Below, one piece after another: positions 1 to 64,000 of a DNA stretch of 64,000 nt. The position numbers and the translations under genes are program-made. Numbering within the stretch: the stretch's first letter is position 1; every line of letters starts with the position of its first letter. The stretch comes from Gemmatimonas sp. Lineage in GTDB: Bacteria; Gemmatimonadota; Gemmatimonadetes; Gemmatimonadales; Gemmatimonadaceae. The stretch lies in the NCBI GenBank assembly GCA_965279375.1, contig OZ257156.1, positions 3,584,001 through 3,648,000 of the forward strand, given 5' to 3'. The notes beneath the pieces are model-generated. The model had not been told where the DNA came from. It made no database searches and was given only the letters and a program-made list of their open reading frames with translations.

Positions 1-4
1 CGAG

Positions 5-628
5 ATGACCATGTCTACCGACGCCCTGCTGGCCGATCGCCAGGCCCGTTTCCAAACCTTGGTGCTGCCGCACCTGGACCGCTTGTGCGGATTCGCGCGG
101 CGGCGGACGGGTGAGATGGGCGACGCCGAGGACGCGGTGCAGGATGCCTGCATGCGGGCGTGGACAGCGTTCGATGAGCTGCGCGACGAGACGAAGGTGC
201 GCGCTTGGCTCTACCGCATCCTGCGCACGGTCCTCAGCGACGGGCTCAAGAAAGAGGGCCGCCGCCGACAGCTGGTGTCGATTACCCGCCTCGAAGACGC
301 GCACGAAACGATGGTCGGTGGGGACCCGGATTTCGCCTTCGCCGAAGTCGTCGCCCGAATCGATCGCGAGGTGTTGCAGGCCGCGCTCGAAACGATTCCG
401 GAAGACTTCGCCACCGCCGTCGAGTTGCACGACATCGACGGTTTCAAGTATCAGGAGATTGCTGACATCACGGCGGTGCCCATCGGCACGGTGATGAGTC
501 GCATCTCCCGCGGTCGCCGTCTGCTGGCGGGCGCCATCGTTGAACATCGCGCGGAATGGGCGCTCGGAGCCGATGCCGGCACGATCCAGCGCCCGACGTC
601 GCGCCGACACCACGGGAAGGGGGCCTGA
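5..628 (+). CDS. ECF RNA polymerase sigma factor (sigma70 group 4)
   Basis: Region 2 motifs DAEDAVQD and RAWLYRI; region 4 motif YQEIADITAVPIGTVMSRISRGR. Start may be 5 or 11. Confidence 0.93.
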   Translation: MTMSTDALLADRQARFQTLVLPHLDRLCGFARRRTGEMGDAEDAVQDACMRAWTAFDELRDETKVRAWLYRILRTVLSDGLKKEGRRRQLVSITRLEDAHETMVGGDPDFAFAEVVARIDREVLQAALETIPEDFATAVELHDIDGFKYQEIADITAVPIGTVMSRISRGRRLLAGAIVEHRAEWALGADAGTIQRPTSRRHHGKGA

Positions 629-1506
629 TGAGTGACCTGACCACCACAGGCGCATTTGCCATTCCGCGTCCGGACGACGATCCGGATCGCGAAAGCCGAC
701 ATCAGGTGCTCGCCACGCTGCTCGGCGCCTACGCAGACGGCGAGGTACCCAGCGAAACGGCCTCGCAAATCGACGCGCATCTCCTCGGCTGCTCTCGTTG
801 CCGCAGTGAACTCGAGGTGCATCGCGCCATTCGCGCCCGACTCGAACGCGAGCCGATTCCGGCCGCGTCTCCAGCGATGCGGGAGCGAGTCCTCAGCGGA
901 ATTCTGGCGGCGCCGGCGACGCAGGCTGTGGCCCAGACGCAGCTGCCCGCTGCCGTCCAACCGCCACGCCGGTGGACTTTCTGGATGATGGCGGCCGTGC
1001 TCGTCGTGGCGGCCATCGCCGGCGCGATGACGGTGCGTTCGGGCACGCAGGCGCCACAGGCGTCGTACACGGTGGTCACCTCGCCATCGCTTCCGCTCTT
1101 CGATGTAGTGCTGGCCGACTATCGCCGTGTGATCGCCACCGATCTGCCGGGGCGCTCGCGCGATCTCGCCACCGTGCGCGAGGCGCTCCCTTTTCCGGTG
1201 AACGCGTTGGTGTCTCCCAAGCTGCGATTGCTCGCGGCGTGGACAACCGATCTGGGGGGCGAGCCGGCGGCGGTGCTCGCCTATCGCTGGAACGACCAAC
1301 TCGTGCTTCAGTATGTCGTCTCGGAGCAGCTCCTCTTTCGTCCGCCCGAGCTGCGTCGCGCGTTCGCCGGTGGCCGTCAGCTGGCATCGCAGGTCGGCGA
1401 TCAGAGTGTGATCGCGTGGCCCTCGGCGGCTGGCGGCGAGCTGCTCGTGGCGGATATGGCGGTCAACGAGATCGCGGCGCTCCGTGCGACGGTGATTGGT
1501 CGCTGA
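628..1506 (+). CDS. Membrane anti-sigma factor with zinc-binding (zf-HC2/ZAS) domain
   Basis: HxxxCxxC (HLLGCSRC) after LGAYADGE; one TM helix; extracytoplasmic C-terminal domain; ATG overlaps the sigma stop (TGATG). Confidence 0.88.
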   Translation: MSDLTTTGAFAIPRPDDDPDRESRHQVLATLLGAYADGEVPSETASQIDAHLLGCSRCRSELEVHRAIRARLEREPIPAASPAMRERVLSGILAAPATQAVAQTQLPAAVQPPRRWTFWMMAAVLVVAAIAGAMTVRSGTQAPQASYTVVTSPSLPLFDVVLADYRRVIATDLPGRSRDLATVREALPFPVNALVSPKLRLLAAWTTDLGGEPAAVLAYRWNDQLVLQYVVSEQLLFRPPELRRAFAGGRQLASQVGDQSVIAWPSAAGGELLVADMAVNEIAALRATVIGR

Positions 1507-1678
1507 TTGGTCGTCGCTGCGCACTGGCGCCACGCGCGATGATCGTGATCTGGAGACCTTTCTGCGTATTGCGTCGATCCGGTGGTAGGCGCTGATTTCC
1601 GGCATGATCTGGATGCCGGTTCGTCCCCACCGACCGTTCGCGCCGTGGGGTGTGTTGCTGCGTACGGTCGCTGAAGCC

Positions 1679-3052
1679 ATGCATGTAGCCGTGCGGAGAG
1701 TCGCGCGGTTGCGCACACTGCCGTTCGGCCTGTTGGTGCTTGCTCCCGCGCTTTCTGCGCAGGGGGCTCCGTCGCGTGCTGATAGCGTGCGCCGAGATAC
1801 GTTGCCGCTCAGCGCCGATTCGCTGACGGCGCGGCTCGCACGGGCCGAGGCGGCGATTGCGCTGCTGCAGCAGCAGTTGGCCACGGAGGCCAGCTCCGCG
1901 GTACGCACACGCTCGCGCATCCAGCTGGAGCTGTCCGGGCGCATCATCACCAACAGCTATTACACGTCCGGTCGCGCGAACAGCGCGGAGCTGCCGCTGT
2001 TCGTGCGGGATCCGGCGCTGCCCGCCTCTGTGCAGGGACGTCCGGGGACGCGCGCGTTCGGCATTTCGCTTCGGCAGACGTTCATTGGTGCAGCGCTCAG
2101 CGTGGACAGCGTGCTGGGCGGAACGTTTGTGGGTGACATCGACGTCGATTTCTTCTCCGGCGGTACCGCGTTCACGGCCGACGCCTTTGGCTTTCCGGAG
2201 ATGCGGCTGCGGACGGTGAACGCACAGCTGCACTGGACGAACACCGCGCTCATGGTGGGCAGCGAGACGCCGCTGATCTCCGACTTGAATCCCGTGTCGC
2301 TCGCGGCCGCGGGTACGCCGGAGTTTGCGGCTGCGGGCAACCTCTGGAACTGGATTCCGCAGGTGCGCGTCTCGCGGACGGTCGCGCGGCGCACGATCGG
2401 TGTCACGCCCGTTCGCGTCGCGCTGCATGCTGCTGCGCTCGCGCCGGTGAGTGGATTTCGGCATCCCGCCGAACCCGATGCGATCGATGCCGGCGAGCGC
2501 GCCGGACGACCGTCGCTCCAGGGGCGCGGGAGTGTGCAGTGGGGCGACGCCGATGCGCCGGAAGATCGCCGTGGTGAAATCGGTGTTGGTGTGCACCGCG
2601 GGTGGTTACGCGTGAGCGGCGATTCGCTCACCATGTCTCGAGCGTTGGCGATGGACGCTCACGTCGGTCTGTCGCATGGATTGTCGCTGCTCGCGGAAGG
2701 CTTCGCCGGGCGCGCCGTGAGTTCGCTGGGCGGAGGCGGCATCGGTCAGTCCTTCGGCGTGCCGCGCGCATCCGAAGTACTCGGGCCGCCGGTACGCGAT
2801 GTCGCAGGGTGGTTTCAGCTCAATGCGCAGACGCATCCGACGTTGCTCAGTGGCGTTGGGTGCGGGCTCGATGTGGCCGACGCGCGCGATCGTCCGCGCC
2901 GCCTCCGCAACGGCGCCTGTGAGGCCCATGTCATTTGGCGGCCCACGCAGCCGATTCTCGTGGGCGTTGAGCTCCGTCGCCTGCGCACCGTCTACGCGAC
3001 AGGCCCCGAACGGGCGACGCATCTGAACATCGCGTTAGGGTTCGAGTGGTGA
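1679..3052 (+). CDS. Putative outer-membrane porin/beta-barrel with N-terminal coiled coil (DcaP-like architecture)
   Basis: Signal peptide (LLVLAPALSAQ), coiled segment LTARLARAEAAIALLQQQL, amphipathic strands, C-terminal LGFEW. Start 1604 or 1679 uncertain. Confidence 0.6.
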   Translation: MHVAVRRVARLRTLPFGLLVLAPALSAQGAPSRADSVRRDTLPLSADSLTARLARAEAAIALLQQQLATEASSAVRTRSRIQLELSGRIITNSYYTSGRANSAELPLFVRDPALPASVQGRPGTRAFGISLRQTFIGAALSVDSVLGGTFVGDIDVDFFSGGTAFTADAFGFPEMRLRTVNAQLHWTNTALMVGSETPLISDLNPVSLAAAGTPEFAAAGNLWNWIPQVRVSRTVARRTIGVTPVRVALHAAALAPVSGFRHPAEPDAIDAGERAGRPSLQGRGSVQWGDADAPEDRRGEIGVGVHRGWLRVSGDSLTMSRALAMDAHVGLSHGLSLLAEGFAGRAVSSLGGGGIGQSFGVPRASEVLGPPVRDVAGWFQLNAQTHPTLLSGVGCGLDVADARDRPRRLRNGACEAHVIWRPTQPILVGVELRRLRTVYATGPERATHLNIALGFEW

Positions 3053-3774
3053 GCCCGATTACCGAACTTGCAGTGCGCACTTTTCTGCGCGTGAGCCGTG
3101 CCGCGACCGTGCTGTATGGCGTCGTGTTGCTCGGCGCCGCCCCGGCGCACGCGCAGGGCACCGTGCGCGGCACGCTGGCACTACTCGAAAAAGCGGGTGC
3201 AACCGTTCGCGATCTCAGCGACGCGGTGATTTATCTCGAAGCGCCCGGACGCGTGGTGCACGATGGGCGCGACGCGTTGGCCACGGCCAAGATCGACATG
3301 CGGCGGCGCGAATTCGAACCGCACGTGCAGATTGTGCGAGTTGGAGGCACGGTCGGCTTTCCCAACAGCGATCCCTTCAGCCACAACGTGTTCTCGAACA
3401 GCGCACTCGGCGCGTTCGATCTCGGGCTCTATCGCTCCGGGGTGACGCGCGGTGCCACGTTCCCGCGCGCGGGGGCATACGCCATCTACTGCAACATCCA
3501 CGCACGCATGGTCAGCTTCGTGCTCGCGGTGCCGTCCCCGTGGGTGGCGAAAGCGGGCAGCGATGGCCAGTTCACCATCGGTGGTGTGCCGACGGGCACG
3601 TACCGTCTGCACGTGTGGCATGAGCGTGCGCCTGAAGTGGTGCAGGAGTTGAACGTCGGGCCGACGGGTGTCGCAGGGCTCGCGCTGACGCTCGATGCAC
3701 GCGGCTACGTCGCCAAGCCGCACCCCAACAAGTTCGGCGCTGTCTATCCGACGACGCGTGCCGACCGCTACTGA
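3049..3774 (+). CDS. Secreted cupredoxin-like protein with C-terminal carboxypeptidase-regulatory-like/Ig domain
   Basis: Signal peptide ending AHA-Q; HNVFS plus YCNIHARM (His...Cys-x2-His-x2-Met type-1 copper ligand pattern); GQFTIGGVPTGTYRLHVWH. Confidence 0.75.
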   Translation: MSPITELAVRTFLRVSRAATVLYGVVLLGAAPAHAQGTVRGTLALLEKAGATVRDLSDAVIYLEAPGRVVHDGRDALATAKIDMRRREFEPHVQIVRVGGTVGFPNSDPFSHNVFSNSALGAFDLGLYRSGVTRGATFPRAGAYAIYCNIHARMVSFVLAVPSPWVAKAGSDGQFTIGGVPTGTYRLHVWHERAPEVVQELNVGPTGVAGLALTLDARGYVAKPHPNKFGAVYPTTRADRY

Positions 3775-5899
3775 GTCGTCGCCAAGTTCGCTGGGGTTCA
3801 CGTGGCGCGTCTTTGCGCTGACCGCAGCGCTCGTTGGCGTCGTGGTCATTGTCGCGCTGCTCGTCGCGTCCGATTCGGTGCGCCGTGCCAGTGATCGCAC
3901 CGCCCATCGCGGACTCGAACAGAGCGCCGATCTCGTCGCACAGTTTCTGGCCGGGCGCGAACGCAGTCTCGCCGGTGGCGCTCGCGTCTTCGTGCAGGGC
4001 CCGTACTTCCGTACGCTCGTGTCCGAGCGTCGTCGCGCCGACATTCTCGATCAGACCTTCGAGGCCGCCGCGCAGCTCGAGTCGCAGTGGGTGTTCATCA
4101 CCGACGGACGCGGCGTGCTGTTGGCCAAATCGGATGAGCCGGGGGTCAGCGGATCGGAGTTGGGCGATGTCCCGTTGATTGCTGGCGCATTGAGCGGTCG
4201 ATCGACGTCCGGCTTTGGCGTCTCGCGTGACTCATTGCTCTTCCAGGCCGTCGCCGTGCCGATCGAGATTCCCGGCGGCGCGTCGATTGGTGTGCTGGTG
4301 GCCACCAAAGTCGTCGATTCCTTGCTCGCGCACGACGTGAAGGTGGCCACGTCGAGTGAGCTGGTGTTCTTCACGCGCGATGTGGATGGCGGCGTGCATC
4401 TGGCCGCGTCCACGCTGGGCACCGACAGCGCGCTCGTTTCAGGCGTGCGTGCGCTCTCGGGAAGAGCGGGAGCAGCGCCCGGCAATGCGCAGCTCCCGGA
4501 GCTGCGAATCAAAGGCACGGACTATCTCGCGCAGCGCACGTCGCTGACGACGGCCGGCGGCGATGTGGTTGGCGGGTTTGTGGTGCTACGCTCGCGCGAC
4601 GCGGAGCGTGCCAGTCTGTCGGACGTGCGCCGTTCGATTGTGGTGGCAGGCGCCATCGGATTCGTGCTCGCGCTGCTCCTGGCGTATGCCGCCGCGCGAC
4701 GCGTGGCACGCCCGGTGCGCACGTTGGCAGGCGCGGTGCGGCGCGCCGCAGACGGCAACTACGAGATGGTCATCCGCAACGCCGTGCCGCAGTCGTCGGC
4801 CGGTGCGGAAGTGGATGAACTGGCCGACGCAGTGGACGCACTCCTCGCCGACCTGCGAGACAAGGAGGCGCTGATCGCCATGACGGTGCGCGAGGCACCC
4901 GCGGCCACGACGGACAACGCTGCGACGCGCGAGATCCCGCGCCGCCGTCGTTCGATCGGTGAGGGAAGTGGGGCAGTCGGAGCTGTGCCACGCATTGGCG
5001 CACGGCAGGGGTTGGTGCTCGCCCCAGGCGACATGCTGGCCAATCGCTATCGCATCGCGGCGCTGCTCGGAACGGGTGGCGTGGGCATGGTCTATCGCGC
5101 CGTCGACCGTTCACTCGGTGAAACGGTGGCCATCAAACTGCTGCGTCCGGAGGTGTTCGCCGCGGATCCGCATGCGTTCGATCGGGTGAAGGACGAGCTC
5201 CGCCTCGCACGGCGCATCACGCACCGCAACGTCGTGCGCACGCACGATATCGGCGAGAGCGACGGCGTGCCGTTCTTCACGATGGAGTTCGTGGACGGGA
5301 CGTCGCTCGCGGATGTCATCCATGCGCGCGGTGCGCTGCCGCCGTCAGCGGTGATCTCGATTGCCAAGCAGCTGTTGCGCGCGTTGGCGGCGGCGCATGC
5401 GCAGGATGTCGTGCACGGCGACCTCAAGCCGCAGAACCTGCTCATCGGCTCGAATGGCGTGCTCAAAGTGTCCGACTTTGGCGTGGCGCGACTCATCCGC
5501 GATCCGCGTCGGAGCGGTGGCGCGCGCGACGGCGCCTCGCTGCAGCTGGCGGGGGCGACGATCGGCACGCCCGAATACATGGCACCCGAGCAGCTCATTG
5601 GCGGTGCGGCCAACTTCCTCACGGACATCTACGCCGCCGGCATCGTCGTGCATGAATGTCTGACCGGTGGCACGCCGTATCGCGCCGACACGCCGATGGC
5701 ATTCTTTGCGCACAAGCTGGTCGCGCCTGACGCGACCGACACAGCCGCTTCCCGCACCGACCGTCAGCCGCTGGTCGTTTCCGATCCGCGCTATTCGGGC
5801 GCGCTCGAGCGTCTCATCTCCAGCATGACTGCGCCGGACGCCGAGCAGCGCGCGCAGTCCGCGTCGGCTCTCCTGCGAGCGTTTGCAGCGCTGGGTTAG
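3758..5899 (+). CDS. Membrane sensor Ser/Thr (Hanks-type) protein kinase with periplasmic Cache-like domain and HAMP
   Basis: Two TM helices flank a periplasmic domain; HAMP (RPVRTLAGAVRRAADGNY...EVDELADAVDALL); kinase motifs GTGGVG, VAIK, HGDLKPQN, DFG, GTPEYMAPE. GTG at 3758 preferred over ATG at 3695. Confidence 0.88.
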   Translation: MPTATESSPSSLGFTWRVFALTAALVGVVVIVALLVASDSVRRASDRTAHRGLEQSADLVAQFLAGRERSLAGGARVFVQGPYFRTLVSERRRADILDQTFEAAAQLESQWVFITDGRGVLLAKSDEPGVSGSELGDVPLIAGALSGRSTSGFGVSRDSLLFQAVAVPIEIPGGASIGVLVATKVVDSLLAHDVKVATSSELVFFTRDVDGGVHLAASTLGTDSALVSGVRALSGRAGAAPGNAQLPELRIKGTDYLAQRTSLTTAGGDVVGGFVVLRSRDAERASLSDVRRSIVVAGAIGFVLALLLAYAAARRVARPVRTLAGAVRRAADGNYEMVIRNAVPQSSAGAEVDELADAVDALLADLRDKEALIAMTVREAPAATTDNAATREIPRRRRSIGEGSGAVGAVPRIGARQGLVLAPGDMLANRYRIAALLGTGGVGMVYRAVDRSLGETVAIKLLRPEVFAADPHAFDRVKDELRLARRITHRNVVRTHDIGESDGVPFFTMEFVDGTSLADVIHARGALPPSAVISIAKQLLRALAAAHAQDVVHGDLKPQNLLIGSNGVLKVSDFGVARLIRDPRRSGGARDGASLQLAGATIGTPEYMAPEQLIGGAANFLTDIYAAGIVVHECLTGGTPYRADTPMAFFAHKLVAPDATDTAASRTDRQPLVVSDPRYSGALERLISSMTAPDAEQRAQSASALLRAFAALG

Positions 5900-6915
5900 T
5901 CGTCGCCGTCGGTGACGAACATCCGGTCGGCGATGTGCGCAATCTCTTCCGCGTCGCGCCATGCAGCTTCGAGCGCCGCGAGTTCGCCCTGCATGGCCTG
6001 ACGTTCCGCGTCCTCGTGCACGGCGATCTCGAGCGCGATGCGTTCCACCGGTGTGAGCCCGAGCACGCCGACATCGTCGTCCCAGAAGATGGCATTCTTT
6101 CGACGGCGATTCGTGCGGAGCACGGCACTCTCCCTGATGTAGCGATCCACGTCGCCGACCGCGGCAATCCGCTTGGTCGCATCGCGGATTTGCGCGCGCG
6201 TTCCGCCGTCCTGATTGATGCGCGAAAGCAGGTTGCCGGCGACTTGCAGTGCGTCGGCGCCCTCGAAATCGCTCACGCCATCCGTGTGTGCCACGCGAAA
6301 GGTCCACGACGGGTCGCGTGGGGACGCGACGATCTCGAGACGCGCCACGTGGCTGAATCGCAGGGCGCGCAGCATGCCGTCGGGCGTGCGTACGTGCGCG
6401 AGCACCTTGTCGTAGCCGATACGCGCTTCGGTCGCTTCGAGCGAGTGCAGCAACGTGTCGCGCAGCACGCGACTTCCCGACGCGGTGTAGCCGATGCCAA
6501 CAAGGCCGGCCATTGCACCCACTGCCATCGCCGCACCGTTGGAGAGCAGGGAACTGACCGAGGCGCCTGCCCCGCGCAGTCGACGACGGCGCAGCCGCGA
6601 GCCGTAGCGCCACGCGGCAAACTCGGGGCGCAGCGGCTTCCCCACGCGCACCAGGTCCAGCCCGCCCGACAGCGTCGCCAGTCCGATGTTGTCCGTGGAG
6701 ACGCGCACGACAGTGCTTCGATAGCGCCGCTCACAGGCCTCGACCGCCTCCCACCGCTGCTCGAGCGGCGAGAGGTTCCAGTTCCGGCATTTCGTGCACA
6801 CCACCCAGAGTCGGCCGCGTTCCGCGTCGAAGGCCAGCCGTCGGCCGACCTGAAACGCTTCGATCTCCGAGTTGCGCCCCAGATGGGTGTGGCAGAACAG
6901 GCACGTCGAATACAT
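5896..6915 (-). CDS. Hypothetical protein with N-terminal Cys4 zinc-finger-like motif
   Basis: ORF with GGAGGA SD before ATG 6915; CLFC...CTKC; central hydrophobic segment; C-terminal helical EEIAHIAD. Confidence 0.7.
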   Translation of the reverse strand: MYSTCLFCHTHLGRNSEIEAFQVGRRLAFDAERGRLWVVCTKCRNWNLSPLEQRWEAVEACERRYRSTVVRVSTDNIGLATLSGGLDLVRVGKPLRPEFAAWRYGSRLRRRRLRGAGASVSSLLSNGAAMAVGAMAGLVGIGYTASGSRVLRDTLLHSLEATEARIGYDKVLAHVRTPDGMLRALRFSHVARLEIVASPRDPSWTFRVAHTDGVSDFEGADALQVAGNLLSRINQDGGTRAQIRDATKRIAAVGDVDRYIRESAVLRTNRRRKNAIFWDDDVGVLGLTPVERIALEIAVHEDAERQAMQGELAALEAAWRDAEEIAHIADRMFVTDGDD

Positions 6916-7077
6916 GAACTCCTCCAGCTGCGTCGGGGAGCGCGTCAATCGTCGCGAACCGCATTCGGCACCACGTTAGCATCCGGCCGTCATCTGTAAA
7001 GCACCGCCATGTCCGACGTCATGTGGCGACGGAGCGCACATCGGCGCGCAGGGTGGGGCTTTTTTCGTCCCACGTGT

Positions 7078-7086
7078 TGCTACAAT
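7078..7086 (+). promoter_or_regulatory. Putative extended -10 promoter (TGnTACAAT) for the Rieske lipoprotein gene
   Basis: TGCTACAAT at 7078-7086, about 50 nt upstream of ATG 7137. Confidence 0.45.
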
Positions 7087-7136
7087 GCACAGGGAGAACG
7101 GAACGCGGTCCCACTTCGAGCACGCCTCGCACCCCC

Positions 7137-8681
7137 ATGTCAGACATGCATCTTCCCGTCGTTGCCGCCGATCCATCCGCCGCACACGAGCATGCTGAGG
7201 ATTCGACGCCCGCCGAGGCACGCGGCCACTCGCACAGCAGCTGTGGCGGGTGCAGCGGCTTCGATCGACGCGAATTTCTCTCTCGAGCCTCGCTCCTCGG
7301 GCTTGGCGCGTTGGTGACGGCGGCCTGTGGCGACGGCGTGATCGGTGGACCCGATGCTGCGTCCAACCTGCTCACCACGCCGTTCGTGGTCGACCCAAAG
7401 CAGGTGTCGTCGCTATTGCAGGTGGGTGGCCGAGCGGTCGTGACCTCGCCGAGCAGCGGATCGGTGCTGGTGGAGCATGTGTCCGCCACCGTCTACCGCG
7501 CCTTTTCGCTGTCGTGCCCGCACCAGGGGACGACACTGACCGTGCAGTCAAACGGGTTCCACTGTCCCAACCACGACGCACGGTTCTCGCCGGATGGCGT
7601 CTGGCAGAGCGGTCAGCCCACCTCCGATCTCGTTGCGGTCGCGGTGCAGCTGCAAGCCGACGGCACGCTCCTGGTCGGCGGCGTCGTCGCTGCCCCAACG
7701 CCGCCCGTGCTCGCGCTGTCCGCCACGACGATTTCCTTCACAGCCAGCACCACCGGGGCGGCCCCAGCCGCGCAGAGCGTGAACGTCACCAATAGCGGTG
7801 GCGGTGTGCTCTCCGATATCGGCGTGGCGCTGTCGTACGGCACCAACCAACCCACGGGGTGGCTGACGGTCGCGCTGAATGCCACCACGGCACCCGCGGC
7901 GATTCAGCTCACGGCCGCGCGTGGACTGCTGCCGGCGGGAACGTACACCGCGGCGCTGCGTGTCTCCGCCACCGGGGCGTCGAACGCGGCGCAGACCGTC
8001 AACGTGACGCTCGTCGTGCTCGACCCCAACGCACCGCCTGCACTGCAGCTCTCGGCGTCCGCGCTCAGCTTCTCCGCGACCCGTGGTGCCACGCCGACTG
8101 CGCAGACGGTGCAACTCCTCAATTCCGGCGGTGGCACGCTCGCAGGGTTGGCGTTCACCATTGCGTATGGCACCGGAGCGACGGCGTGGCTCTCCACCTC
8201 GCTGCTCAGCGGCAGCACCGCGCCGGCCACACTTACGGTGCGTCCCGAGACGTCCGCGCTCGCTGCAGGCACCTACACCGCCACAATCACGGTGACGGCT
8301 GCGGCCGGTCTGTCACGCACGATCACGATCTCCGTGACCGTCGTCGGGGCTGGACTGGCGGTGACTATCGCGAGCTGGCCAGCGCTCGCCACCGTGGGAG
8401 GCGCGGTGGGCAGCGTCGGTAACCTCGCCGGCGTGCCTGTCGCGGTCGTGCGCACCGGCGCCAGTACCTTCGCCGCGTACTCCATGCGCTGCCCGCATCA
8501 GGGCACGACGGTTCGGGTGCAGAACTACAACGGCACGGGTTCGACGTTCTATTGCCCGTCACACACCGCGCTCTGGAACAGCAGTGGGCAGCTCCTCTCC
8601 ACATCGCGCCAGCGCACGAGCGCGCTCCCGTCGCTGACGGTCACCTACACGCCGGGCGATACGGTCCTTTACGTCTCGTAG
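7137..8681 (+). CDS. Tat-exported lipoprotein: Rieske [2Fe-2S] - 2x Ig/BACON-like - Rieske [2Fe-2S]
   Basis: Twin-arginine DRREFL plus lipobox VTAAC; CPH..CPNH and CPH..CPSH Rieske motifs; two ~105-aa repeats (NSGGG...W L...AGTYTA). Confidence 0.82.
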   Translation: MSDMHLPVVAADPSAAHEHAEDSTPAEARGHSHSSCGGCSGFDRREFLSRASLLGLGALVTAACGDGVIGGPDAASNLLTTPFVVDPKQVSSLLQVGGRAVVTSPSSGSVLVEHVSATVYRAFSLSCPHQGTTLTVQSNGFHCPNHDARFSPDGVWQSGQPTSDLVAVAVQLQADGTLLVGGVVAAPTPPVLALSATTISFTASTTGAAPAAQSVNVTNSGGGVLSDIGVALSYGTNQPTGWLTVALNATTAPAAIQLTAARGLLPAGTYTAALRVSATGASNAAQTVNVTLVVLDPNAPPALQLSASALSFSATRGATPTAQTVQLLNSGGGTLAGLAFTIAYGTGATAWLSTSLLSGSTAPATLTVRPETSALAAGTYTATITVTAAAGLSRTITISVTVVGAGLAVTIASWPALATVGGAVGSVGNLAGVPVAVVRTGASTFAAYSMRCPHQGTTVRVQNYNGTGSTFYCPSHTALWNSSGQLLSTSRQRTSALPSLTVTYTPGDTVLYVS

Positions 8682-8748
8682 TCGACCTCTCTGCGCACTC
8701 ACCGCAGCGCCTTCGCGCGACGTGGCCAAAGCTGCGTCGCGCGAGCCG

Positions 8749-8777
8749 TTGTAGGGCGTGGGGGGAATGGCTACGTT
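8749..8777 (+). promoter_or_regulatory. Putative sigma70 promoter for the fmdB-like/argS operon
   Basis: TTGTAG-N17-TACGTT. Confidence 0.4.
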
Positions 8778-8813
8778 TAGAGGCTGTCCGTACCCAAGCC
8801 AAGTATTGTAGCC

Positions 8814-9092
8814 ATGCCGACTTACGAGTTCCGCTGCCCCGACGGCACCATCATCGAGCGCATCTTCAAGATCTCCGAGGTCCCGGACCAGATTCCGGTG
8901 CCCGACGGAGAGGGAATGGCCACGCGCATCATCTCCGGTGGCGCCCAGCTCCTCTTCAAGGGAAGCGGCTTCTACATCACCGACTACGGGAAGGACGGGA
9001 AGAAGGATCAGCGCTCGACTGGCGGAGAGTCCAGCTCCTCCAGCGACAGCAAGCCCGCTTCGAGCCCGCCGCCGTCGTCGAAGTCCGACTGA
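8814..9092 (+). CDS. FmdB-family zinc-ribbon-like protein (Cys-depleted)
   Basis: MPTYEFRC start, FKGSGFYITDY signature and Ser-rich tail. Confidence 0.8.
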   Translation: MPTYEFRCPDGTIIERIFKISEVPDQIPVPDGEGMATRIISGGAQLLFKGSGFYITDYGKDGKKDQRSTGGESSSSSDSKPASSPPPSSKSD

Positions 9093-9126
9093 CGCGCCTC
9101 GCCATTCTTCCAACGATCCGACGCTC

Positions 9127-10779
9127 GTGAATCAGGCTGAAGCCCTGCGCGCCGAAGTCGCGCGCGCGGCGCGCACTCTCGGTGCGCCCGAAGACATTGC
9201 TCCACTCCTCGAACGTCCGCGTGATCCGTCGTTCGGCGATTGGGCCACGAACGTCGCGATGACGCTGACCAAGACGCTCGGCCGCAAGCCGCGCGACATC
9301 GCCGAAGCACTCATCGCGGCGATGGACCTGCCGAGCGTCGGCGTGACTGCTGCCGAGATCGCGGGCCCCGGATTCCTCAACTTCCGCCTCGATCCCGGCT
9401 TTCAGGCGAGCGGCCTGGTGCAGATCCTGGCCGATCCTGCCAATTGGGGACGGCAGAACATCGGACAAGGCGCGCGCGTCAACGTCGAATTCGTGTCGGC
9501 CAATCCCACCGGCCCGCTGCACGTCGGGCACGGTCGGCAGGCTGCGCTGGGCGATGCGATCAGCACGCTGCTCGAGTGGACCGGCTGGAGCGTGTCGCGC
9601 GAGTTCTACTACAACGACGCCGGCGTGCAGATCGCCAACCTCGCCAAGAGTGTGCAGGCGCGTGTACGTGCCATCGGTGGCGCGGAGTTGGCCATCCCCG
9701 AGGGCGGCTACCACGGCGAGTACATTCGCGAAATCGCCGAGCAGTACGTCGCGGCCAATCCCGCCGATGCGGCGGGCGAGGATCTGCCGGCGATGCAGGC
9801 GTTCGCGGTGGCGGCACTGCGTCACGAGCAGGATCTCGATCTGCAGGCGTTCGGCGTCAAGTTCGACACGTACTACCTCGAGAGCTCGCTCTACACCGAC
9901 GGTCGCGTGGATCGCACCGTGAGCGCGTTGCGCGAGTCGGGCCATACGTTCGAGGAGGAAGGCGCGCTGTTCCTTCGCACCACATCGTTTGGTGATGACA
10001 AGGATCGCGTGATGAAGAAGAGCGCGGCCAAGGGCGGTGACTACACGTACTTCGTGCCCGACGTCGCCTATCACGTCACCAAGTGGGAGCGCGGATTCCG
10101 TCGCGCGGTGGATGTTCAGGGCGCCGATCATCACAGCACCACGACGCGTGTGCGCGCCGGTTTGCAGGCGCTCGAGATGGGTATTCCGGCCGGCTATCCT
10201 GAGTACGTGCTGCATCAGATGGTCACGGTGATGAAGAGCGGCGAAGAGGTGAAGATCTCCAAGCGAGCCGGTTCATACGTCACGGTGCGCGACCTCATCG
10301 ACGAGGTCGGCCGCGACGCGGTGCGCTACTTCTACCTCATGCGCAAAGGCGACTCGCAGCTCGTCTTCGATATCGACCTCGCGCGCAGTCAGTCGGAGGA
10401 GAATCCCGTCTACTACGTGCAGATGGCGCATGCGCGTGTGTCGGGCATCTTCCGCGTCGGTGGCATCGACGCGGCGAGCATCACCACCGACGGTGTGGAT
10501 CTGAGCGTGCTGTCGGAGCCCGCCGAACAAGAGTTGATCAAGCAGCTGCTCGACTTCCCAACCGTCGTGCGCGGCGCCGCCGACAACCTCGAGCCGCAGC
10601 GCATCGCCACGTGGGTCTTCGAAACAGCGCGCGCGACGCACACCTGGTATCACAAGCATCATGTCCTCGGCGAGCCCGAGGCCATCACCCGTGCGCGGCT
10701 GGTGCTGGCGCGTGCAACGCAGCTCGGTCTCGCGGCCGGCCTGCGCATCCTCGGACTCTCCGCACCGGAGCGCATGTGA
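9127..10779 (+). CDS. argS: Arginine--tRNA ligase
   Basis: VEFVSANPTGPLHVGH (HIGH), KISKRAG (KMSKS-like), NPVYYVQMAHAR, C-terminal APERM. Confidence 0.97.
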   Translation: MNQAEALRAEVARAARTLGAPEDIAPLLERPRDPSFGDWATNVAMTLTKTLGRKPRDIAEALIAAMDLPSVGVTAAEIAGPGFLNFRLDPGFQASGLVQILADPANWGRQNIGQGARVNVEFVSANPTGPLHVGHGRQAALGDAISTLLEWTGWSVSREFYYNDAGVQIANLAKSVQARVRAIGGAELAIPEGGYHGEYIREIAEQYVAANPADAAGEDLPAMQAFAVAALRHEQDLDLQAFGVKFDTYYLESSLYTDGRVDRTVSALRESGHTFEEEGALFLRTTSFGDDKDRVMKKSAAKGGDYTYFVPDVAYHVTKWERGFRRAVDVQGADHHSTTTRVRAGLQALEMGIPAGYPEYVLHQMVTVMKSGEEVKISKRAGSYVTVRDLIDEVGRDAVRYFYLMRKGDSQLVFDIDLARSQSEENPVYYVQMAHARVSGIFRVGGIDAASITTDGVDLSVLSEPAEQELIKQLLDFPTVVRGAADNLEPQRIATWVFETARATHTWYHKHHVLGEPEAITRARLVLARATQLGLAAGLRILGLSAPERM

Positions 10780-11711
10780 GCATCCCTTCGCCTAGCACGG
10801 TCCTCGTTGTCGGATCGGTGGCGCTCGATTCTGTCGAAACGCCGTTCGGCCGCGCCGACGATGTCATCGGAGGGTCCGGCACTTTCTTCTCGTCCTCGGC
10901 GTCGCATTTCGCGCCGGTGCAACTGGTGGGCGTCGTCGGCGACGACTACCCTCTCGAGAAGCTGGAGCCGCTGTCCGCGCGTGGCGTCGATCTGTCGGGG
11001 CTCGAGCGCGCGACCGGGTCGAGCTTTCGCTGGCGCGGCCGCTATCGCCACGATCTCAATTCGGCGGAAACGCTGGAAACGCACCTCGGCGTGTTCTCCA
11101 ATTTCCGTCCGAAGATCCCTGAGCAGTTCCGCAACGCTCCGTTCGTCTTCCTCGCCAACATCGATCCGCGCCTGCAGCTGCAGGTACTCGAGCAGGTCGA
11201 GAAGCCGCGCCTGGTCGCGTGCGACACGATGAACTTCTGGATCGAGTCGCGTCGTCCGGAGCTCGTGGAGCTGCTCGGCCACGTGGATCTCATCACGCTG
11301 AACGATGGCGAGGCGCGCCAGCTGACCGAACAGGCCAATCTGGTGAAGGCCGCGCGGTGGATCATGGAGAAGGGCCCCAAGTACGTGATCATCAAGAAGG
11401 GCGAGAACGGCGCGTTCATGTTCACGCGCGAAAGCGTCTTCTTCGCGCCGGCGTATCCGCTGGAGTCGGTGTTCGATCCGACTGGTGCCGGCGACTCGTT
11501 CGCGGGCGGCTTTATCGGTTACCTCGCCAGCACCGGTGACCTGAGTGAGCGCAGCATGCGCCGCGCAGTGGTTGTCGGCTCGGCGATGGGCTCGTTTGCG
11601 GTGGAGAAGTTCTCCAACACGCGTCTGCTTGAAATCACGCGCGCGGAAATCGATGCACGCGTGCGCGAATTCCGCGAGCTCGTCTCCTTCGACGTGGACA
11701 TCGCGGAATGA
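10776..11711 (+). CDS. PfkB/ribokinase-family carbohydrate or nucleoside kinase
   Basis: VVGSVALD, GGSG, DPTGAGDSFAGG. Confidence 0.92.
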   Translation: MSIPSPSTVLVVGSVALDSVETPFGRADDVIGGSGTFFSSSASHFAPVQLVGVVGDDYPLEKLEPLSARGVDLSGLERATGSSFRWRGRYRHDLNSAETLETHLGVFSNFRPKIPEQFRNAPFVFLANIDPRLQLQVLEQVEKPRLVACDTMNFWIESRRPELVELLGHVDLITLNDGEARQLTEQANLVKAARWIMEKGPKYVIIKKGENGAFMFTRESVFFAPAYPLESVFDPTGAGDSFAGGFIGYLASTGDLSERSMRRAVVVGSAMGSFAVEKFSNTRLLEITRAEIDARVREFRELVSFDVDIAE

Positions 11712-12787
11712 CGCAGGAGCAGCACGCGTCGGAGCAGTCGTCGGGGCAGGGGGCCGCGCTCGACTATCGCTCGGCCGGCGTCGACATCGACGCGGCGGAG
11801 AATTCCAAGGATCGCATTGCGCGGCACGTCGCTTCCACGATGACCGCCGGCGCGCGCGGCGCGTTCGGTGGGTTTGGCGGGATGTTCAAGGTGCCCGAGG
11901 GATACTCGTCGCCACTGCTCGTCTCGAGCGCGGACGGCGTGGGCACGAAGATCCGCACCGCCGTCGAGAGCGGTCGCAACGACACGATCGGACATTGCCT
12001 CGTCAATCACTGCACGAATGACATTCTCGTGCAGGGCGCGGTGCCGCTGTTCTTTCTCGACTACGTCGCGTTCGGCAAGCTGATCCCCGAAGTCGTGGAA
12101 GCGGTTGTCGCCGGCGTGGCCGCGGGTTGCCGAGAGAATGGCGCCGCGCTCGTGGGCGGCGAGACGGCCGAGATGCCGGGCGTATACACGCCGCCGGACT
12201 ACGATCTCGCGGGGTTCATCGTCGGCGTGGTGGAAGAGTCGCGCGTGCTCGGCTCGGCACGCGTGCAGGAAGGCGATGTGCTCGTCGCATTGGCGAGCAA
12301 CGGATTGCACACCAACGGCTACTCGCTGGCGCGCCGCATTGTGGCTGAGCGGCTGCAGCTTGGGCCGCACGATCCGTTTCCCGAGGCGGGCGGTGCGACG
12401 GTGGCGGACGTGTTGCTACAGGTGCACCGCTCGTATCTCGCGTGCCTGCGTCCCGTGCTCGACCGCATTCATGCGATGGCGCACATCACGGGCGGCGGAC
12501 TGCCGGGCAATCTCAATCGTGCGCTGCCGCACACGCTCGATGCCGATGTCGACCTCACGTCGTGGACCGTTCCCTCGCTGTTTCGAGTACTGCAGGAGGC
12601 AGGCGGCGTTGCGACGCCGGAGATGTTCCGCGCCTTCAACATGGGAGTCGGCATGGTGGTGATTACGTCAGCGCAGAACGCAGATGCCATTCGCGCGCGC
12701 GCCGCAGAGTGCAGCATCGATGCGTGGATGTTGGGACGCGTAGTGCCCGGCACTGGAGTCGTGCGGTACAACGGCGAGCCTGCTTGA
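11708..12787 (+). CDS. purM: Phosphoribosylformylglycinamidine cyclo-ligase (AIR synthetase)
   Basis: YRSAGVDID, DGVGTK, GGETAEMPG, SNGLHTNGYSL, HITGGG, FNMGVG. Confidence 0.97.
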   Translation: MTQEQHASEQSSGQGAALDYRSAGVDIDAAENSKDRIARHVASTMTAGARGAFGGFGGMFKVPEGYSSPLLVSSADGVGTKIRTAVESGRNDTIGHCLVNHCTNDILVQGAVPLFFLDYVAFGKLIPEVVEAVVAGVAAGCRENGAALVGGETAEMPGVYTPPDYDLAGFIVGVVEESRVLGSARVQEGDVLVALASNGLHTNGYSLARRIVAERLQLGPHDPFPEAGGATVADVLLQVHRSYLACLRPVLDRIHAMAHITGGGLPGNLNRALPHTLDADVDLTSWTVPSLFRVLQEAGGVATPEMFRAFNMGVGMVVITSAQNADAIRARAAECSIDAWMLGRVVPGTGVVRYNGEPA

Positions 12788-13824
12788 TGTCCGCCTCGCA
12801 CTCGCCGCGTCGCGCGTTGGGCGGTCGCGCCGCAGCCGCACTCGGCGCCGCGGTGCTGTCGGTCGTGGCGACGGTGCCCCTGCGCGCGCAATCGGGCTGC
12901 ACCGTCTCGCCGGCGAGCGCGAGTGGCGCGGCAGACGTGTGTCGGAAAGCGAACGATCTCTTTCGCTTTCTCGTGCCGCAGGTCGGCGTGGCTGTGGCGG
13001 GTGGCAATCCCATTCTGGGCGAAGGTGGCACGATGGGTGGGCCCGGTAAGCGCGCGATCTCGCTGCGTGTAGTTGGTGTCGAAGGCTACCTGCCCAAGAA
13101 CACCGTGCCGCTCAACTTGAACGGGCCCGCTGTTGCCAGCGATTTCGGAGCAACGCGCACCGTGGTGCCGCTTCCGGCGGTCGATGCAGCGATCGGTATT
13201 TCGCGGGGCATTCCGGTCGGTCTCACCAACGTTGGCGGAGTAGACCTGCTGCTTGGCGCCACGATGCTGCCGTCGGTCTCGCAGGGTGATCTGCAGGTGA
13301 AGCCAAAGGGCGCGGCGGGCGTCGCGTTCTCGTATGGCGTGCGCATCGGCGCACTGCAGGAGTCCGCGCTCTTTCCCGGCATCAGCGCCAGCTATCAGGT
13401 GCGAAAGCTGCCCAAGGTCGATTTCGGCTACACACCAGGCAACGACACGATCAGCGTGGCGGGTACGTCGGTCAAGTCGAACGCGCTTCGCGTGATTGCC
13501 AGCAAACGGCTCGCGCTGATCGGCGTGGCGGCAGGTGTTGGCCGCGACCAGATCGAGGCGAGCAGCAGCCTCAGCGCCGTCGTGAACGAGTCCACCGGTG
13601 GCGCGCCACAGCGCGCGGCCATCTCCGCGCCGCTGTTGGCGGAGAAGGTCACGCGCAACACAGCGTTCGTGAATGTCTCGCTGAGCTTCGTCGTGACGCG
13701 CTTGGTGGCGGAGTACGGCTGGAGCAGCGCTGGTGACACGCGTGCGACGCTCAATCGCTTCGGCGGCCGACAGGCGAACGAGGGCTACCGCTACGGGTCG
13801 CTCGGTCTGACGACGCGGTTCTGA
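12787..13824 (+). CDS. Secreted hypothetical protein, possible outer-membrane beta-barrel
   Basis: Signal peptide ending LRA-Q; N-terminal Cys pair; amphipathic strands; terminal Phe (LGLTTRF). Confidence 0.55.
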   Translation: MSASHSPRRALGGRAAAALGAAVLSVVATVPLRAQSGCTVSPASASGAADVCRKANDLFRFLVPQVGVAVAGGNPILGEGGTMGGPGKRAISLRVVGVEGYLPKNTVPLNLNGPAVASDFGATRTVVPLPAVDAAIGISRGIPVGLTNVGGVDLLLGATMLPSVSQGDLQVKPKGAAGVAFSYGVRIGALQESALFPGISASYQVRKLPKVDFGYTPGNDTISVAGTSVKSNALRVIASKRLALIGVAAGVGRDQIEASSSLSAVVNESTGGAPQRAAISAPLLAEKVTRNTAFVNVSLSFVVTRLVAEYGWSSAGDTRATLNRFGGRQANEGYRYGSLGLTTRF

Positions 13825-13863
13825 GCGCGTCTGCGTCAGCCCTCGGTCATCCGTGAGTCATCC

Positions 13864-15003
13864 GTGAGTCACTCGCCATCACCCGTGATGAGCACAGCCG
13901 CCGAGGCAGAAGACGCAGCAGCGTCAGGCAGCGACGTCGCATTCATGCGTCGCGCGCTCGAACTCGCTGCGCGCGGCGCTGGCCAGACCGCGCCCAACCC
14001 GAAGGTCGGTGCGGTGGTGGTCCGGGACGGACGTATCGTCGGCGAGGGGTGGCACGCACGCTACGGTACCGCGCACGCTGAGGTCATGGCGCTGGGTGCC
14101 GCCGGGACCGCAGCCAAGGGCGCGACCGTCTACGTCACCCTCGAGCCATGCGCGCATCACGGCAAGACGCCGCCGTGCACCGGCGCGCTGGTCGCTGCGG
14201 GCGTGCAACGCGTGGTGTATGCGGTGGATGATCCGAACCCCATCGCAGCCGGCGGAGCTGCGTGGCTGCGGGCGGCTGGCATCGCGGTGGAAGGCGGTGT
14301 GTTGCGAGACGAAGCCTCTGAGCTCATGGCGCCGTTTCTCTTCGCCGCGCGTGGTGCCACACGACCGTTCGTGACGCTCAAGCTGGCGCTCTCCATCGAC
14401 GGCGCCCTCGTGGGGGTGTCGGGGCGCGGTTGGCTCACAGGCCCCGAATCACGCGCCGCCGTGCACGCGCTGCGCGCGGACGCGGACGCGGTTGCGGTCG
14501 GGATCGGCACGGCGCTGGCGGACGACCCGGCGCTCACCGTGCGGGATGCTGCGACGCCTCGCGTCGCGCCGCTCCGTGTGGTCTTCGATCGCCGTGCGCG
14601 GCTCCCGTTGACGAGCGTGCTGGCAACGACGGCGCGTGAGGTCCCGGTACTGTTGCTGACGGACGGTTCGCAGCCAGCCGCCGAGGCGGCGCTGGGTGAG
14701 CGTGGGGTGGAGAGCGTGGCCGTGCCGTCGCTGGAGGAGGGGCTGCGCGCGCTGCGCATCCGTGGCGTGCAGCATCTGCTGGTGGAAGGCGGGGCAGCGC
14801 TGGCCACTGCGCTCGTGCAGGCCGGGCTCGTGGACCGACTGATTACGTTTCAGGCTCCGGTCATTCTGGGCGCCGGCGCGCTGCACCCCTTCGCGCAGCT
14901 CCCGGGGCAGGACAGCTCCACGGCGCCGCGTTGGCGTGTGGTCGCTCGTTCGTCCCAGGGAGAGGACCTGATGACCACTTTTGCTGTGCGCGCTGGAGAC
15001 TGA
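13864..15003 (+). CDS. ribD: Bifunctional pyrimidine deaminase/reductase of riboflavin synthesis
   Basis: PNPKVG, HAE, VTLEPCAHHGKTPPC, KLALSIDG, LLVEGG. Confidence 0.96.
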   Translation: MSHSPSPVMSTAAEAEDAAASGSDVAFMRRALELAARGAGQTAPNPKVGAVVVRDGRIVGEGWHARYGTAHAEVMALGAAGTAAKGATVYVTLEPCAHHGKTPPCTGALVAAGVQRVVYAVDDPNPIAAGGAAWLRAAGIAVEGGVLRDEASELMAPFLFAARGATRPFVTLKLALSIDGALVGVSGRGWLTGPESRAAVHALRADADAVAVGIGTALADDPALTVRDAATPRVAPLRVVFDRRARLPLTSVLATTAREVPVLLLTDGSQPAAEAALGERGVESVAVPSLEEGLRALRIRGVQHLLVEGGAALATALVQAGLVDRLITFQAPVILGAGALHPFAQLPGQDSSTAPRWRVVARSSQGEDLMTTFAVRAGD

Positions 15004-15009
15004 CAAGCG

Positions 15010-15654
15010 ATGTTCACTGGGCTGGTTGACGACGTCGGCACGATCGTTCACGTCGCGGAAACCGCGGCGGGGCGCGAGCTGCGTGTGCACTGCAGCTATC
15101 GCGACCTGGCCGATGGCGAGAGCATCGCGGTGAACGGCGCCTGCCTGACGGTGCGTGAACACGGCCTGACACCCGACGGGCAAGGGTGGTTCACGGTTGC
15201 GGCGGTCATCACCACGCTCGGCCGCACCACCATGGCCACGTGGCACGTCGGGCAGCGCGTCAATCTCGAACGCGCGATGCGTCTGGGCGACCGCTTGGGC
15301 GGGCATCTCGTGCTCGGGCACGTGGATGATCTCGGTGTGGTGTCGCGCACAGAGATGCAGGGCGACGCATGGCTGGTGGACGTCACACTGCCGGCCGCGC
15401 TGCGTCCGTTGATGGTGGCGCACGGCTCGATCACGGTGAACGGCGTCAGCCTGACCGTGAACGAGTTGCTGGAGGACGGCGTTCAGCTGTCGATCATCGA
15501 ATACACAAAGCGGCACACGACGCTCGGCGATCTCGTTGCCGGCGATCGGGTGCACGTTGAAGCGGATGTGCTGGCCAAGCACGTCGAGCGGCTTCTCGCG
15601 CCTCAGCTCGCGCAGCAGTCTGCGCGGGTGAGCGCCACGGCGGGGGCGGCATGA
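15010..15654 (+). CDS. ribE: Riboflavin synthase (alpha chain)
   Basis: [35 protein letters not shown]. Confidence 0.96.
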
Positions 15655-16886
15655 CGGATTCGTCTGCACTCAAGGAGCAGGACATGACGTTCGGAACGGT
15701 GCAGCAAGCCCTCGCCGATATCGCGGCGGGGAAGTTCGTGGTGGTGGCTGACGACGAGGATCGCGAGAACGAAGGCGATCTCGTCTGCGCGGCGGAAAAG
15801 GTCACGCCGGAGATGGTCAACTTCATGCTCGACGCGAAGGGGATGATCTGCCTCGCGATGACGAACGCATGGGCCGATCATCTCGAGCTCGCGCCGCAGG
15901 TGGACAAGAACACCGAGTCGATGCACACCGCGTTTACCGTGAGCATCGATGCGGCGGCCAAGTACGGCGTCAGCACCGGCATCAGTGCGAGTGATCGCGC
16001 CACGACCATTCGCGTCGCGGTCGATCCGTCGTCGTCGCGCAGTGATCTGCGTTTGCCGGGGCACATCCATCCGCTCCGCGCACGTGACGGTGGCGTCCTG
16101 CAGCGCGTGGGGCACACCGAGGCGGCCGTCGATCTCGCGCGTCTGGCTGGACTGCGTCCGGCCGGCGTGATCTGCGAAATACTCAATCGCGATGGCACGA
16201 CCTCTCGCCGTCCGCAGTTGGAAGTGTTCGCCAAAGAGCACGGCCTCACCTTCATCACCATCGCGCAGCTCGTGGCGTATCGCCTGCAGCACGAGCGGCT
16301 GGTGCATCGTGTTGCCGATGCGCGTCTCCCGACCGAGTTCGGTGAGTGGCGCATCGTCGGCTATCGCAACGACGTGGACACGCGCGAGCACATCGCGATC
16401 GTGTACGGAGACATCACCGACGGTGACGGCGCGTTGGTGCGAATGCACTCCAAGTGCCTTACGGGCGACGTTTTCCATTCGCGCCGCTGCGACTGCGGAT
16501 GGCAGCTGGAAACAGCGATGCGCATGATCCAGGCAGAAGGGAAGGGCGTCATCGTCTATCTCGATCAGGAAGGACGCGGCATCGGCCTCATCAACAAGCT
16601 CCGCGCCTACGAGCTGCAGGACAAAGGCGCCGACACCGTCGAAGCCAACGAGCAACTCGGCTTCAAGGATGACCTGCGCAATTACGGAATTGGCGCGCAG
16701 ATTCTGCTCGACCTTGGCGCACGCTCCATTCGCGTGCTGACCAACAATCCCCGCAAGCTCGTCGGGCTCGACGGGTACGGTCTCGTCCTCAAGGATCGCG
16801 TGCGCCTCGAAGCGCCGTCGACCGAAGAGAACGCAACCTACCTCGAGACCAAGCGCACGAAGCTCGGCCACCTTTTCGCAATCTGA
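15651..16886 (+). CDS. ribBA: Bifunctional DHBP synthase / GTP cyclohydrolase II
   Basis: [42 protein letters not shown]. Start 15651 or 15684. Confidence 0.97.
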
Positions 16887-16897
16887 GTTCGCAACCG

Positions 16898-17401
16898 ATG
16901 GCCGAGTTCATGGGAAATCCGCGCGGTGAAGGACGCCGCATTGTGATCGTCGCCGCTCGCTTCAACGAGTCCGTTACGATGCCGCTGGCCGAAGGGGCCG
17001 TCGGCGCGCTGGTGGAGAAGGGCGTGCTGTTCGACGACATCGACGTGTTGTGGGTGCCGGGCGCGTGGGAGCTGCCGATTGCGGCGCGTCGCGCGCTGGG
17101 CACGGAACGCTACGATGCGTGCATCGCCGTCGGTGCGGTCATTCGCGGTGAGACGCCGCACTTTGACTTTGTGGCGGGCGAGTGCGCGCGCGGGTTGATG
17201 GATGTGTCGCGCGATTTCGATGTCCCCGTCACGTTGGGGCTGCTGACCACGGACACACTGGCTCAGGCGGAAGCCCGCGCCGGCGGGGCGCATGGCAACA
17301 AGGGCGCTGACGCCGCGCTCGCCGCGATCGAACTGCTCGATCTATTCGATCAGGTACTGCCGGACGATTCGATGGACGACCTCGACGGGATCGACGCGTG
17401 A
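16898..17401 (+). CDS. ribH: 6,7-dimethyl-8-ribityllumazine synthase
   Basis: ARFN, VPGAWELP, GAVIRGETPHFD, GNKG. Confidence 0.96.
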   Translation: MAEFMGNPRGEGRRIVIVAARFNESVTMPLAEGAVGALVEKGVLFDDIDVLWVPGAWELPIAARRALGTERYDACIAVGAVIRGETPHFDFVAGECARGLMDVSRDFDVPVTLGLLTTDTLAQAEARAGGAHGNKGADAALAAIELLDLFDQVLPDDSMDDLDGIDA

Positions 17402-17916
17402 TGGCGAATCTGAATGACGAGGCGTTCTGGGACGGCCCGTCTGAAGAGCTGGAGCCGATCGCGCCCGGCCGGCGTGTGCGCGGCGACAAGGTGCGCGCCA
17501 AGGCCGAGCGCGTGGAGACACGCGGTCGGGCCCGTGCACTGCAAGCGATCTACGCGGCGGATCTGCGCGATTTCAGCAAATTGGAGCGCATCGCGTCGCA
17601 CGTCTTTGACGATCTCGCCGTGGACGCCGAGGAGCGCAGTTTCGCGACCAAGCTGGTGGCCACGTTTGCGATGCACGGCGCGACGCTCGACGCAGCGCTG
17701 TCTGAGGTGACGGCCAATTGGCGCATGGAGCGGCTCGGCGCGATCGAGCGGAGTGTGCTGCGCTTGGCGGCCGCGGAATTCCATCGCGGCGACGCGCCGG
17801 TGAAGGTCGTCATTCAGGAGGCGGTGTTGCTCGCCGAGCGCTATGGCACCGCGCGGAGTGCGCGCTTCGTGAACGGAGTGCTGGACGCGTACGCACGGCG
17901 ACTCGGTCGCCTGTGA
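17398..17916 (+). CDS. nusB: Transcription antitermination factor NusB
   Basis: RARALQAIY, W.MERL..IERSVLRLA, FVNGVLD; follows ribH. Confidence 0.92.
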   Translation: MMANLNDEAFWDGPSEELEPIAPGRRVRGDKVRAKAERVETRGRARALQAIYAADLRDFSKLERIASHVFDDLAVDAEERSFATKLVATFAMHGATLDAALSEVTANWRMERLGAIERSVLRLAAAEFHRGDAPVKVVIQEAVLLAERYGTARSARFVNGVLDAYARRLGRL

Positions 17917-17942
17917 GCGCAGGGGGAATCGCGGCCGGACGC

Positions 17943-19055
17943 ATGCGCATCGCGGTCGTGAACTGGCAGTGCCGCGACAATCCGCAGGCGGGGGGCGCGG
18001 AGATCCATTTGCACGAGATCTTCGGTCGCTTGGTCGCCAAGGGACACGAGGTCGTCTTGCTCTGTGGTGGCTGGCCCGGTGCGCCGGCGCGGGCCACCCT
18101 GGATGGCATCGAGGTCCACCGCGTGGGTACGCGGGCGACCTTCCCCTTTCTGGCCCGTCGCTACTGGCACCAGCATCTGGTGGATCGGCACTTCGACGTG
18201 GTCGTCGAAGACATCAACAAGGTGCCGTTGTATCTGCCCACCTGGCGATTGCCGAAGCTCGTCGTGCTCGTCCCGCACCTCTTCGGGGGGACGGCCTTTC
18301 AGGAACTGGTTGCCCCGCTTGCCTCAGCGGTGTGGCTCTCGGAGCGGCCGATGCCGTACTTCTATCGGCACCACGCCTTTCAGGCCATCAGCGACAGCAC
18401 CCGTGACGACCTCGTCGCTCGCGGCGTCAATCGAGACCGGATTCGCGTGATCTTCCCGGGCATCGATTCGGCACACTACACGCCGGACCCGACCGCCAGA
18501 TCTTCCCGTCCGACATTTGCATATATCGGGCGCTTGAAGAAGTATAAGGGAGTCGATTTGGTGATCCGGGCGTTTGCGCAGTGCGATGTGCCCGAGGCGA
18601 CCTTACAGGTGGCGGGGGCTGGCGAATTTCGGCCGGAACTCGAACGCCTCGCGGGGACCTTGGGGGTGTCGGACCGGGTAGAGTTTCTGGGGCGAGTCGA
18701 TGAAGCCGCGAAGATCGCCATGCTTCGACGAGCATGGGCATTTCTCTTCGCTTCACCCAAAGAGGGATGGGGGATCACGAATCTCGAAGCGGCGGCGAGC
18801 GGCACCCCGGTGATTGCGTCGAATTCCCCCGGGATCCGCGAATCTGTTCGGCATGGCGAGACGGGTTTCCTCGTGCCCCACGGTGATGTCGCTGCGATGG
18901 CAGAAACGATGCGGTACCTCAGCGGCGAGCGTGCGCTCGTCGAACGCCTGGGGACCGCCGCGCGGCACTTCGCCGAAGGATTCACGTGGGCGCGTGCCGC
19001 CGATGAGACCGAGGCCCACCTCCGTGAGGTGGTGGGAATGGGAGGAGGTCGCTGA
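17943..19055 (+). CDS. Glycosyltransferase family 4 (GT-B)
   Basis: GGAEIH, IGRLKKYKG, EGWGITNLEAAASGTPVIAS. Confidence 0.92.
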   Translation: MRIAVVNWQCRDNPQAGGAEIHLHEIFGRLVAKGHEVVLLCGGWPGAPARATLDGIEVHRVGTRATFPFLARRYWHQHLVDRHFDVVVEDINKVPLYLPTWRLPKLVVLVPHLFGGTAFQELVAPLASAVWLSERPMPYFYRHHAFQAISDSTRDDLVARGVNRDRIRVIFPGIDSAHYTPDPTARSSRPTFAYIGRLKKYKGVDLVIRAFAQCDVPEATLQVAGAGEFRPELERLAGTLGVSDRVEFLGRVDEAAKIAMLRRAWAFLFASPKEGWGITNLEAAASGTPVIASNSPGIRESVRHGETGFLVPHGDVAAMAETMRYLSGERALVERLGTAARHFAEGFTWARAADETEAHLREVVGMGGGR

Positions 19056-19363
19056 TGGAGATCATCCTGCACGCGCACCACGCCGAAGTCCCCGATTCAC
19101 TTCGGACGGAAGCCGAGGCTGCGGTTCGCCGCATTGCCGCCCGCCTGCATCGCGTTGTCGATGCCATCGTCCGATTCGTTGGGGACGGACAAACCCGTCG
19201 TGTCGAAATCGTGCTGCGCGGCGCGCAGCACCGCGATCTGTTCGCTCACGCGGATGCGCGTGCATTTGCTCCCGCGCTCGCTGTCGCCGTTCATCGACTG
19301 AACGCCCAGGTCGCGCGCACACGTCGCTCGCGCCGACCCGCCGGCGGAGAGCGCACCGGGTGA
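19055..19363 (+). CDS. HPF/RaiA-like ribosome-associated protein (divergent)
   Basis: ~100 aa; MEIILHAHH start; helix A..A..RL..Q; sits directly before hprK. Confidence 0.6.
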   Translation: MEIILHAHHAEVPDSLRTEAEAAVRRIAARLHRVVDAIVRFVGDGQTRRVEIVLRGAQHRDLFAHADARAFAPALAVAVHRLNAQVARTRRSRRPAGGERTG

Positions 19364-20334
19364 GCAAGCGGCTCACCGTAGGCATGCTGCACGAGCGGAT
19401 GAAGGACCCGCTCGAACTCGAGTTACTCGGACCGGCCACCGGTCTAGACCGCGAGATCACGAGCCCCGAGGCATCCAGCCCGGGGCTCGTCCTCGCCGGT
19501 TACATCAATCGGTTTCCCTACCAGCGCATCCAGGTCCTCGGCGAAACCGAGATCAGCTACCTGCAGTCGGTCACCGACACGCAGCGCCGCGACAATCTCG
19601 AGCAGTTCTTCGGATTCCCCATTCCGTGTGCCTTCATCACGAAGGCGCTCGAGCCACCGGAACCGCTGCTCGCACTCGCTGAAGCCGCTGGCGTCCCTGT
19701 TCTCCGCTCGCGACTCAAGACGGCGGAGTTCTATCGGCTCATGAAGCCGTATCTCGCCGACCAGTTCGCGCCCACCACCACGCTGCATGGCTCCCTCGCT
19801 GACGTATACGGCGTCGGGGTGTTCTTCACCGGCAAGAGCGGCATCGGCAAGTCGGAATGCGTGCTCGATCTCGTCGAACGGGGCCATCGTTTGGTGGCCG
19901 ATGATCTCGTCTTCGCGTCGCGCCGCGGCAACGATGTCCTGATCGGCAAGGGACACGAGCTGCAGCGCCATTTCATGGAGATACGCGGCGTCGGCCTGCT
20001 CGACATCCCGGCCATCTTCGGTATCCACGCGGTGCGTCAGCAGAAACGCATCGAGGTGGTGGTGGTGCTGGAAGAGTGGGACGGCGAGGCCCACGTGGAG
20101 CGCACCGGACTCGATGTGCAGACGACCAACATTCTCGGCGTCGAGATCCCGCGGATCACCGTGAATCTGAATCCCGGCAAGAACATCACGGTGATCGCTG
20201 AAGTCATCGCCATGAATCATCTTCTGCGCTACTATCGAGGGTACGATAGCGCGACGGCGTTCAACGAACGGCTCATCGGCCAGATGCGTCGGAACGCCGA
20301 CGTGGAGAGTTACCTGCAGGAGGATGACGAGTAG
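19360..20334 (+). CDS. hprK: HPr kinase/phosphorylase
   Basis: LHGSLADVYGVG, GKSGIGKSE, GHRLVADD, MEIRGVG. Confidence 0.96.
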   Translation: MSKRLTVGMLHERMKDPLELELLGPATGLDREITSPEASSPGLVLAGYINRFPYQRIQVLGETEISYLQSVTDTQRRDNLEQFFGFPIPCAFITKALEPPEPLLALAEAAGVPVLRSRLKTAEFYRLMKPYLADQFAPTTTLHGSLADVYGVGVFFTGKSGIGKSECVLDLVERGHRLVADDLVFASRRGNDVLIGKGHELQRHFMEIRGVGLLDIPAIFGIHAVRQQKRIEVVVVLEEWDGEAHVERTGLDVQTTNILGVEIPRITVNLNPGKNITVIAEVIAMNHLLRYYRGYDSATAFNERLIGQMRRNADVESYLQEDDE

Positions 20335-20732
20335 TGAACAGCGTTGGCGCAACATCGACGGTCCGCGCGATCGTGGCTGGGCACGGGTCGTTTGCTTCCG
20401 GCGTGATCTCGGCGGTCGAACAGATCACGGGGCGCGGTGACGTCTTCATCGCGATCTCCAATGCCGGCCTCTGTCTCGACGACATTCAGCAAACGTTGGC
20501 GAACGCGCTTGACGAGACGGGTGCGCGCGTGATCTTCACCGATCTGCCCGCCGGCAGCTGCACCATGGCGGTGCGCCGACTCGTGCGCGCGCGTCCGGGG
20601 GTCGTGCTGATTACCGGCATCAACCTCTCCCTCCTGCTCGACTTCGCCATGCAAGACGACATCGATCCCGTCCTGGCAGCGCACGCAGCGCTGGAGCGTG
20701 GTCGCGCGTCGATGGTGGCGCACGGAGCCTGA
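20334..20732 (+). CDS. PTS mannose/sorbose-family EIIA
   Basis: IVAGHG (phospho-His), TDLPAGS, TGINL. Confidence 0.88.
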   Translation: MNSVGATSTVRAIVAGHGSFASGVISAVEQITGRGDVFIAISNAGLCLDDIQQTLANALDETGARVIFTDLPAGSCTMAVRRLVRARPGVVLITGINLSLLLDFAMQDDIDPVLAAHAALERGRASMVAHGA

Positions 20733-20736
20733 CCCG

Positions 20737-21231
20737 ATGCCGATTGCGCTCTATCGCATCGACGACCGGCTGATCCACGGGCAGGTGGTTGTCGGCTGGG
20801 GACAGCCGCTCAATTTGCGTTTCATCGTGCTCGTCGACGACGAGGTCGCGGAAAGCGAATGGGAGCAGGAGCTCTATCGCATGGGCGTGCCGCCGGACAT
20901 GTCGGTGTACTTCCACAGCGTGACCGCCGCCGCCGAGCTTCTCGCGACGTATCAGGCCGATGCCCGCCCTGGAATCGTGCTCACGGGTGACATCGGTACG
21001 ATGACGCGACTGGTCGACGCCGCCGGTGGCAGCATTCATGCGGTCAACGTGGGCGGTGTGCACCACTCGCCCGGCCGTGCCCCGCGCCTGCGCTACGTGT
21101 TCCTCACGGCTGCGGAAGAGCAGGGGCTCCGCGCGATCGCACAACGCGGCGTAGACGTGTCTGCGCAGGATGTCCCGGGCGCCCGACCCGTGCCGCTCGA
21201 CGAGCTGCTCGGCGCCACCCTCGACGCGTGA
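20737..21231 (+). CDS. PTS mannose/sorbose-family EIIB
   Basis: RIDDRLIHGQVV, VNVGG. Confidence 0.93.
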   Translation: MPIALYRIDDRLIHGQVVVGWGQPLNLRFIVLVDDEVAESEWEQELYRMGVPPDMSVYFHSVTAAAELLATYQADARPGIVLTGDIGTMTRLVDAAGGSIHAVNVGGVHHSPGRAPRLRYVFLTAAEEQGLRAIAQRGVDVSAQDVPGARPVPLDELLGATLDA

Positions 21232-21279
21232 GCGAACCGGGGATGTCATTCGCGCAGCGCCGCGTACGGCGCGGCCACC

Positions 21280-21990
21280 ATGCCTGAGCTGTCGGGGCTC
21301 ATCGAGCTGCTGCCGCTGGCCATGTTGGCCGGGCTGTTCGGACTCGATGTGGTGAGCTTCCCGCAGGCCATGATCTCGCGGCCGATCGTCGCCGCGACGA
21401 TCGGAGGGGCGTTCTTCGGGGCACCGGTCGCCGGACTGGTCTGCGGCGTCGCGCTCGAATGTCTGGCGCTGGAGTCGCTACCCGTCGGCGCGTCCCGGTA
21501 TCCGGAATGGGGGAGCGCATCCATCGTCGCTGGTGCGCTCGCCGCGCGCGGCGCCACCGGGTCCTCGATGCCGCTCGCTGGAGCGCTCGCGGTCGCCGTC
21601 GCGATCGGTATCGCGACCGCATGGCTCGGCGGCTGGACGATGGTGCGTCATCGCCAGCTCATTGCCTCGTTCGCGCGGCCGCGGCTCGATCAGCTGGCGG
21701 CGGGCAATCGCAACACGGTCGTGGGACTGCAGGTGTTCGGCATGACGGCTGACTTGGCGCGCGGTGCTTTGCTGGGCGTGCTCGTCTACGTCCCGTCGCG
21801 TCTGGTGGTCGACTACTGCAGCACGCACTGGAACAGCAGCGACGAGACCACGCGAGCAGTGGTCGTCACCTGTGGCGCCGCGGTGGCCGCCACAGCCGTC
21901 TGGAAGGACTTCCACGCGATCAGCCTGACCCGTCGCCTGTTTCTCGCCTCGCTGGCCGTCGGGTCGCTGCTGGTGGTGCTCCGTGGCTGA
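21280..21990 (+). CDS. PTS mannose-family EIIC (membrane)
   Basis: Hydrophobic; ISRPIVA, LE...PVGA motif; position in the PTS cluster. Confidence 0.82.
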   Translation: MPELSGLIELLPLAMLAGLFGLDVVSFPQAMISRPIVAATIGGAFFGAPVAGLVCGVALECLALESLPVGASRYPEWGSASIVAGALAARGATGSSMPLAGALAVAVAIGIATAWLGGWTMVRHRQLIASFARPRLDQLAAGNRNTVVGLQVFGMTADLARGALLGVLVYVPSRLVVDYCSTHWNSSDETTRAVVVTCGAAVAATAVWKDFHAISLTRRLFLASLAVGSLLVVLRG

Positions 21991-22834
21991 GCTGACGCTC
22001 ACGCCGGCCGGTCCGGACGGGGCCGCCCCTGGGCCGGCGTCGAGTGGCTTGGGTGCGTCCTCCGGGCTGTCCTCAGGGCCCGAACTGGACACACGGACTC
22101 GCGTCGCGATGTTCCTCCGCTGCCTCGCGGTCCAGGGGTCGTGGAACTACGAGATCCTCATCGGCAACGGCATCGGCTTCTGCGTCGAACCAGCGCTGCG
22201 CCGGCTGGAGGGTGGCCCCGACGGCGTCGCCTATCGACAGGCACTGGCGAGGCAATGCGCCTATTTCAACGCGCATCCATATCTGGCGGGGCTGGCCGTG
22301 GGTGCACTGGCTCGGGCCGAGGTGGATCAGGTCGCGGCCGCCCGCATCGAGCGGTTCCGGACGGCCCTCTGCGGCCCGCTCGGCAGCGTGGGCGACCGGC
22401 TGGTGTGGGCGTCGTGGCTTCCGGCCTGCTCCCTGCTGGGGCTGCTGTTCTTTGGCGCAGGACTGCCCGCAGTCGGGGTCGTGCTCGGTTTTCTGGTCGT
22501 GTACAACCTGGGGCATCTGGCGCTGCGCGATTGGGCGCTGAGAGCCGGCTGGCGTCATGGGATGCGCGTGGCCACGGCGCTTGGGCACCCCGTATTGCAG
22601 CACGGTCCCCACTACATTGGACGAGCGGCCGCAGTGCTGGGTGGTCTCGCCCTTCCGTTGGCGGCGCACCGTGTGCTCGGGGGCGGCAACCCGTTCGCCG
22701 CTGCGCCGATGGCGGTCACAATCTTCACGCCGTTGCTGGCAGTCCTCCTCGTGCGGTTGCACGGTCGCGCCGAGGGGTGGCGCGTGGTGCTGATCGTTCT
22801 GGCGGTGTTTGTCTTCTACTCGGTGGTCCGTTGA
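21983..22834 (+). CDS. PTS mannose-family EIID (membrane)
   Basis: QGSWNYE, FNAHPY, GPLGSVGDRLVW. Confidence 0.9.
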   Translation: MAELTLTPAGPDGAAPGPASSGLGASSGLSSGPELDTRTRVAMFLRCLAVQGSWNYEILIGNGIGFCVEPALRRLEGGPDGVAYRQALARQCAYFNAHPYLAGLAVGALARAEVDQVAAARIERFRTALCGPLGSVGDRLVWASWLPACSLLGLLFFGAGLPAVGVVLGFLVVYNLGHLALRDWALRAGWRHGMRVATALGHPVLQHGPHYIGRAAAVLGGLALPLAAHRVLGGGNPFAAAPMAVTIFTPLLAVLLVRLHGRAEGWRVVLIVLAVFVFYSVVR

Positions 22835-23100
22835 TGGCTGAGCGATCCGTTCAAATCGTAAACAAGCACGGCTTGCATGCGCGCCCCGCGGCCGAGATGG
22901 TCAAGGCGGCGTCCCGCTTCAAGAGTGACATCACGATCTCTCGTGACGATCTCGAAGTGAACGGGAAGAGCATCATGGGCGTGATGATGCTGGCCGCCGA
23001 GTACGGCGCGACCATCACGTTGCGCGCAACCGGCCCCGACGCGGATGACGCGCTCGACGCGCTGGCCACGCTCGTGGCTGCCCGCTTCGGAGAGACGTAG
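22834..23100 (+). CDS. ptsH: Phosphocarrier protein HPr
   Basis: GLHARPAA (His15) and GKSIMG (Ser46). Confidence 0.96.
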   Translation: MAERSVQIVNKHGLHARPAAEMVKAASRFKSDITISRDDLEVNGKSIMGVMMLAAEYGATITLRATGPDADDALDALATLVAARFGET

Positions 23101-24872
23101 TGCTTTCGGTCCTCCGCGGAATTCCGGCGTCGCCGGGCATTGTTGTCGGTCCGGTGCATCTCCTGCGGTGGGAGGTGCCCGAGGTTCGACAGCGGCTCAT
23201 CGACGACGCGGACATCCCCGCGGAGATCGACCGGCTGCAATCGGCTTTCAGCAAGGCGCGCGATCGCTTGCGGCACCTGCGTTCGCGCGCGGAAGTGCAG
23301 GCAGGCCCCGAAGAAGCGGCCATCTTCGACGTGCAACTCTCCATCCTCGACGACGCCGAACTCTCGACGAGCGTCGAGGCGCTCATTCGGCAGAATCTGG
23401 GCGCGGAAAAGGCGTTCGACCTGATCCTGCTCGAGTGGCGTCAGCACTTCGCACGACACAGCGCGCCAATGCTGCGCGAGCGCGTGGGCGATCTCACGGA
23501 CGTGCATATCCGCGTCCTGTCGATCCTGCTCGATCTGCCCGATCACGATCCGGTGGACGTGCCCCGCGGGGCCAACGCGATCCTGGTCACGCACGACCTG
23601 ACACCGTCGCTCACGCTGCAACTCGATCGCGAGTGCATCGCCGCCATCGCCACGGATGCCGGCACTGCGACGGCGCACGTCGCCATTCTCGCGCGCTCGC
23701 TTGGCCTGCCCGCCGTCGTTGGTCTGCGCAAGGCGACGAGCTATCTCAAGGGCGGCGAACTCGCCATCCTCGACGGCGCGGAGGGGACGCTCACTATCGC
23801 CCCCACCGACGGAGAAGTCGCCGACGCGCGGCAGCGTCTCGCTGATGAAGCCGGCCGCGCTGATCAGCTCCGCGAACTCGCGCTCAGCGATCCGGTCACG
23901 CAGGATGGCGAGCGGGTCACGCTCGTCGCCAACGTGGATATCCCTGAGGAGTCGGAGCTCGCGGCGGATAGCGGCGCCGAAGGCGTGGGCCTCATGCGCA
24001 CCGAGTTCCTCGTCGTCGGGCGCGCCAATATGCCAGACGAAGACGAGCAATTTCGTGCCTACAAGCGCGTGCTGCAGGCGTTCGGCTCGCGCCCCGTCAC
24101 GATCCGCACGTTCGATGTGGGTGGCGACAAACTGCCGTTGGGCGGCTTCCCCAGTGAGGCCAACCCGTTCCTTGGCTGGCGCGCCATCCGCATGTGCCTC
24201 GACGAGAGCGAGCTGTTCAAGGTGCAGCTCCGTGCGCTCATGCGCGCGGCCGTGCACGGGGACCTGCGCATCATGCTGCCGCTCATCGTCACCGTGGACG
24301 AAGTCCGCGAGACGCGTCAACTCATGCAGGAAGCGGTGCAGGAACTCTCCGAGCGGAGCGTGCCGTTCCGCGCCGATGTGCCGCTGGGAGTGATGGTCGA
24401 GACACCGGCCGCTGCGATCGCGGCGGACACGCTCGTCCGCGACGTCGATTTCTTCAGCATCGGCTCCAACGATCTGGTGCAGTACACGCTGGCCGTCGAT
24501 CGCGGCAACGCCAACCTTGCGCCTCGCTTCACGCCGTTGCATCCCGCGGTCCTGCGGCTGATCGCGCAGGTGCAATCCACCGGCGCGGCGCACGGCATCG
24601 AGGTGTGCGTCTGCGGTGAGATGGCCTCGCAGTCGCTCGCCATCTTTGCCATGCTCGGCCTGGGCATCCGGCAGCTCAGCGTGGCTCCGCGTGGCGTTGC
24701 GGAGGTGAAGCGCGTCATACGTGGCGTGCGCATTTCCGCGGCGGTCGATGCGGCCAAGGCGGCGCTCGCGGCAGGAACCGCGCGTGAAGTCGAGACGCTG
24801 TTGCGTCGTCGGCTGCGCGCGGAGTTGGAGTTGCACGAGCCCTCGGGCAGCGGGTTGCCCACCTTGCTATAG
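23100..24872 (+). CDS. ptsI: PEP-protein phosphotransferase (PTS enzyme I)
   Basis: TAHVAILAR, GVGLMRTEF, EANPFLGWRAIR, SIGSNDL.QY, VCGEMA; no N-terminal GAF domain. Confidence 0.96.
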   Translation: MLSVLRGIPASPGIVVGPVHLLRWEVPEVRQRLIDDADIPAEIDRLQSAFSKARDRLRHLRSRAEVQAGPEEAAIFDVQLSILDDAELSTSVEALIRQNLGAEKAFDLILLEWRQHFARHSAPMLRERVGDLTDVHIRVLSILLDLPDHDPVDVPRGANAILVTHDLTPSLTLQLDRECIAAIATDAGTATAHVAILARSLGLPAVVGLRKATSYLKGGELAILDGAEGTLTIAPTDGEVADARQRLADEAGRADQLRELALSDPVTQDGERVTLVANVDIPEESELAADSGAEGVGLMRTEFLVVGRANMPDEDEQFRAYKRVLQAFGSRPVTIRTFDVGGDKLPLGGFPSEANPFLGWRAIRMCLDESELFKVQLRALMRAAVHGDLRIMLPLIVTVDEVRETRQLMQEAVQELSERSVPFRADVPLGVMVETPAAAIAADTLVRDVDFFSIGSNDLVQYTLAVDRGNANLAPRFTPLHPAVLRLIAQVQSTGAAHGIEVCVCGEMASQSLAIFAMLGLGIRQLSVAPRGVAEVKRVIRGVRISAAVDAAKAALAAGTAREVETLLRRRLRAELELHEPSGSGLPTLL

Positions 24873-24889
24873 CGGACTAGTCTAGTCCG
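24855..24889 (+). promoter_or_regulatory. Putative metK promoter with overlapping palindromic operator
   Basis: TTGCCC-N17-TAGTCT; perfect inverted repeat CGGACTAG-T-CTAGTCCG at 24873-24889. Confidence 0.45.
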
Positions 24890-24924
24890 TTACCCTTTCT
24901 TCTCCTCCCAACCAAGAGCGCTGC

Positions 24925-26097
24925 GTGGCCGAACGTCACCTCTTTACCTCGGAGTCCGTGACCGAGGGACATCCGGACAAGATCGCCGACCAGATTTCCG
25001 ACGCCATTCTCGACGCCATCCTCGAGAAGGATGCGGCGGCGCGCGTGGCGTGTGAGACGCTGGTTACCACGGGACTCGTCGTCATCGCCGGCGAAATCAC
25101 CACCTCGGCGTATGTCTCGTTCCCGGATGTGGTCCGGAAGACGATCGAGGGCATCGGCTACACCGACGCGACGTTCGGCTTCGACAACAAGACGTGCGCC
25201 GTCATGAGCACCATCGACGCGCAGTCGCCCGACATCGCTCAGGGCGTCGACACGGGCGGTGCAGGCGATCAGGGAATGATGTTCGGGTACGCGACGGACG
25301 AAACGCCGGAGCTGATGCCGCTCCCGATTCAGCTCGCGCACAAGCTCACGCACCAGCTCTCCGCTCTGCGCAAGGACGGAGCGCTTCCCTGGCTGCGTCC
25401 CGACGGCAAGGCGCAGGTCAGCGTGGTGTACGAGGACTCTCTTCCGATCGCGGTCGATACCGTGGTGGTCTCGACGCAGCACGGCGAGTCCATCGCCAAC
25501 ACCAAGCTGCGCAAGGCGATTCTCGAGGACGTGATTCTCGCCAGCATCCCCGAGGAGTTCCGCGGCAAGAAGCTCAAGACGCACATCAACCCCACGGGCC
25601 GCTTCGTCATCGGCGGACCGCAGGGCGACGCCGGGCTCACGGGTCGCAAGATCATCGTGGACACCTACGGCGGCATGGGGCGTCATGGCGGCGGCGCGTT
25701 CAGCGGCAAGGATCCCAGCAAGGTGGATCGTTCGGCGTGCTACGCAGCCCGCTGGGTCGCGAAGAACATCGTCGCCGCCAAGCTGGCCAAGCGTTGTGAA
25801 GTACAGGTGGCGTACGCCATCGGTGTCGCGGAGCCGGTGTCGGTGTACGTGCAGACGTTCGGCACGGGCAGCGTCCCGGATCGCGTCATTGAAGCCGCTG
25901 TCAACGAGGTGTTCGACCTCACCCCGCGTGGCATCTCGCGCGATCTCGACCTGCGCAAGCCGATCTATCAGGCGACGGCGGCGTACGGGCATTTTGGACG
26001 CACGCCGGAGACGGTCGGCCGCGGCAAGTCTGCCAAGACCTACTTTACGTGGGAGCGGACCGATCGCGTTGCCGCGCTGAAGCGCGCGATTCGCTGA
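24925..26097 (+). CDS. metK: S-adenosylmethionine synthetase
   Basis: [35 protein letters not shown]. Confidence 0.98.
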
Positions 26098-26104
26098 GTT
26101 CGTC

Positions 26105-26131
26105 CGGTGCCCGCGCGTCGCGCGGGCACCG
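26105..26131 (+). other. GC-rich hairpin after metK (possible terminator or mRNA stability element)
   Basis: CGGTGCCCGCGC-GTC-GCGCGGGCACCG; no U-tract. Confidence 0.45.
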
Positions 26132-26168
26132 CGGCCGGCTCCTGACGCCTGCGCCGAGGAAGGGAATC

Positions 26169-26684
26169 ATGGTCGAAGTCACCGTCGCGCGGCTCGGGCT
26201 CGACAGCACCTCCAACTCGTACGTCGTCATCCTGCGCGAAAAGCAGGGGCGACGTCTGCTGCCGATCTGGATCGGCCAGCCCGAAGCGGTCTCCATCGTC
26301 ATGCAGATGAATCAGGAAAAGCGCGAGCGCCCGCTCACGCACGATCTCTGCAAGCTGCTCATCGTCGCGCTCGGCGGCACGCTGCGCCGTGTATTGATCA
26401 CGCGCGTGCACCAGAGCACCTACTTCGCCGAAATGCAGCTCGAATCAGCCAAGGGCGTGGTCCACGTCGACGCGCGTCCGTCGGACAGCATTAGTATCGC
26501 GCTACGTCTCGACGCGCCGATCTTCGTGGATGAGTCGTTGCTGACGATGCCGGACGAGGATGACGATGACATCGATGGCGCATCGACCTTCACGCCGCCG
26601 CCCGCGCATGAACTCTCGGCCGAGCAGCTGAAGTCGTACCTGGCCAATCTGCGCCCCGAAGACTTCGGCAAATTCTCGCCATGA
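26169..26684 (+). CDS. Bifunctional nuclease family (DUF151) protein
   Basis: LPIWIGQPEA, RPLTHDL, DARPSDSI.IALR. Confidence 0.9.
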   Translation: MVEVTVARLGLDSTSNSYVVILREKQGRRLLPIWIGQPEAVSIVMQMNQEKRERPLTHDLCKLLIVALGGTLRRVLITRVHQSTYFAEMQLESAKGVVHVDARPSDSISIALRLDAPIFVDESLLTMPDEDDDDIDGASTFTPPPAHELSAEQLKSYLANLRPEDFGKFSP

Positions 26685-27901
26685 TGCGCATGCAGCGCTG
26701 GTTGCAACGCAGCGTGCGTGCCGCGGTGTTGGCAGTAGCACTCCCCATCGCCTTGCATGCACAGGCCAGCGGAGAGCGAACCGTCGATGGACGCGTACGC
26801 CGCCCCGTTGCGGTCAATGCGGATACGAACGGAACGGGCCCCGCCGCGAACGCGTGGGTCACGCTGCACCGGGTCGCCAAGGACAGCGCAGGTCCGCTCG
26901 ATTCTGTTCGCACCGATGCAGCGGGTCGCTATCGCATGCGCTGGCGTCCCTTCGGTGGTCCTGACGCCGTGTACTTCGCCTCGGTCACGTGGGGCGGGAT
27001 CGCGTACTTCACGGCGCCGCTGCGCACCACCAACGCCACCGGTGACGACGCCGAGATCACCGTCTTTGATACGACGACGCGCACCTTCCCGATGGCAGTG
27101 CGCGGTCGGCATCTGATTGTCGGCAAGGCGGACAGCAACAACACGCGCGCCATCATCGAAGTCTTCGAGTTGTCTAACGACAGCTTGCGTACGCTCGTTT
27201 CTGGCGAGGGGCCGGCGCCCGCGCCCACATGGAGCGTGGGCATTCCATCGGCGGCCACCGACGTGCGCGCCACCGAAGGCGAGATCTCGCCCGATGCCTT
27301 CGCGTTCAACGCGGGTCGCGTGTCGCTGTTCGCGCCACTGTCACCTGGCGTGAAGCAGGTGTCGTTCTCGTACGCGATGCCGGCAGCAAGCTTTCCGCTC
27401 GCCATCACGGCTGATCGCGGCGCCGTGGTGTTCGAGGTACTGCTCGAAGATCCAACGGGCACCGTGACTGCGCCCGGCTTCGCGGGCGTCGATCCAGTCA
27501 CCATCGAGAAGCGCAACTTCCGACGATTTCTTGCGCAGGACGTGAAAGACGGCGCACGCATCGTCATCGACGTTCCGACGCCAAAAGCGTCGGGACAGAA
27601 CCTGTACATCGCCGGTGTATTGGTCGTCATCGGTGTGATGATGCTGCTCGTGCTTGCTCGTGCCATTCAGCGTCGAGCGAGCACAGCGGCGACCGTCGCA
27701 GCGGCCGAGATGCCGGCGCGCGTGAGAACGCCGGACCCGCGGCTCGACGAACGACTCGCGCAAGAGATCTCCGCGCTCGATCTCTCCTTCTCGCAGATCG
27801 ACGCCCCCACGGATGAACAGCGAGCGCAGTACGACGTACGTCGGGCGACGCTCAAGCAAGCGTTGGCGCAAGCGCTTGCCGAGGTCAGCTCGGCGCGGTA
27901 G
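26681..27901 (+). CDS. Secreted/membrane-anchored hypothetical protein
   Basis: Signal peptide ending LHA-Q; Ig-like TDAAGRY motif; C-terminal TM followed by a helical hairpin. Confidence 0.6.
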   Translation: MMRMQRWLQRSVRAAVLAVALPIALHAQASGERTVDGRVRRPVAVNADTNGTGPAANAWVTLHRVAKDSAGPLDSVRTDAAGRYRMRWRPFGGPDAVYFASVTWGGIAYFTAPLRTTNATGDDAEITVFDTTTRTFPMAVRGRHLIVGKADSNNTRAIIEVFELSNDSLRTLVSGEGPAPAPTWSVGIPSAATDVRATEGEISPDAFAFNAGRVSLFAPLSPGVKQVSFSYAMPAASFPLAITADRGAVVFEVLLEDPTGTVTAPGFAGVDPVTIEKRNFRRFLAQDVKDGARIVIDVPTPKASGQNLYIAGVLVVIGVMMLLVLARAIQRRASTAATVAAAEMPARVRTPDPRLDERLAQEISALDLSFSQIDAPTDEQRAQYDVRRATLKQALAQALAEVSSAR

Positions 27902-27918
27902 CTTCTGCCCGTCGCACA

Positions 27919-28085
27919 CGGTGTGCGACAGACAATTGATTTCGAGCGCGGGACACGGAAGCCGGTGAAATGCCGGCGCGGCCCCGCCACTGTAACGGGC
28001 AGTCTGTACGCGACGCTCCTCATGCCACTGGTTCGTTCAACCGGGAAGGCGAGCGCTGCGGCCCGGAGCCAGGAGACGACCCACG
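27919..28085 (+). ncRNA. Cobalamin (B12) riboswitch
   Basis: CGGAAGCCGGTGAAATGCCGGCGCGGCCCCGCCACTGTAA; GCCACTG...GGGAAGG; B12 box AGCCAGGAGAC; directly upstream of btu genes. Ends approximate. Confidence 0.92.
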
Positions 28086-28196
28086 CTCATTCTCGGACGA
28101 AGACCCTCGAGGGGGGGCTCGCGCCACGTGGTGTCGCCTTTTGCAGTGCGATGACTACGCGTGCTCGGGCATCTTCTCGCAGGGAGAGGATGCCCT

Positions 28197-29171
28197 TTGT
28201 TGTTTCCGTGGACTCGAGCGCAGCGACGTGCTGCGCTGCTCATCGCGTGTGTCGCGCCCTGCGTCGTGATGTCGGCGTGCGCGACGGAGCGCGCGTCGGG
28301 CGGCTCGACTTCTGCAGACACAACCCGCGCGAGCACTGCGGCGCAGAGAGCGGCGCCTGCCGACACAGACGACTTTGGCGTGCCGTTGCCCACGGATGCG
28401 CGCTTCGCCTCGCGCGTCGTATCGCTCAATCCCACCGCGACGGAAGTGATCTTCGCTTTCGGAGCGGATTCGGCGCTCGTAGGCCGTAGTCGATGGGACG
28501 AGTTCCCCGCAGAGGCGTCGCGCATCCCCGCACTCGGTGATGGCATCAAGCCGAATGTCGAAGCGGTGCTCGCTGCGAAGCCTTCGCTCGTCGTTCTTTA
28601 TGCCACGGCCGAGAATCGCGCCGCCGCCGACGCATTTCGTCGAGCCGGCATCGCAACCATTGCACTCCGCGTCGATCGCGTGTCGCAGTTCATGTCATTG
28701 TGCGCGCGGCTCGGCGTCGCACTGGGACGTGCAGAGCGTGCCGGCGTGGTGGCGGACTCGGTGCAGCAAACGCTGGACCGCGTGCGAGCGCTGACGGCCA
28801 ACAGTCCGAAGGTGCGTGTGGTGTGGCCGCTCTGGCAATCGCCGGTACTGGTGGTCGGCGGCGGCAGCTACATCGACGAACTGCTCGAGATCGCTGGTGC
28901 GACGAACGTGTTCCACGAGATGGCCTCGCCGTCTCCGCAGGTGTCGGTGGAAGAGATCGCCAAGCGCGATCCGCAGGTCGTGATTGCGAGCGAGAAGTCA
29001 GCGAAGCAATTGCGCGCGTCGGCTGGGTGGCAGGCTGTTCGCGCCGTTCGCGAGAATCGCATCGTGATCGACGATCCCAAAGTGACGGGACGCCCGTCGG
29101 TGGTGCTGGGGATGGCGGCGGTGTCGCTCGCGCAGTTGCTCCACCCTGAACTGGCAGCGCAGCTCAAATGA
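28197..29171 (+). CDS. btuF: Cobalamin ABC transporter substrate-binding lipoprotein (BtuF-like)
   Basis: RVVSLNPTATEVIFAFGA, PNVEAVLA.KP.LV; lipobox MSAC; TTG start 7 nt after GGAGAGG (alternative 28161). Confidence 0.85.
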   Translation: MLFPWTRAQRRAALLIACVAPCVVMSACATERASGGSTSADTTRASTAAQRAAPADTDDFGVPLPTDARFASRVVSLNPTATEVIFAFGADSALVGRSRWDEFPAEASRIPALGDGIKPNVEAVLAAKPSLVVLYATAENRAAADAFRRAGIATIALRVDRVSQFMSLCARLGVALGRAERAGVVADSVQQTLDRVRALTANSPKVRVVWPLWQSPVLVVGGGSYIDELLEIAGATNVFHEMASPSPQVSVEEIAKRDPQVVIASEKSAKQLRASAGWQAVRAVRENRIVIDDPKVTGRPSVVLGMAAVSLAQLLHPELAAQLK

Positions 29172-30196
29172 CGCTGCCATCCGACGGTTCTGCCGCTCTG
29201 CACGACTCGTGGACGTCGCGCGTTGGCACGGCAGCGATCGCCGGACTGCTGCTGCTGGGATGTGTGGTGCTGCTGGGCGTCGCCGTTGGCGCAGTCTCCA
29301 TTCCGCTGTCCGACGCGATGCAGGCATTGCGCGGAGTTGGTGACAGCGCACTGGTGGCCATCGTGCGCGATCTGCGACTGCCACGCGTGCTGTTGGCCGG
29401 TTGTGTTGGTGCCGGCCTTTCGATGAGCGGCGGTGCACTGCAAGGCACGTTGCGCAATCCGTTGGCGGAGCCCTACCTGCTTGGTGTCTCAGGAGGCGCA
29501 GCAGTCGGCGCGGTCGTGCTGATGGGACTCGGCATTACGCAACCGGCGTTGCTCACACTCGGCGCTTTTGGTGGTGCCGCGCTCGCCACGCTCTTAGTGA
29601 CCGGTATTGCGCGCGTCGTCGGCGGCAGTGGCGATACGCGTCTCCTGCTCATGGCCGGTGTAGTGGTCGGTGCCTTCGCGAATGCGGCCATTCTCATAGC
29701 GCTGGCCGATGCACCGCCTGAACGGCTGCGCGGTGCACTCTGGTGGATGATGGGCTCTGCGGCCGATGCATCATGGCCGTCGCTGGCGCGTGTCGCGCTT
29801 GCGGTCGCGTTCTTCGGCGCGTTTCTCCTCTGGTGGGCGCGTGATCTCGATGTGTTGTCGCTAGGTGACGAGCCGGCGGCGGCACTCGGTGTGGATGTCG
29901 ATCGCGCCGCACGGCGGATCTTTCTCGTCGGATCGTGGCTGGCGGCCGCCACGGTGGCTGCGGCGGGGCTCATTGGCTTCGTCGGGCTCGTGGTACCCAA
30001 CATTGCCCGCGCACTCGGCGCGCGCAGACATCGCCACGTGCTGCTGCTCTCGGCGATCTACGGCGCCGTGCTGCTCATCGCGGCCGATCTCGTTGCTCGA
30101 ACCGTGCGCGCGCCTGCCGAGTTGCCACTCGGTGCAGTGACGGCGTTGATCGGCGTGCCGTTCTTCCTGATGCGTTTGCGGAAGCTCGCATCGTGA
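29168..30196 (+). CDS. btuC: Cobalamin ABC transporter permease (FecCD/BtuC family)
   Basis: LRLPRVLL, RNPLAEPYLLGVSGGA, IGFVGLVVP, ELPLG.VTALIG.P. Confidence 0.9.
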   Translation: MTLPSDGSAALHDSWTSRVGTAAIAGLLLLGCVVLLGVAVGAVSIPLSDAMQALRGVGDSALVAIVRDLRLPRVLLAGCVGAGLSMSGGALQGTLRNPLAEPYLLGVSGGAAVGAVVLMGLGITQPALLTLGAFGGAALATLLVTGIARVVGGSGDTRLLLMAGVVVGAFANAAILIALADAPPERLRGALWWMMGSAADASWPSLARVALAVAFFGAFLLWWARDLDVLSLGDEPAAALGVDVDRAARRIFLVGSWLAAATVAAAGLIGFVGLVVPNIARALGARRHRHVLLLSAIYGAVLLIAADLVARTVRAPAELPLGAVTALIGVPFFLMRLRKLAS

Positions 30197-31038
30197 CTAC
30201 GCACCCGATGCCCCTGGTGTTTGAAGATGTATCGGTCCGATATCCGGGACGGACCGCGTTCGCCTTGGACGGTGTGTCGCTCGACGCGCGATCTGGCACG
30301 ATTACGGCAGTCGTCGGTCCTAACGGAAGCGGGAAGAGCACGCTCGTTCGTTCGCTACTGCGCCGCGCGCCGCTCTCGCGAGGCCGCGTGCTGGTGGGTG
30401 GTGTTGACGTTGCTGCGATCTCGGCGCGCGAGTTTGCACAGTTGGCGGCTGTGGTACCGCAGCGCGAGGAGCCCACGCTCCCGTTGCGCGTTGACGAGTT
30501 CATCGCACTCGGTCGCCATGCGCGGCGCTCGGCGTTTGGTGCAATGCGGACAGCCGACGTACGCGCAGTCGCCGTCGCCATCGAGCGTTCGGGAGTTGGC
30601 GACACCGCGATGCGGCGCACGGATGAGCTGTCGGGCGGCGAGTGGCAGCGTGTACGAATCGCGCGCGCACTCGCGCAGGAAACGTCGATTCTGGTGCTTG
30701 ATGAACCGACGGCCTTCCTCGATATCGCACACGAGATGGCTGTCTTTGAGCTGCTCGATGCCATCGCGCGCGAAGGGCGCACCGTGATGCTCGTGAGTCA
30801 TCAACTGAATCTCGTTGCCCGGTTCGCATCGAAGATCGTGTTGATGCACGCCGGTACGGTTGCGGCCTCTGGTGCCGTCGATGACGTGATGCGAGGCGAG
30901 ATCCTGGAACGCGTCTACGACTGGCCACTGGTCGTCACTCGCGATCCTGCGGTCGGTGCACCGGCGCTGCTGCCGCTGCGCGGCCGTTCGATGGCTCGCG
31001 CGGGACAGCCGTCGGATCGGGGACGCGACGGCCGATGA
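30193..31038 (+). CDS. btuD: Cobalamin ABC transporter ATP-binding protein
   Basis: GPNGSGKST, LSGGEWQRV.IARALAQ, LDEPT. Confidence 0.88.
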   Translation: MTTHPMPLVFEDVSVRYPGRTAFALDGVSLDARSGTITAVVGPNGSGKSTLVRSLLRRAPLSRGRVLVGGVDVAAISAREFAQLAAVVPQREEPTLPLRVDEFIALGRHARRSAFGAMRTADVRAVAVAIERSGVGDTAMRRTDELSGGEWQRVRIARALAQETSILVLDEPTAFLDIAHEMAVFELLDAIAREGRTVMLVSHQLNLVARFASKIVLMHAGTVAASGAVDDVMRGEILERVYDWPLVVTRDPAVGAPALLPLRGRSMARAGQPSDRGRDGR

Positions 31039-33116
31039 TTCATCTCGCGCTGCTCGCGTTCCTCACGCAGTCTGCGGACTCCGCATCAATCTGTATAGAA
31101 GATGCGCTGACCCACGCGCCGCTCACCGGCGTTCATGTCACGGCTAGCGCCACGAGCAACAGTCGCGTCAGCGCAACGAGTTGCCTGCGTGTGGTAGCCG
31201 GTCGTGTCGTTCTCCGCCACGTCGGCTATCGGCCCCGCACCATCCAACTCAGCGCAGATTCGGCAGTTCTCTATGTCGCGTTGCTGCCGCTCTCGGCGTC
31301 GAGATCGGGCGATGCCACGCTGCTTGCCGTGCGCCGAGTCGTTGCGGATGCATCGCGTCCGGCCGCAGGACGAACGGTACAGCGCGTGGATGTGGCGTCG
31401 GCGCGCGAGATGGGCATCACAAGCACGGCCGGACTGCTCGGCGCGCTGCCGTTCGCGTCTATTCGCTCGGCGCGAGGTGAGACTGGGGTTTCGCTGCGAG
31501 GCGCACGCCGCGAGCAGGTCGTCATCACGCTCGATGGCATGCCGCTGAATGATCCGTCGACTGGTGTCGCGGATGCGTCTGACGTGCCACTCGTCGCGCT
31601 CGGCGGCGCCTCCGTGGTGCTTGGCGCAGATCCGCTCAACGCAGGACCCGGTGCTTCTGGAGGCGTAGTCTCGCTCGAGAGCGCCGCGCAGCGGGCGCTC
31701 ACGGTAACCACCGGCGCCTTTGGTGTGCACGGACTCGAGGCGGCGGGAGCGGCTGCGACGGGATTGGGGCTCTGGCGTGCCACGGGCAGCTACAGAGAGG
31801 CTGCCAATGACTTCCCGTTCGAGAACGACGCCGGGGCAACGGGGGTCGGAGCGAGGGAGCGCCGCATCAACAACGACGAGACACGCTCCGCGCTTTCACT
31901 CGGCCTGACGACGGCGCGCACACAACTGGCGGTGCTCGCCTCGAGTAGTACACGTGGCATGGTGGGCCCGGCGAACGTGCGCACCTACGATGCCGACCGC
32001 GCACGTACGGAGCGCGTGCAGCTGCGAGCGCAGGCGTCGACCGCTGGCGTTCAACTGATCAGCGGCGTGCGTGCATTCTCGCTCGCGTATCGGGACCCAA
32101 CTCGCCCCTCGCTCGATGCGAGTGCGCATGCAGTCGCCGGCGACGCGGAGCTGAGTGGAATGCTGCGTACGGTTCGATGGCGTGCGGGCGGAGGAGCTGA
32201 TCGAGTGCGCGCAACGGGCGGAATCGAACAGGCGCGCGGACGGGCGTTTCTCGTTGGCAGCTCGTCGCGACGATCCGCTCGAGGCGCGATGGACGTTGGC
32301 GTGCGCGTCGATGCGATCGGGACCTTCGGTGCGCTGCCGTCGTTCTCGCTTGGTGCGGAGCGCACGCTGCTGGGAAGCCGTGACGCGCACACGGAGAGCG
32401 ACCTCCTGTGGACGCTTGGCGCACGGTGGTCGCAGGCTCTTCGTGTACCGACCCTTTACGACCTCTACTTTTCGTCGCCGCAACGCCTCTTCGTGCGTAC
32501 ACTGCGTCCGGAACGGGTTCTGCTCGACGGCGAGTTGCAGTCGCGTTTGGCTGGGCGCATCGCCGGTGGTGCGTTCACGTTGCAGGCCTCGTTGGTCGCG
32601 CGAGACACGAAGGACGCCATCGTCTGGTTCCCCGGAAATTTCGGATGGAGCCCGGCGAATGTCGGACGCGAACGACTTCGCGGCGCAGAGGCACGCGCGG
32701 CGTTTCGGCGCAGCGCGCTCCGCCGCGCGATCGTGGACGTGTCCGCGTGGGTGACGCGATACGATGCCACACTCGAAACAGAGTCGTTGCGCATCCCGAC
32801 GCCGTACGTCGCGCGCACGGCAGGTGGCGCGCAGTTCTTGTTGCAAGACGACGGCAGCGCGTTGAGCGTGCGCATGCATGCCACGGGCCGCCGTCCATTC
32901 AGTGCAGGACCTCGCAATGCCGCTTTCGAGCTGCCGGCGGTTCTGCTCTCCGACGTGGCGCTCTCGCGGCACGTTGCAGTACTCGCGACCGATGCCCTCG
33001 TGTCCTTGTCGCTCGACAATGCGACGGACGTGCGATGGCAGTCGGTGCGGGGCTTCCCCTCGCCCGGCAGAAGTTGGGCGATCTCCACCACCATCCGACA
33101 CCGCACCAACCCATGA
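31035..33116 (+). CDS. TonB-dependent outer-membrane receptor (BtuB-like)
   Basis: Plug motif SLRGA..EQVVI.LDG.PLND; R.PTLYDLY; DNATD...GFPSPGRSW; inside the B12-riboswitch operon. Confidence 0.8.
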   Translation: MIHLALLAFLTQSADSASICIEDALTHAPLTGVHVTASATSNSRVSATSCLRVVAGRVVLRHVGYRPRTIQLSADSAVLYVALLPLSASRSGDATLLAVRRVVADASRPAAGRTVQRVDVASAREMGITSTAGLLGALPFASIRSARGETGVSLRGARREQVVITLDGMPLNDPSTGVADASDVPLVALGGASVVLGADPLNAGPGASGGVVSLESAAQRALTVTTGAFGVHGLEAAGAAATGLGLWRATGSYREAANDFPFENDAGATGVGARERRINNDETRSALSLGLTTARTQLAVLASSSTRGMVGPANVRTYDADRARTERVQLRAQASTAGVQLISGVRAFSLAYRDPTRPSLDASAHAVAGDAELSGMLRTVRWRAGGGADRVRATGGIEQARGRAFLVGSSSRRSARGAMDVGVRVDAIGTFGALPSFSLGAERTLLGSRDAHTESDLLWTLGARWSQALRVPTLYDLYFSSPQRLFVRTLRPERVLLDGELQSRLAGRIAGGAFTLQASLVARDTKDAIVWFPGNFGWSPANVGRERLRGAEARAAFRRSALRRAIVDVSAWVTRYDATLETESLRIPTPYVARTAGGAQFLLQDDGSALSVRMHATGRRPFSAGPRNAAFELPAVLLSDVALSRHVAVLATDALVSLSLDNATDVRWQSVRGFPSPGRSWAISTTIRHRTNP

Positions 33117-34297
33117 TGTTTGTACACGCCAGTCCGACTCAGGCGCTAGCGCGCCGCATGCGTATCGCGCGCGTCAGCGTTGCGTCGCTCGCGCTCGGTC
33201 TCACCGCCGTCGCCTGCGGCGACGACGGAGCACTCAACACAGTCCCGCAGCCGCCCAAGGGCATCGTTGTACTCGACGGTTTCATTCAGCCCGGTCTCAC
33301 GCTGCTGCCGGACACGGGCAGCGCGAGCTCGCGCGTGATCTTCGGCGCGCCAACCGAGTTCGACGCCGGTGGCTTCACGCTCGAACGCGATACGGTACTC
33401 GCGACGTCCAGTCGCGCGGCCGGTGATCTGCTCTATATCGCCGATCTCAGAACCGGCACGATGCGTCGCCTGCAGCTTCCGGCGCGCAGCAACCCGTCTC
33501 GCGCGCGCCTCTTCCGAGGAAGCAACGGGCTCGCACTCATCGGTGTGGCGCTGCGCGACTCGAGTGCCATCGCGCTGGTCAGCACCAGCGGCTCGAACGC
33601 GCCGACAATCACACGCATCGCGAATGCCGGTCTCTGTCCGACCGACATGTTCCAGTACGACAACGCGACGTGGGTGGTCGATGCAAACGCCAACTGCCGC
33701 ACGAACTACACCGTGCAGGGCGATGTGCGACTCATTCGCATCCCCAACACCGGCTCCACGCGCGATACGATCCTTCTGCCCGGCATGCGCGGCTCCGGCG
33801 CCGGCGCGATCGTGAGCGGCGACGTGGCCTACATCTCCGCCGGCGGTGACGCCAGCTTTGCGAACTTCCCGTACACGCTGCTCGCCTCGGGTTCACTCGC
33901 TAAGGTCGACCTCAAGAACAAGCGCGTACTGCAGCAGCGCGTCATGCCGTCCGGCTCGTACGGCGGCAGTACCAAGCTCGGTCTCGACGGCTTTCTCTAC
34001 GTGTCGCTGTACCAGGACCTCGCCAATTTTCGCAGTCGCATCATTAAAATGCGCACCGACGATCTCGGCTTCGTGACTGGAGTCCCCGCCGTCGCCACCA
34101 CCTCGTGGCTCGCGCTCACGGGCACGACGGGCACCGAAGTCGCCTGTGGTAGCGGTCAGGCGGATGCGCTCGGTCGCGTGCATTGCATCGCCAATGGCGC
34201 CGCGTCGGCGACGTCGCTGATTGTGTTCGATCCGGCGGGGCGTGAAACGCGGCGCGTACCGGCTGGGCAGGGCGGGGTGGACATCGGCCTGCGCTGA
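33113..34297 (+). CDS. Lipoprotein, predicted beta-propeller (possible BtuG-like B12-capture protein)
   Basis: Lipobox LTAVAC-GDD; repeated beta-strand blades (LYIADL, YISAG, LYVSL); start overlaps the receptor stop. Confidence 0.55.
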   Translation: MMFVHASPTQALARRMRIARVSVASLALGLTAVACGDDGALNTVPQPPKGIVVLDGFIQPGLTLLPDTGSASSRVIFGAPTEFDAGGFTLERDTVLATSSRAAGDLLYIADLRTGTMRRLQLPARSNPSRARLFRGSNGLALIGVALRDSSAIALVSTSGSNAPTITRIANAGLCPTDMFQYDNATWVVDANANCRTNYTVQGDVRLIRIPNTGSTRDTILLPGMRGSGAGAIVSGDVAYISAGGDASFANFPYTLLASGSLAKVDLKNKRVLQQRVMPSGSYGGSTKLGLDGFLYVSLYQDLANFRSRIIKMRTDDLGFVTGVPAVATTSWLALTGTTGTEVACGSGQADALGRVHCIANGAASATSLIVFDPAGRETRRVPAGQGGVDIGLR

Positions 34298-34348
34298 GTC
34301 ACCGGCGCGACGCCCACGCGGCGCGCGCGAGAGGCGCTATTCTCCAGC

Positions 34349-35107
34349 ATGCCACTGCTCGTCACCGACGCGATCGTGCTGCACGCGGTCGACTACCTCG
34401 AATCGTCTCGCATCCTGCGCCTCGCCACGCGCGAGGCCGGGGTGCAGTCGGTGGTGGCGCGCGGTGCGCGTTCCTCTCGCAAGCGGTTCGGGAGCGGTCT
34501 CGACCTGTTCGCAGAAGGGCAGGCGCAGATCCAGACCAAGCCCGGACGTGACCTGCACTCGCTCGTCTCCTTCGATGTCACGCGCTCGCGGCCGGCGCTC
34601 GCGACCGATCTGGATCGGTTTTCGGCGGCCAGCGCCCTGACCGAGTGCGTGATGCGGATCGTGCACGATGAGGCGGCGCCGACGGTCTATGACGGGGTCA
34701 AGTTGGGGCTCGATGCGATTGCCGCGGCGGAGCCGGAGCAGACCGTGACGACCGCGATGGGCGCGATTTGGCGGATGGTCAGTGAAGTCGGGTTCACGCC
34801 GGTGCTCGACCGCTGCGTAGAGTGCCACACGCCGATAGATGCCGACGATGATGCGATGTTCAGCCATCTGGCTGGCGGCACTCTGTGCGCTCGCTGCGGT
34901 GCCCAGATGCCGGGTGGACGACGACTGCCGGCCAGCGCCCGACTGGCGATCCTGCAGTGGATGGAAGGGCGCTTCGTGCCGATGGCCGAGTCCGACGCAC
35001 GTGCACACCAAAGGCTGCTCCGGGAGTTCCTCGGTCAACACCTGACCGACGCGCGAGCGCTCAAAGCCTACGTCAGTTGGGAGCGCGGGGTGTTCAAGTC
35101 TGCGTAA
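34349..35107 (+). CDS. recO: DNA repair protein RecO
   Basis: AIVL...DY.ESSRIL...TRE.G....ARGAR.S.KRFG; CVEC/CARC zinc finger. Confidence 0.93.
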   Translation: MPLLVTDAIVLHAVDYLESSRILRLATREAGVQSVVARGARSSRKRFGSGLDLFAEGQAQIQTKPGRDLHSLVSFDVTRSRPALATDLDRFSAASALTECVMRIVHDEAAPTVYDGVKLGLDAIAAAEPEQTVTTAMGAIWRMVSEVGFTPVLDRCVECHTPIDADDDAMFSHLAGGTLCARCGAQMPGGRRLPASARLAILQWMEGRFVPMAESDARAHQRLLREFLGQHLTDARALKAYVSWERGVFKSA

Positions 35108-35201
35108 AACGTTCTATTGGAACGATTTGCAATAGATGATGTGATGTGCTGCGCGAGATGGACAATGCCGCACGCGGAACGGCGACTCATGGGAATGTTG
35201 C

Positions 35202-35230
35202 TTGACTCCCTGTTTCGTGCGTCCTAGTTT
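35202..35230 (+). promoter_or_regulatory. Putative sigma70 promoter
   Basis: TTGACT-N17-TAGTTT upstream of CDS 35306. Confidence 0.6.
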
Positions 35231-35305
35231 CATGACAGGCAGTTCCTTCCTCACCCTCACCGGAGACTTCGACTAACCACCTGATTCGTCAGTCGGAGAA
35301 GCACC

Positions 35306-35755
35306 ATGAAACGTTCGTGGGCAGCACTGGGTCTGGTGCTCGCTCTCAGCGCTCTCATGCCAAAGGTTTCGGAGGCGCAGGATCTTCGGAAAAAACTCCC
35401 GGGCGTCACGCTCGGCCAGAATTATCCGAACCCCTTCAATCCCGAAACATTCATCCCGTTCAGTGTGGGCGAACCGCCCAGCTGTCCCGATAACGGAAAG
35501 CAGTATCGCGTGACCGTGAAGATCTACAACGTGCTTGCACAGCTTGTAGCGATTCCGGTTCTGCAACGTGGTTCGGGTGGGGTGGCAGGAGGTCAACCGT
35601 TGGAAAACCTCTCAGTCTCATGCGGTGAGTTCACCGCGTATTGGGATGGAAAGGTCCGTGGCACAGGACGGGAGGCCGCCTCAGGCGTGTACCTGTATCG
35701 CATCGAGGTTGATGGCGTGAAGGTGCTGATGGGAAAGATGATCAACGCGAAGTGA
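35306..35755 (+). CDS. Small secreted protein consisting of a single FlgD-Ig / T9SS C-terminal-domain-like module
   Basis: Signal peptide ending SEA-Q; LGQNYPNPFNPET, VKIYNVL.QLV, WDG, ASGVYLYRI. Confidence 0.75.
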   Translation: MKRSWAALGLVLALSALMPKVSEAQDLRKKLPGVTLGQNYPNPFNPETFIPFSVGEPPSCPDNGKQYRVTVKIYNVLAQLVAIPVLQRGSGGVAGGQPLENLSVSCGEFTAYWDGKVRGTGREAASGVYLYRIEVDGVKVLMGKMINAK

Positions 35756-35786
35756 GCACCACGAACGACCCGCAAGACAATTCATG

Positions 35787-35824
35787 ATGGCGCGCCGGGT
35801 GAGCGGACCCGGCGCGCCATTTTG
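35787..35824 (+). terminator. Rho-independent terminator
   Basis: 14-bp stem ATGGCGCGCCGGGT/ACCCGGCGCGCCAT followed by TTTT. Confidence 0.85.
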
Positions 35825-35899
35825 TATCCAGCCCCCACGCAAGCGCCGCAGCAATGGCGCATCTTTCCTCGTGAGTCCGCCGCTTCGGCATGGCGTTTT

Positions 35900-35915
35900 C
35901 GGCATCGCACTTGCC
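35900..35915 (+). promoter_or_regulatory. Candidate sigma54 (-24/-12) promoter for clpB
   Basis: CGGCAT-CGCAC-TTGC with GG and GC 12 nt apart. Confidence 0.45.
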
Positions 35916-35998
35916 ACCTAGCGCGGTATCTCGACGTACGGCCTGCGTCCGGAGAACTCATCTCTGCGACCGACCGCACGCGACCGACCAACCACGCC

Positions 35999-38665
<2,667 letters not shown>

Positions 38666-38709
38666 TCGGCTGAACGCGTGAGACACGCTCCTAAGAGGGT
38701 CTCACCGCT

Positions 38710-39177
38710 ATGAGCGCTGCGCCAATCGCCGCGGAGGATCTGGCGGCCATGCAGACCGCCCTCGCCGAAGCACGGGCGGCGGCGGATGCGGGTGAGGTGC
38801 CCGTGGGGGCGGTGGTGGTGCATCGGGGTGAGATCGTGGTCCGCGCTCGCAACGCGATGCGGAGCATGCGTGACCCGACGGCGCATGCCGAAGTGTTGGC
38901 GCTGCGTGAGGCGGCGGCGGTGCTGGACGAGAACGAGCTGCGATCGGCCACGCTGGTGGTCACGCTGGAGCCCTGTGCCATGTGTGCCGGAGCGATCGTT
39001 CTTGCACGCGTAGCGCGGCTGGTCTTCGGCGCCTGGGACGACAAGGCCGGAATGTGCGGATCGGTGGGGGATCTGGTGCGGCACGGAAGGCTCAATCACC
39101 AGCCCGAGGTCCGCGGCGGCGTCCTGGCCGAGGAATCCAGCGCAATGTTGCGAGAGTTCTTCGGTCAACGTCGTTGA
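38710..39177 (+). CDS. tadA: tRNA adenosine(34) deaminase
   Basis: EVPVGAVVV, DPTAHAE, TLEPCAMCAGA, FF..RR tail. Confidence 0.92.
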   Translation: MSAAPIAAEDLAAMQTALAEARAAADAGEVPVGAVVVHRGEIVVRARNAMRSMRDPTAHAEVLALREAAAVLDENELRSATLVVTLEPCAMCAGAIVLARVARLVFGAWDDKAGMCGSVGDLVRHGRLNHQPEVRGGVLAEESSAMLREFFGQRR

Positions 39178-39203
39178 CACTGAGGGCGCCGGTTTTTATG
39201 AAT
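39174..39203 (+). promoter_or_regulatory. Putative sigma70 promoter for the tRNA pair
   Basis: Perfect TTGACA overlapping the tadA stop, N17, imperfect TATGAA -10. Confidence 0.4.
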
Positions 39204-39274
39204 AGGGACTGTAGAATCGGCGCCTGATTTTTTGTTTGTGGCCGGTTGGCGGGTTGGTGATGGAGCAGGATCCT

Positions 39275-39361
39275 GGATAGGTGGCCGAGTGGTTGAAGGC
39301 ACCGGTCTCGAAAACCGGCGTGCCCGCAAGGGTACCGTGAGTTCGAATCTCACCCTGTCCG
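39275..39361 (+). tRNA. tRNA-Ser(CGA)
   Basis: Acceptor GGATAGG/CCTGTCC; anticodon arm CCGGT-CTCGAAA-ACCGG; long variable arm; GTTCGAATC; CCA not encoded. Confidence 0.95.
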
Positions 39362-39475
39362 CTGAGTGTGGTACAGTTCATCCGGTTTGCTTCGGATGAG
39401 GCAAGAACGACGCGCCGGCGTGCGGGTTCCGCGCCCGGCGCGTTTGTGCAGGGTCGGGTGCCGATGGTGCCCGAG

Positions 39476-39563
39476 GGATGGATGGCCGAGTGGTTTAAGG
39501 CGCACGCCTGGAAAGCGTGTGTACGTTAATAGCGTACCGTGAGTTCGAATCTCACTCCATCCG
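39476..39563 (+). tRNA. tRNA-Ser(GGA)
   Basis: Acceptor GGATGGA/TCCATCC; anticodon arm CACGC-CTGGAAA-GCGTG; long variable arm; GTTCGAATC; CCA not encoded. Confidence 0.95.
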
Positions 39564-39565
39564 TC

Positions 39566-39605
39566 ATCCCGTCAACGACTTCGGGCGTTGGCGGGATTGT
39601 TGTTT
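39566..39605 (+). terminator. Rho-independent terminator after the tRNAs
   Basis: Stem ATCCCGTCAACG/CGTTGGCGGGAT with C(TTCG)G loop and TGTTGTTT tail. Confidence 0.7.
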
Positions 39606-39752
39606 GTGGACGCGATTGGCCAAGATTTCTGAATCTCGTCGCGCCGCCAACGCGTTCCAATTGTCGTCGGCACGCGCCTGAGGGCGATCGACGTCCATTC
39701 CGCATCTGGTCTCACGAGTCATCGTCGCAAGTCCGCCTCACCGCGCACGAAC

Positions 39753-40091
39753 ATGGCGTCGTTTGAAGACGAGCTGTCCCTCCAGCAGTACCTGCGCGAC
39801 ATCGAGGCATACCCCGTGCTCTCGCGCGAAGAGGTCGAGGAGTTAGCGCGACGGGTCCGCGCCGGCGACGAAGATGCGATCGAAACACTGGTGCATTCGC
39901 ATCTGCGCTTCGCCGTCTCCGTCGCGCGCGAGTACGAGACCGAGGGCCTCTCGCTCTCGGACCTGATCAACGAGGCGAACCTTGGCCTCATTCGCGCGGC
40001 ACACAAGTTCGACGAGACGAACGGGATCGCGTTCGCGTCGTACGCAGACGCGTTGATTCGTGAGTCCATCCTGCGAGCGCTCCCCGGATAG
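39753..40091 (+). CDS. Sigma70 region 1.2 + region 2-only protein (mini-sigma or pseudogene)
   Basis: LQQYLRDI..YP.LSREE, LRFAVSVA..Y, LSDLINE.NLGLIRAAHKFD; stops at the end of domain 2 with no regions 3 or 4. Confidence 0.75.
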   Translation: MASFEDELSLQQYLRDIEAYPVLSREEVEELARRVRAGDEDAIETLVHSHLRFAVSVAREYETEGLSLSDLINEANLGLIRAAHKFDETNGIAFASYADALIRESILRALPG

Positions 40092-40252
40092 TTGGAAGGA
40101 CGCAGGAGCCGCGTTCCGACGATATCGTGGTGGTGACATGACCCCGAAGTGCTGGGTCGATCGAAACCGCAGTCTACGTGGTGTATCGTGAGAGGGGCCT
40201 GGTATCCGCAAACGGATCCTCGGCCAATCTCTTCGACCACGGTACGACTGTC

Positions 40253-42358
40253 ATGGCCACGCCCACTGCGACACCTGCCACCCCGTTGCGCGTCCTCATG
40301 TGCGCGCCCGATCACTACGACATCGCGTATGTGATCAACCCGTGGATGGAGGGACAGGTTGGGCGAGTCGACCTGAACAAGGCTCGTCAGCAATGGCGCG
40401 CGCTGCACGAGCTCGTCGCGTCGCTGACCACGGTCGAACTGTTGCCGTCGCACCCGGGGCTTCCTGACCTCACCTTCACCGCCAACGCCGGACTCGTCTG
40501 CCAGGGCACGGTGGTACCCGCGTCGTTCCGCGTACCCGAGCGATCCGGCGAAGAACCCATCGGCGTGCAGTGGTTTCAGGATCAGCGGCTGCGTGTGGAG
40601 GAGTTGGGGCCCGACCAGCCGTTCGAAGGCGAAGGTGACGCGCTCTTTCAGCCCGGCGAACCGTTGCTCTGGGCCGCGTACGGCATTCGCTCCAGCATCG
40701 AGTGCCACAGCTGGCTCTCCAGCGTGTTCCGTTGCGAGGTCATCTCGCTTCGCCTGATGGATCCGCGCTTCTATCACCTCGACACGGCCTTCCTGCCGCT
40801 GCCGGGCGGGCGCGTCGTCTACTGGCCTGCCGCGTTCGACGAAGATTCGCTCACGCGCATTCGTCAGCGCATTCCCGCCTCGCATCGCCTCGAGGTGCGC
40901 GAGTACGACGCCCTGCAGTTCGCGTGTACCGCGCTACGCATCGGCACCACGCTCATCGCGCACGCCTGCAGCGCGGAGCTGCAGCAGCGATTGATGCAGT
41001 GGGGATTCGAGGTGCGCACCATCGATCTCAGCGAGTTCGTGTTGGCCGGCGCCGGCGTGAAGAGTCTCGCGCTGCTGCTCGATCAGGACCCCGGGACCGG
41101 ACAGCGGGCTGGGCTCGAGTTCCCGTCGCAGGTGCGAACCACGCGCTTGTCGATGTCGGGGCACATCCTCGACACGGGCAAGCTCAATCGCGTCATATCG
41201 GCTGCTGTCGACGCTGGGTTAGGTTGCCGAGTGGAGAAGTTGGAGGCGGGCGAACGCTTTGATCAGCATTCGCATGCGCAGTTGCGAGTCACGGCGCCCA
41301 CCCAGGAGCGGCTGGATACCACCGTGGCCGAGCTGATCACGCTGGGCGCGGAGCCGATTGCACAGACGCCGCAGGAGGCACACACGCAGGGCGCGCCCAA
41401 GGACGGCGTGGCGCCCGAGGACTTCTATTCGACGACCATCTATCCCACGCGCGTGCTGATCGACGGTGCGTGGTTGCTCGCGAGCGGGCAGCGCATGGAC
41501 GCCATGCTCGTGGTGGATCGCGCTGCACGCACGGTGCGCTGTCGTCTGATGCGCGATCTGCGGGCCGGCGAGGAGATTGTGGTGGGCCACCAGGGCATTC
41601 GCGTGGAGTTGCCGGAACTGAACGCGCACGGCGAAGGGTTCTCGTTCATGAGCGCTGGCGTCTCAAGTGAACGTCGCGTCGAGCACACCGTGGACGAACT
41701 GGCGTGGGAGATCGCGCGCTGCGTCTCGCGCGGCGGCAAGGTGTGCGTCGTGTCGGGCCCCGTGGTCATTCACACGGGCGGCGGTCCCTATCTGCAGCAG
41801 CTCATCGAGCACGGTTTCGTGCACGTGCTGCTGACGGGCAATGCGCTGCCGGTGCACGATATCGAGAGCAGCATGTTCGGCACGTCGCTGGGCGTGGACC
41901 TGTCACGCGGCCGCGGCGTACGCGGCGGACATCGACATCATCTGCGCGCGATCAACCGTGTGCGTATGGCTGGGTCGATTGCCGAGGCGGTGGAGCAGGG
42001 CGTGATTACGAGCGGCATCATGCATTCATGCGTACGGCACGGGGTGCGCTACGTGCTGGCCGGATCGATTCGCGACGACGGTCCGCTCCCTGACACGCTC
42101 ATGGACCTGGTGCAGGCGCAGTCGGCGTACGCGGAGGCGCTGCAAGGGTGCGAGATCGTATTGATGCTCTCCACCATGCTGCATTCGATCGGCGTGGGTA
42201 ACATGACGCCCGCGGGCGTAAAGCTCGTGTGCGTGGACATCAATCCGGCCGTGGTGACCAAGCTGGCCGATCGCGGCAGCATCGAGTCGGTGGGTATCGT
42301 GACCGATGTCGGGCTCTTCATGCGCCTGCTGGCCCAGCGACTCTGCGAGCCATCGTAG
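40253..42358 (+). CDS. ArgZ/AgrE-like fusion: amidinotransferase-fold domain + LOR/SDH (TIGR00300-like, ornithine cyclodeaminase) domains
   Basis: N-term LMC.P.HY...YVINPWM, FTANAG, FEGEGD, YHLDT; C-term FYSTT.YPT, SSERR, LAGSIRDDGPLP, VTKLADRGS; about 700 aa. Confidence 0.85.
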   Translation: MATPTATPATPLRVLMCAPDHYDIAYVINPWMEGQVGRVDLNKARQQWRALHELVASLTTVELLPSHPGLPDLTFTANAGLVCQGTVVPASFRVPERSGEEPIGVQWFQDQRLRVEELGPDQPFEGEGDALFQPGEPLLWAAYGIRSSIECHSWLSSVFRCEVISLRLMDPRFYHLDTAFLPLPGGRVVYWPAAFDEDSLTRIRQRIPASHRLEVREYDALQFACTALRIGTTLIAHACSAELQQRLMQWGFEVRTIDLSEFVLAGAGVKSLALLLDQDPGTGQRAGLEFPSQVRTTRLSMSGHILDTGKLNRVISAAVDAGLGCRVEKLEAGERFDQHSHAQLRVTAPTQERLDTTVAELITLGAEPIAQTPQEAHTQGAPKDGVAPEDFYSTTIYPTRVLIDGAWLLASGQRMDAMLVVDRAARTVRCRLMRDLRAGEEIVVGHQGIRVELPELNAHGEGFSFMSAGVSSERRVEHTVDELAWEIARCVSRGGKVCVVSGPVVIHTGGGPYLQQLIEHGFVHVLLTGNALPVHDIESSMFGTSLGVDLSRGRGVRGGHRHHLRAINRVRMAGSIAEAVEQGVITSGIMHSCVRHGVRYVLAGSIRDDGPLPDTLMDLVQAQSAYAEALQGCEIVLMLSTMLHSIGVGNMTPAGVKLVCVDINPAVVTKLADRGSIESVGIVTDVGLFMRLLAQRLCEPS

Positions 42359-42416
42359 AGGGGCAGGCGGCATACAGCTGGCCCCGCGAACCTCGGTGAC
42401 TGCCAGCTCTGATTCG

Positions 42417-42959
42417 TCAGCGGCTTCGCTCCGCCAGCTCCCGAAGATACTGCGCCGCCTTCGCGCGGTAGTGCGGCGCCGTCGAGTGGATCGTCGCACG
42501 ATGGGCGTCGGTCACATCACCCACTTTTCGCGCCGGGCACCCAGCCCATAGCTCGCCGGCGCGCACCTGCTTTCCGGGCGAGACCACCGCGCCCGCGGCC
42601 ACCAACGCGCCGCTTTCGATGATCGCGTCATCGAGCACGATCGCGCCCATTCCGATCAGCACATCATCGTGGATGATGCAGCCGTGAATGATCGCGCCGT
42701 GGCCGATCGTGACGCGTGAACCCAGCTGCGCATCGCCCCCCGTCCGGCTCGTGTGAATCAGCGCGAGATCCTGCACGTTCGTGTCGTTGCCGATGCGGAT
42801 GCCGCGTTCGTCCCCCCGCAGCACGGCGCCAAACCACACGCTCGAACCGGCGCCGATGTCCACGTCGCCAATCACGACGGCGGTCGGCGCAACGAAGACG
42901 CCCGGCGCCAGACGGGGGTGCTGGTCGCCGAATGGCATGACGTTCACTGGATTCTGCAT
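42417..42959 (-). CDS. Gamma-carbonic anhydrase family (hexapeptide-repeat) protein
   Basis: VIGDV.IG..SSVWFGAVLRGD, NVQD...IH, TIGHGAIIHGC, WAG.PA; GAGG SD before ATG 42959. Confidence 0.9.
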   Translation of the reverse strand: MQNPVNVMPFGDQHPRLAPGVFVAPTAVVIGDVDIGAGSSVWFGAVLRGDERGIRIGNDTNVQDLALIHTSRTGGDAQLGSRVTIGHGAIIHGCIIHDDVLIGMGAIVLDDAIIESGALVAAGAVVSPGKQVRAGELWAGCPARKVGDVTDAHRATIHSTAPHYRAKAAQYLRELAERSR

Positions 42960-43160
42960 CGACACCTCTCGAGTTGCCTCTGGCCAGCTTCCGCGTAGCG
43001 CGCGCCGACGTGATCAGACCATCTCTTCGCCCACACGGCGACTGCGCGCAAATCTATCCCCACGTGCGAACGTTGCGGCCGCTGCCACCGGCCCGCATGT
43101 TCCCGAAGACGCCGCCGGAGAGGCAAGTCCGGCCATGACCAACACTGTGTGCCTGTTCGC

Positions 43161-44381
43161 ATGACCTTCGTAGTTTTCGTCGCGCCGATTTTTTCGCCGG
43201 CCGCGTCCCAGATGATTGAAGCGGCCGCATCGTTGCCGGGAGTGCAGCTGGCGGTCATCGCACAGGAAGCGCTCGAACGCCTCGCGCCGACGATTGCGTC
43301 GCGACTGGTCGGGCACTGGCGCATCGACGACATCACGAGCGCGGCGCACATCGAGGCCGCGGCACGCGAGTTGGCGCAGCGCCACGGCCGCATCGATCGC
43401 CTGTTCGGTGCATTCGAGCAAGCGCAGCTTCCGCTGGCGGTGGTGCGCGAACGACTCGGTATCGAAGGACTGCCGAGCGCGGCGGCCATGAACTTTCGCG
43501 ACAAGTCGCGCATGAAGGACGTGCTGCGCGCGGCCGGTGTGCCGGTCGCGCGCCACCGACTCATTGGTGAACGGGCCGAAGCGCTGTCGTTCGCGCGCGA
43601 GGTCGGATTCCCGATCGTCATCAAGCCACCTGCTGGTGCCGGCGCGATCGCCACACACCGCGTCAACGATGCCGTGTCGCTCGACGCCGTCCTTTCGGCG
43701 TACCCTCCGCACGCCGAACAGCCGATGCTCGCGGAAGAGTTTCTGCGCGGCAGTGAGCACTCGATCGAGACCGTCTCCGTCGGTGGGCGTGCGCTGTGGC
43801 ACTCCATCACGAACTACGCGCCCACGCCGCTGACGGTGATCGAGAATCCATGGATTCAGTGGACGGTGCTGCTGCCGCGCGAAGTGGATGACGCGCGGTT
43901 CGACGACATCCGCGCGGTCGGTGATCGAGCACTGCAGGCACTCGGCATGACGACCGGCGTCTCGCACTGTGAATGGTTCCGTCGCACGGACGGCTCGGTC
44001 GCCATCAGCGAAATCGCTGCCCGTCCGCCGGGCGCGCAGATCACCACCATGATCGCGCGCGCGCACGAGATCGACTTCGTGCGCGCCTGGACGCGCCTCA
44101 TGATTTTCGGCCAGTTCTCCATTCCCGAACGCCGCTACGCGGTCGGCACCGCCTACCTTCGCGGCCAGGGGAAGGGACACGTCGTCGCCGTCGACGGGCT
44201 CGATATCGTCCAGCGCGAAGTGGGCGCCCTCATCTGCGACATGCGGCTGCCAGAGCGCGGACAGCCGCAAAGTGCGTCCTACGAAGGCGAAGGCTTCATC
44301 ATCGTGCGGCACGCCGAGACCAAGGTGGTCGAGCGGGCGCTGCAACTCATTGTTTCCGCGGTTCGCGTGCGCCTCGGCTGA
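43161..44381 (+). CDS. ATP-grasp domain protein (amino-acid/peptide ligase-like)
   Basis: FRDKSRMK, GFPIVIKP..GAG, EEFL.G.E, H.EWF, EIAARPPG. Confidence 0.88.
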   Translation: MTFVVFVAPIFSPAASQMIEAAASLPGVQLAVIAQEALERLAPTIASRLVGHWRIDDITSAAHIEAAARELAQRHGRIDRLFGAFEQAQLPLAVVRERLGIEGLPSAAAMNFRDKSRMKDVLRAAGVPVARHRLIGERAEALSFAREVGFPIVIKPPAGAGAIATHRVNDAVSLDAVLSAYPPHAEQPMLAEEFLRGSEHSIETVSVGGRALWHSITNYAPTPLTVIENPWIQWTVLLPREVDDARFDDIRAVGDRALQALGMTTGVSHCEWFRRTDGSVAISEIAARPPGAQITTMIARAHEIDFVRAWTRLMIFGQFSIPERRYAVGTAYLRGQGKGHVVAVDGLDIVQREVGALICDMRLPERGQPQSASYEGEGFIIVRHAETKVVERALQLIVSAVRVRLG

Positions 44382-44417
44382 GCGCGCATCGTCCAGGTAC
44401 TCCTCACACCATCGCCA

Positions 44418-45644
44418 ATGTCCAAGACCGTCCTCATGCTGACTCCGGGCTACCCCGGGGAAATGCCGCTCTTCACGAAGGGGCTCGCCGAGCATGGCGC
44501 CACGGTGCTCGGTGTGGCGAACGGGCCGGCGCACGAACTGCCCGAGCACGCACGTCGGTATCTGAGCGACTACCTGCAGGTGCCGGATCTGTTCACCAAT
44601 CCGGACTCCGCCATCGTGCAGATCCGGCATTGGCTGCGCGGCCGTACGCTCGATCGTGTCTGCTGCCTCTGGGAGCCGGGCGTCGAGATCGCCGCGCAGA
44701 TCCGCGAAGCACTCGGCGTGCCGGGACAGTCGTATGAGCAATCGCTCAAGTTTCGCAACAAGGACCTCATGAAGCAGGCGCTCGCGGCCGGCGGCGTGCG
44801 GGTGCCGCGCCATGAAGTGGCGCATACGGCGAAGGAGGTCTTTGAGGGCGCGGAAAAGATCGGCTATCCGCTGATCATCAAGCCCATTGCCGGCGCGGGC
44901 TCGATGGACACGTTCCGCTGCGATTCGATCGCCGAAGTCGAGGCCGCTGTCGCGCAACTCGGGCACATCGCGATCGTCGATATCGAAGAGTTCATCGATG
45001 GCGAGGAGTACACGTACGACACGATCTGCGCGAACGGCGAGATCCAGTACTTCCACATCGGCTTCTATCGGCCGCGCCCGCTCATCGCTCGCACGAACGA
45101 GTGGATCAGTCCGCAGACGCTCAGCTACCGCAACGTGGACGATCCCAAGCTGGCCGGTGGGCGCGCCATGGGTGAGCAAGTGCTCAAGGTGCTCGGCTAC
45201 GAGCACGGCTTCACGCACATGGAGTGGTACCGCAAGTCGGACGGCGAAGCGGTGTTTGGCGAAGTGGCGGCGCGCCCGCCCGGAGCGCGCACCGTCGACC
45301 TGATGAACTACGCCAGCGACGTCGATCTCTTCGCCGCCTGGGCCGAGGCTGAGCTGTTCGGCACGTTCACGCCGAAGATCGAGCGCAAGTACAACTGCGC
45401 CTGTATCACGAAACGGGCACACGGGCAGGGTCGCATCCAACGCATCGAGGGGCTCGATCGAGTCCGCGCGTTGGCCGGAGATGCCCTATGCACCGTGGAT
45501 ATGCTGCCCATCGGGAGTCCACGGCGCGACTGGAAGAGCACGCTCCTGTCGGACGGGTACGTGACCCTCCGGCATCCGGACTGGCAGACCACGATCGACC
45601 TCGCCGACTTCGTAGGAACGGAGCTGAACCTCTACGCCAGCTGA
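44418..45644 (+). CDS. ATP-grasp domain protein (paralog of the upstream gene)
   Basis: FRNKDLMK, GYPLIIKPIAGAGS, EEFIDGEE, HMEWY, EVAARPPG. Confidence 0.88.
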   Translation: MSKTVLMLTPGYPGEMPLFTKGLAEHGATVLGVANGPAHELPEHARRYLSDYLQVPDLFTNPDSAIVQIRHWLRGRTLDRVCCLWEPGVEIAAQIREALGVPGQSYEQSLKFRNKDLMKQALAAGGVRVPRHEVAHTAKEVFEGAEKIGYPLIIKPIAGAGSMDTFRCDSIAEVEAAVAQLGHIAIVDIEEFIDGEEYTYDTICANGEIQYFHIGFYRPRPLIARTNEWISPQTLSYRNVDDPKLAGGRAMGEQVLKVLGYEHGFTHMEWYRKSDGEAVFGEVAARPPGARTVDLMNYASDVDLFAAWAEAELFGTFTPKIERKYNCACITKRAHGQGRIQRIEGLDRVRALAGDALCTVDMLPIGSPRRDWKSTLLSDGYVTLRHPDWQTTIDLADFVGTELNLYAS

Positions 45645-45849
45645 CCCCTTGCGCCGGCCTCGGCGTGCGTCGGATGTGGCGCCGAGGCCGCAGGTGCAGT
45701 GGGGTGCAAGCAACGATTCGCCTGTCGCTTGAAGTGCGGTACGTGGGGAAGCGGGGTCTGCCGTGGTCGGCACAGCCTTTGCTCTTCGAGGGGTCGTGGA
45801 GGGTCCGCATGCGGCGGATCGCTCGCAGTGCCTCTGGCCCGGAAGAACG

Positions 45850-46323
45850 ATGTCGAGAATCCTCGAAGAGCCGCCGATCGAACCTGTGCGCGGCTATTTC
45901 TCGCAGCTGTGCGTGATGCTCACGGGGATTGCCTCCGGCTTGGTGGAACCGACTGCGGGTGACGCCCTCCGCTCGCCGACCTACCTGATGGGCCGCCGCG
46001 ACGGCTATCACGTGGTGGTGTCACATCTCGCGTGCAGTCGCACCCTCCGGGATGCCGCGGACAAGTGCCTCGCCTTCGGGCGCGGCGTGGAGGAGCGCGC
46101 CGCGACGCACCCCTACGGCCCGGATTGGAGCCAGGGCTTCACCGAGGCCACGATGGACGCGGCCAGCGACATCGCCATGTACGCGGCCACGCAGACGCTG
46201 CCGCTGGTGGACAAGGCTCGCCTCCGCGCCGCCCGCATCGCCGCCCGCCACGCCACGATGTCGGGCGCCTGGCCGGCGAAGCCGGTCAAGCCGGACGCCC
46301 CCTCGGCGCACCGGGACCGCTAG
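45850..46323 (+). CDS. Hypothetical protein
   Basis: 157-aa ORF with strongly GC-biased third positions; no motif recognised. Confidence 0.5.
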   Translation: MSRILEEPPIEPVRGYFSQLCVMLTGIASGLVEPTAGDALRSPTYLMGRRDGYHVVVSHLACSRTLRDAADKCLAFGRGVEERAATHPYGPDWSQGFTEATMDAASDIAMYAATQTLPLVDKARLRAARIAARHATMSGAWPAKPVKPDAPSAHRDR

Positions 46324-46419
46324 CTACGCGGGGCGGGGGAGAGCGGCGCGTCGAAATCGGCGCGATTTCTCTCCCGCTGCCCGTAGGGAAATGGCGTTTG
46401 GCCGGTATATTCTCCGGCC

Positions 46420-46971
46420 ATGACCAACAAGCCAGACGTGCTCCTCGACGCGCGTGCACTCGATCGCACGCTGCGTCGCATGGCAGACCAAATATTGGAA
46501 CTGAACGCCGGGACCGACGGGCTCGTGCTCGTCGGCATCCAGCGGCGCGGGGTACAGCTCGCCGAGCGCCTCGTCCGCATCATCGAGGCGCAGGAACAGG
46601 TGACGGTCCCCTGCGGCGCGCTCGACATCACGCTGTACCGCGATGACCTGCAGACCGTCGGGCCGCGTCCCGTCGTGGGCGCAACGCACCTGCCATGGAC
46701 GCTCGACGATCAGCGCGTCGTCATCGTGGACGATGTGCTCTACACGGGGCGAACGATCCGCGCGGCGCTCGACGAACTCGCCGACTTCGGTCGGCCAGCA
46801 CGAATCGCACTGGCGGTACTGATCGATCGCGGCGGACGCGAATTGCCGATCCATGCCGACGTCGTGGGACGCAAGATCGAACTCGGCGGCCGACAGCGCG
46901 TGGATGTGTTCATCGAGGAACTCGATGGACGCGACGAGGTGGTCATCGCCTCTCGTAACATCGAGGACTGA
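46420..46971 (+). CDS. pyrR: Bifunctional pyr regulator / uracil phosphoribosyltransferase
   Basis: [40 protein letters not shown]. Confidence 0.95.
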
Positions 46972-46973
46972 CC

Positions 46974-47933
46974 ATGGCCGGTTCTCTTGGGAAGGACCTG
47001 CTCGGACTCGCAGATCTCACGGCCGATCAGATTCGACTCGTGCTCGATACCGCCGTGCCGTTCCGCGAAATCTCCGAGCGACAGATCAAGAAGGTGCCGA
47101 CGCTGCGCGGCATGACGATCGTCAACCTCTTCTTCGAGCCGTCCACGCGTACGCGCATCTCGTTCGAGTTCGCCGAGAAACGATTGAGCGCCGATACCGT
47201 CAACGTGGCGGTTGCGGGATCGAGCGTGTCCAAGGGCGAGACGCTCGTGGACACGGCCCGCAATCTCGAGGCGATGAAGATCGACATGGTCGTCATTCGC
47301 CACCCGGCTTCAGGCGCCGCCAAGTTCCTCGCTGAGCGCATCGAGTCGAATGTCATCAACGCGGGCGACGGCACCCACGAGCATCCCACACAGGGACTGC
47401 TCGACATGCTGACGCTGCGCGATCGCTTCGGCGATCTCACCGGCAAGCGTATCTGCATCTGCGGCGACGTGCTGCACTCGCGCGTCGCGCGCTCAAACAT
47501 CTGGGGCCTCACCAAGCTCGGTGCCGAAGTCGCCGTGTGTGGTCCGCGCTCGTTGCTGCCCAACGCCATTGGCGAGATGGGAGTGACCGTCTTCGATCGC
47601 ATCGAGGACGCCATCCAGTGGGCCGACGCGCTGAACATCTTGCGACTCCAGCTCGAGCGCATGCAGGCCGGCTACATCCCGTCGCAGCGCGAGTACAATC
47701 GTGTCTTTGGCGTTACCCGTGCGCGGTTGGAGCAAGCGCCGCGCGATCTTCTCATCCTGCATCCCGGTCCGATGAATCGCGGCGTGGAAATCGACAGTGA
47801 CGTGGCAGACGGACCGCATTCCGTCATCCTCAATCAGGTGACGAATGGCGTGGCCGTTCGCATGGCGGTGCTCTATCTGCTCGCTGGCGGACGCCCGGAA
47901 CTGGCCGAAGCCGCCAAGCGGGGAAGCGCCTGA
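46974..47933 (+). CDS. pyrB: Aspartate carbamoyltransferase catalytic subunit
   Basis: [39 protein letters not shown]. Confidence 0.97.
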
Positions 47934-49222
47934 TGTCTCGTGATCTCTTGCTGCGCGGCGGACGCATTGTCGATCCGTCTCAGGGGCTCGACGCCACGGG
48001 CGATCTGCTGTTGCGCAACGGCGTCGTCGAGGCGTGCGGTGGTACCATCAATGCGCCAGACGGCGCCGAGGTGATCGACGTCTCCGGACACGTCGTCGCG
48101 CCGGGTCTCATCGATGTCCACGTGCACCTGCGCGAGCCTGGCCGCGAAGACGTGGAAACCGTGTCGACGGGTGCGCATTCCGCGGTGGCCGGCGGCTTCA
48201 CTGCGGTGTGTGCGATGCCCAACACGCGTCCCGTGACGGACAATCAGGCGACCGTCGGCTTCGTGAAGCGACAGGGTGAAGCGGCGGGCTATGCGCGTGT
48301 TTACCCGTATGGCGCGATCTCCGTGTCGCAGAAGGGCGAGACGCTCGCGGAGCTCGGTGAGATGGTGGGCGCCGGCGCGGTCGCGTTCAGCGACGACGGA
48401 CGTCCGGTGGAGAGTGCGCATCTGATGCGCACAGCCCTCGAGTACGCGCGTGCTTTCAACGTGCCCGTCGCCGAACACTGCGAAGACATGTCGCTCGCGC
48501 GCGGTGGCTCGATGAACGAAGGGCTCATGTCCGCCAAGCTTGGCCTCAAGGGCATTCCGGCCGAAGCGGAGGAGATCTACGTCATTCGGGACATCCTGCT
48601 CGCCAAGCGCACTGGTGGTCACATTCACCTGTGTCACTTGAGCACCAAGGGATCTGTCGAGCTGGTGCGGTGGGGCAAGGAGCGCGGCATCAACGTGACG
48701 GCAGAGGTGTGTTCGCACCACATCTCGCTCACGGAAGATGCGGTGGATGGCTACAACACCAACGCCAAGATGAATCCGCCGCTGCGCACACAGGAAGACA
48801 TCGACGCGCTGCAGCAGGGGCTCGCCGATGGCACGATCGATCTGCTCGTCACCGATCATGCGCCGCACCACTACGACGAAAAGGAACGCGAGTTCGCTGA
48901 TGCCCCCAATGGCATCGTTGGACTTGAAACGGCGCTCGGCGTGAACACGACGTACCTGCTGCATCGCGGAGTGCTCTCGATGTCGCAGATGGTCGACGCG
49001 ATGAGCTGCAAGCCGGCCAAGGTGTTTCACCTGCCGGGCGGCACGCTGGCGCGCGGCTCCATCGCGGATGTCTCGGTCTTCGATCCAACGCGCAAATGGA
49101 CCGTTGACGCCTCGCGCTTCAAGTCCAAGGGACGCAACACGCCGTACGGCGGGCACGAGTTCACGGGACAGGCGCGCATCACGATCGTTGGCGGACGCGT
49201 CGTGTATCGCGCCGACGCGTAA
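47933..49222 (+). CDS. pyrC: Dihydroorotase
   Basis: DVHVHLREPG, MPNT.P, KMNPPLR, TDHAPH. Confidence 0.96.
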   Translation: MSRDLLLRGGRIVDPSQGLDATGDLLLRNGVVEACGGTINAPDGAEVIDVSGHVVAPGLIDVHVHLREPGREDVETVSTGAHSAVAGGFTAVCAMPNTRPVTDNQATVGFVKRQGEAAGYARVYPYGAISVSQKGETLAELGEMVGAGAVAFSDDGRPVESAHLMRTALEYARAFNVPVAEHCEDMSLARGGSMNEGLMSAKLGLKGIPAEAEEIYVIRDILLAKRTGGHIHLCHLSTKGSVELVRWGKERGINVTAEVCSHHISLTEDAVDGYNTNAKMNPPLRTQEDIDALQQGLADGTIDLLVTDHAPHHYDEKEREFADAPNGIVGLETALGVNTTYLLHRGVLSMSQMVDAMSCKPAKVFHLPGGTLARGSIADVSVFDPTRKWTVDASRFKSKGRNTPYGGHEFTGQARITIVGGRVVYRADA

Positions 49223-49245
49223 CGGCGCACCCGGCAAGACGACAC

Positions 49246-50001
49246 GTGAGCGGGAAGTCGGAGCCTGAGGTGGTGGCCTTCGATGCGGAGGAGTTTCGCT
49301 CCGCGTCGGAGGCATTGGCTGACGCCTGTCGCCGACTGCACGCGCGCGGACTGCTGGCGGGGGCGGAAGGGAATCTCTCGATGCGGCTGCGCAGCGGGCA
49401 CTTCGCCGTGACCGCATCGGGCATCGACAAGGCGCTCGTGTCGGCCGAAGACATTCTGTGCCTTCATGCCGACGGAACACTTCGTCACGGCGCAACGGCG
49501 CACGACGTGACGCGTGACACATCGTCGGGTGACATGGCTCGGCGCCCGTCGTCGGAGTTGGGGATGCATCTCGCTTGCTACGCCGCGCGACCGGACGTCG
49601 CTGCGGTGGTGCACGCGCATCCTCCAGTGGCGACGGGCTTTGCGACGGCCGGTCGCCCGCTGCCGCAGAACGTGCTTCCCGAGTTGCCTGTGGTCGTGGG
49701 ACCCGTGGCGTTGGTGCCGTACGGCAGGCCGGGCACACCGGCGCTCGCGGAGGCCATGGCGCCCTTCCTCGCACACCACGAGGGGTTCCTGCTGGCGAAC
49801 CATGGCGTCACTGCACTCGGCCACTCGTTGACCGACGCCGTGCTGCGCATGGAAAGCATCGAACAAGGGGCACGCATTCTCTTCGTCGCGCAGTTGCTGG
49901 GCGGAGCGCAGGAACTATCGAACGACGAGTGCGCGGCGCTGCAAGCACTACGACGGCGCGCCGCAGTCGGCGTAGCCGAGGTTGGTGCAGGGAACGCTTG
50001 A
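49246..50001 (+). CDS. Class II aldolase/adducin family protein
   Basis: EGNLS, PSSE..MH, VVHAHP, LLANHG. Confidence 0.88.
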   Translation: MSGKSEPEVVAFDAEEFRSASEALADACRRLHARGLLAGAEGNLSMRLRSGHFAVTASGIDKALVSAEDILCLHADGTLRHGATAHDVTRDTSSGDMARRPSSELGMHLACYAARPDVAAVVHAHPPVATGFATAGRPLPQNVLPELPVVVGPVALVPYGRPGTPALAEAMAPFLAHHEGFLLANHGVTALGHSLTDAVLRMESIEQGARILFVAQLLGGAQELSNDECAALQALRRRAAVGVAEVGAGNA

Positions 50002-50122
50002 TGTCGCTGCGGGTCCCACGCGAGTGGCGCGGCTGCAGGCTTGCGATGTAGATCACACGGGAAGGCGGTCGCACTCAGCCATATTCGTTGAGTGAGCCGC
50101 TTGGCCGACTTTCAGGAAGGAG

Positions 50123-51367
50123 TTGCTCGACGTGTCCATCGAGGATGTCCGCACGCTGGTTGCAGAACGCCAGCGCTACGACGACTGGCTCGCTTCGCTC
50201 GACGCAAAGCGTGCCGACACGCCTGTGCGCGTCTTCGAACGCGTGTACGGCGACTACGCGGCGCGTCGCTCCGCGGTGGTGGAACGGCTGCGCGAGCATC
50301 TGGGGCCGCTGGCGTCGCTTGGAGCCGATCTCGACGCGCGCATTCAGGCGCTCGACTCGGAGCTCGCGACGCACGAAGACGAGCGAGCGGAAGCCATGCT
50401 GCGAACCGCGGTGGGTGAGTTCGACGCGGAGCGCTGGGAACTCGTGCGTCTCGAAGTCGAGGCGAGCATCGCGAAGCTCGAAACCCAGCGCGACGAACTT
50501 CGCGCCGAGATCGAGGATGTGCGATCGCTCCTCGCGAGTGCGCAGAGCGGCCAGGAACCGGAAATCGTTGACGATGTCGCCGAAGACGCGCTCGTTCCGA
50601 TCGAGGAGACTGCCGCCGTCGACGTGCCCGTCGTCACGCAGGCGCAGGCGGACGGAGCTGCAGATGGAGCCTCGGACGTTGTCGCCGACCAGTCGGTGAT
50701 CGACGATCCGGCGCTCGTGGCGGTGGTTTCGCCGACGCCCGCCGCGGATCTGCCAGCAGTCTTCGAAGCGGAGACGACCTCGGCGACGCCGAGCTTCCTC
50801 TCCGAGCTCGTGGCGCCTACGCCTTCAGCAACACCCGCTGTGTCGGAGATGGAGCCGATCGACGTAGGGGAGCCTGCGTGGCTGCTTCCGCAGACGTCGC
50901 CTCGCCCGGCGGCTGACACGACGCCCGTGTCGATCGAGTCGATCGCTGCGGCCGATGATCTCGACGGCACCGACTTCGATGATGCGCTCGCACTGTTCTC
51001 GCCGAGTCCGCGCCAGCCGGTTGACGAGCCGCCGCCATCGGACGGTCGGACGGTCAATCTCCTCGATCAGTACGCAGCGGAGGATGATCTCGTCGAGCGC
51101 GTGCTTCCGACCGGCTCCACGGGGCCTTTCAGCGAGTCAGCGACGGCTCCTGCAACCGCTCGCACGACGGACGACGCCGCGCGCGACCCGTTCGACGATC
51201 TCGCGTTCCTGCGCTCGGTCATCGACCCTGCCACGCAGGGCGGCAGCACTCGCAGCTCGGCGTCCGGCGAGCAGCAGAAGACTCTGCGCTGCACCGAGTG
51301 CGGCACGATGAACTTCCCGACCGAATGGTATTGCGAGCGATGCGGGGGCGAGCTGGCGGCGTTCTAG
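50123..51367 (+). CDS. Hypothetical protein: coiled coil + acidic disordered linker + C-terminal Cys4 zinc ribbon
   Basis: Heptad-rich N-terminus; D/E/P/A/T-rich middle; CTECG..N.PTEWYCERCG; GGAAGGAG SD before TTG. Confidence 0.72.
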   Translation: MLDVSIEDVRTLVAERQRYDDWLASLDAKRADTPVRVFERVYGDYAARRSAVVERLREHLGPLASLGADLDARIQALDSELATHEDERAEAMLRTAVGEFDAERWELVRLEVEASIAKLETQRDELRAEIEDVRSLLASAQSGQEPEIVDDVAEDALVPIEETAAVDVPVVTQAQADGAADGASDVVADQSVIDDPALVAVVSPTPAADLPAVFEAETTSATPSFLSELVAPTPSATPAVSEMEPIDVGEPAWLLPQTSPRPAADTTPVSIESIAAADDLDGTDFDDALALFSPSPRQPVDEPPPSDGRTVNLLDQYAAEDDLVERVLPTGSTGPFSESATAPATARTTDDAARDPFDDLAFLRSVIDPATQGGSTRSSASGEQQKTLRCTECGTMNFPTEWYCERCGGELAAF

Positions 51368-51393
51368 CGCCCACTCGACCTGCATGAAAACAG

Positions 51394-51426
51394 ACAGGGC
51401 CGGAATCCTAAGGATTCCGGCCCTGT
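51394..51426. terminator. Terminator hairpin between convergent genes (U-tract on the rpsT strand)
   Basis: Perfect inverted repeat ACAGGGCCGGAATCCT-A-AGGATTCCGGCCCTGT. Confidence 0.8.
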
Positions 51427-51450
51427 TGGCGTTACGGTGTGGCTCTAGAC

Positions 51451-51696
51451 TCAGGCGCTCTTCGCGGCGAGCTTTGCGATCTGGCTCTTCTGGCGGGCGG
51501 CCGTGTTGCGATGGATGAGCCCCTTGCGCGCCGAACGGTCGAGCAGCGAAACCGCGCTCAGCTGTTCGCCCGCATCCGCGCCCGCCGTCTTCGCCTTCTT
51601 GACGGCCGTACGCAGGGCAGACCGCTGCGCGCGATTGCGCACTGCCGCTGCACGCGACTTCCGCAGGTCCTTCTTCGAAGACTTGATATTCGGCAC
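51451..51696 (-). CDS. rpsT: 30S ribosomal protein S20
   Basis: PNIKSSKK....RN.AQRS.LRTAVKK, LDR.ARKGLIHRN.AAR.KS; GTG start after GGAG. Confidence 0.95.
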   Translation of the reverse strand: MPNIKSSKKDLRKSRAAAVRNRAQRSALRTAVKKAKTAGADAGEQLSAVSLLDRSARKGLIHRNTAARQKSQIAKLAAKSA

Positions 51697-51784
51697 GAAA
51701 AACTCTCCAGCTGCGTAGCAGAGAAACGGGACAGACCGGACGGACCGGCTCGATGGCGCCGAGACAATCGTCGGCAGACTGGGA

Positions 51785-51813
51785 AACGTATTACACGCCA
51801 GCACTTGGGTCAA
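51785..51813 (-). promoter_or_regulatory. Putative sigma70 promoter of rpsT
   Basis: TTGACC-N17-TACGTT on the minus strand. Confidence 0.6.
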
Positions 51814-51857
51814 GAACCCCCGAGCGATCCGAGGTCTGAAAGGTGGTCACGCAAATT

Positions 51858-51886
51858 TTGACACCCGGGTTGTCCACAACTACGTT
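51858..51886 (+). promoter_or_regulatory. Putative sigma70 promoter of the S2P-scpA-scpB-rluB operon, with a DnaA-box-like nonamer in the spacer
   Basis: TTGACA-N17-TACGTT; TTGTCCACA at 51870-51878. Confidence 0.65.
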
Positions 51887-51942
51887 GCAGTTCGGATTTG
51901 CTTGCAATCACCGGTCGTGAGACCCTTTGCCCCCCGCCGCGC

Positions 51943-52622
<680 letters not shown>

Positions 52623-52626
<4 letters not shown>

Positions 52627-53372
52627 TCGCTCCCAATTTTCGCGTCCTCGACGCGGACACTCCGACCTTCGTCGTTGAGCTGAGCCAGTTCACTGGTCCG
52701 CTCGATCTCCTGCTCTCGCTCATTCGCGACGAACAGGTGGACATCTACGACATTCCGATCGCGCGTATCGCCGAGCAGTTCCTCGCGCGCATCGGTTCGC
52801 TCGGTCTCGACGAGGCCGCTGACTACCTCGAAATGGCGGCACGCCTGCTCCGCATCAAGGCGCAGATGCTGCTGCCCAGAGCCGACGGCGAGGATCAGTG
52901 GGAGGATCCGCGCGCTGAGTTGGTACGTCGCTTGCTCGAGTATCAGCAGATGCGCGAGGTGGTCGACCTCCTCGAGCATCGTGGCGAGGAGCGTCGCCAC
53001 CAATTCAGCCGTCGTTGGGTGCCGCAGGCGGCGGACATCACACCGATTTCCGCTCCACTGTCACTGACCCTTGGCGAGCTGTTGTCTGCGGTGGATCGCG
53101 TGCTTCGTACCGCCAAGGAGCCTACGGTCCATGACGTCGTGCCGCGCGCCATCGACGTGGCCGGTGCGATGGGTACCATTCGCTCCGTGCTTGCACTGCG
53201 CCGCGATGCGCGTTGGTCCGATCTGATCGGTCGCGACGCCGAACCGTGGCAGATTCTCTCCGTGTTGCTCGCGTTGCTTGAAATGGCGAAGCTGGGTGAA
53301 TTGCGGATCGCGCAGCCCCGTCCCTTTGCCTCTGTGGAGATCCGCCGTGACGCCATTAGCGAAGCTGCTTGA
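52623..53372 (+). CDS. scpA: Segregation/condensation protein A (kleisin)
   Basis: F.GPLDLLLSLI...VDIYDIPI, MAA.LLRIK..MLLP, DPR.ELV.RLLEY, LALLEMAK. Confidence 0.94.
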
Positions 53373-53898
53373 AGCGGCGCTGTTCGCCGCACCTCGTCCG
53401 ATTCCTCTCGAGGCGTTGGCCGCGCTCGATACCGAGTCGAGTCTGGCCGCAGTCGCGTCAGCGTTGGACGAGTTGCGCGAGCACTACGATGTGGACGGTC
53501 ATGGCGTAGAGCTGGTGGAGCAGGGCGGTGGTTGGCAGATCCTCACGCGCGCCGAGTACGCTGAAGCGATTGAGCGGGCGCAGGTGGCCGTACGCCCGCA
53601 GCGACTGTCCGCGGCCGCGCTAGAAACGATGGCGATCATCGCGTATCGCCAGCCGATCGGTCGCGCCGAAATCGAAGAGATTCGTGGTGTGGCGGTGGGC
53701 AGCGTACTCAAGTCGCTGCACGAGCGTGGGCTGATCGACATCGTCGGTCGCAGCGAAGGCATCGGTCGTCCGTTGCTGTATGGCACCACGGCGCAGTTTC
53801 TCGAGCAGTTTGGATTGCGACACCTCGAAGAGCTGCCGCGCGCCGATGAATTGGCGATCGCGCTTCGAGGGGCGGGCAATTCCGTCATCGCCGAGTGA
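53347..53898 (+). CDS. scpB: Segregation/condensation protein B
   Basis: LEAALFA, LSAAALET.AIIAYRQP..RAEIEEIRGV, GRPLLYGTT..FL..FGL..L.ELP. Confidence 0.95.
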   Translation: MTPLAKLLEAALFAAPRPIPLEALAALDTESSLAAVASALDELREHYDVDGHGVELVEQGGGWQILTRAEYAEAIERAQVAVRPQRLSAAALETMAIIAYRQPIGRAEIEEIRGVAVGSVLKSLHERGLIDIVGRSEGIGRPLLYGTTAQFLEQFGLRHLEELPRADELAIALRGAGNSVIAE

Positions 53899-54911
53899 CG
53901 CGCGGCGACGGACGACCAGGAGACGGACGATCAGGGAAGGATCGGCGCAGCGAACAGCCACGCGGTGAGCAGGGACGTGCGGATCGACCGCGAGGCGCCG
54001 GCGGGCCCTCCGGGCCGCGAAAGCCCAAGTCCAGCGCCAATCCGGCGTCGCGCTCGAATGCGCCGGTAAAGACACCGCCACGTCCCGCGGATGACCGTCC
54101 GGCTCGCGCGCGAAGGCCGGCGCCCAAGCGCGCTGCGCCGGCTGTGGCTGGTGCAGGTGGCGCAGGCGGCACGGTGCCGGGCGAGGCGGAAGGACCGATG
54201 CGCGTGCAGCGCGCCGTGGCGCGCGCGGGGCTCGCCTCACGTCGAGAGGCGGATCGTGCAGTCGCCGAGGGTCGCGTTCGAGTGAACGGCGAAGTGGCGG
54301 TGATCGGGCAGGTGGTCGATCCCGCGAAGGACGTCATCACGCTCGACGGCGATGCGGTGCGCGTGAATCTCACGCAGCAACGCTGGATCGTGCTGCACAA
54401 GCCGGCCGCGATCATGACCACGCGCAAGGATCCGCAGGGACGCGCGACCGTCTTCGATTTGGTGCACAAGGTGCCGGGACTCGTGTACGTCGGCCGGCTC
54501 GACTACATGACGGAGGGCGTGCTGCTGCTCACGACGGACGGCCGCGCCGCGCATGCGCTGACGCACCCGAGCAACGAAGTGGAGCGCACCTACGTCGCGA
54601 CGGTGCGAGGCGATGCGGCAGCGGCCGTGCGAGAAGCTCGTCACGGCGTGCAGTTGGAGGATGGTCTGGTCGTGCCGCGCGACGTGAGTGCGACGCCGCT
54701 GGGCAATCGTCGTTGGGCGTTTCAGGTGACGATCGCCGAAGGGAAGACGCACGAGGTTAGACGCATGTGCGACGCGTTGGGACTCGAGGTGGAGCGTCTG
54801 GTGCGGACCAGTTTCGGTCCGGTGAAGCTGGGCGACCTTCCGCCCGGCGAGACGCGCGCGTTGACCACCAAGGAGCGCGAGATTCTCGACGCGCTGATCG
54901 GCTCCGCGTAG
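53895..54911 (+). CDS. rluB: rRNA pseudouridine synthase (RluB/RsuA family) with S4 domain and N-terminal low-complexity extension
   Basis: AGLASRREAD, VGRLDYMTEGVLLLT.DG, EGKTHEVRRM; follows scpB. Confidence 0.85.
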   Translation: MTRGDGRPGDGRSGKDRRSEQPRGEQGRADRPRGAGGPSGPRKPKSSANPASRSNAPVKTPPRPADDRPARARRPAPKRAAPAVAGAGGAGGTVPGEAEGPMRVQRAVARAGLASRREADRAVAEGRVRVNGEVAVIGQVVDPAKDVITLDGDAVRVNLTQQRWIVLHKPAAIMTTRKDPQGRATVFDLVHKVPGLVYVGRLDYMTEGVLLLTTDGRAAHALTHPSNEVERTYVATVRGDAAAAVREARHGVQLEDGLVVPRDVSATPLGNRRWAFQVTIAEGKTHEVRRMCDALGLEVERLVRTSFGPVKLGDLPPGETRALTTKEREILDALIGSA

Positions 54912-55097
54912 GCAAGACGCCGTCGCGCGGAGCTTCTTTGGGGCTCGCGGGGTACAGCGCCGTCGTGTGACCTGCGATGTGTCGCGCGACCAGTCCGTCT
55001 GGTTACACTTCGGAATCGCCAGCACGCCGCGCCCTCGCATTCGTAAGGCCGCGTGGCAGTGTTGACCGGCTATGACACTACCCAGGAGCAGGACGAC

Positions 55098-56072
55098 GTG
55101 ACGACCAGCGTTTCCGCGACGGCTGATACTGCGCTCGTGCAGGGGGTCCTGCGCGAAGTCGCGCGCCGCATCGTCGGCCAGGAGTACATGGTCGAACGGC
55201 TTCTGATCAGTCTTCTCACGGGCGGCCATGTGCTGCTGGAAGGCGTGCCCGGGCTGGCCAAGACGCTCACGGTGCGCACACTGGCCGAAACGGTGCGGAC
55301 GACGTTCCAGCGCATTCAGTTCACGCCGGACCTGCTGCCTGCCGACGTGGTCGGCACGCAGATCTTCGATCAGCCGAGCGGTGAGTTCCGTGTGAAGCAC
55401 GGACCGATCTTCGCGAACATCATCCTAGCCGACGAAATCAATCGTGCGCCGGCCAAGGTGCAGGCGGCACTGCTGGAAGCGATGCAGGAAAAGCAGGTCA
55501 CCATCGGCGGCGCGACGTACAAGTTGGCGGAGCCGTTCTTGGTGCTGGCTACGCAGAACCCCATCGAGCAGGAAGGCACGTACCCGCTGCCTGAGGCGCA
55601 GGTGGATCGGTTCATGTTCAAGCTGCGCGTGGGCTACCCGACGCGCGGCGAAGAGAAGGAGATCCTGCGCCGCATGGCCGGCGGCGACAAGGTCACCGTC
55701 GCCCCGGTGGCGTCGCCGGAAGATCTGCTCGACGCGCGTCGTCGCATCGCGGAGCTGTACATGGACGAGCGCATCGTCGACTACATCGTCGATCTGGTGC
55801 ATGCGACGCGTGTGCCCGCAGACGTAGGCGCTCCGGATCTCAAGCCATTGATCGAGTTCGGTGCAAGCCCGCGTGCGACGATTGCGCTGGCGCAGGCCTC
55901 CCGCGCACATGCGTTCCTGCGCGGCCGCTCGTTCGTCACGCCCGATGACGTGAAGAGCATCGCGCCCGACGTGTTGCGACACCGCGTGTTGACCTCGTTC
56001 GAGGCCGACGCCGAGGGTGTCACCAGTGATACGATCGTCGAGCGATTGCTGGCCACCGTCGAGACGCCCTGA
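55098..56072 (+). CDS. moxR: MoxR-family AAA+ ATPase
   Basis: LLEGVPGLAKT, RIQFTPDLLPAD, DEINRAPAKVQAALLEAM, QNPIEQEGTYPLPEAQ.DRF. Confidence 0.95.
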   Translation: MTTSVSATADTALVQGVLREVARRIVGQEYMVERLLISLLTGGHVLLEGVPGLAKTLTVRTLAETVRTTFQRIQFTPDLLPADVVGTQIFDQPSGEFRVKHGPIFANIILADEINRAPAKVQAALLEAMQEKQVTIGGATYKLAEPFLVLATQNPIEQEGTYPLPEAQVDRFMFKLRVGYPTRGEEKEILRRMAGGDKVTVAPVASPEDLLDARRRIAELYMDERIVDYIVDLVHATRVPADVGAPDLKPLIEFGASPRATIALAQASRAHAFLRGRSFVTPDDVKSIAPDVLRHRVLTSFEADAEGVTSDTIVERLLATVETP

Positions 56073-56077
56073 CCGGA

Positions 56078-57181
56078 GTGGCGCGTTCCACCTCGCCCTC
56101 GACGAGTAGCTCGGCTGCGGTGACGTCGGCGGCTCCCGCCACTGTCGTGCCCATGACCGCGGCGGCCGTCACGGCCGTCGCGCCGGCGGACGTCCTGCGC
56201 CAGGTCAAGCGCATCGAACTCCGCACGCGCCGTCTCGTCGATTCGAGCTTTGCCGGCGAGTATCGCTCGCTCTTCAAGGGGCAAGGGATGGAGTTCGCCG
56301 AGGTGCGCGAATATCAGCCCGGTGACGAGGTGCGATCGATCGACTGGAACGTGTCGGCGCGCATGGGACGTCCGTTCGTCAAGCGCTACGTGGAAGAGCG
56401 CGAGCTGACGATCATGCTGGCGATCGACCTGTCCGGCTCGTCGCGCTTTGGCACGCGCGCACGCTTCAAGCACGATCTCGCAATCGAGTTGTCTGGTGTC
56501 CTGGCGCTCGCGGCCACGCGCAACAACGATCGCGTCGGCATGATGTTGTTCACCGATCGTGTCGAGCATGCGTTGCCCGCGCGAAAGGGGCGCAAACATG
56601 CGTTGCGTCTGATTCGCGATCTCATCGCCACCAATCCGGTTGGTCGCGGCACGTCGTTCGAAGGGTCGGTGGATCGGCTGATGCGACTGCTGCCGCACCG
56701 GTCGGTGATTTTTCTCTGCTCGGATTTTGTCGCCGACGATCTCGAGAAGCCACTCGCACGTCTGGCGCAGCGGCACGATGTGATTGCCGTGACGCTGGAA
56801 GATCCGGTGGAACGCACGCTCCCCGATATCGGTGCTGCGCGCTTTGAAGATCCCGAGACGGGGGCGCGCATCGAAGTGGACACCTCCAATCCGCTCGTGC
56901 GCGCGTCCTTCGCGCGAAAGGTCGCCGAGGCGGATGCGGCACGTCGATCGCTGTTCGGCCGACTGGGACTCGACGAGATCGTTGTGCATACGGAGCATGG
57001 CTACGTCGACGCCTTGTTGGCGTTTTTCCGTGCGCGCGCGCGTCGTCCACACGGCGCGGTGCGAACGGGCCCGCGGGGCTTGATGGGCGATGCCGCTGGT
57101 CGCGACGTGCCGCCTGCTCGCCCGTCGAATGTTGCTGCCGCTGTACCGAAGGGTGCGCGATCGGCGGGCGCGCGCGCGTGA
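56078..57181 (+). CDS. DUF58 family protein
   Basis: G.GMEFAEVREYQPGDEVRSIDWNVSAR, EEREL, SDF. Confidence 0.92.
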   Translation: MARSTSPSTSSSAAVTSAAPATVVPMTAAAVTAVAPADVLRQVKRIELRTRRLVDSSFAGEYRSLFKGQGMEFAEVREYQPGDEVRSIDWNVSARMGRPFVKRYVEERELTIMLAIDLSGSSRFGTRARFKHDLAIELSGVLALAATRNNDRVGMMLFTDRVEHALPARKGRKHALRLIRDLIATNPVGRGTSFEGSVDRLMRLLPHRSVIFLCSDFVADDLEKPLARLAQRHDVIAVTLEDPVERTLPDIGAARFEDPETGARIEVDTSNPLVRASFARKVAEADAARRSLFGRLGLDEIVVHTEHGYVDALLAFFRARARRPHGAVRTGPRGLMGDAAGRDVPPARPSNVAAAVPKGARSAGARA

Positions 57182-58308
57182 TCATGCGGCGACGCTGGAC
57201 GGCATGCGCTGCAGCGGTCTGCGCCATGGCGGCCCTGCTGCCGTTCGCGTCGCGCTCGGCGGCGGCGCAGGACAGCACTGCTGTGGGCTCGCTTCCGCTC
57301 GGCCCGACGCCGTTGCGCGCGGGCACGTTGGTGAGGCCTGATACGGTGCGCGTCGGTGATCGATTCGTGCTGGTGGTGTCGATTCAGGTGCCCAACAGTG
57401 CGCGCATCGAGTGGGGAGCGATCACCGACTCGTCGGCGGTCGTGGCGATGCGTTCGCCAGCGCGCGTGCGCAGTACGCCCCAGGGAGCGGTGCGACTCGA
57501 GACCGCTACGTACGACCTGGCCGCGTGGGACGTGGGCACGCTTCCCATCGGCATGCCCGACGCCAAGGTACACATCGGTGCGCAGACCACGCTGGTGCCG
57601 CTGCGCAGTGCGCGCGTGATCGTGAAGTCGGTGCTGACGGGCGACTCGACACTCCGCACGCCCAAGCCGGCAAAGGATCTCTTCCCGCGCATCGTGCCGT
57701 GGTGGGAGGCGTGGTGGGTCGCCGCGCTGGTGGTCGCTGGACTGTTGCTGCTGTGGTGGATCTGGCGCCGACGAAAGCGTGTCGGCGCGGGCGGCGCGCG
57801 CGAGGGCCTCGATGTGTACGCGCGTGCGCTGCACGACTTCGAACGCCTGGAGCGCCTCGCGCTGGCCGACGCGGGCGAAGGTGGACGCTACGTCGCACTC
57901 GCGGTCGAAGTGATGCGCACGTATCTCGGCGTGCGCGTCCCGAGTGCTGCGCTGTCGCTGACCTCGTCCGAATTGGCCGTAGTGTTGGCTGATGACATTC
58001 GCGTGCCCATCGCGCCGATGCTGTTGCTTCTCGAAGAGGCTGACGGGATCAAGTTCGCCCGTCGAGCGGTGACCACTGTGCGCGCACGGCAGCTGGCGAC
58101 TGACGCGCGGGCGATCGTCGAACAAATCGAGCGCGCGGAGCAGGCGCGTCGTGCGGCTGAAGACGCGCGGCGAAAGGCGGAGGAACAGGCGAAGCGTACC
58201 GAGGCGCAGGCGGCGGACGACGAGGCGCGCCGTCGGTCTCAGTCGAAGGCCGGGCGCTCGAAGGCCGAGCCGCCCACATCTGATCGCCCGACGTCCGGGG
58301 TGTCATGA
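57178..58308 (+). CDS. Membrane-anchored hypothetical protein of the MoxR/Bat cluster
   Basis: Signal peptide, Ig-like V.VGD.F motif, TM followed by RRRKR, ADGIKFAR motif; cluster position. Confidence 0.65.
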   Translation: MIMRRRWTACAAAVCAMAALLPFASRSAAAQDSTAVGSLPLGPTPLRAGTLVRPDTVRVGDRFVLVVSIQVPNSARIEWGAITDSSAVVAMRSPARVRSTPQGAVRLETATYDLAAWDVGTLPIGMPDAKVHIGAQTTLVPLRSARVIVKSVLTGDSTLRTPKPAKDLFPRIVPWWEAWWVAALVVAGLLLLWWIWRRRKRVGAGGAREGLDVYARALHDFERLERLALADAGEGGRYVALAVEVMRTYLGVRVPSAALSLTSSELAVVLADDIRVPIAPMLLLLEEADGIKFARRAVTTVRARQLATDARAIVEQIERAEQARRAAEDARRKAEEQAKRTEAQAADDEARRRSQSKAGRSKAEPPTSDRPTSGVS

Positions 58309-59360
58309 ACGCACTCATCGAACGTTGGGACGCGATCGATTGGGCCGCGATCCGCTCCACGGACCTGACTGTCTTAGGCATCAGTTTCGCGCATCCATGG
58401 CTGCTGCTGTTGCTGCTGGTGCTTCCGCTCTGGTCGTGGTGGCGTCGGCGTCGTACGAGCCAGCAGGAGGCGATTCCGTTCTCGCGTGTGGCGCTGCTGG
58501 CGGCGGGACCGCGGCCGCGTTTGCCGTGGGTGTCGCTGCTGCCATGGCTGCGCGTCATCGCGTTGGCGGGCTTCATCGTGGCGGCTGCTCAACCGCGGTC
58601 TGGTGCGCGCGCCGAAAACGTGTCGAACGAGGGCATCGATATCGCGCTGGCGGTGGACATCTCGAGTTCAATGCTGGCGGAAGACTTCCAACCGCAGAAC
58701 CGCATCGAGGTCGCGAAGGACAAGGTCAAACGCTTCGTGCTGGGCCGAAAGACGGATCGCGTGGGGCTCGTGGCGTTCTCCGGCGAGGCACTCACGCAGG
58801 TGCCGCTGACGACGGACTATCCCGTGGTGCTGGCGGCCATCGACAACCTGCAGGTAGGCCAGTTGGAAGACGGCACGGCCATCGGCACCGCGATCGCGAC
58901 GGCCGCGAATCGGTTGCGCACAGCGCCCGGGCGATCGCGCGTGATGGTCGTGCTGACGGATGGCGAGAACAATCGTGGAGCCATCGATCCGCGTACCGCG
59001 GCGCAGGCCGCGTCGGCGTTTGGCATTCGCATTTATACGATTGGCGTGGGTACCGAGGGCATGGCCGCCGTGCCCGTCGGTCGCGGCCTGTTTGGCCTGC
59101 GCTACGAGAATCGGCCCGTCAAGATTGACGAGCCGCTGCTGACGGAGATCGCCACGAGTACGGGCGGCCGCTACTTCCGTGCGCGCGATGGTGAAGCGCT
59201 GCAGCGCATCTACGAACAGATCGACACGCTCGAGCGCTCCATCGTGGCGACGCGGTCGTTCATTCGCTATACCGAGCGCTTTCGCTGGCCGTTGGCGGCC
59301 GGACTGGCGGCGCTGCTGCTCGAACTGCTGTTGCTCGCGCGTCGAGGCGTGTTGCCATGA
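58305..59360 (+). CDS. von Willebrand factor A domain protein (BatA-like)
   Basis: FAHPWLL, MIDAS DISSSMLAEDF.P.NR, GTAIG.AIA, LTDGENN.G, YTIGVG. Confidence 0.9.
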   Translation: MNALIERWDAIDWAAIRSTDLTVLGISFAHPWLLLLLLVLPLWSWWRRRRTSQQEAIPFSRVALLAAGPRPRLPWVSLLPWLRVIALAGFIVAAAQPRSGARAENVSNEGIDIALAVDISSSMLAEDFQPQNRIEVAKDKVKRFVLGRKTDRVGLVAFSGEALTQVPLTTDYPVVLAAIDNLQVGQLEDGTAIGTAIATAANRLRTAPGRSRVMVVLTDGENNRGAIDPRTAAQAASAFGIRIYTIGVGTEGMAAVPVGRGLFGLRYENRPVKIDEPLLTEIATSTGGRYFRARDGEALQRIYEQIDTLERSIVATRSFIRYTERFRWPLAAGLAALLLELLLLARRGVLP

Positions 59361-61027
59361 GCAGTCTGCCGACGCTCATCTTCGATATGCCGTGGATGCT
59401 CATCGCGGCCGTGTTGCTGCCGCTGTGCGTGTTGGCATTGGGCATGGCGCGCTCCACGCAGCGTCGCGCGCGTCTCGCGCGCTACGCCGATGCGTCGGCG
59501 CTCAAGCGACTGATGCGTGTCGCCGGCGACAGTGCAACGGCGCGAACCACGCGGCTCGTGCTCGTGGCGCTGCTGGCTGGAGCCGCGATGGCTGGGCCGC
59601 GGTGGGGATTGGCGCGCGGCCCCACGACAGCGCGCGGTATCGACATGGCGATCGCACTCGATGCGTCGCTCTCCATGACCGCTGCGGACGAGCGCCCATC
59701 TCGCCTGGAGCGGATGAAGCAGGAAGTGCGCCGATTGCGTGCGATGTCGCATGCGGACCGCGTTGCACTGATCGCGTTCGCCGGTCGCAGCTACATACTC
59801 ACGCCGCTGACCGGCGATGACGGCGCGATCGAGCTCTTTCTCGACAATCTGGATCCCAACGTCGTCGGACAGGCCGGCAGTTCGATTGCTCGCGCGATGC
59901 GACAGGGCACAGAACTCCTGCTTGCCAGCGATGGCAGCGCCGATCGCGCGCTCGTGCTCATGAGCGACGGTGAAGCATTCGAGCCGGCTGAGGATATTCA
60001 GGCCGCGGCCACTGAAGCCGGCAAGCGCGGCATCAGTGTGGTGACGGTGGGCTTTGGCACGGTGGCCGGCACCACGATCCCCATCGTGGACGGGAGCGTG
60101 ACGCGCGAGAAGCGCGATGACGAAGGCAATGTTGTCATCACGAAATACAACCCCGAGTTGCTCAAGAGCGCGGCCGCCGCGGCCAACGGCACGTTCATTC
60201 CGGCGGAAGCGTCCGACAAGGCAACGCGTGTTCGCGCTGCACTGCGCACGTTGCGCACCGCGCGTCGGCAGGTGGATACGCGCGAAGATCACGTACCGCG
60301 TTTCCTGTGGCTGCTAATTCCTGCGCTGCTGCTTTTGTTGTGGGACAGCTGGATCATGTCGCGTGGCGCGAAACGCGTGCGCAGTCGCGTCCCGGCCGGT
60401 ACGGCGGCCGCGGCGATGGTCTGGCTGCTGCCTCTACTCGGCATCGGCTGCGCGAGTCCACCCGATCCAGCCAAGCTCTTTGCCGACGGTGATATCGCCG
60501 GCGCGATTACTGCGCTGCGTGCGCTGGTGCAGGACGGCGATTCCACCGCAATGACGCGCTACAATCTCGGATCGGCGCTGCTCGGCGCGGACTCCCTCAA
60601 AGAATCCAGTGAGCTGCTCGAGGCGGTGCGTCGATCGGCCGACGGCGAAGTGCGCATGCGCGCACGCTTCAACGCAGGATTGGCGGCGCTCAAGAGCGGT
60701 CTCATTTCGGGAAATCCTGAAGCGGAGCAGTCACTTGCGGCCGCGCGCGCGGCGTATCGCGCGTATCTCGCCGAGCGTCCGGACGATCTGGATGCGAAGT
60801 GGAACTACGAGCTCGCGCTTCGTCATCCGCCCCCGCAGAGCGGTGGAGGAGGCGGAGGCGGTGGCGGCAATCAGCAGAACCCGGAGGCTCCACAGCCGCA
60901 GGGCCAGGGCGGTCTCGATCAGAAGCAGGCGGAAGCGCTGCTCAACAGCGCCGCGCGCGAGGAGCGTGACGTGCAGGGGCGCAAGCAGCGTACGGGACGC
61001 ACGCCGCCCGGCGGAAAGGATTGGTGA
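59357..61027 (+). CDS. vWA + TPR protein (BatB-BatC-like fusion)
   Basis: DASLSM...P.RLE, PLT.D, MSDGE; later YNLG.A, AKWNYELA and a Gly/Gln-rich tail ending KDW. Confidence 0.8.
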   Translation: MSSLPTLIFDMPWMLIAAVLLPLCVLALGMARSTQRRARLARYADASALKRLMRVAGDSATARTTRLVLVALLAGAAMAGPRWGLARGPTTARGIDMAIALDASLSMTAADERPSRLERMKQEVRRLRAMSHADRVALIAFAGRSYILTPLTGDDGAIELFLDNLDPNVVGQAGSSIARAMRQGTELLLASDGSADRALVLMSDGEAFEPAEDIQAAATEAGKRGISVVTVGFGTVAGTTIPIVDGSVTREKRDDEGNVVITKYNPELLKSAAAAANGTFIPAEASDKATRVRAALRTLRTARRQVDTREDHVPRFLWLLIPALLLLLWDSWIMSRGAKRVRSRVPAGTAAAAMVWLLPLLGIGCASPPDPAKLFADGDIAGAITALRALVQDGDSTAMTRYNLGSALLGADSLKESSELLEAVRRSADGEVRMRARFNAGLAALKSGLISGNPEAEQSLAAARAAYRAYLAERPDDLDAKWNYELALRHPPPQSGGGGGGGGGNQQNPEAPQPQGQGGLDQKQAEALLNSAAREERDVQGRKQRTGRTPPGGKDW

Positions 61028-63243
61028 GCGTGCTGCGTTCAACGTTGTCTTTGCTGCTCTGCCTTTGTGCGCTCTCGGTCGGACTGACGCTCGACGCACA
61101 GACGTCGCCCACCCGCATCCTCGATCGGGTGCGAGTTGATACGCGCAAGCCGATCGACTTCCATGCGGCCGCGTTTCCTGAAACGCTGTACGTGGGGCAG
61201 CAGGCGACGTATCAGGTCGCGGTGTTTCTGAACTCGGAAGCACGCTCGCGGCTGCGGCGTAATCCGGAGTTTCTGCCTCCCGAGCTGCGGGGACTTCTAG
61301 CCTACGAACTCGGTTCGCCGACGCGTGTGCCGCCGCGCGACATGAACGGCGCCGTGTACGAGGCGCATGTGTTTCAGCGCGCGCTCTTTCCTGTCGCGGC
61401 GGGACCGCTGTCGGTGCCGGCGCCGCAGCTCAGCTATGCGCTGCCGCAGTCGTCCAGCTACTTCAGTCGCGAAGAGAAGTTCATCGTGCGCGCCGAGAGC
61501 GCGCAGTTGGTGGTGCGGCCTATTCCAACGGAGGGCCGTCCGACCAACTTCACGGGCGCCATCGGTGTGTTCACCGCCACCAGTCGACTCGACACGGCGG
61601 CCGCGCGCGTAGGCGATCCCCTGGTGTTCACGCTGCGCGTGCAGGGCACGGGGAATGTGAAGCTGTTGCCGCGACCGACGATCGAGATCGACTGGGCGAG
61701 CGCGGTGCCCGGCACGGAGCGAGTGCGCGTGGACACCGCCGGACCGCTGGTACGCGGGAGCAAGGAGTTCGACTGGATCCTCACGCCGTCGCGTGACGGA
61801 CCTGTCGTGTTGCCAGCGGTGCGCTACGGATACTTCGACCCGTATCAGGAGAAGTTTGCGGACGCCGAAGCGCCTGAGCTTTCGCTCGATGTACGTGCTG
61901 GCGCGTTGGTTCAATCCGAAGCGGGCGAGAGCACGACACTGCTTCCTCTTCGTGCGCGCAACGCCAACGCAAGCACATTGCGCGTGCTCGTGGACGTCGT
62001 GGAGCGTTCCCCGATCGTCGCGTGGCTGTTGTTGCTGTTGGCACCACTGCCGGCGCTTCTCGTTGCCATCGTCGGTGCCCAATCAGCGAGGAAGGCCGCG
62101 CGCGCCAACGCACCCATCGCCGCCACGGAACAACTCGCGCGACTCGCTTCCGGTCGGGATGAGAATGAATCGGCGGTACGATCAGTTCGTCGCGTGCTGC
62201 ACAGCGCGCTCGCGGAGCGATTGCAGGTGCGCCCGGCCGCATTGGTGGCGCCGCGTCAGTTGCGTCGCGTCCTGCGGCGTCGAGGGGTGACGCGTGAGAC
62301 CACCGACCGCGTGGTCGGACTGCTGGATGCGATGGACGCGCACGCGTTTGCGGGAGCAGCTGCAGTGAGCGCGCGCGACTGGGCGTCGGAGAGCAGGTCA
62401 TTGCTGACCGCCGTGGATGCGGAGGCGGTGCGCAGTGGCGGTGTCATTCCGCCAGACCGTTTTGGCACGTACACCGGGCTCGCGTTGCTGCTGCTCTGCA
62501 CGTCGCCCTCTCTGACGCGTACGCTGCAGGCGCAGGCGCCCGCTGCGCGAGACGCGTTTGCCGAGGCGTCGCAGGCGTACGAGCGACGCATGTTTGCGCA
62601 GGCGACTGCCGGGTTCAGTGATCTCGTGCGTGCGTCACCGCGAGATCCCGACTTGCTGATGAACTGGGGAACGGCGGCGTGGGCGGCTGGTGATACCGTC
62701 CACGCGGTCATGGCGTGGCAGCGGGCGGCGCGCATCGATCCGCTGGACGCCGATGTGCAGGAGCGACTACTGCTGTTGCCCTCCGGTGCGCGCGGTGGAT
62801 TGGCGGACGTACCGATGGTGCCGGTGCCGTTGCTGATGCTCGTTGCCGCGACTACATGGCTCGCGGGGTGGCTGTTGTTGGCGATCGCCGTTCGGCAGCG
62901 TCAGCGTGGTGCGGAAGGGCGCTATGGCGGCCTGCTGCGGAGTGTGGCCGTGATCTGTCTCGTGGCGGCGGCGCTGTCCAGCGGTGCCGTGTGGTGGGGG
63001 CGCGCGAAACTTCGTGCGGATGGGCTGGCGGTGGTATTGCGCCCGGAGACGCTGCATCTGGCGCCGGGAAACGACGCGGATGCGTTGGGCGGTGTCTCGA
63101 CGGGCGACGTCGTGCGTGCGCTCGAGAGCCGGGACGGCTGGCGTCATGTGCAGCACGCCGATGGACGCAGCGGCTGGCTCCCGGAGCAGCGTGTCGCCTC
63201 GCTGCTCGAGAGCGCATTGCTCAGCGACAACACGCCTCGGTAA
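61024..63243 (+). CDS. BatD-like + TPR/SH3 (BatE-like) fusion protein
   Basis: YVGQQ, F.GAIG.F, G.GNVKLL, YFDP; C-terminal TPR (NWGTAAW.AG) and SH3-like GW..V...DGRSGWLP. Confidence 0.72.
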   Translation: MSVLRSTLSLLLCLCALSVGLTLDAQTSPTRILDRVRVDTRKPIDFHAAAFPETLYVGQQATYQVAVFLNSEARSRLRRNPEFLPPELRGLLAYELGSPTRVPPRDMNGAVYEAHVFQRALFPVAAGPLSVPAPQLSYALPQSSSYFSREEKFIVRAESAQLVVRPIPTEGRPTNFTGAIGVFTATSRLDTAAARVGDPLVFTLRVQGTGNVKLLPRPTIEIDWASAVPGTERVRVDTAGPLVRGSKEFDWILTPSRDGPVVLPAVRYGYFDPYQEKFADAEAPELSLDVRAGALVQSEAGESTTLLPLRARNANASTLRVLVDVVERSPIVAWLLLLLAPLPALLVAIVGAQSARKAARANAPIAATEQLARLASGRDENESAVRSVRRVLHSALAERLQVRPAALVAPRQLRRVLRRRGVTRETTDRVVGLLDAMDAHAFAGAAAVSARDWASESRSLLTAVDAEAVRSGGVIPPDRFGTYTGLALLLLCTSPSLTRTLQAQAPAARDAFAEASQAYERRMFAQATAGFSDLVRASPRDPDLLMNWGTAAWAAGDTVHAVMAWQRAARIDPLDADVQERLLLLPSGARGGLADVPMVPVPLLMLVAATTWLAGWLLLAIAVRQRQRGAEGRYGGLLRSVAVICLVAAALSSGAVWWGRAKLRADGLAVVLRPETLHLAPGNDADALGGVSTGDVVRALESRDGWRHVQHADGRSGWLPEQRVASLLESALLSDNTPR

Positions 63244-63251
63244 CGTTCGGC

Positions 63252-64000
63252 ATGGGACGCATTGCCATTCTGTCGAGCGCTGACGCTGACCAGATCGCCG
63301 CCGGCGAGGCGGTGGAGCGCCCTGCGTCCGTCGTGAAGGAACTCGTCGAGAACGCTCTTGATGCGGGCGCGACCACGGTCGACATCACGGTGGAGCAGGG
63401 CGGCATTGCGCTCATTCGCATCGCCGACGACGGGAGCGGAATGGACGCCAGCGACGCCGAACTCGCGCTCGCACGACACGCCACGTCCAAGATCACCTCG
63501 GCGTCGCAGCTGGTCGGCGTACGCAGTTTTGGCTTTCGCGGCGAGGCGTTGCCGGCCATCGCCTCTGTGTCGGCGCTCGAGATCGAGACGGCGTCGGAAG
63601 ACGGCGTCGGCACGGTCGTGACGGCGGCGGCCGGTGCCGTGATTGGCACGCGGGTCGCTGCACGGCGTCGCGGAACGACCGTCAGTGTCAGTCGCCTTTT
63701 CTACAACACGCCGGCGCGCCAGAAATTCCTCAAGAGTGCGCGATCCGAGTGGCGCAGCATTCTGGAGATGATGCAGCAGATCGGCGCGCTGCGTCGCGAC
63801 GTGCACTTCACGCTGCGGCACGACGGTAAGCTGGTCCTCGATCTTCCCGTGGCAGACAGCCTGCGCGCGCGCCTCGCCGCACTCTGGGGCCACAAGGAGA
63901 TCGAACGTTTCGTCGCGGTGGACGACGTGCAGGGGCCCATCCACGTGAGTGGCCTCGTCGAACGTCCCGCAGATGTGGGCACGGCCACGCGACGCCTGCT
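63252..64000 (+). CDS. mutL: DNA mismatch repair protein MutL (5' part; runs off the window)
   Basis: My translation from ATG 63252: QIAAGEAVERPASVVKELVENALDAGA, DDGSGM, HATSKI, FGFRGEAL, LFYNTPARQKFLKS. Absent from the ORF track because it has no stop. Confidence 0.95.
   Translation, partial: MGRIAILSSADADQIAAGEAVERPASVVKELVENALDAGATTVDITVEQGGIALIRIADDGSGMDASDAELALARHATSKITSASQLVGVRSFGFRGEALPAIASVSALEIETASEDGVGTVVTAAAGAVIGTRVAARRRGTTVSVSRLFYNTPARQKFLKSARSEWRSILEMMQQIGALRRDVHFTLRHDGKLVLDLPVADSLRARLAALWGHKEIERFVAVDDVQGPIHVSGLVERPADVGTATRRL

Follow-up and report, generated by a model that had tools for sequence, protein, structure and literature searches.

The window, the 64,000-nucleotide stretch of DNA analyzed here, contains an intact open reading frame for a 112-residue protein that we call mini-sigma (Table 1). 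Pfam assigns residues 9 to 40 of the product to Sigma70_r1_2 and residues 46 to 110 to Sigma70_r2 and recognizes no other domain; regions 3 and 4 are missing from the chain, which also falls below every NCBIfam cut-off shown. Sigma region boundaries are those in general use, save where a source is cited. The AlphaFold2 single-sequence model has five helices (pLDDT 69), and its top Foldseek matches are the domain 2 structures of RpoS/SigA (TM, 0.64); by Pfam and this model, regions 1.2 and 2 are present and folded. In the alignment to solved structures, residue 110 corresponds to Escherichia coli sigma70 residue 443, and the stop codon therefore lies at ~446, just past region 2.4. Region 2 residues are given below in E. 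coli numbering where they carry three digits (mini-sigma position + 333). The initial annotation, made from the letters alone, had described an intact 112-residue frame with its sigma-like motifs ending after region 2.4, and this description proved correct. A contig from one sequencing run (X1) spans positions 39483 to 42500 with 0 differences, so the TAG stop codon is not visibly an assembly slip, and X1 may be the window's own source. One small RNA run, which may not contain the organism, gave zero cover over the ORF and therefore has no bearing on expression.

Table 1. Features of the mini-sigma locus (positions in the window)
Feature	Position	Strand	Basis
tRNA-Ser(CGA), tRNA-Ser(GGA), and terminator-like hairpin (39566-39597), upstream of mini-sigma	39275..39597	+	
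Relic of the first 8 codons of the parent sigma gene	39729..39752	+	14/24 bases identical, gapless; p=0.0006 versus random genome 24-mers
Mini-sigma ORF, 112 aa, regions 1.2 + 2.1-2.4 only	39753..40091	+	Translation, Pfam
Region 1.2 (residues 9-40); residues 9, 12, 13, 16, and 17 in the predicted beta-prime interface	39777..39872	+	Pfam, complex model
Acidified 2.1/2.2 loop, residues 59-64 (K393E, Q395E, N396T, Q397E)	39927..39944	+	Orthologue alignment
Conserved core-binding block, residues 67-89; one amino acid change (G408A) and ~8 synonymous differences versus parent	39951..40019	+	Scan p=0.016, omega 0.03, complex model
Degenerate region 2.3-2.4 (K423N, K426A, I428A, V432D, W433A, W434L, Q437E; F427, S429, and Y430 kept)	40020..40064	+	Orthologue alignment
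TAG stop, gapless opposite parent Gln446 CAG (one C>T change)	40089..40091	+	DNA alignment
In-frame tail past the stop, containing RSRVP; possible decayed relic	40092..40136	+	p=0.08
ArgZ-like fused arginine dihydrolase / ornithine cyclodeaminase	40253..42358	+	NF052231, 882 bits, under the 1025 cut-off

The genes at the locus are arranged in the order clpB, tadA, two tRNA-Ser genes, the terminator-like hairpin, mini-sigma, and the ArgZ-like gene, and no consensus promoter was found between the tRNA terminator and mini-sigma. Fused enzymes of the ArgZ type, combining arginine dihydrolase and ornithine cyclodeaminase, are known mainly from cyanobacteria. The fused gene is rare here: the matches listed in 300 genomes of the phylum cover the C-terminal half only, except in one genome (G217), where both halves are present in separate frames. 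The gene past the tRNA-Ser pair differs in each relative (loci L036, L048, and L058), and at L058 an ORF resembling the ATP-grasp gene of the window (43149) follows after one other gene; this variable position and the L058 gene order suggest that mini-sigma and argZ were inserted at a variable site. The ATP-grasp genes themselves form a tandem pair (43149 to 45644, + strand) with no NCBIfam family over its cut-off. Beside clpB, a 149-residue ORF with a signal peptide (35306 to 35755, + strand; no NCBIfam family) contains the motif QNYPNPFNP, which is presumably typical of FlgD-like or T9SS C-terminal domains and which stands alone in this ORF.

Origin of the mini-sigma gene

Mini-sigma is matched by four sigma factors of its own genome, three RpoD-like proteins of ~290 residues and one that we take to be FliA-like. 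The three RpoD-like genes (G000:C1:3177274, 2668785, and 2578068) all lack region 1.1, and the genome has 34 Sigma70_r2 matches in total. The best match, here termed the parent (G000:C1:3177274-3178137), shares 67% amino acid and 75% nucleotide identity with mini-sigma over regions 1.2 to 2.4. It is a short RpoD/SigA-type sigma of Gemmatimonadota, 287 residues long and without region 1.1, and is probably the housekeeping (primary) sigma of the genome, as judged from the source names of its homologues and because 122 of 131 genomes of the phylum contain a match. The source names of the close mini-sigma homologues likewise point to Gemmatimonadota, and in a 41-row tree mini-sigma nests inside the parent-sigma clade.

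The DNA alignment of the two genes is gapless from 24 bases upstream of the mini-sigma ATG, a segment that corresponds to the start of the parent gene. The parent ATG reads AAG at the mini-sigma locus, and the present ATG lies opposite a Lys codon of the parent; thus, the basic N-terminal tail has been dropped, and we infer that the start codon shifted downstream. The isoelectric point of mini-sigma is 4.6, versus 8.9 for the N-terminal part of the parent. Downstream of the stop codon, a remnant of region 3 or 4 was looked for and none was found. The initial annotation had pointed to an in-frame RSRVP past the stop as a faint relic of a longer gene; the peptide is present but falls short of significance (in-frame p=0.08; over all frames, p=0.8 and 0.996). 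Given the upstream relic of the old start, the TAG opposite CAG, and the lack of a downstream remnant, mini-sigma is, on these alignments, a duplicate of the 5' half of the parent gene that was trimmed at both ends.

Kept and altered surfaces

Between residues 10 and 110, mini-sigma differs from the parent at 32 of 101 positions, and most of these positions show little or no variation across 48 distinct orthologue segments. The changes include N383H and those listed in Table 1 for the 2.1/2.2 loop and for region 2.3-2.4, and the seven changed positions of the latter are invariant in 48/48 segments. The loss of the WW dyad, Lys, and Gln noted from the sequence was thus confirmed, and the primary-sigma signature formed by W433, W434, and Q437 now reads A, L, and E. 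These three residues are 100% conserved in 1,002 primary sigmas, where they hold the upstream fork or read position -12 (PMC4593229, Table 3, excerpt). The reported change of AKKY.NRG to AREYETEG stands as an acidification of the loop but not as the loss of an Arg at position 397, since the parent motif reads AKKYQNQG.

The 35 region 2 positions that we treated as the DNA interface were taken from Table 2 of PMC11217687 (excerpt). Their net charge falls from +7 in the parent to 0 in mini-sigma, and five new acidic residues (positions 393, 395, 397, 432, and 437) lie on the DNA path. The promoter-melting face has accordingly lost charge and melting residues, as had been proposed, but it is neutralized rather than acidic. 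The proposed clustering of changes on the DNA-facing side holds for radical changes (10/35 versus 2/34 elsewhere, p=0.013; radical meaning BLOSUM below 0 or charge-lowering, by our own definition) but not for all changes (14/35 versus 8/34, p=0.11). When positions belonging to the core face only were compared with those belonging to the DNA face only, 3/19 versus 14/34 were changed, a borderline difference (p=0.053; radical changes, p=0.11). Among the DNA-interface residues, R385, Y394, R414, K418, F419, S429, Y430, and R436 are unchanged, half of the -11A pocket is retained, and position 441 gains a charge (Q in the parent, R in mini-sigma).

The core-binding helix is identical to that of the parent but for G408A. 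Positions D403, 406, E407, and N409 are core-binding sites and F419 and F427 are folding residues (bioRxiv 2020.09.07.285775, excerpt); mini-sigma keeps the parent residues D403, N406, E407, and N409 as well as both phenylalanines, in agreement with the initial annotation that the core-binding face is kept. In comparison with the parent, then, mini-sigma has this helix and is without regions 3 and 4, the basic N-terminal tail, W433, W434, Q437, K423, and K426, and is acidic.

The pairwise comparison with the parent gave a dN of 0.20 and a dS of 0.64. In a codon model of 11 orthologues plus mini-sigma, omega was 0.016 on the background and 0.31 on the mini-sigma branch (p=0.0014 versus 1). Split along the gene, the branch value was 0.03 in residues 67 to 89 and 0.44 outside them (p=1e-4; outside versus 1, p=0.02); the boundaries of this block were chosen post hoc, and the scan-corrected p value is 0.016. 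Neutral evolution was modeled in three simulations, each carried to 32 differences. Between 18% and 30% of the runs stayed stop-free; few of the stop-free runs reached the charge change seen in mini-sigma (-10; p at most 0.006), a mean BLOSUM score this conservative (p at most 0.003), or the same sparing of the hydrophobic core (p 0.03 to 0.05). Gene conversion as the cause of the conserved block was rejected because of the ~8 synonymous differences inside it; at the 20 codons of the predicted interface (see below), there are only 2 synonymous differences from the parent. GC3 was also rejected as a test between readings, since a high value (0.82) does not discriminate. With an intact frame and a low omega that is uneven along the gene, mini-sigma does not look like plain decay, judging from these sequence comparisons, and the non-neutral pattern suspected at the outset is borne out. 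The selection tests average over the whole branch, and the selection may have acted before or after the truncation.

Mini-sigma was also modeled together with residues 214 to 345 of the genome's own beta-prime subunit, without alignments. It is predicted to dock on the beta-prime coiled coil, with a score of 0.72 versus 0.01 for the best control, a contact agreement between runs of at least 94%, and a partner pLDDT of at least 81. The mark used for docking is reached by 51 of 78 solved pairs and by 2 of 108 mismatched ones; it also lets through near relatives of genuine partners. Since complexes of this kind have already been solved, the pass may reflect memory of them, and binding by this copy is a model prediction. 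The predicted interface sets regions 1.2 and 2.1 and residues 69 to 84 of mini-sigma against the coiled coil. Of the comparable interface residues, 17/20 are those of the parent (3/20 changed versus 29/81 elsewhere, p=0.06).

Relatives and distribution

Reads were compared at 80% likeness for 4 of the 23 runs listed. Run X5, from a second study, yielded a 652-base contig over positions 39486 to 40138 with 27 differences and one gap. Run X6, from a third study, contains a relative with 298 differences in 2,009 bases of argZ (~85% identical), in which the ArgZ-like gene also follows mini-sigma. Its contigs join the tRNA terminator to 39741-39814, this segment to 39944 onward, and 40034 to 40163; joints at 80% likeness can stem from other organisms, which makes them a lead of moderate weight. 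From the matching depth, the record coordinates, and a joint, we infer that region 2.3 and the argZ leader lie no more than 128 bases apart in this relative, a distance that would leave no room for regions 3 and 4. At least 4 differences are listed inside the mini-sigma ORF, and those listed are all third-position synonymous; three lie in the mini-specific N terminus, and the remaining one possibly originates from parent genes. In the X6 data, two contigs over 39598 to 39908 (depths, 16.7 and 2.8) each connect the tRNA terminator region with the start of mini-sigma, and their unequal depth suggests that two related organisms with the locus are present in X6.

The homologue searches returned 5 proteins among 38 candidates with P0001 as the query and 385 matches with a profile, of which the best 120 were listed. 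Of 122 proteins examined, 115 have the WW dyad and 7 do not; the latter are mini-sigma, P0005, one protein cut before the motif, and four with scrambled ends. P0005 used as a query found only itself. In a representative library, for which the best 150 matches were listed, none of the 145 new proteins inspected combined V432D with Q437E. On these searches P0005 is the only second member, and the family is tiny.

P0005 is a metagenomic singleton of 113 residues on a 706-base contig, and its stop is therefore unverified. It is 54% identical to mini-sigma and 51% identical to the parent. Of the 32 sites changed in mini-sigma, P0005 departs from the parent at 25 as well (p=1e-5) and has the same new residue at 10 of them (2.8 expected, p=0.0002); these include K393E, Q395E, Q397E, G408A, I428A, V432D, and Q437E. 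Relative to the parent, P0005 differs at 1 of 16 positions in 403 to 418 and at 46 of 85 elsewhere. Mini-sigma and P0005 group together at 99/96 inside the parent clade of the 41-row tree, and P0005 has a long branch and an odd composition. The initial annotation had called for homologues of ~110 residues sharing both the truncation and the WW loss; P0005 matches in length, but it keeps W434 (position 433 is Pro), and with an isoelectric point of 6.6 it is not acidic overall.

Mini-sigma was found at 1 of 30 tadA loci, its own, and at 0 of the 29 others. In 86 other genomes of the genus, it was absent from the best 150 of 235 matches listed, five genomes with four matches each having been rechecked. 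None of 400 family genomes had a copy scoring above the parent gene, and none came from a DNA search that scored two candidates per genome; in both searches, diverged members with scores lower than that of the parent may have escaped. In 130 genomes of the phylum, it was absent from 150 of 151 matches listed, and the other frames were all 246 residues or longer. The tallies include ten unpublished genomes as negatives only (G151, G188, G244, G268, G398, G399, G468, G568, G585, and G612). Viral contigs contained no relative of mini-sigma, and all matches in phage records were under 60% identity. Several other candidates were set aside: 23 genome loci from a collection scan are all long frames, one metagenome locus from a further scan is an ordinary full-length sigma, 42 of 43 loci in rechecked genomes with extra matches have WW and the remaining one has WY in a long frame, and ESM Atlas clusters of 112 to 121 residues are indistinguishable from fragments. 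A 74-residue open frame at G072:C139:12041-12187 matches only the first half of the mini-sigma profile.

Candidate function and known sigma-like systems

The reading that we favor, and to which we give about an even chance, is that mini-sigma is a selected, promoter-blind sigma-2 ligand that acts as a plug on the beta-prime clamp helices. A primary-type sigma gene would have been duplicated in one lineage, cut to regions 1.2 and 2, and kept by selection. When expressed, its product would occupy the main sigma site without forming open complexes and would dampen initiation in competition with sigma factors; the alternative sigmas, which bind less strongly, are the likeliest targets. Sigma-2 fragments on their own act as inhibitors through competition for the core enzyme, although no paper on this turned up in the open-access text searched, and NusG-family factors overlap sigma at the same beta-prime site. 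Without regions 3.2 and 4, mini-sigma may also persist on elongating RNA polymerase, where it may exclude sigma-dependent pausing or NusG-family factors from that site. Through the beta-prime coiled coil, region 2 of sigma contacts free core as well as elongation complexes (PMC3326312, excerpt). The plug reading is weakened because a lone sigma-2 domain competes only weakly with full-length sigma (PMC2988020, excerpt on separated gp55/gp33), because R385, Y394, K418, F419, Y430, and R436 are kept and position 441 gained an Arg, because the contrast between core face and DNA face is borderline, because no consensus promoter was found, and because mini-sigma is very rare among the genomes searched.

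The gene could instead be a functionless relic of a full-length paralogue that diverged under selection as an alternative sigma, with the core face kept and the -10 face changed, acquired a nonsense codon at Gln446, and lost its 3' half. The TAG opposite the parent CAG, the absence from nearly all relatives, the variable site behind tRNA genes, and the averaging of the selection tests over any full-length period all fit such a relic. However, the DNA past the stop has decayed beyond significance, yet the 112 upstream codons are free of stops and frameshifts; the ~85% identical (argZ) relative in X6 would also be truncated, and P0005, provided that its stop is genuine, terminates at the same position. 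We consider a relic rather unlikely. Titration of an anti-sigma, a chaperone, or a proteolysis adaptor that grips region 1.2/2.2, in the way that PhyR acts with NepR, is an unlikely role as well. The conserved surface is one that sigma-binding regulators can cover as well. PhyR is an established case of mimicry by a sigma domain that has degenerated, but its degeneration extends to the core-binding regions (PMC8103513, excerpt), whereas in mini-sigma they are kept, and the flanking ORFs read include no gene for an anti-sigma, a kinase, or a receiver.

Two further readings would make mini-sigma a working initiation factor. It might be a sigma-2-only factor with a changed -10 element and perhaps an unknown activator, since T4 gp55, which resembles sigma70 in domain 2 only, still directs initiation (PMC2988020, excerpt). 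Loss of the W dyad alone is not proof of DNA-blindness, because the dyad is not conserved in alternative sigmas (PMC4593229, excerpt) and the FliA-like sigma of this genome is also without WW; moreover, Y394, K418, F419, and Y430 are kept. However, alternative sigmas retain bulky hydrophobic residues at the dyad (PMC4593229, excerpt), whereas position 433 is Ala in mini-sigma and Pro in P0005, and the acidic residues on the DNA path, the neutralized interface, and the missing regions 3.0 and 4 make such a factor very unlikely. The suggestion that mini-sigma is half of a split sigma with its region 3/4 partner elsewhere has a precedent in two-subunit sigmas of the SigO-RsoA type (PMC8103513, excerpt), but it fared worst and is scarcely credible: a tblastn search of the genome with the parent's C-terminal 167 residues matched only the three full-length sigmas and revealed no orphan region 3/4 (a remote partner without likeness would escape), no Sigma70_r4 match lies near the locus, and the job of a sigma-2 half is -10 recognition, the very face that is degraded here.

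On the features tested, mini-sigma falls outside the functional group 1/2 sigmas, SigO-RsoA, PhyR, and gp55. Like gp55, which is sigma70-like in domain 2 only and docks on the beta-prime coiled coil, it is a stand-alone domain 2 protein, but gp55 recognizes promoters and works with gp33 and gp45 (PMC2988020, excerpt), whereas mini-sigma is chromosomal, derives from the host's own sigma, has a degraded DNA face, and lies in a housekeeping neighborhood. Bacillus SigO-RsoA also presents a sigma-2 domain as a separate small protein; however, RsoA has a sigma-4 partner and activates transcription (PMC8103513, excerpt), while no partner half was found for mini-sigma. The sigma fold of PhyR is degenerate, serves as a decoy, and is unable to initiate transcription, but PhyR is ECF-derived, receiver-fused, and degenerate for both promoter and core binding (PMC8103513, excerpt); mini-sigma is stand-alone and of group 1 type in origin, with the core face kept and with tadA, tRNA, and argZ-like genes rather than nepR/ecfG as neighbors. 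Its mode of action would be most like a cross of gp55 (domain 2 on the clamp) and PhyR (a nontranscribing mimic).

With RfaH and other NusG-type factors, whose fold is unrelated, the likeness is one of mode of action only, through the same predicted docking site on the beta-prime clamp helices; RfaH reportedly shares this site with sigma. Sigma factors in bacteria are controlled by anti-sigmas, by proteolysis, and by mimics that soak up anti-sigmas, and a nonproductive sigma competing for the polymerase itself would, if true, be a different control point. No host-encoded sigma-2-only inhibitor was described in the open-access text searched, which is weak evidence. Mini-sigma would represent a natural separation of function in sigma domain 2, with the core face kept and the melting face lost, and its rarity limits its general weight. 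The evolutionary signal appears good from the sequence comparisons, and the function is a proposal only, for a tiny family.

Two Bacteroidota-type proteins, P0124 (300 residues) and P0145 (223 residues), each comprise a tandem pair of sigma 1.2+2 modules and have no region 3/4 recognized by Pfam. These proteins, whose kinship to mini-sigma is only conceivable, suggest that stand-alone sigma-2 modules recur. We tentatively raise the possibility, while doubting it more than we credit it, of a host-encoded stand-alone sigma-2 class that has arisen recurrently from short primary sigmas, in Gemmatimonadota and in Bacteroidota-type organisms, and that would retain the hold on beta-prime, give up promoter melting, and regulate RNA polymerase by plugging the clamp helices against sigmas and NusG-family factors; as proposed, its members would have a single module in mini-sigma and P0005 and tandem modules in P0124 and P0145. 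When relatives of P0124 were sought in 401 genomes of another phylum, without a positive control, none was found at E 1e-48. P0124 is 300 residues long in 3 of 4 cluster members, on contigs of up to 22.7 kb; its first repeat has acidic residues at 423, 426, and 429, and its second carries W434Q and Q437E.
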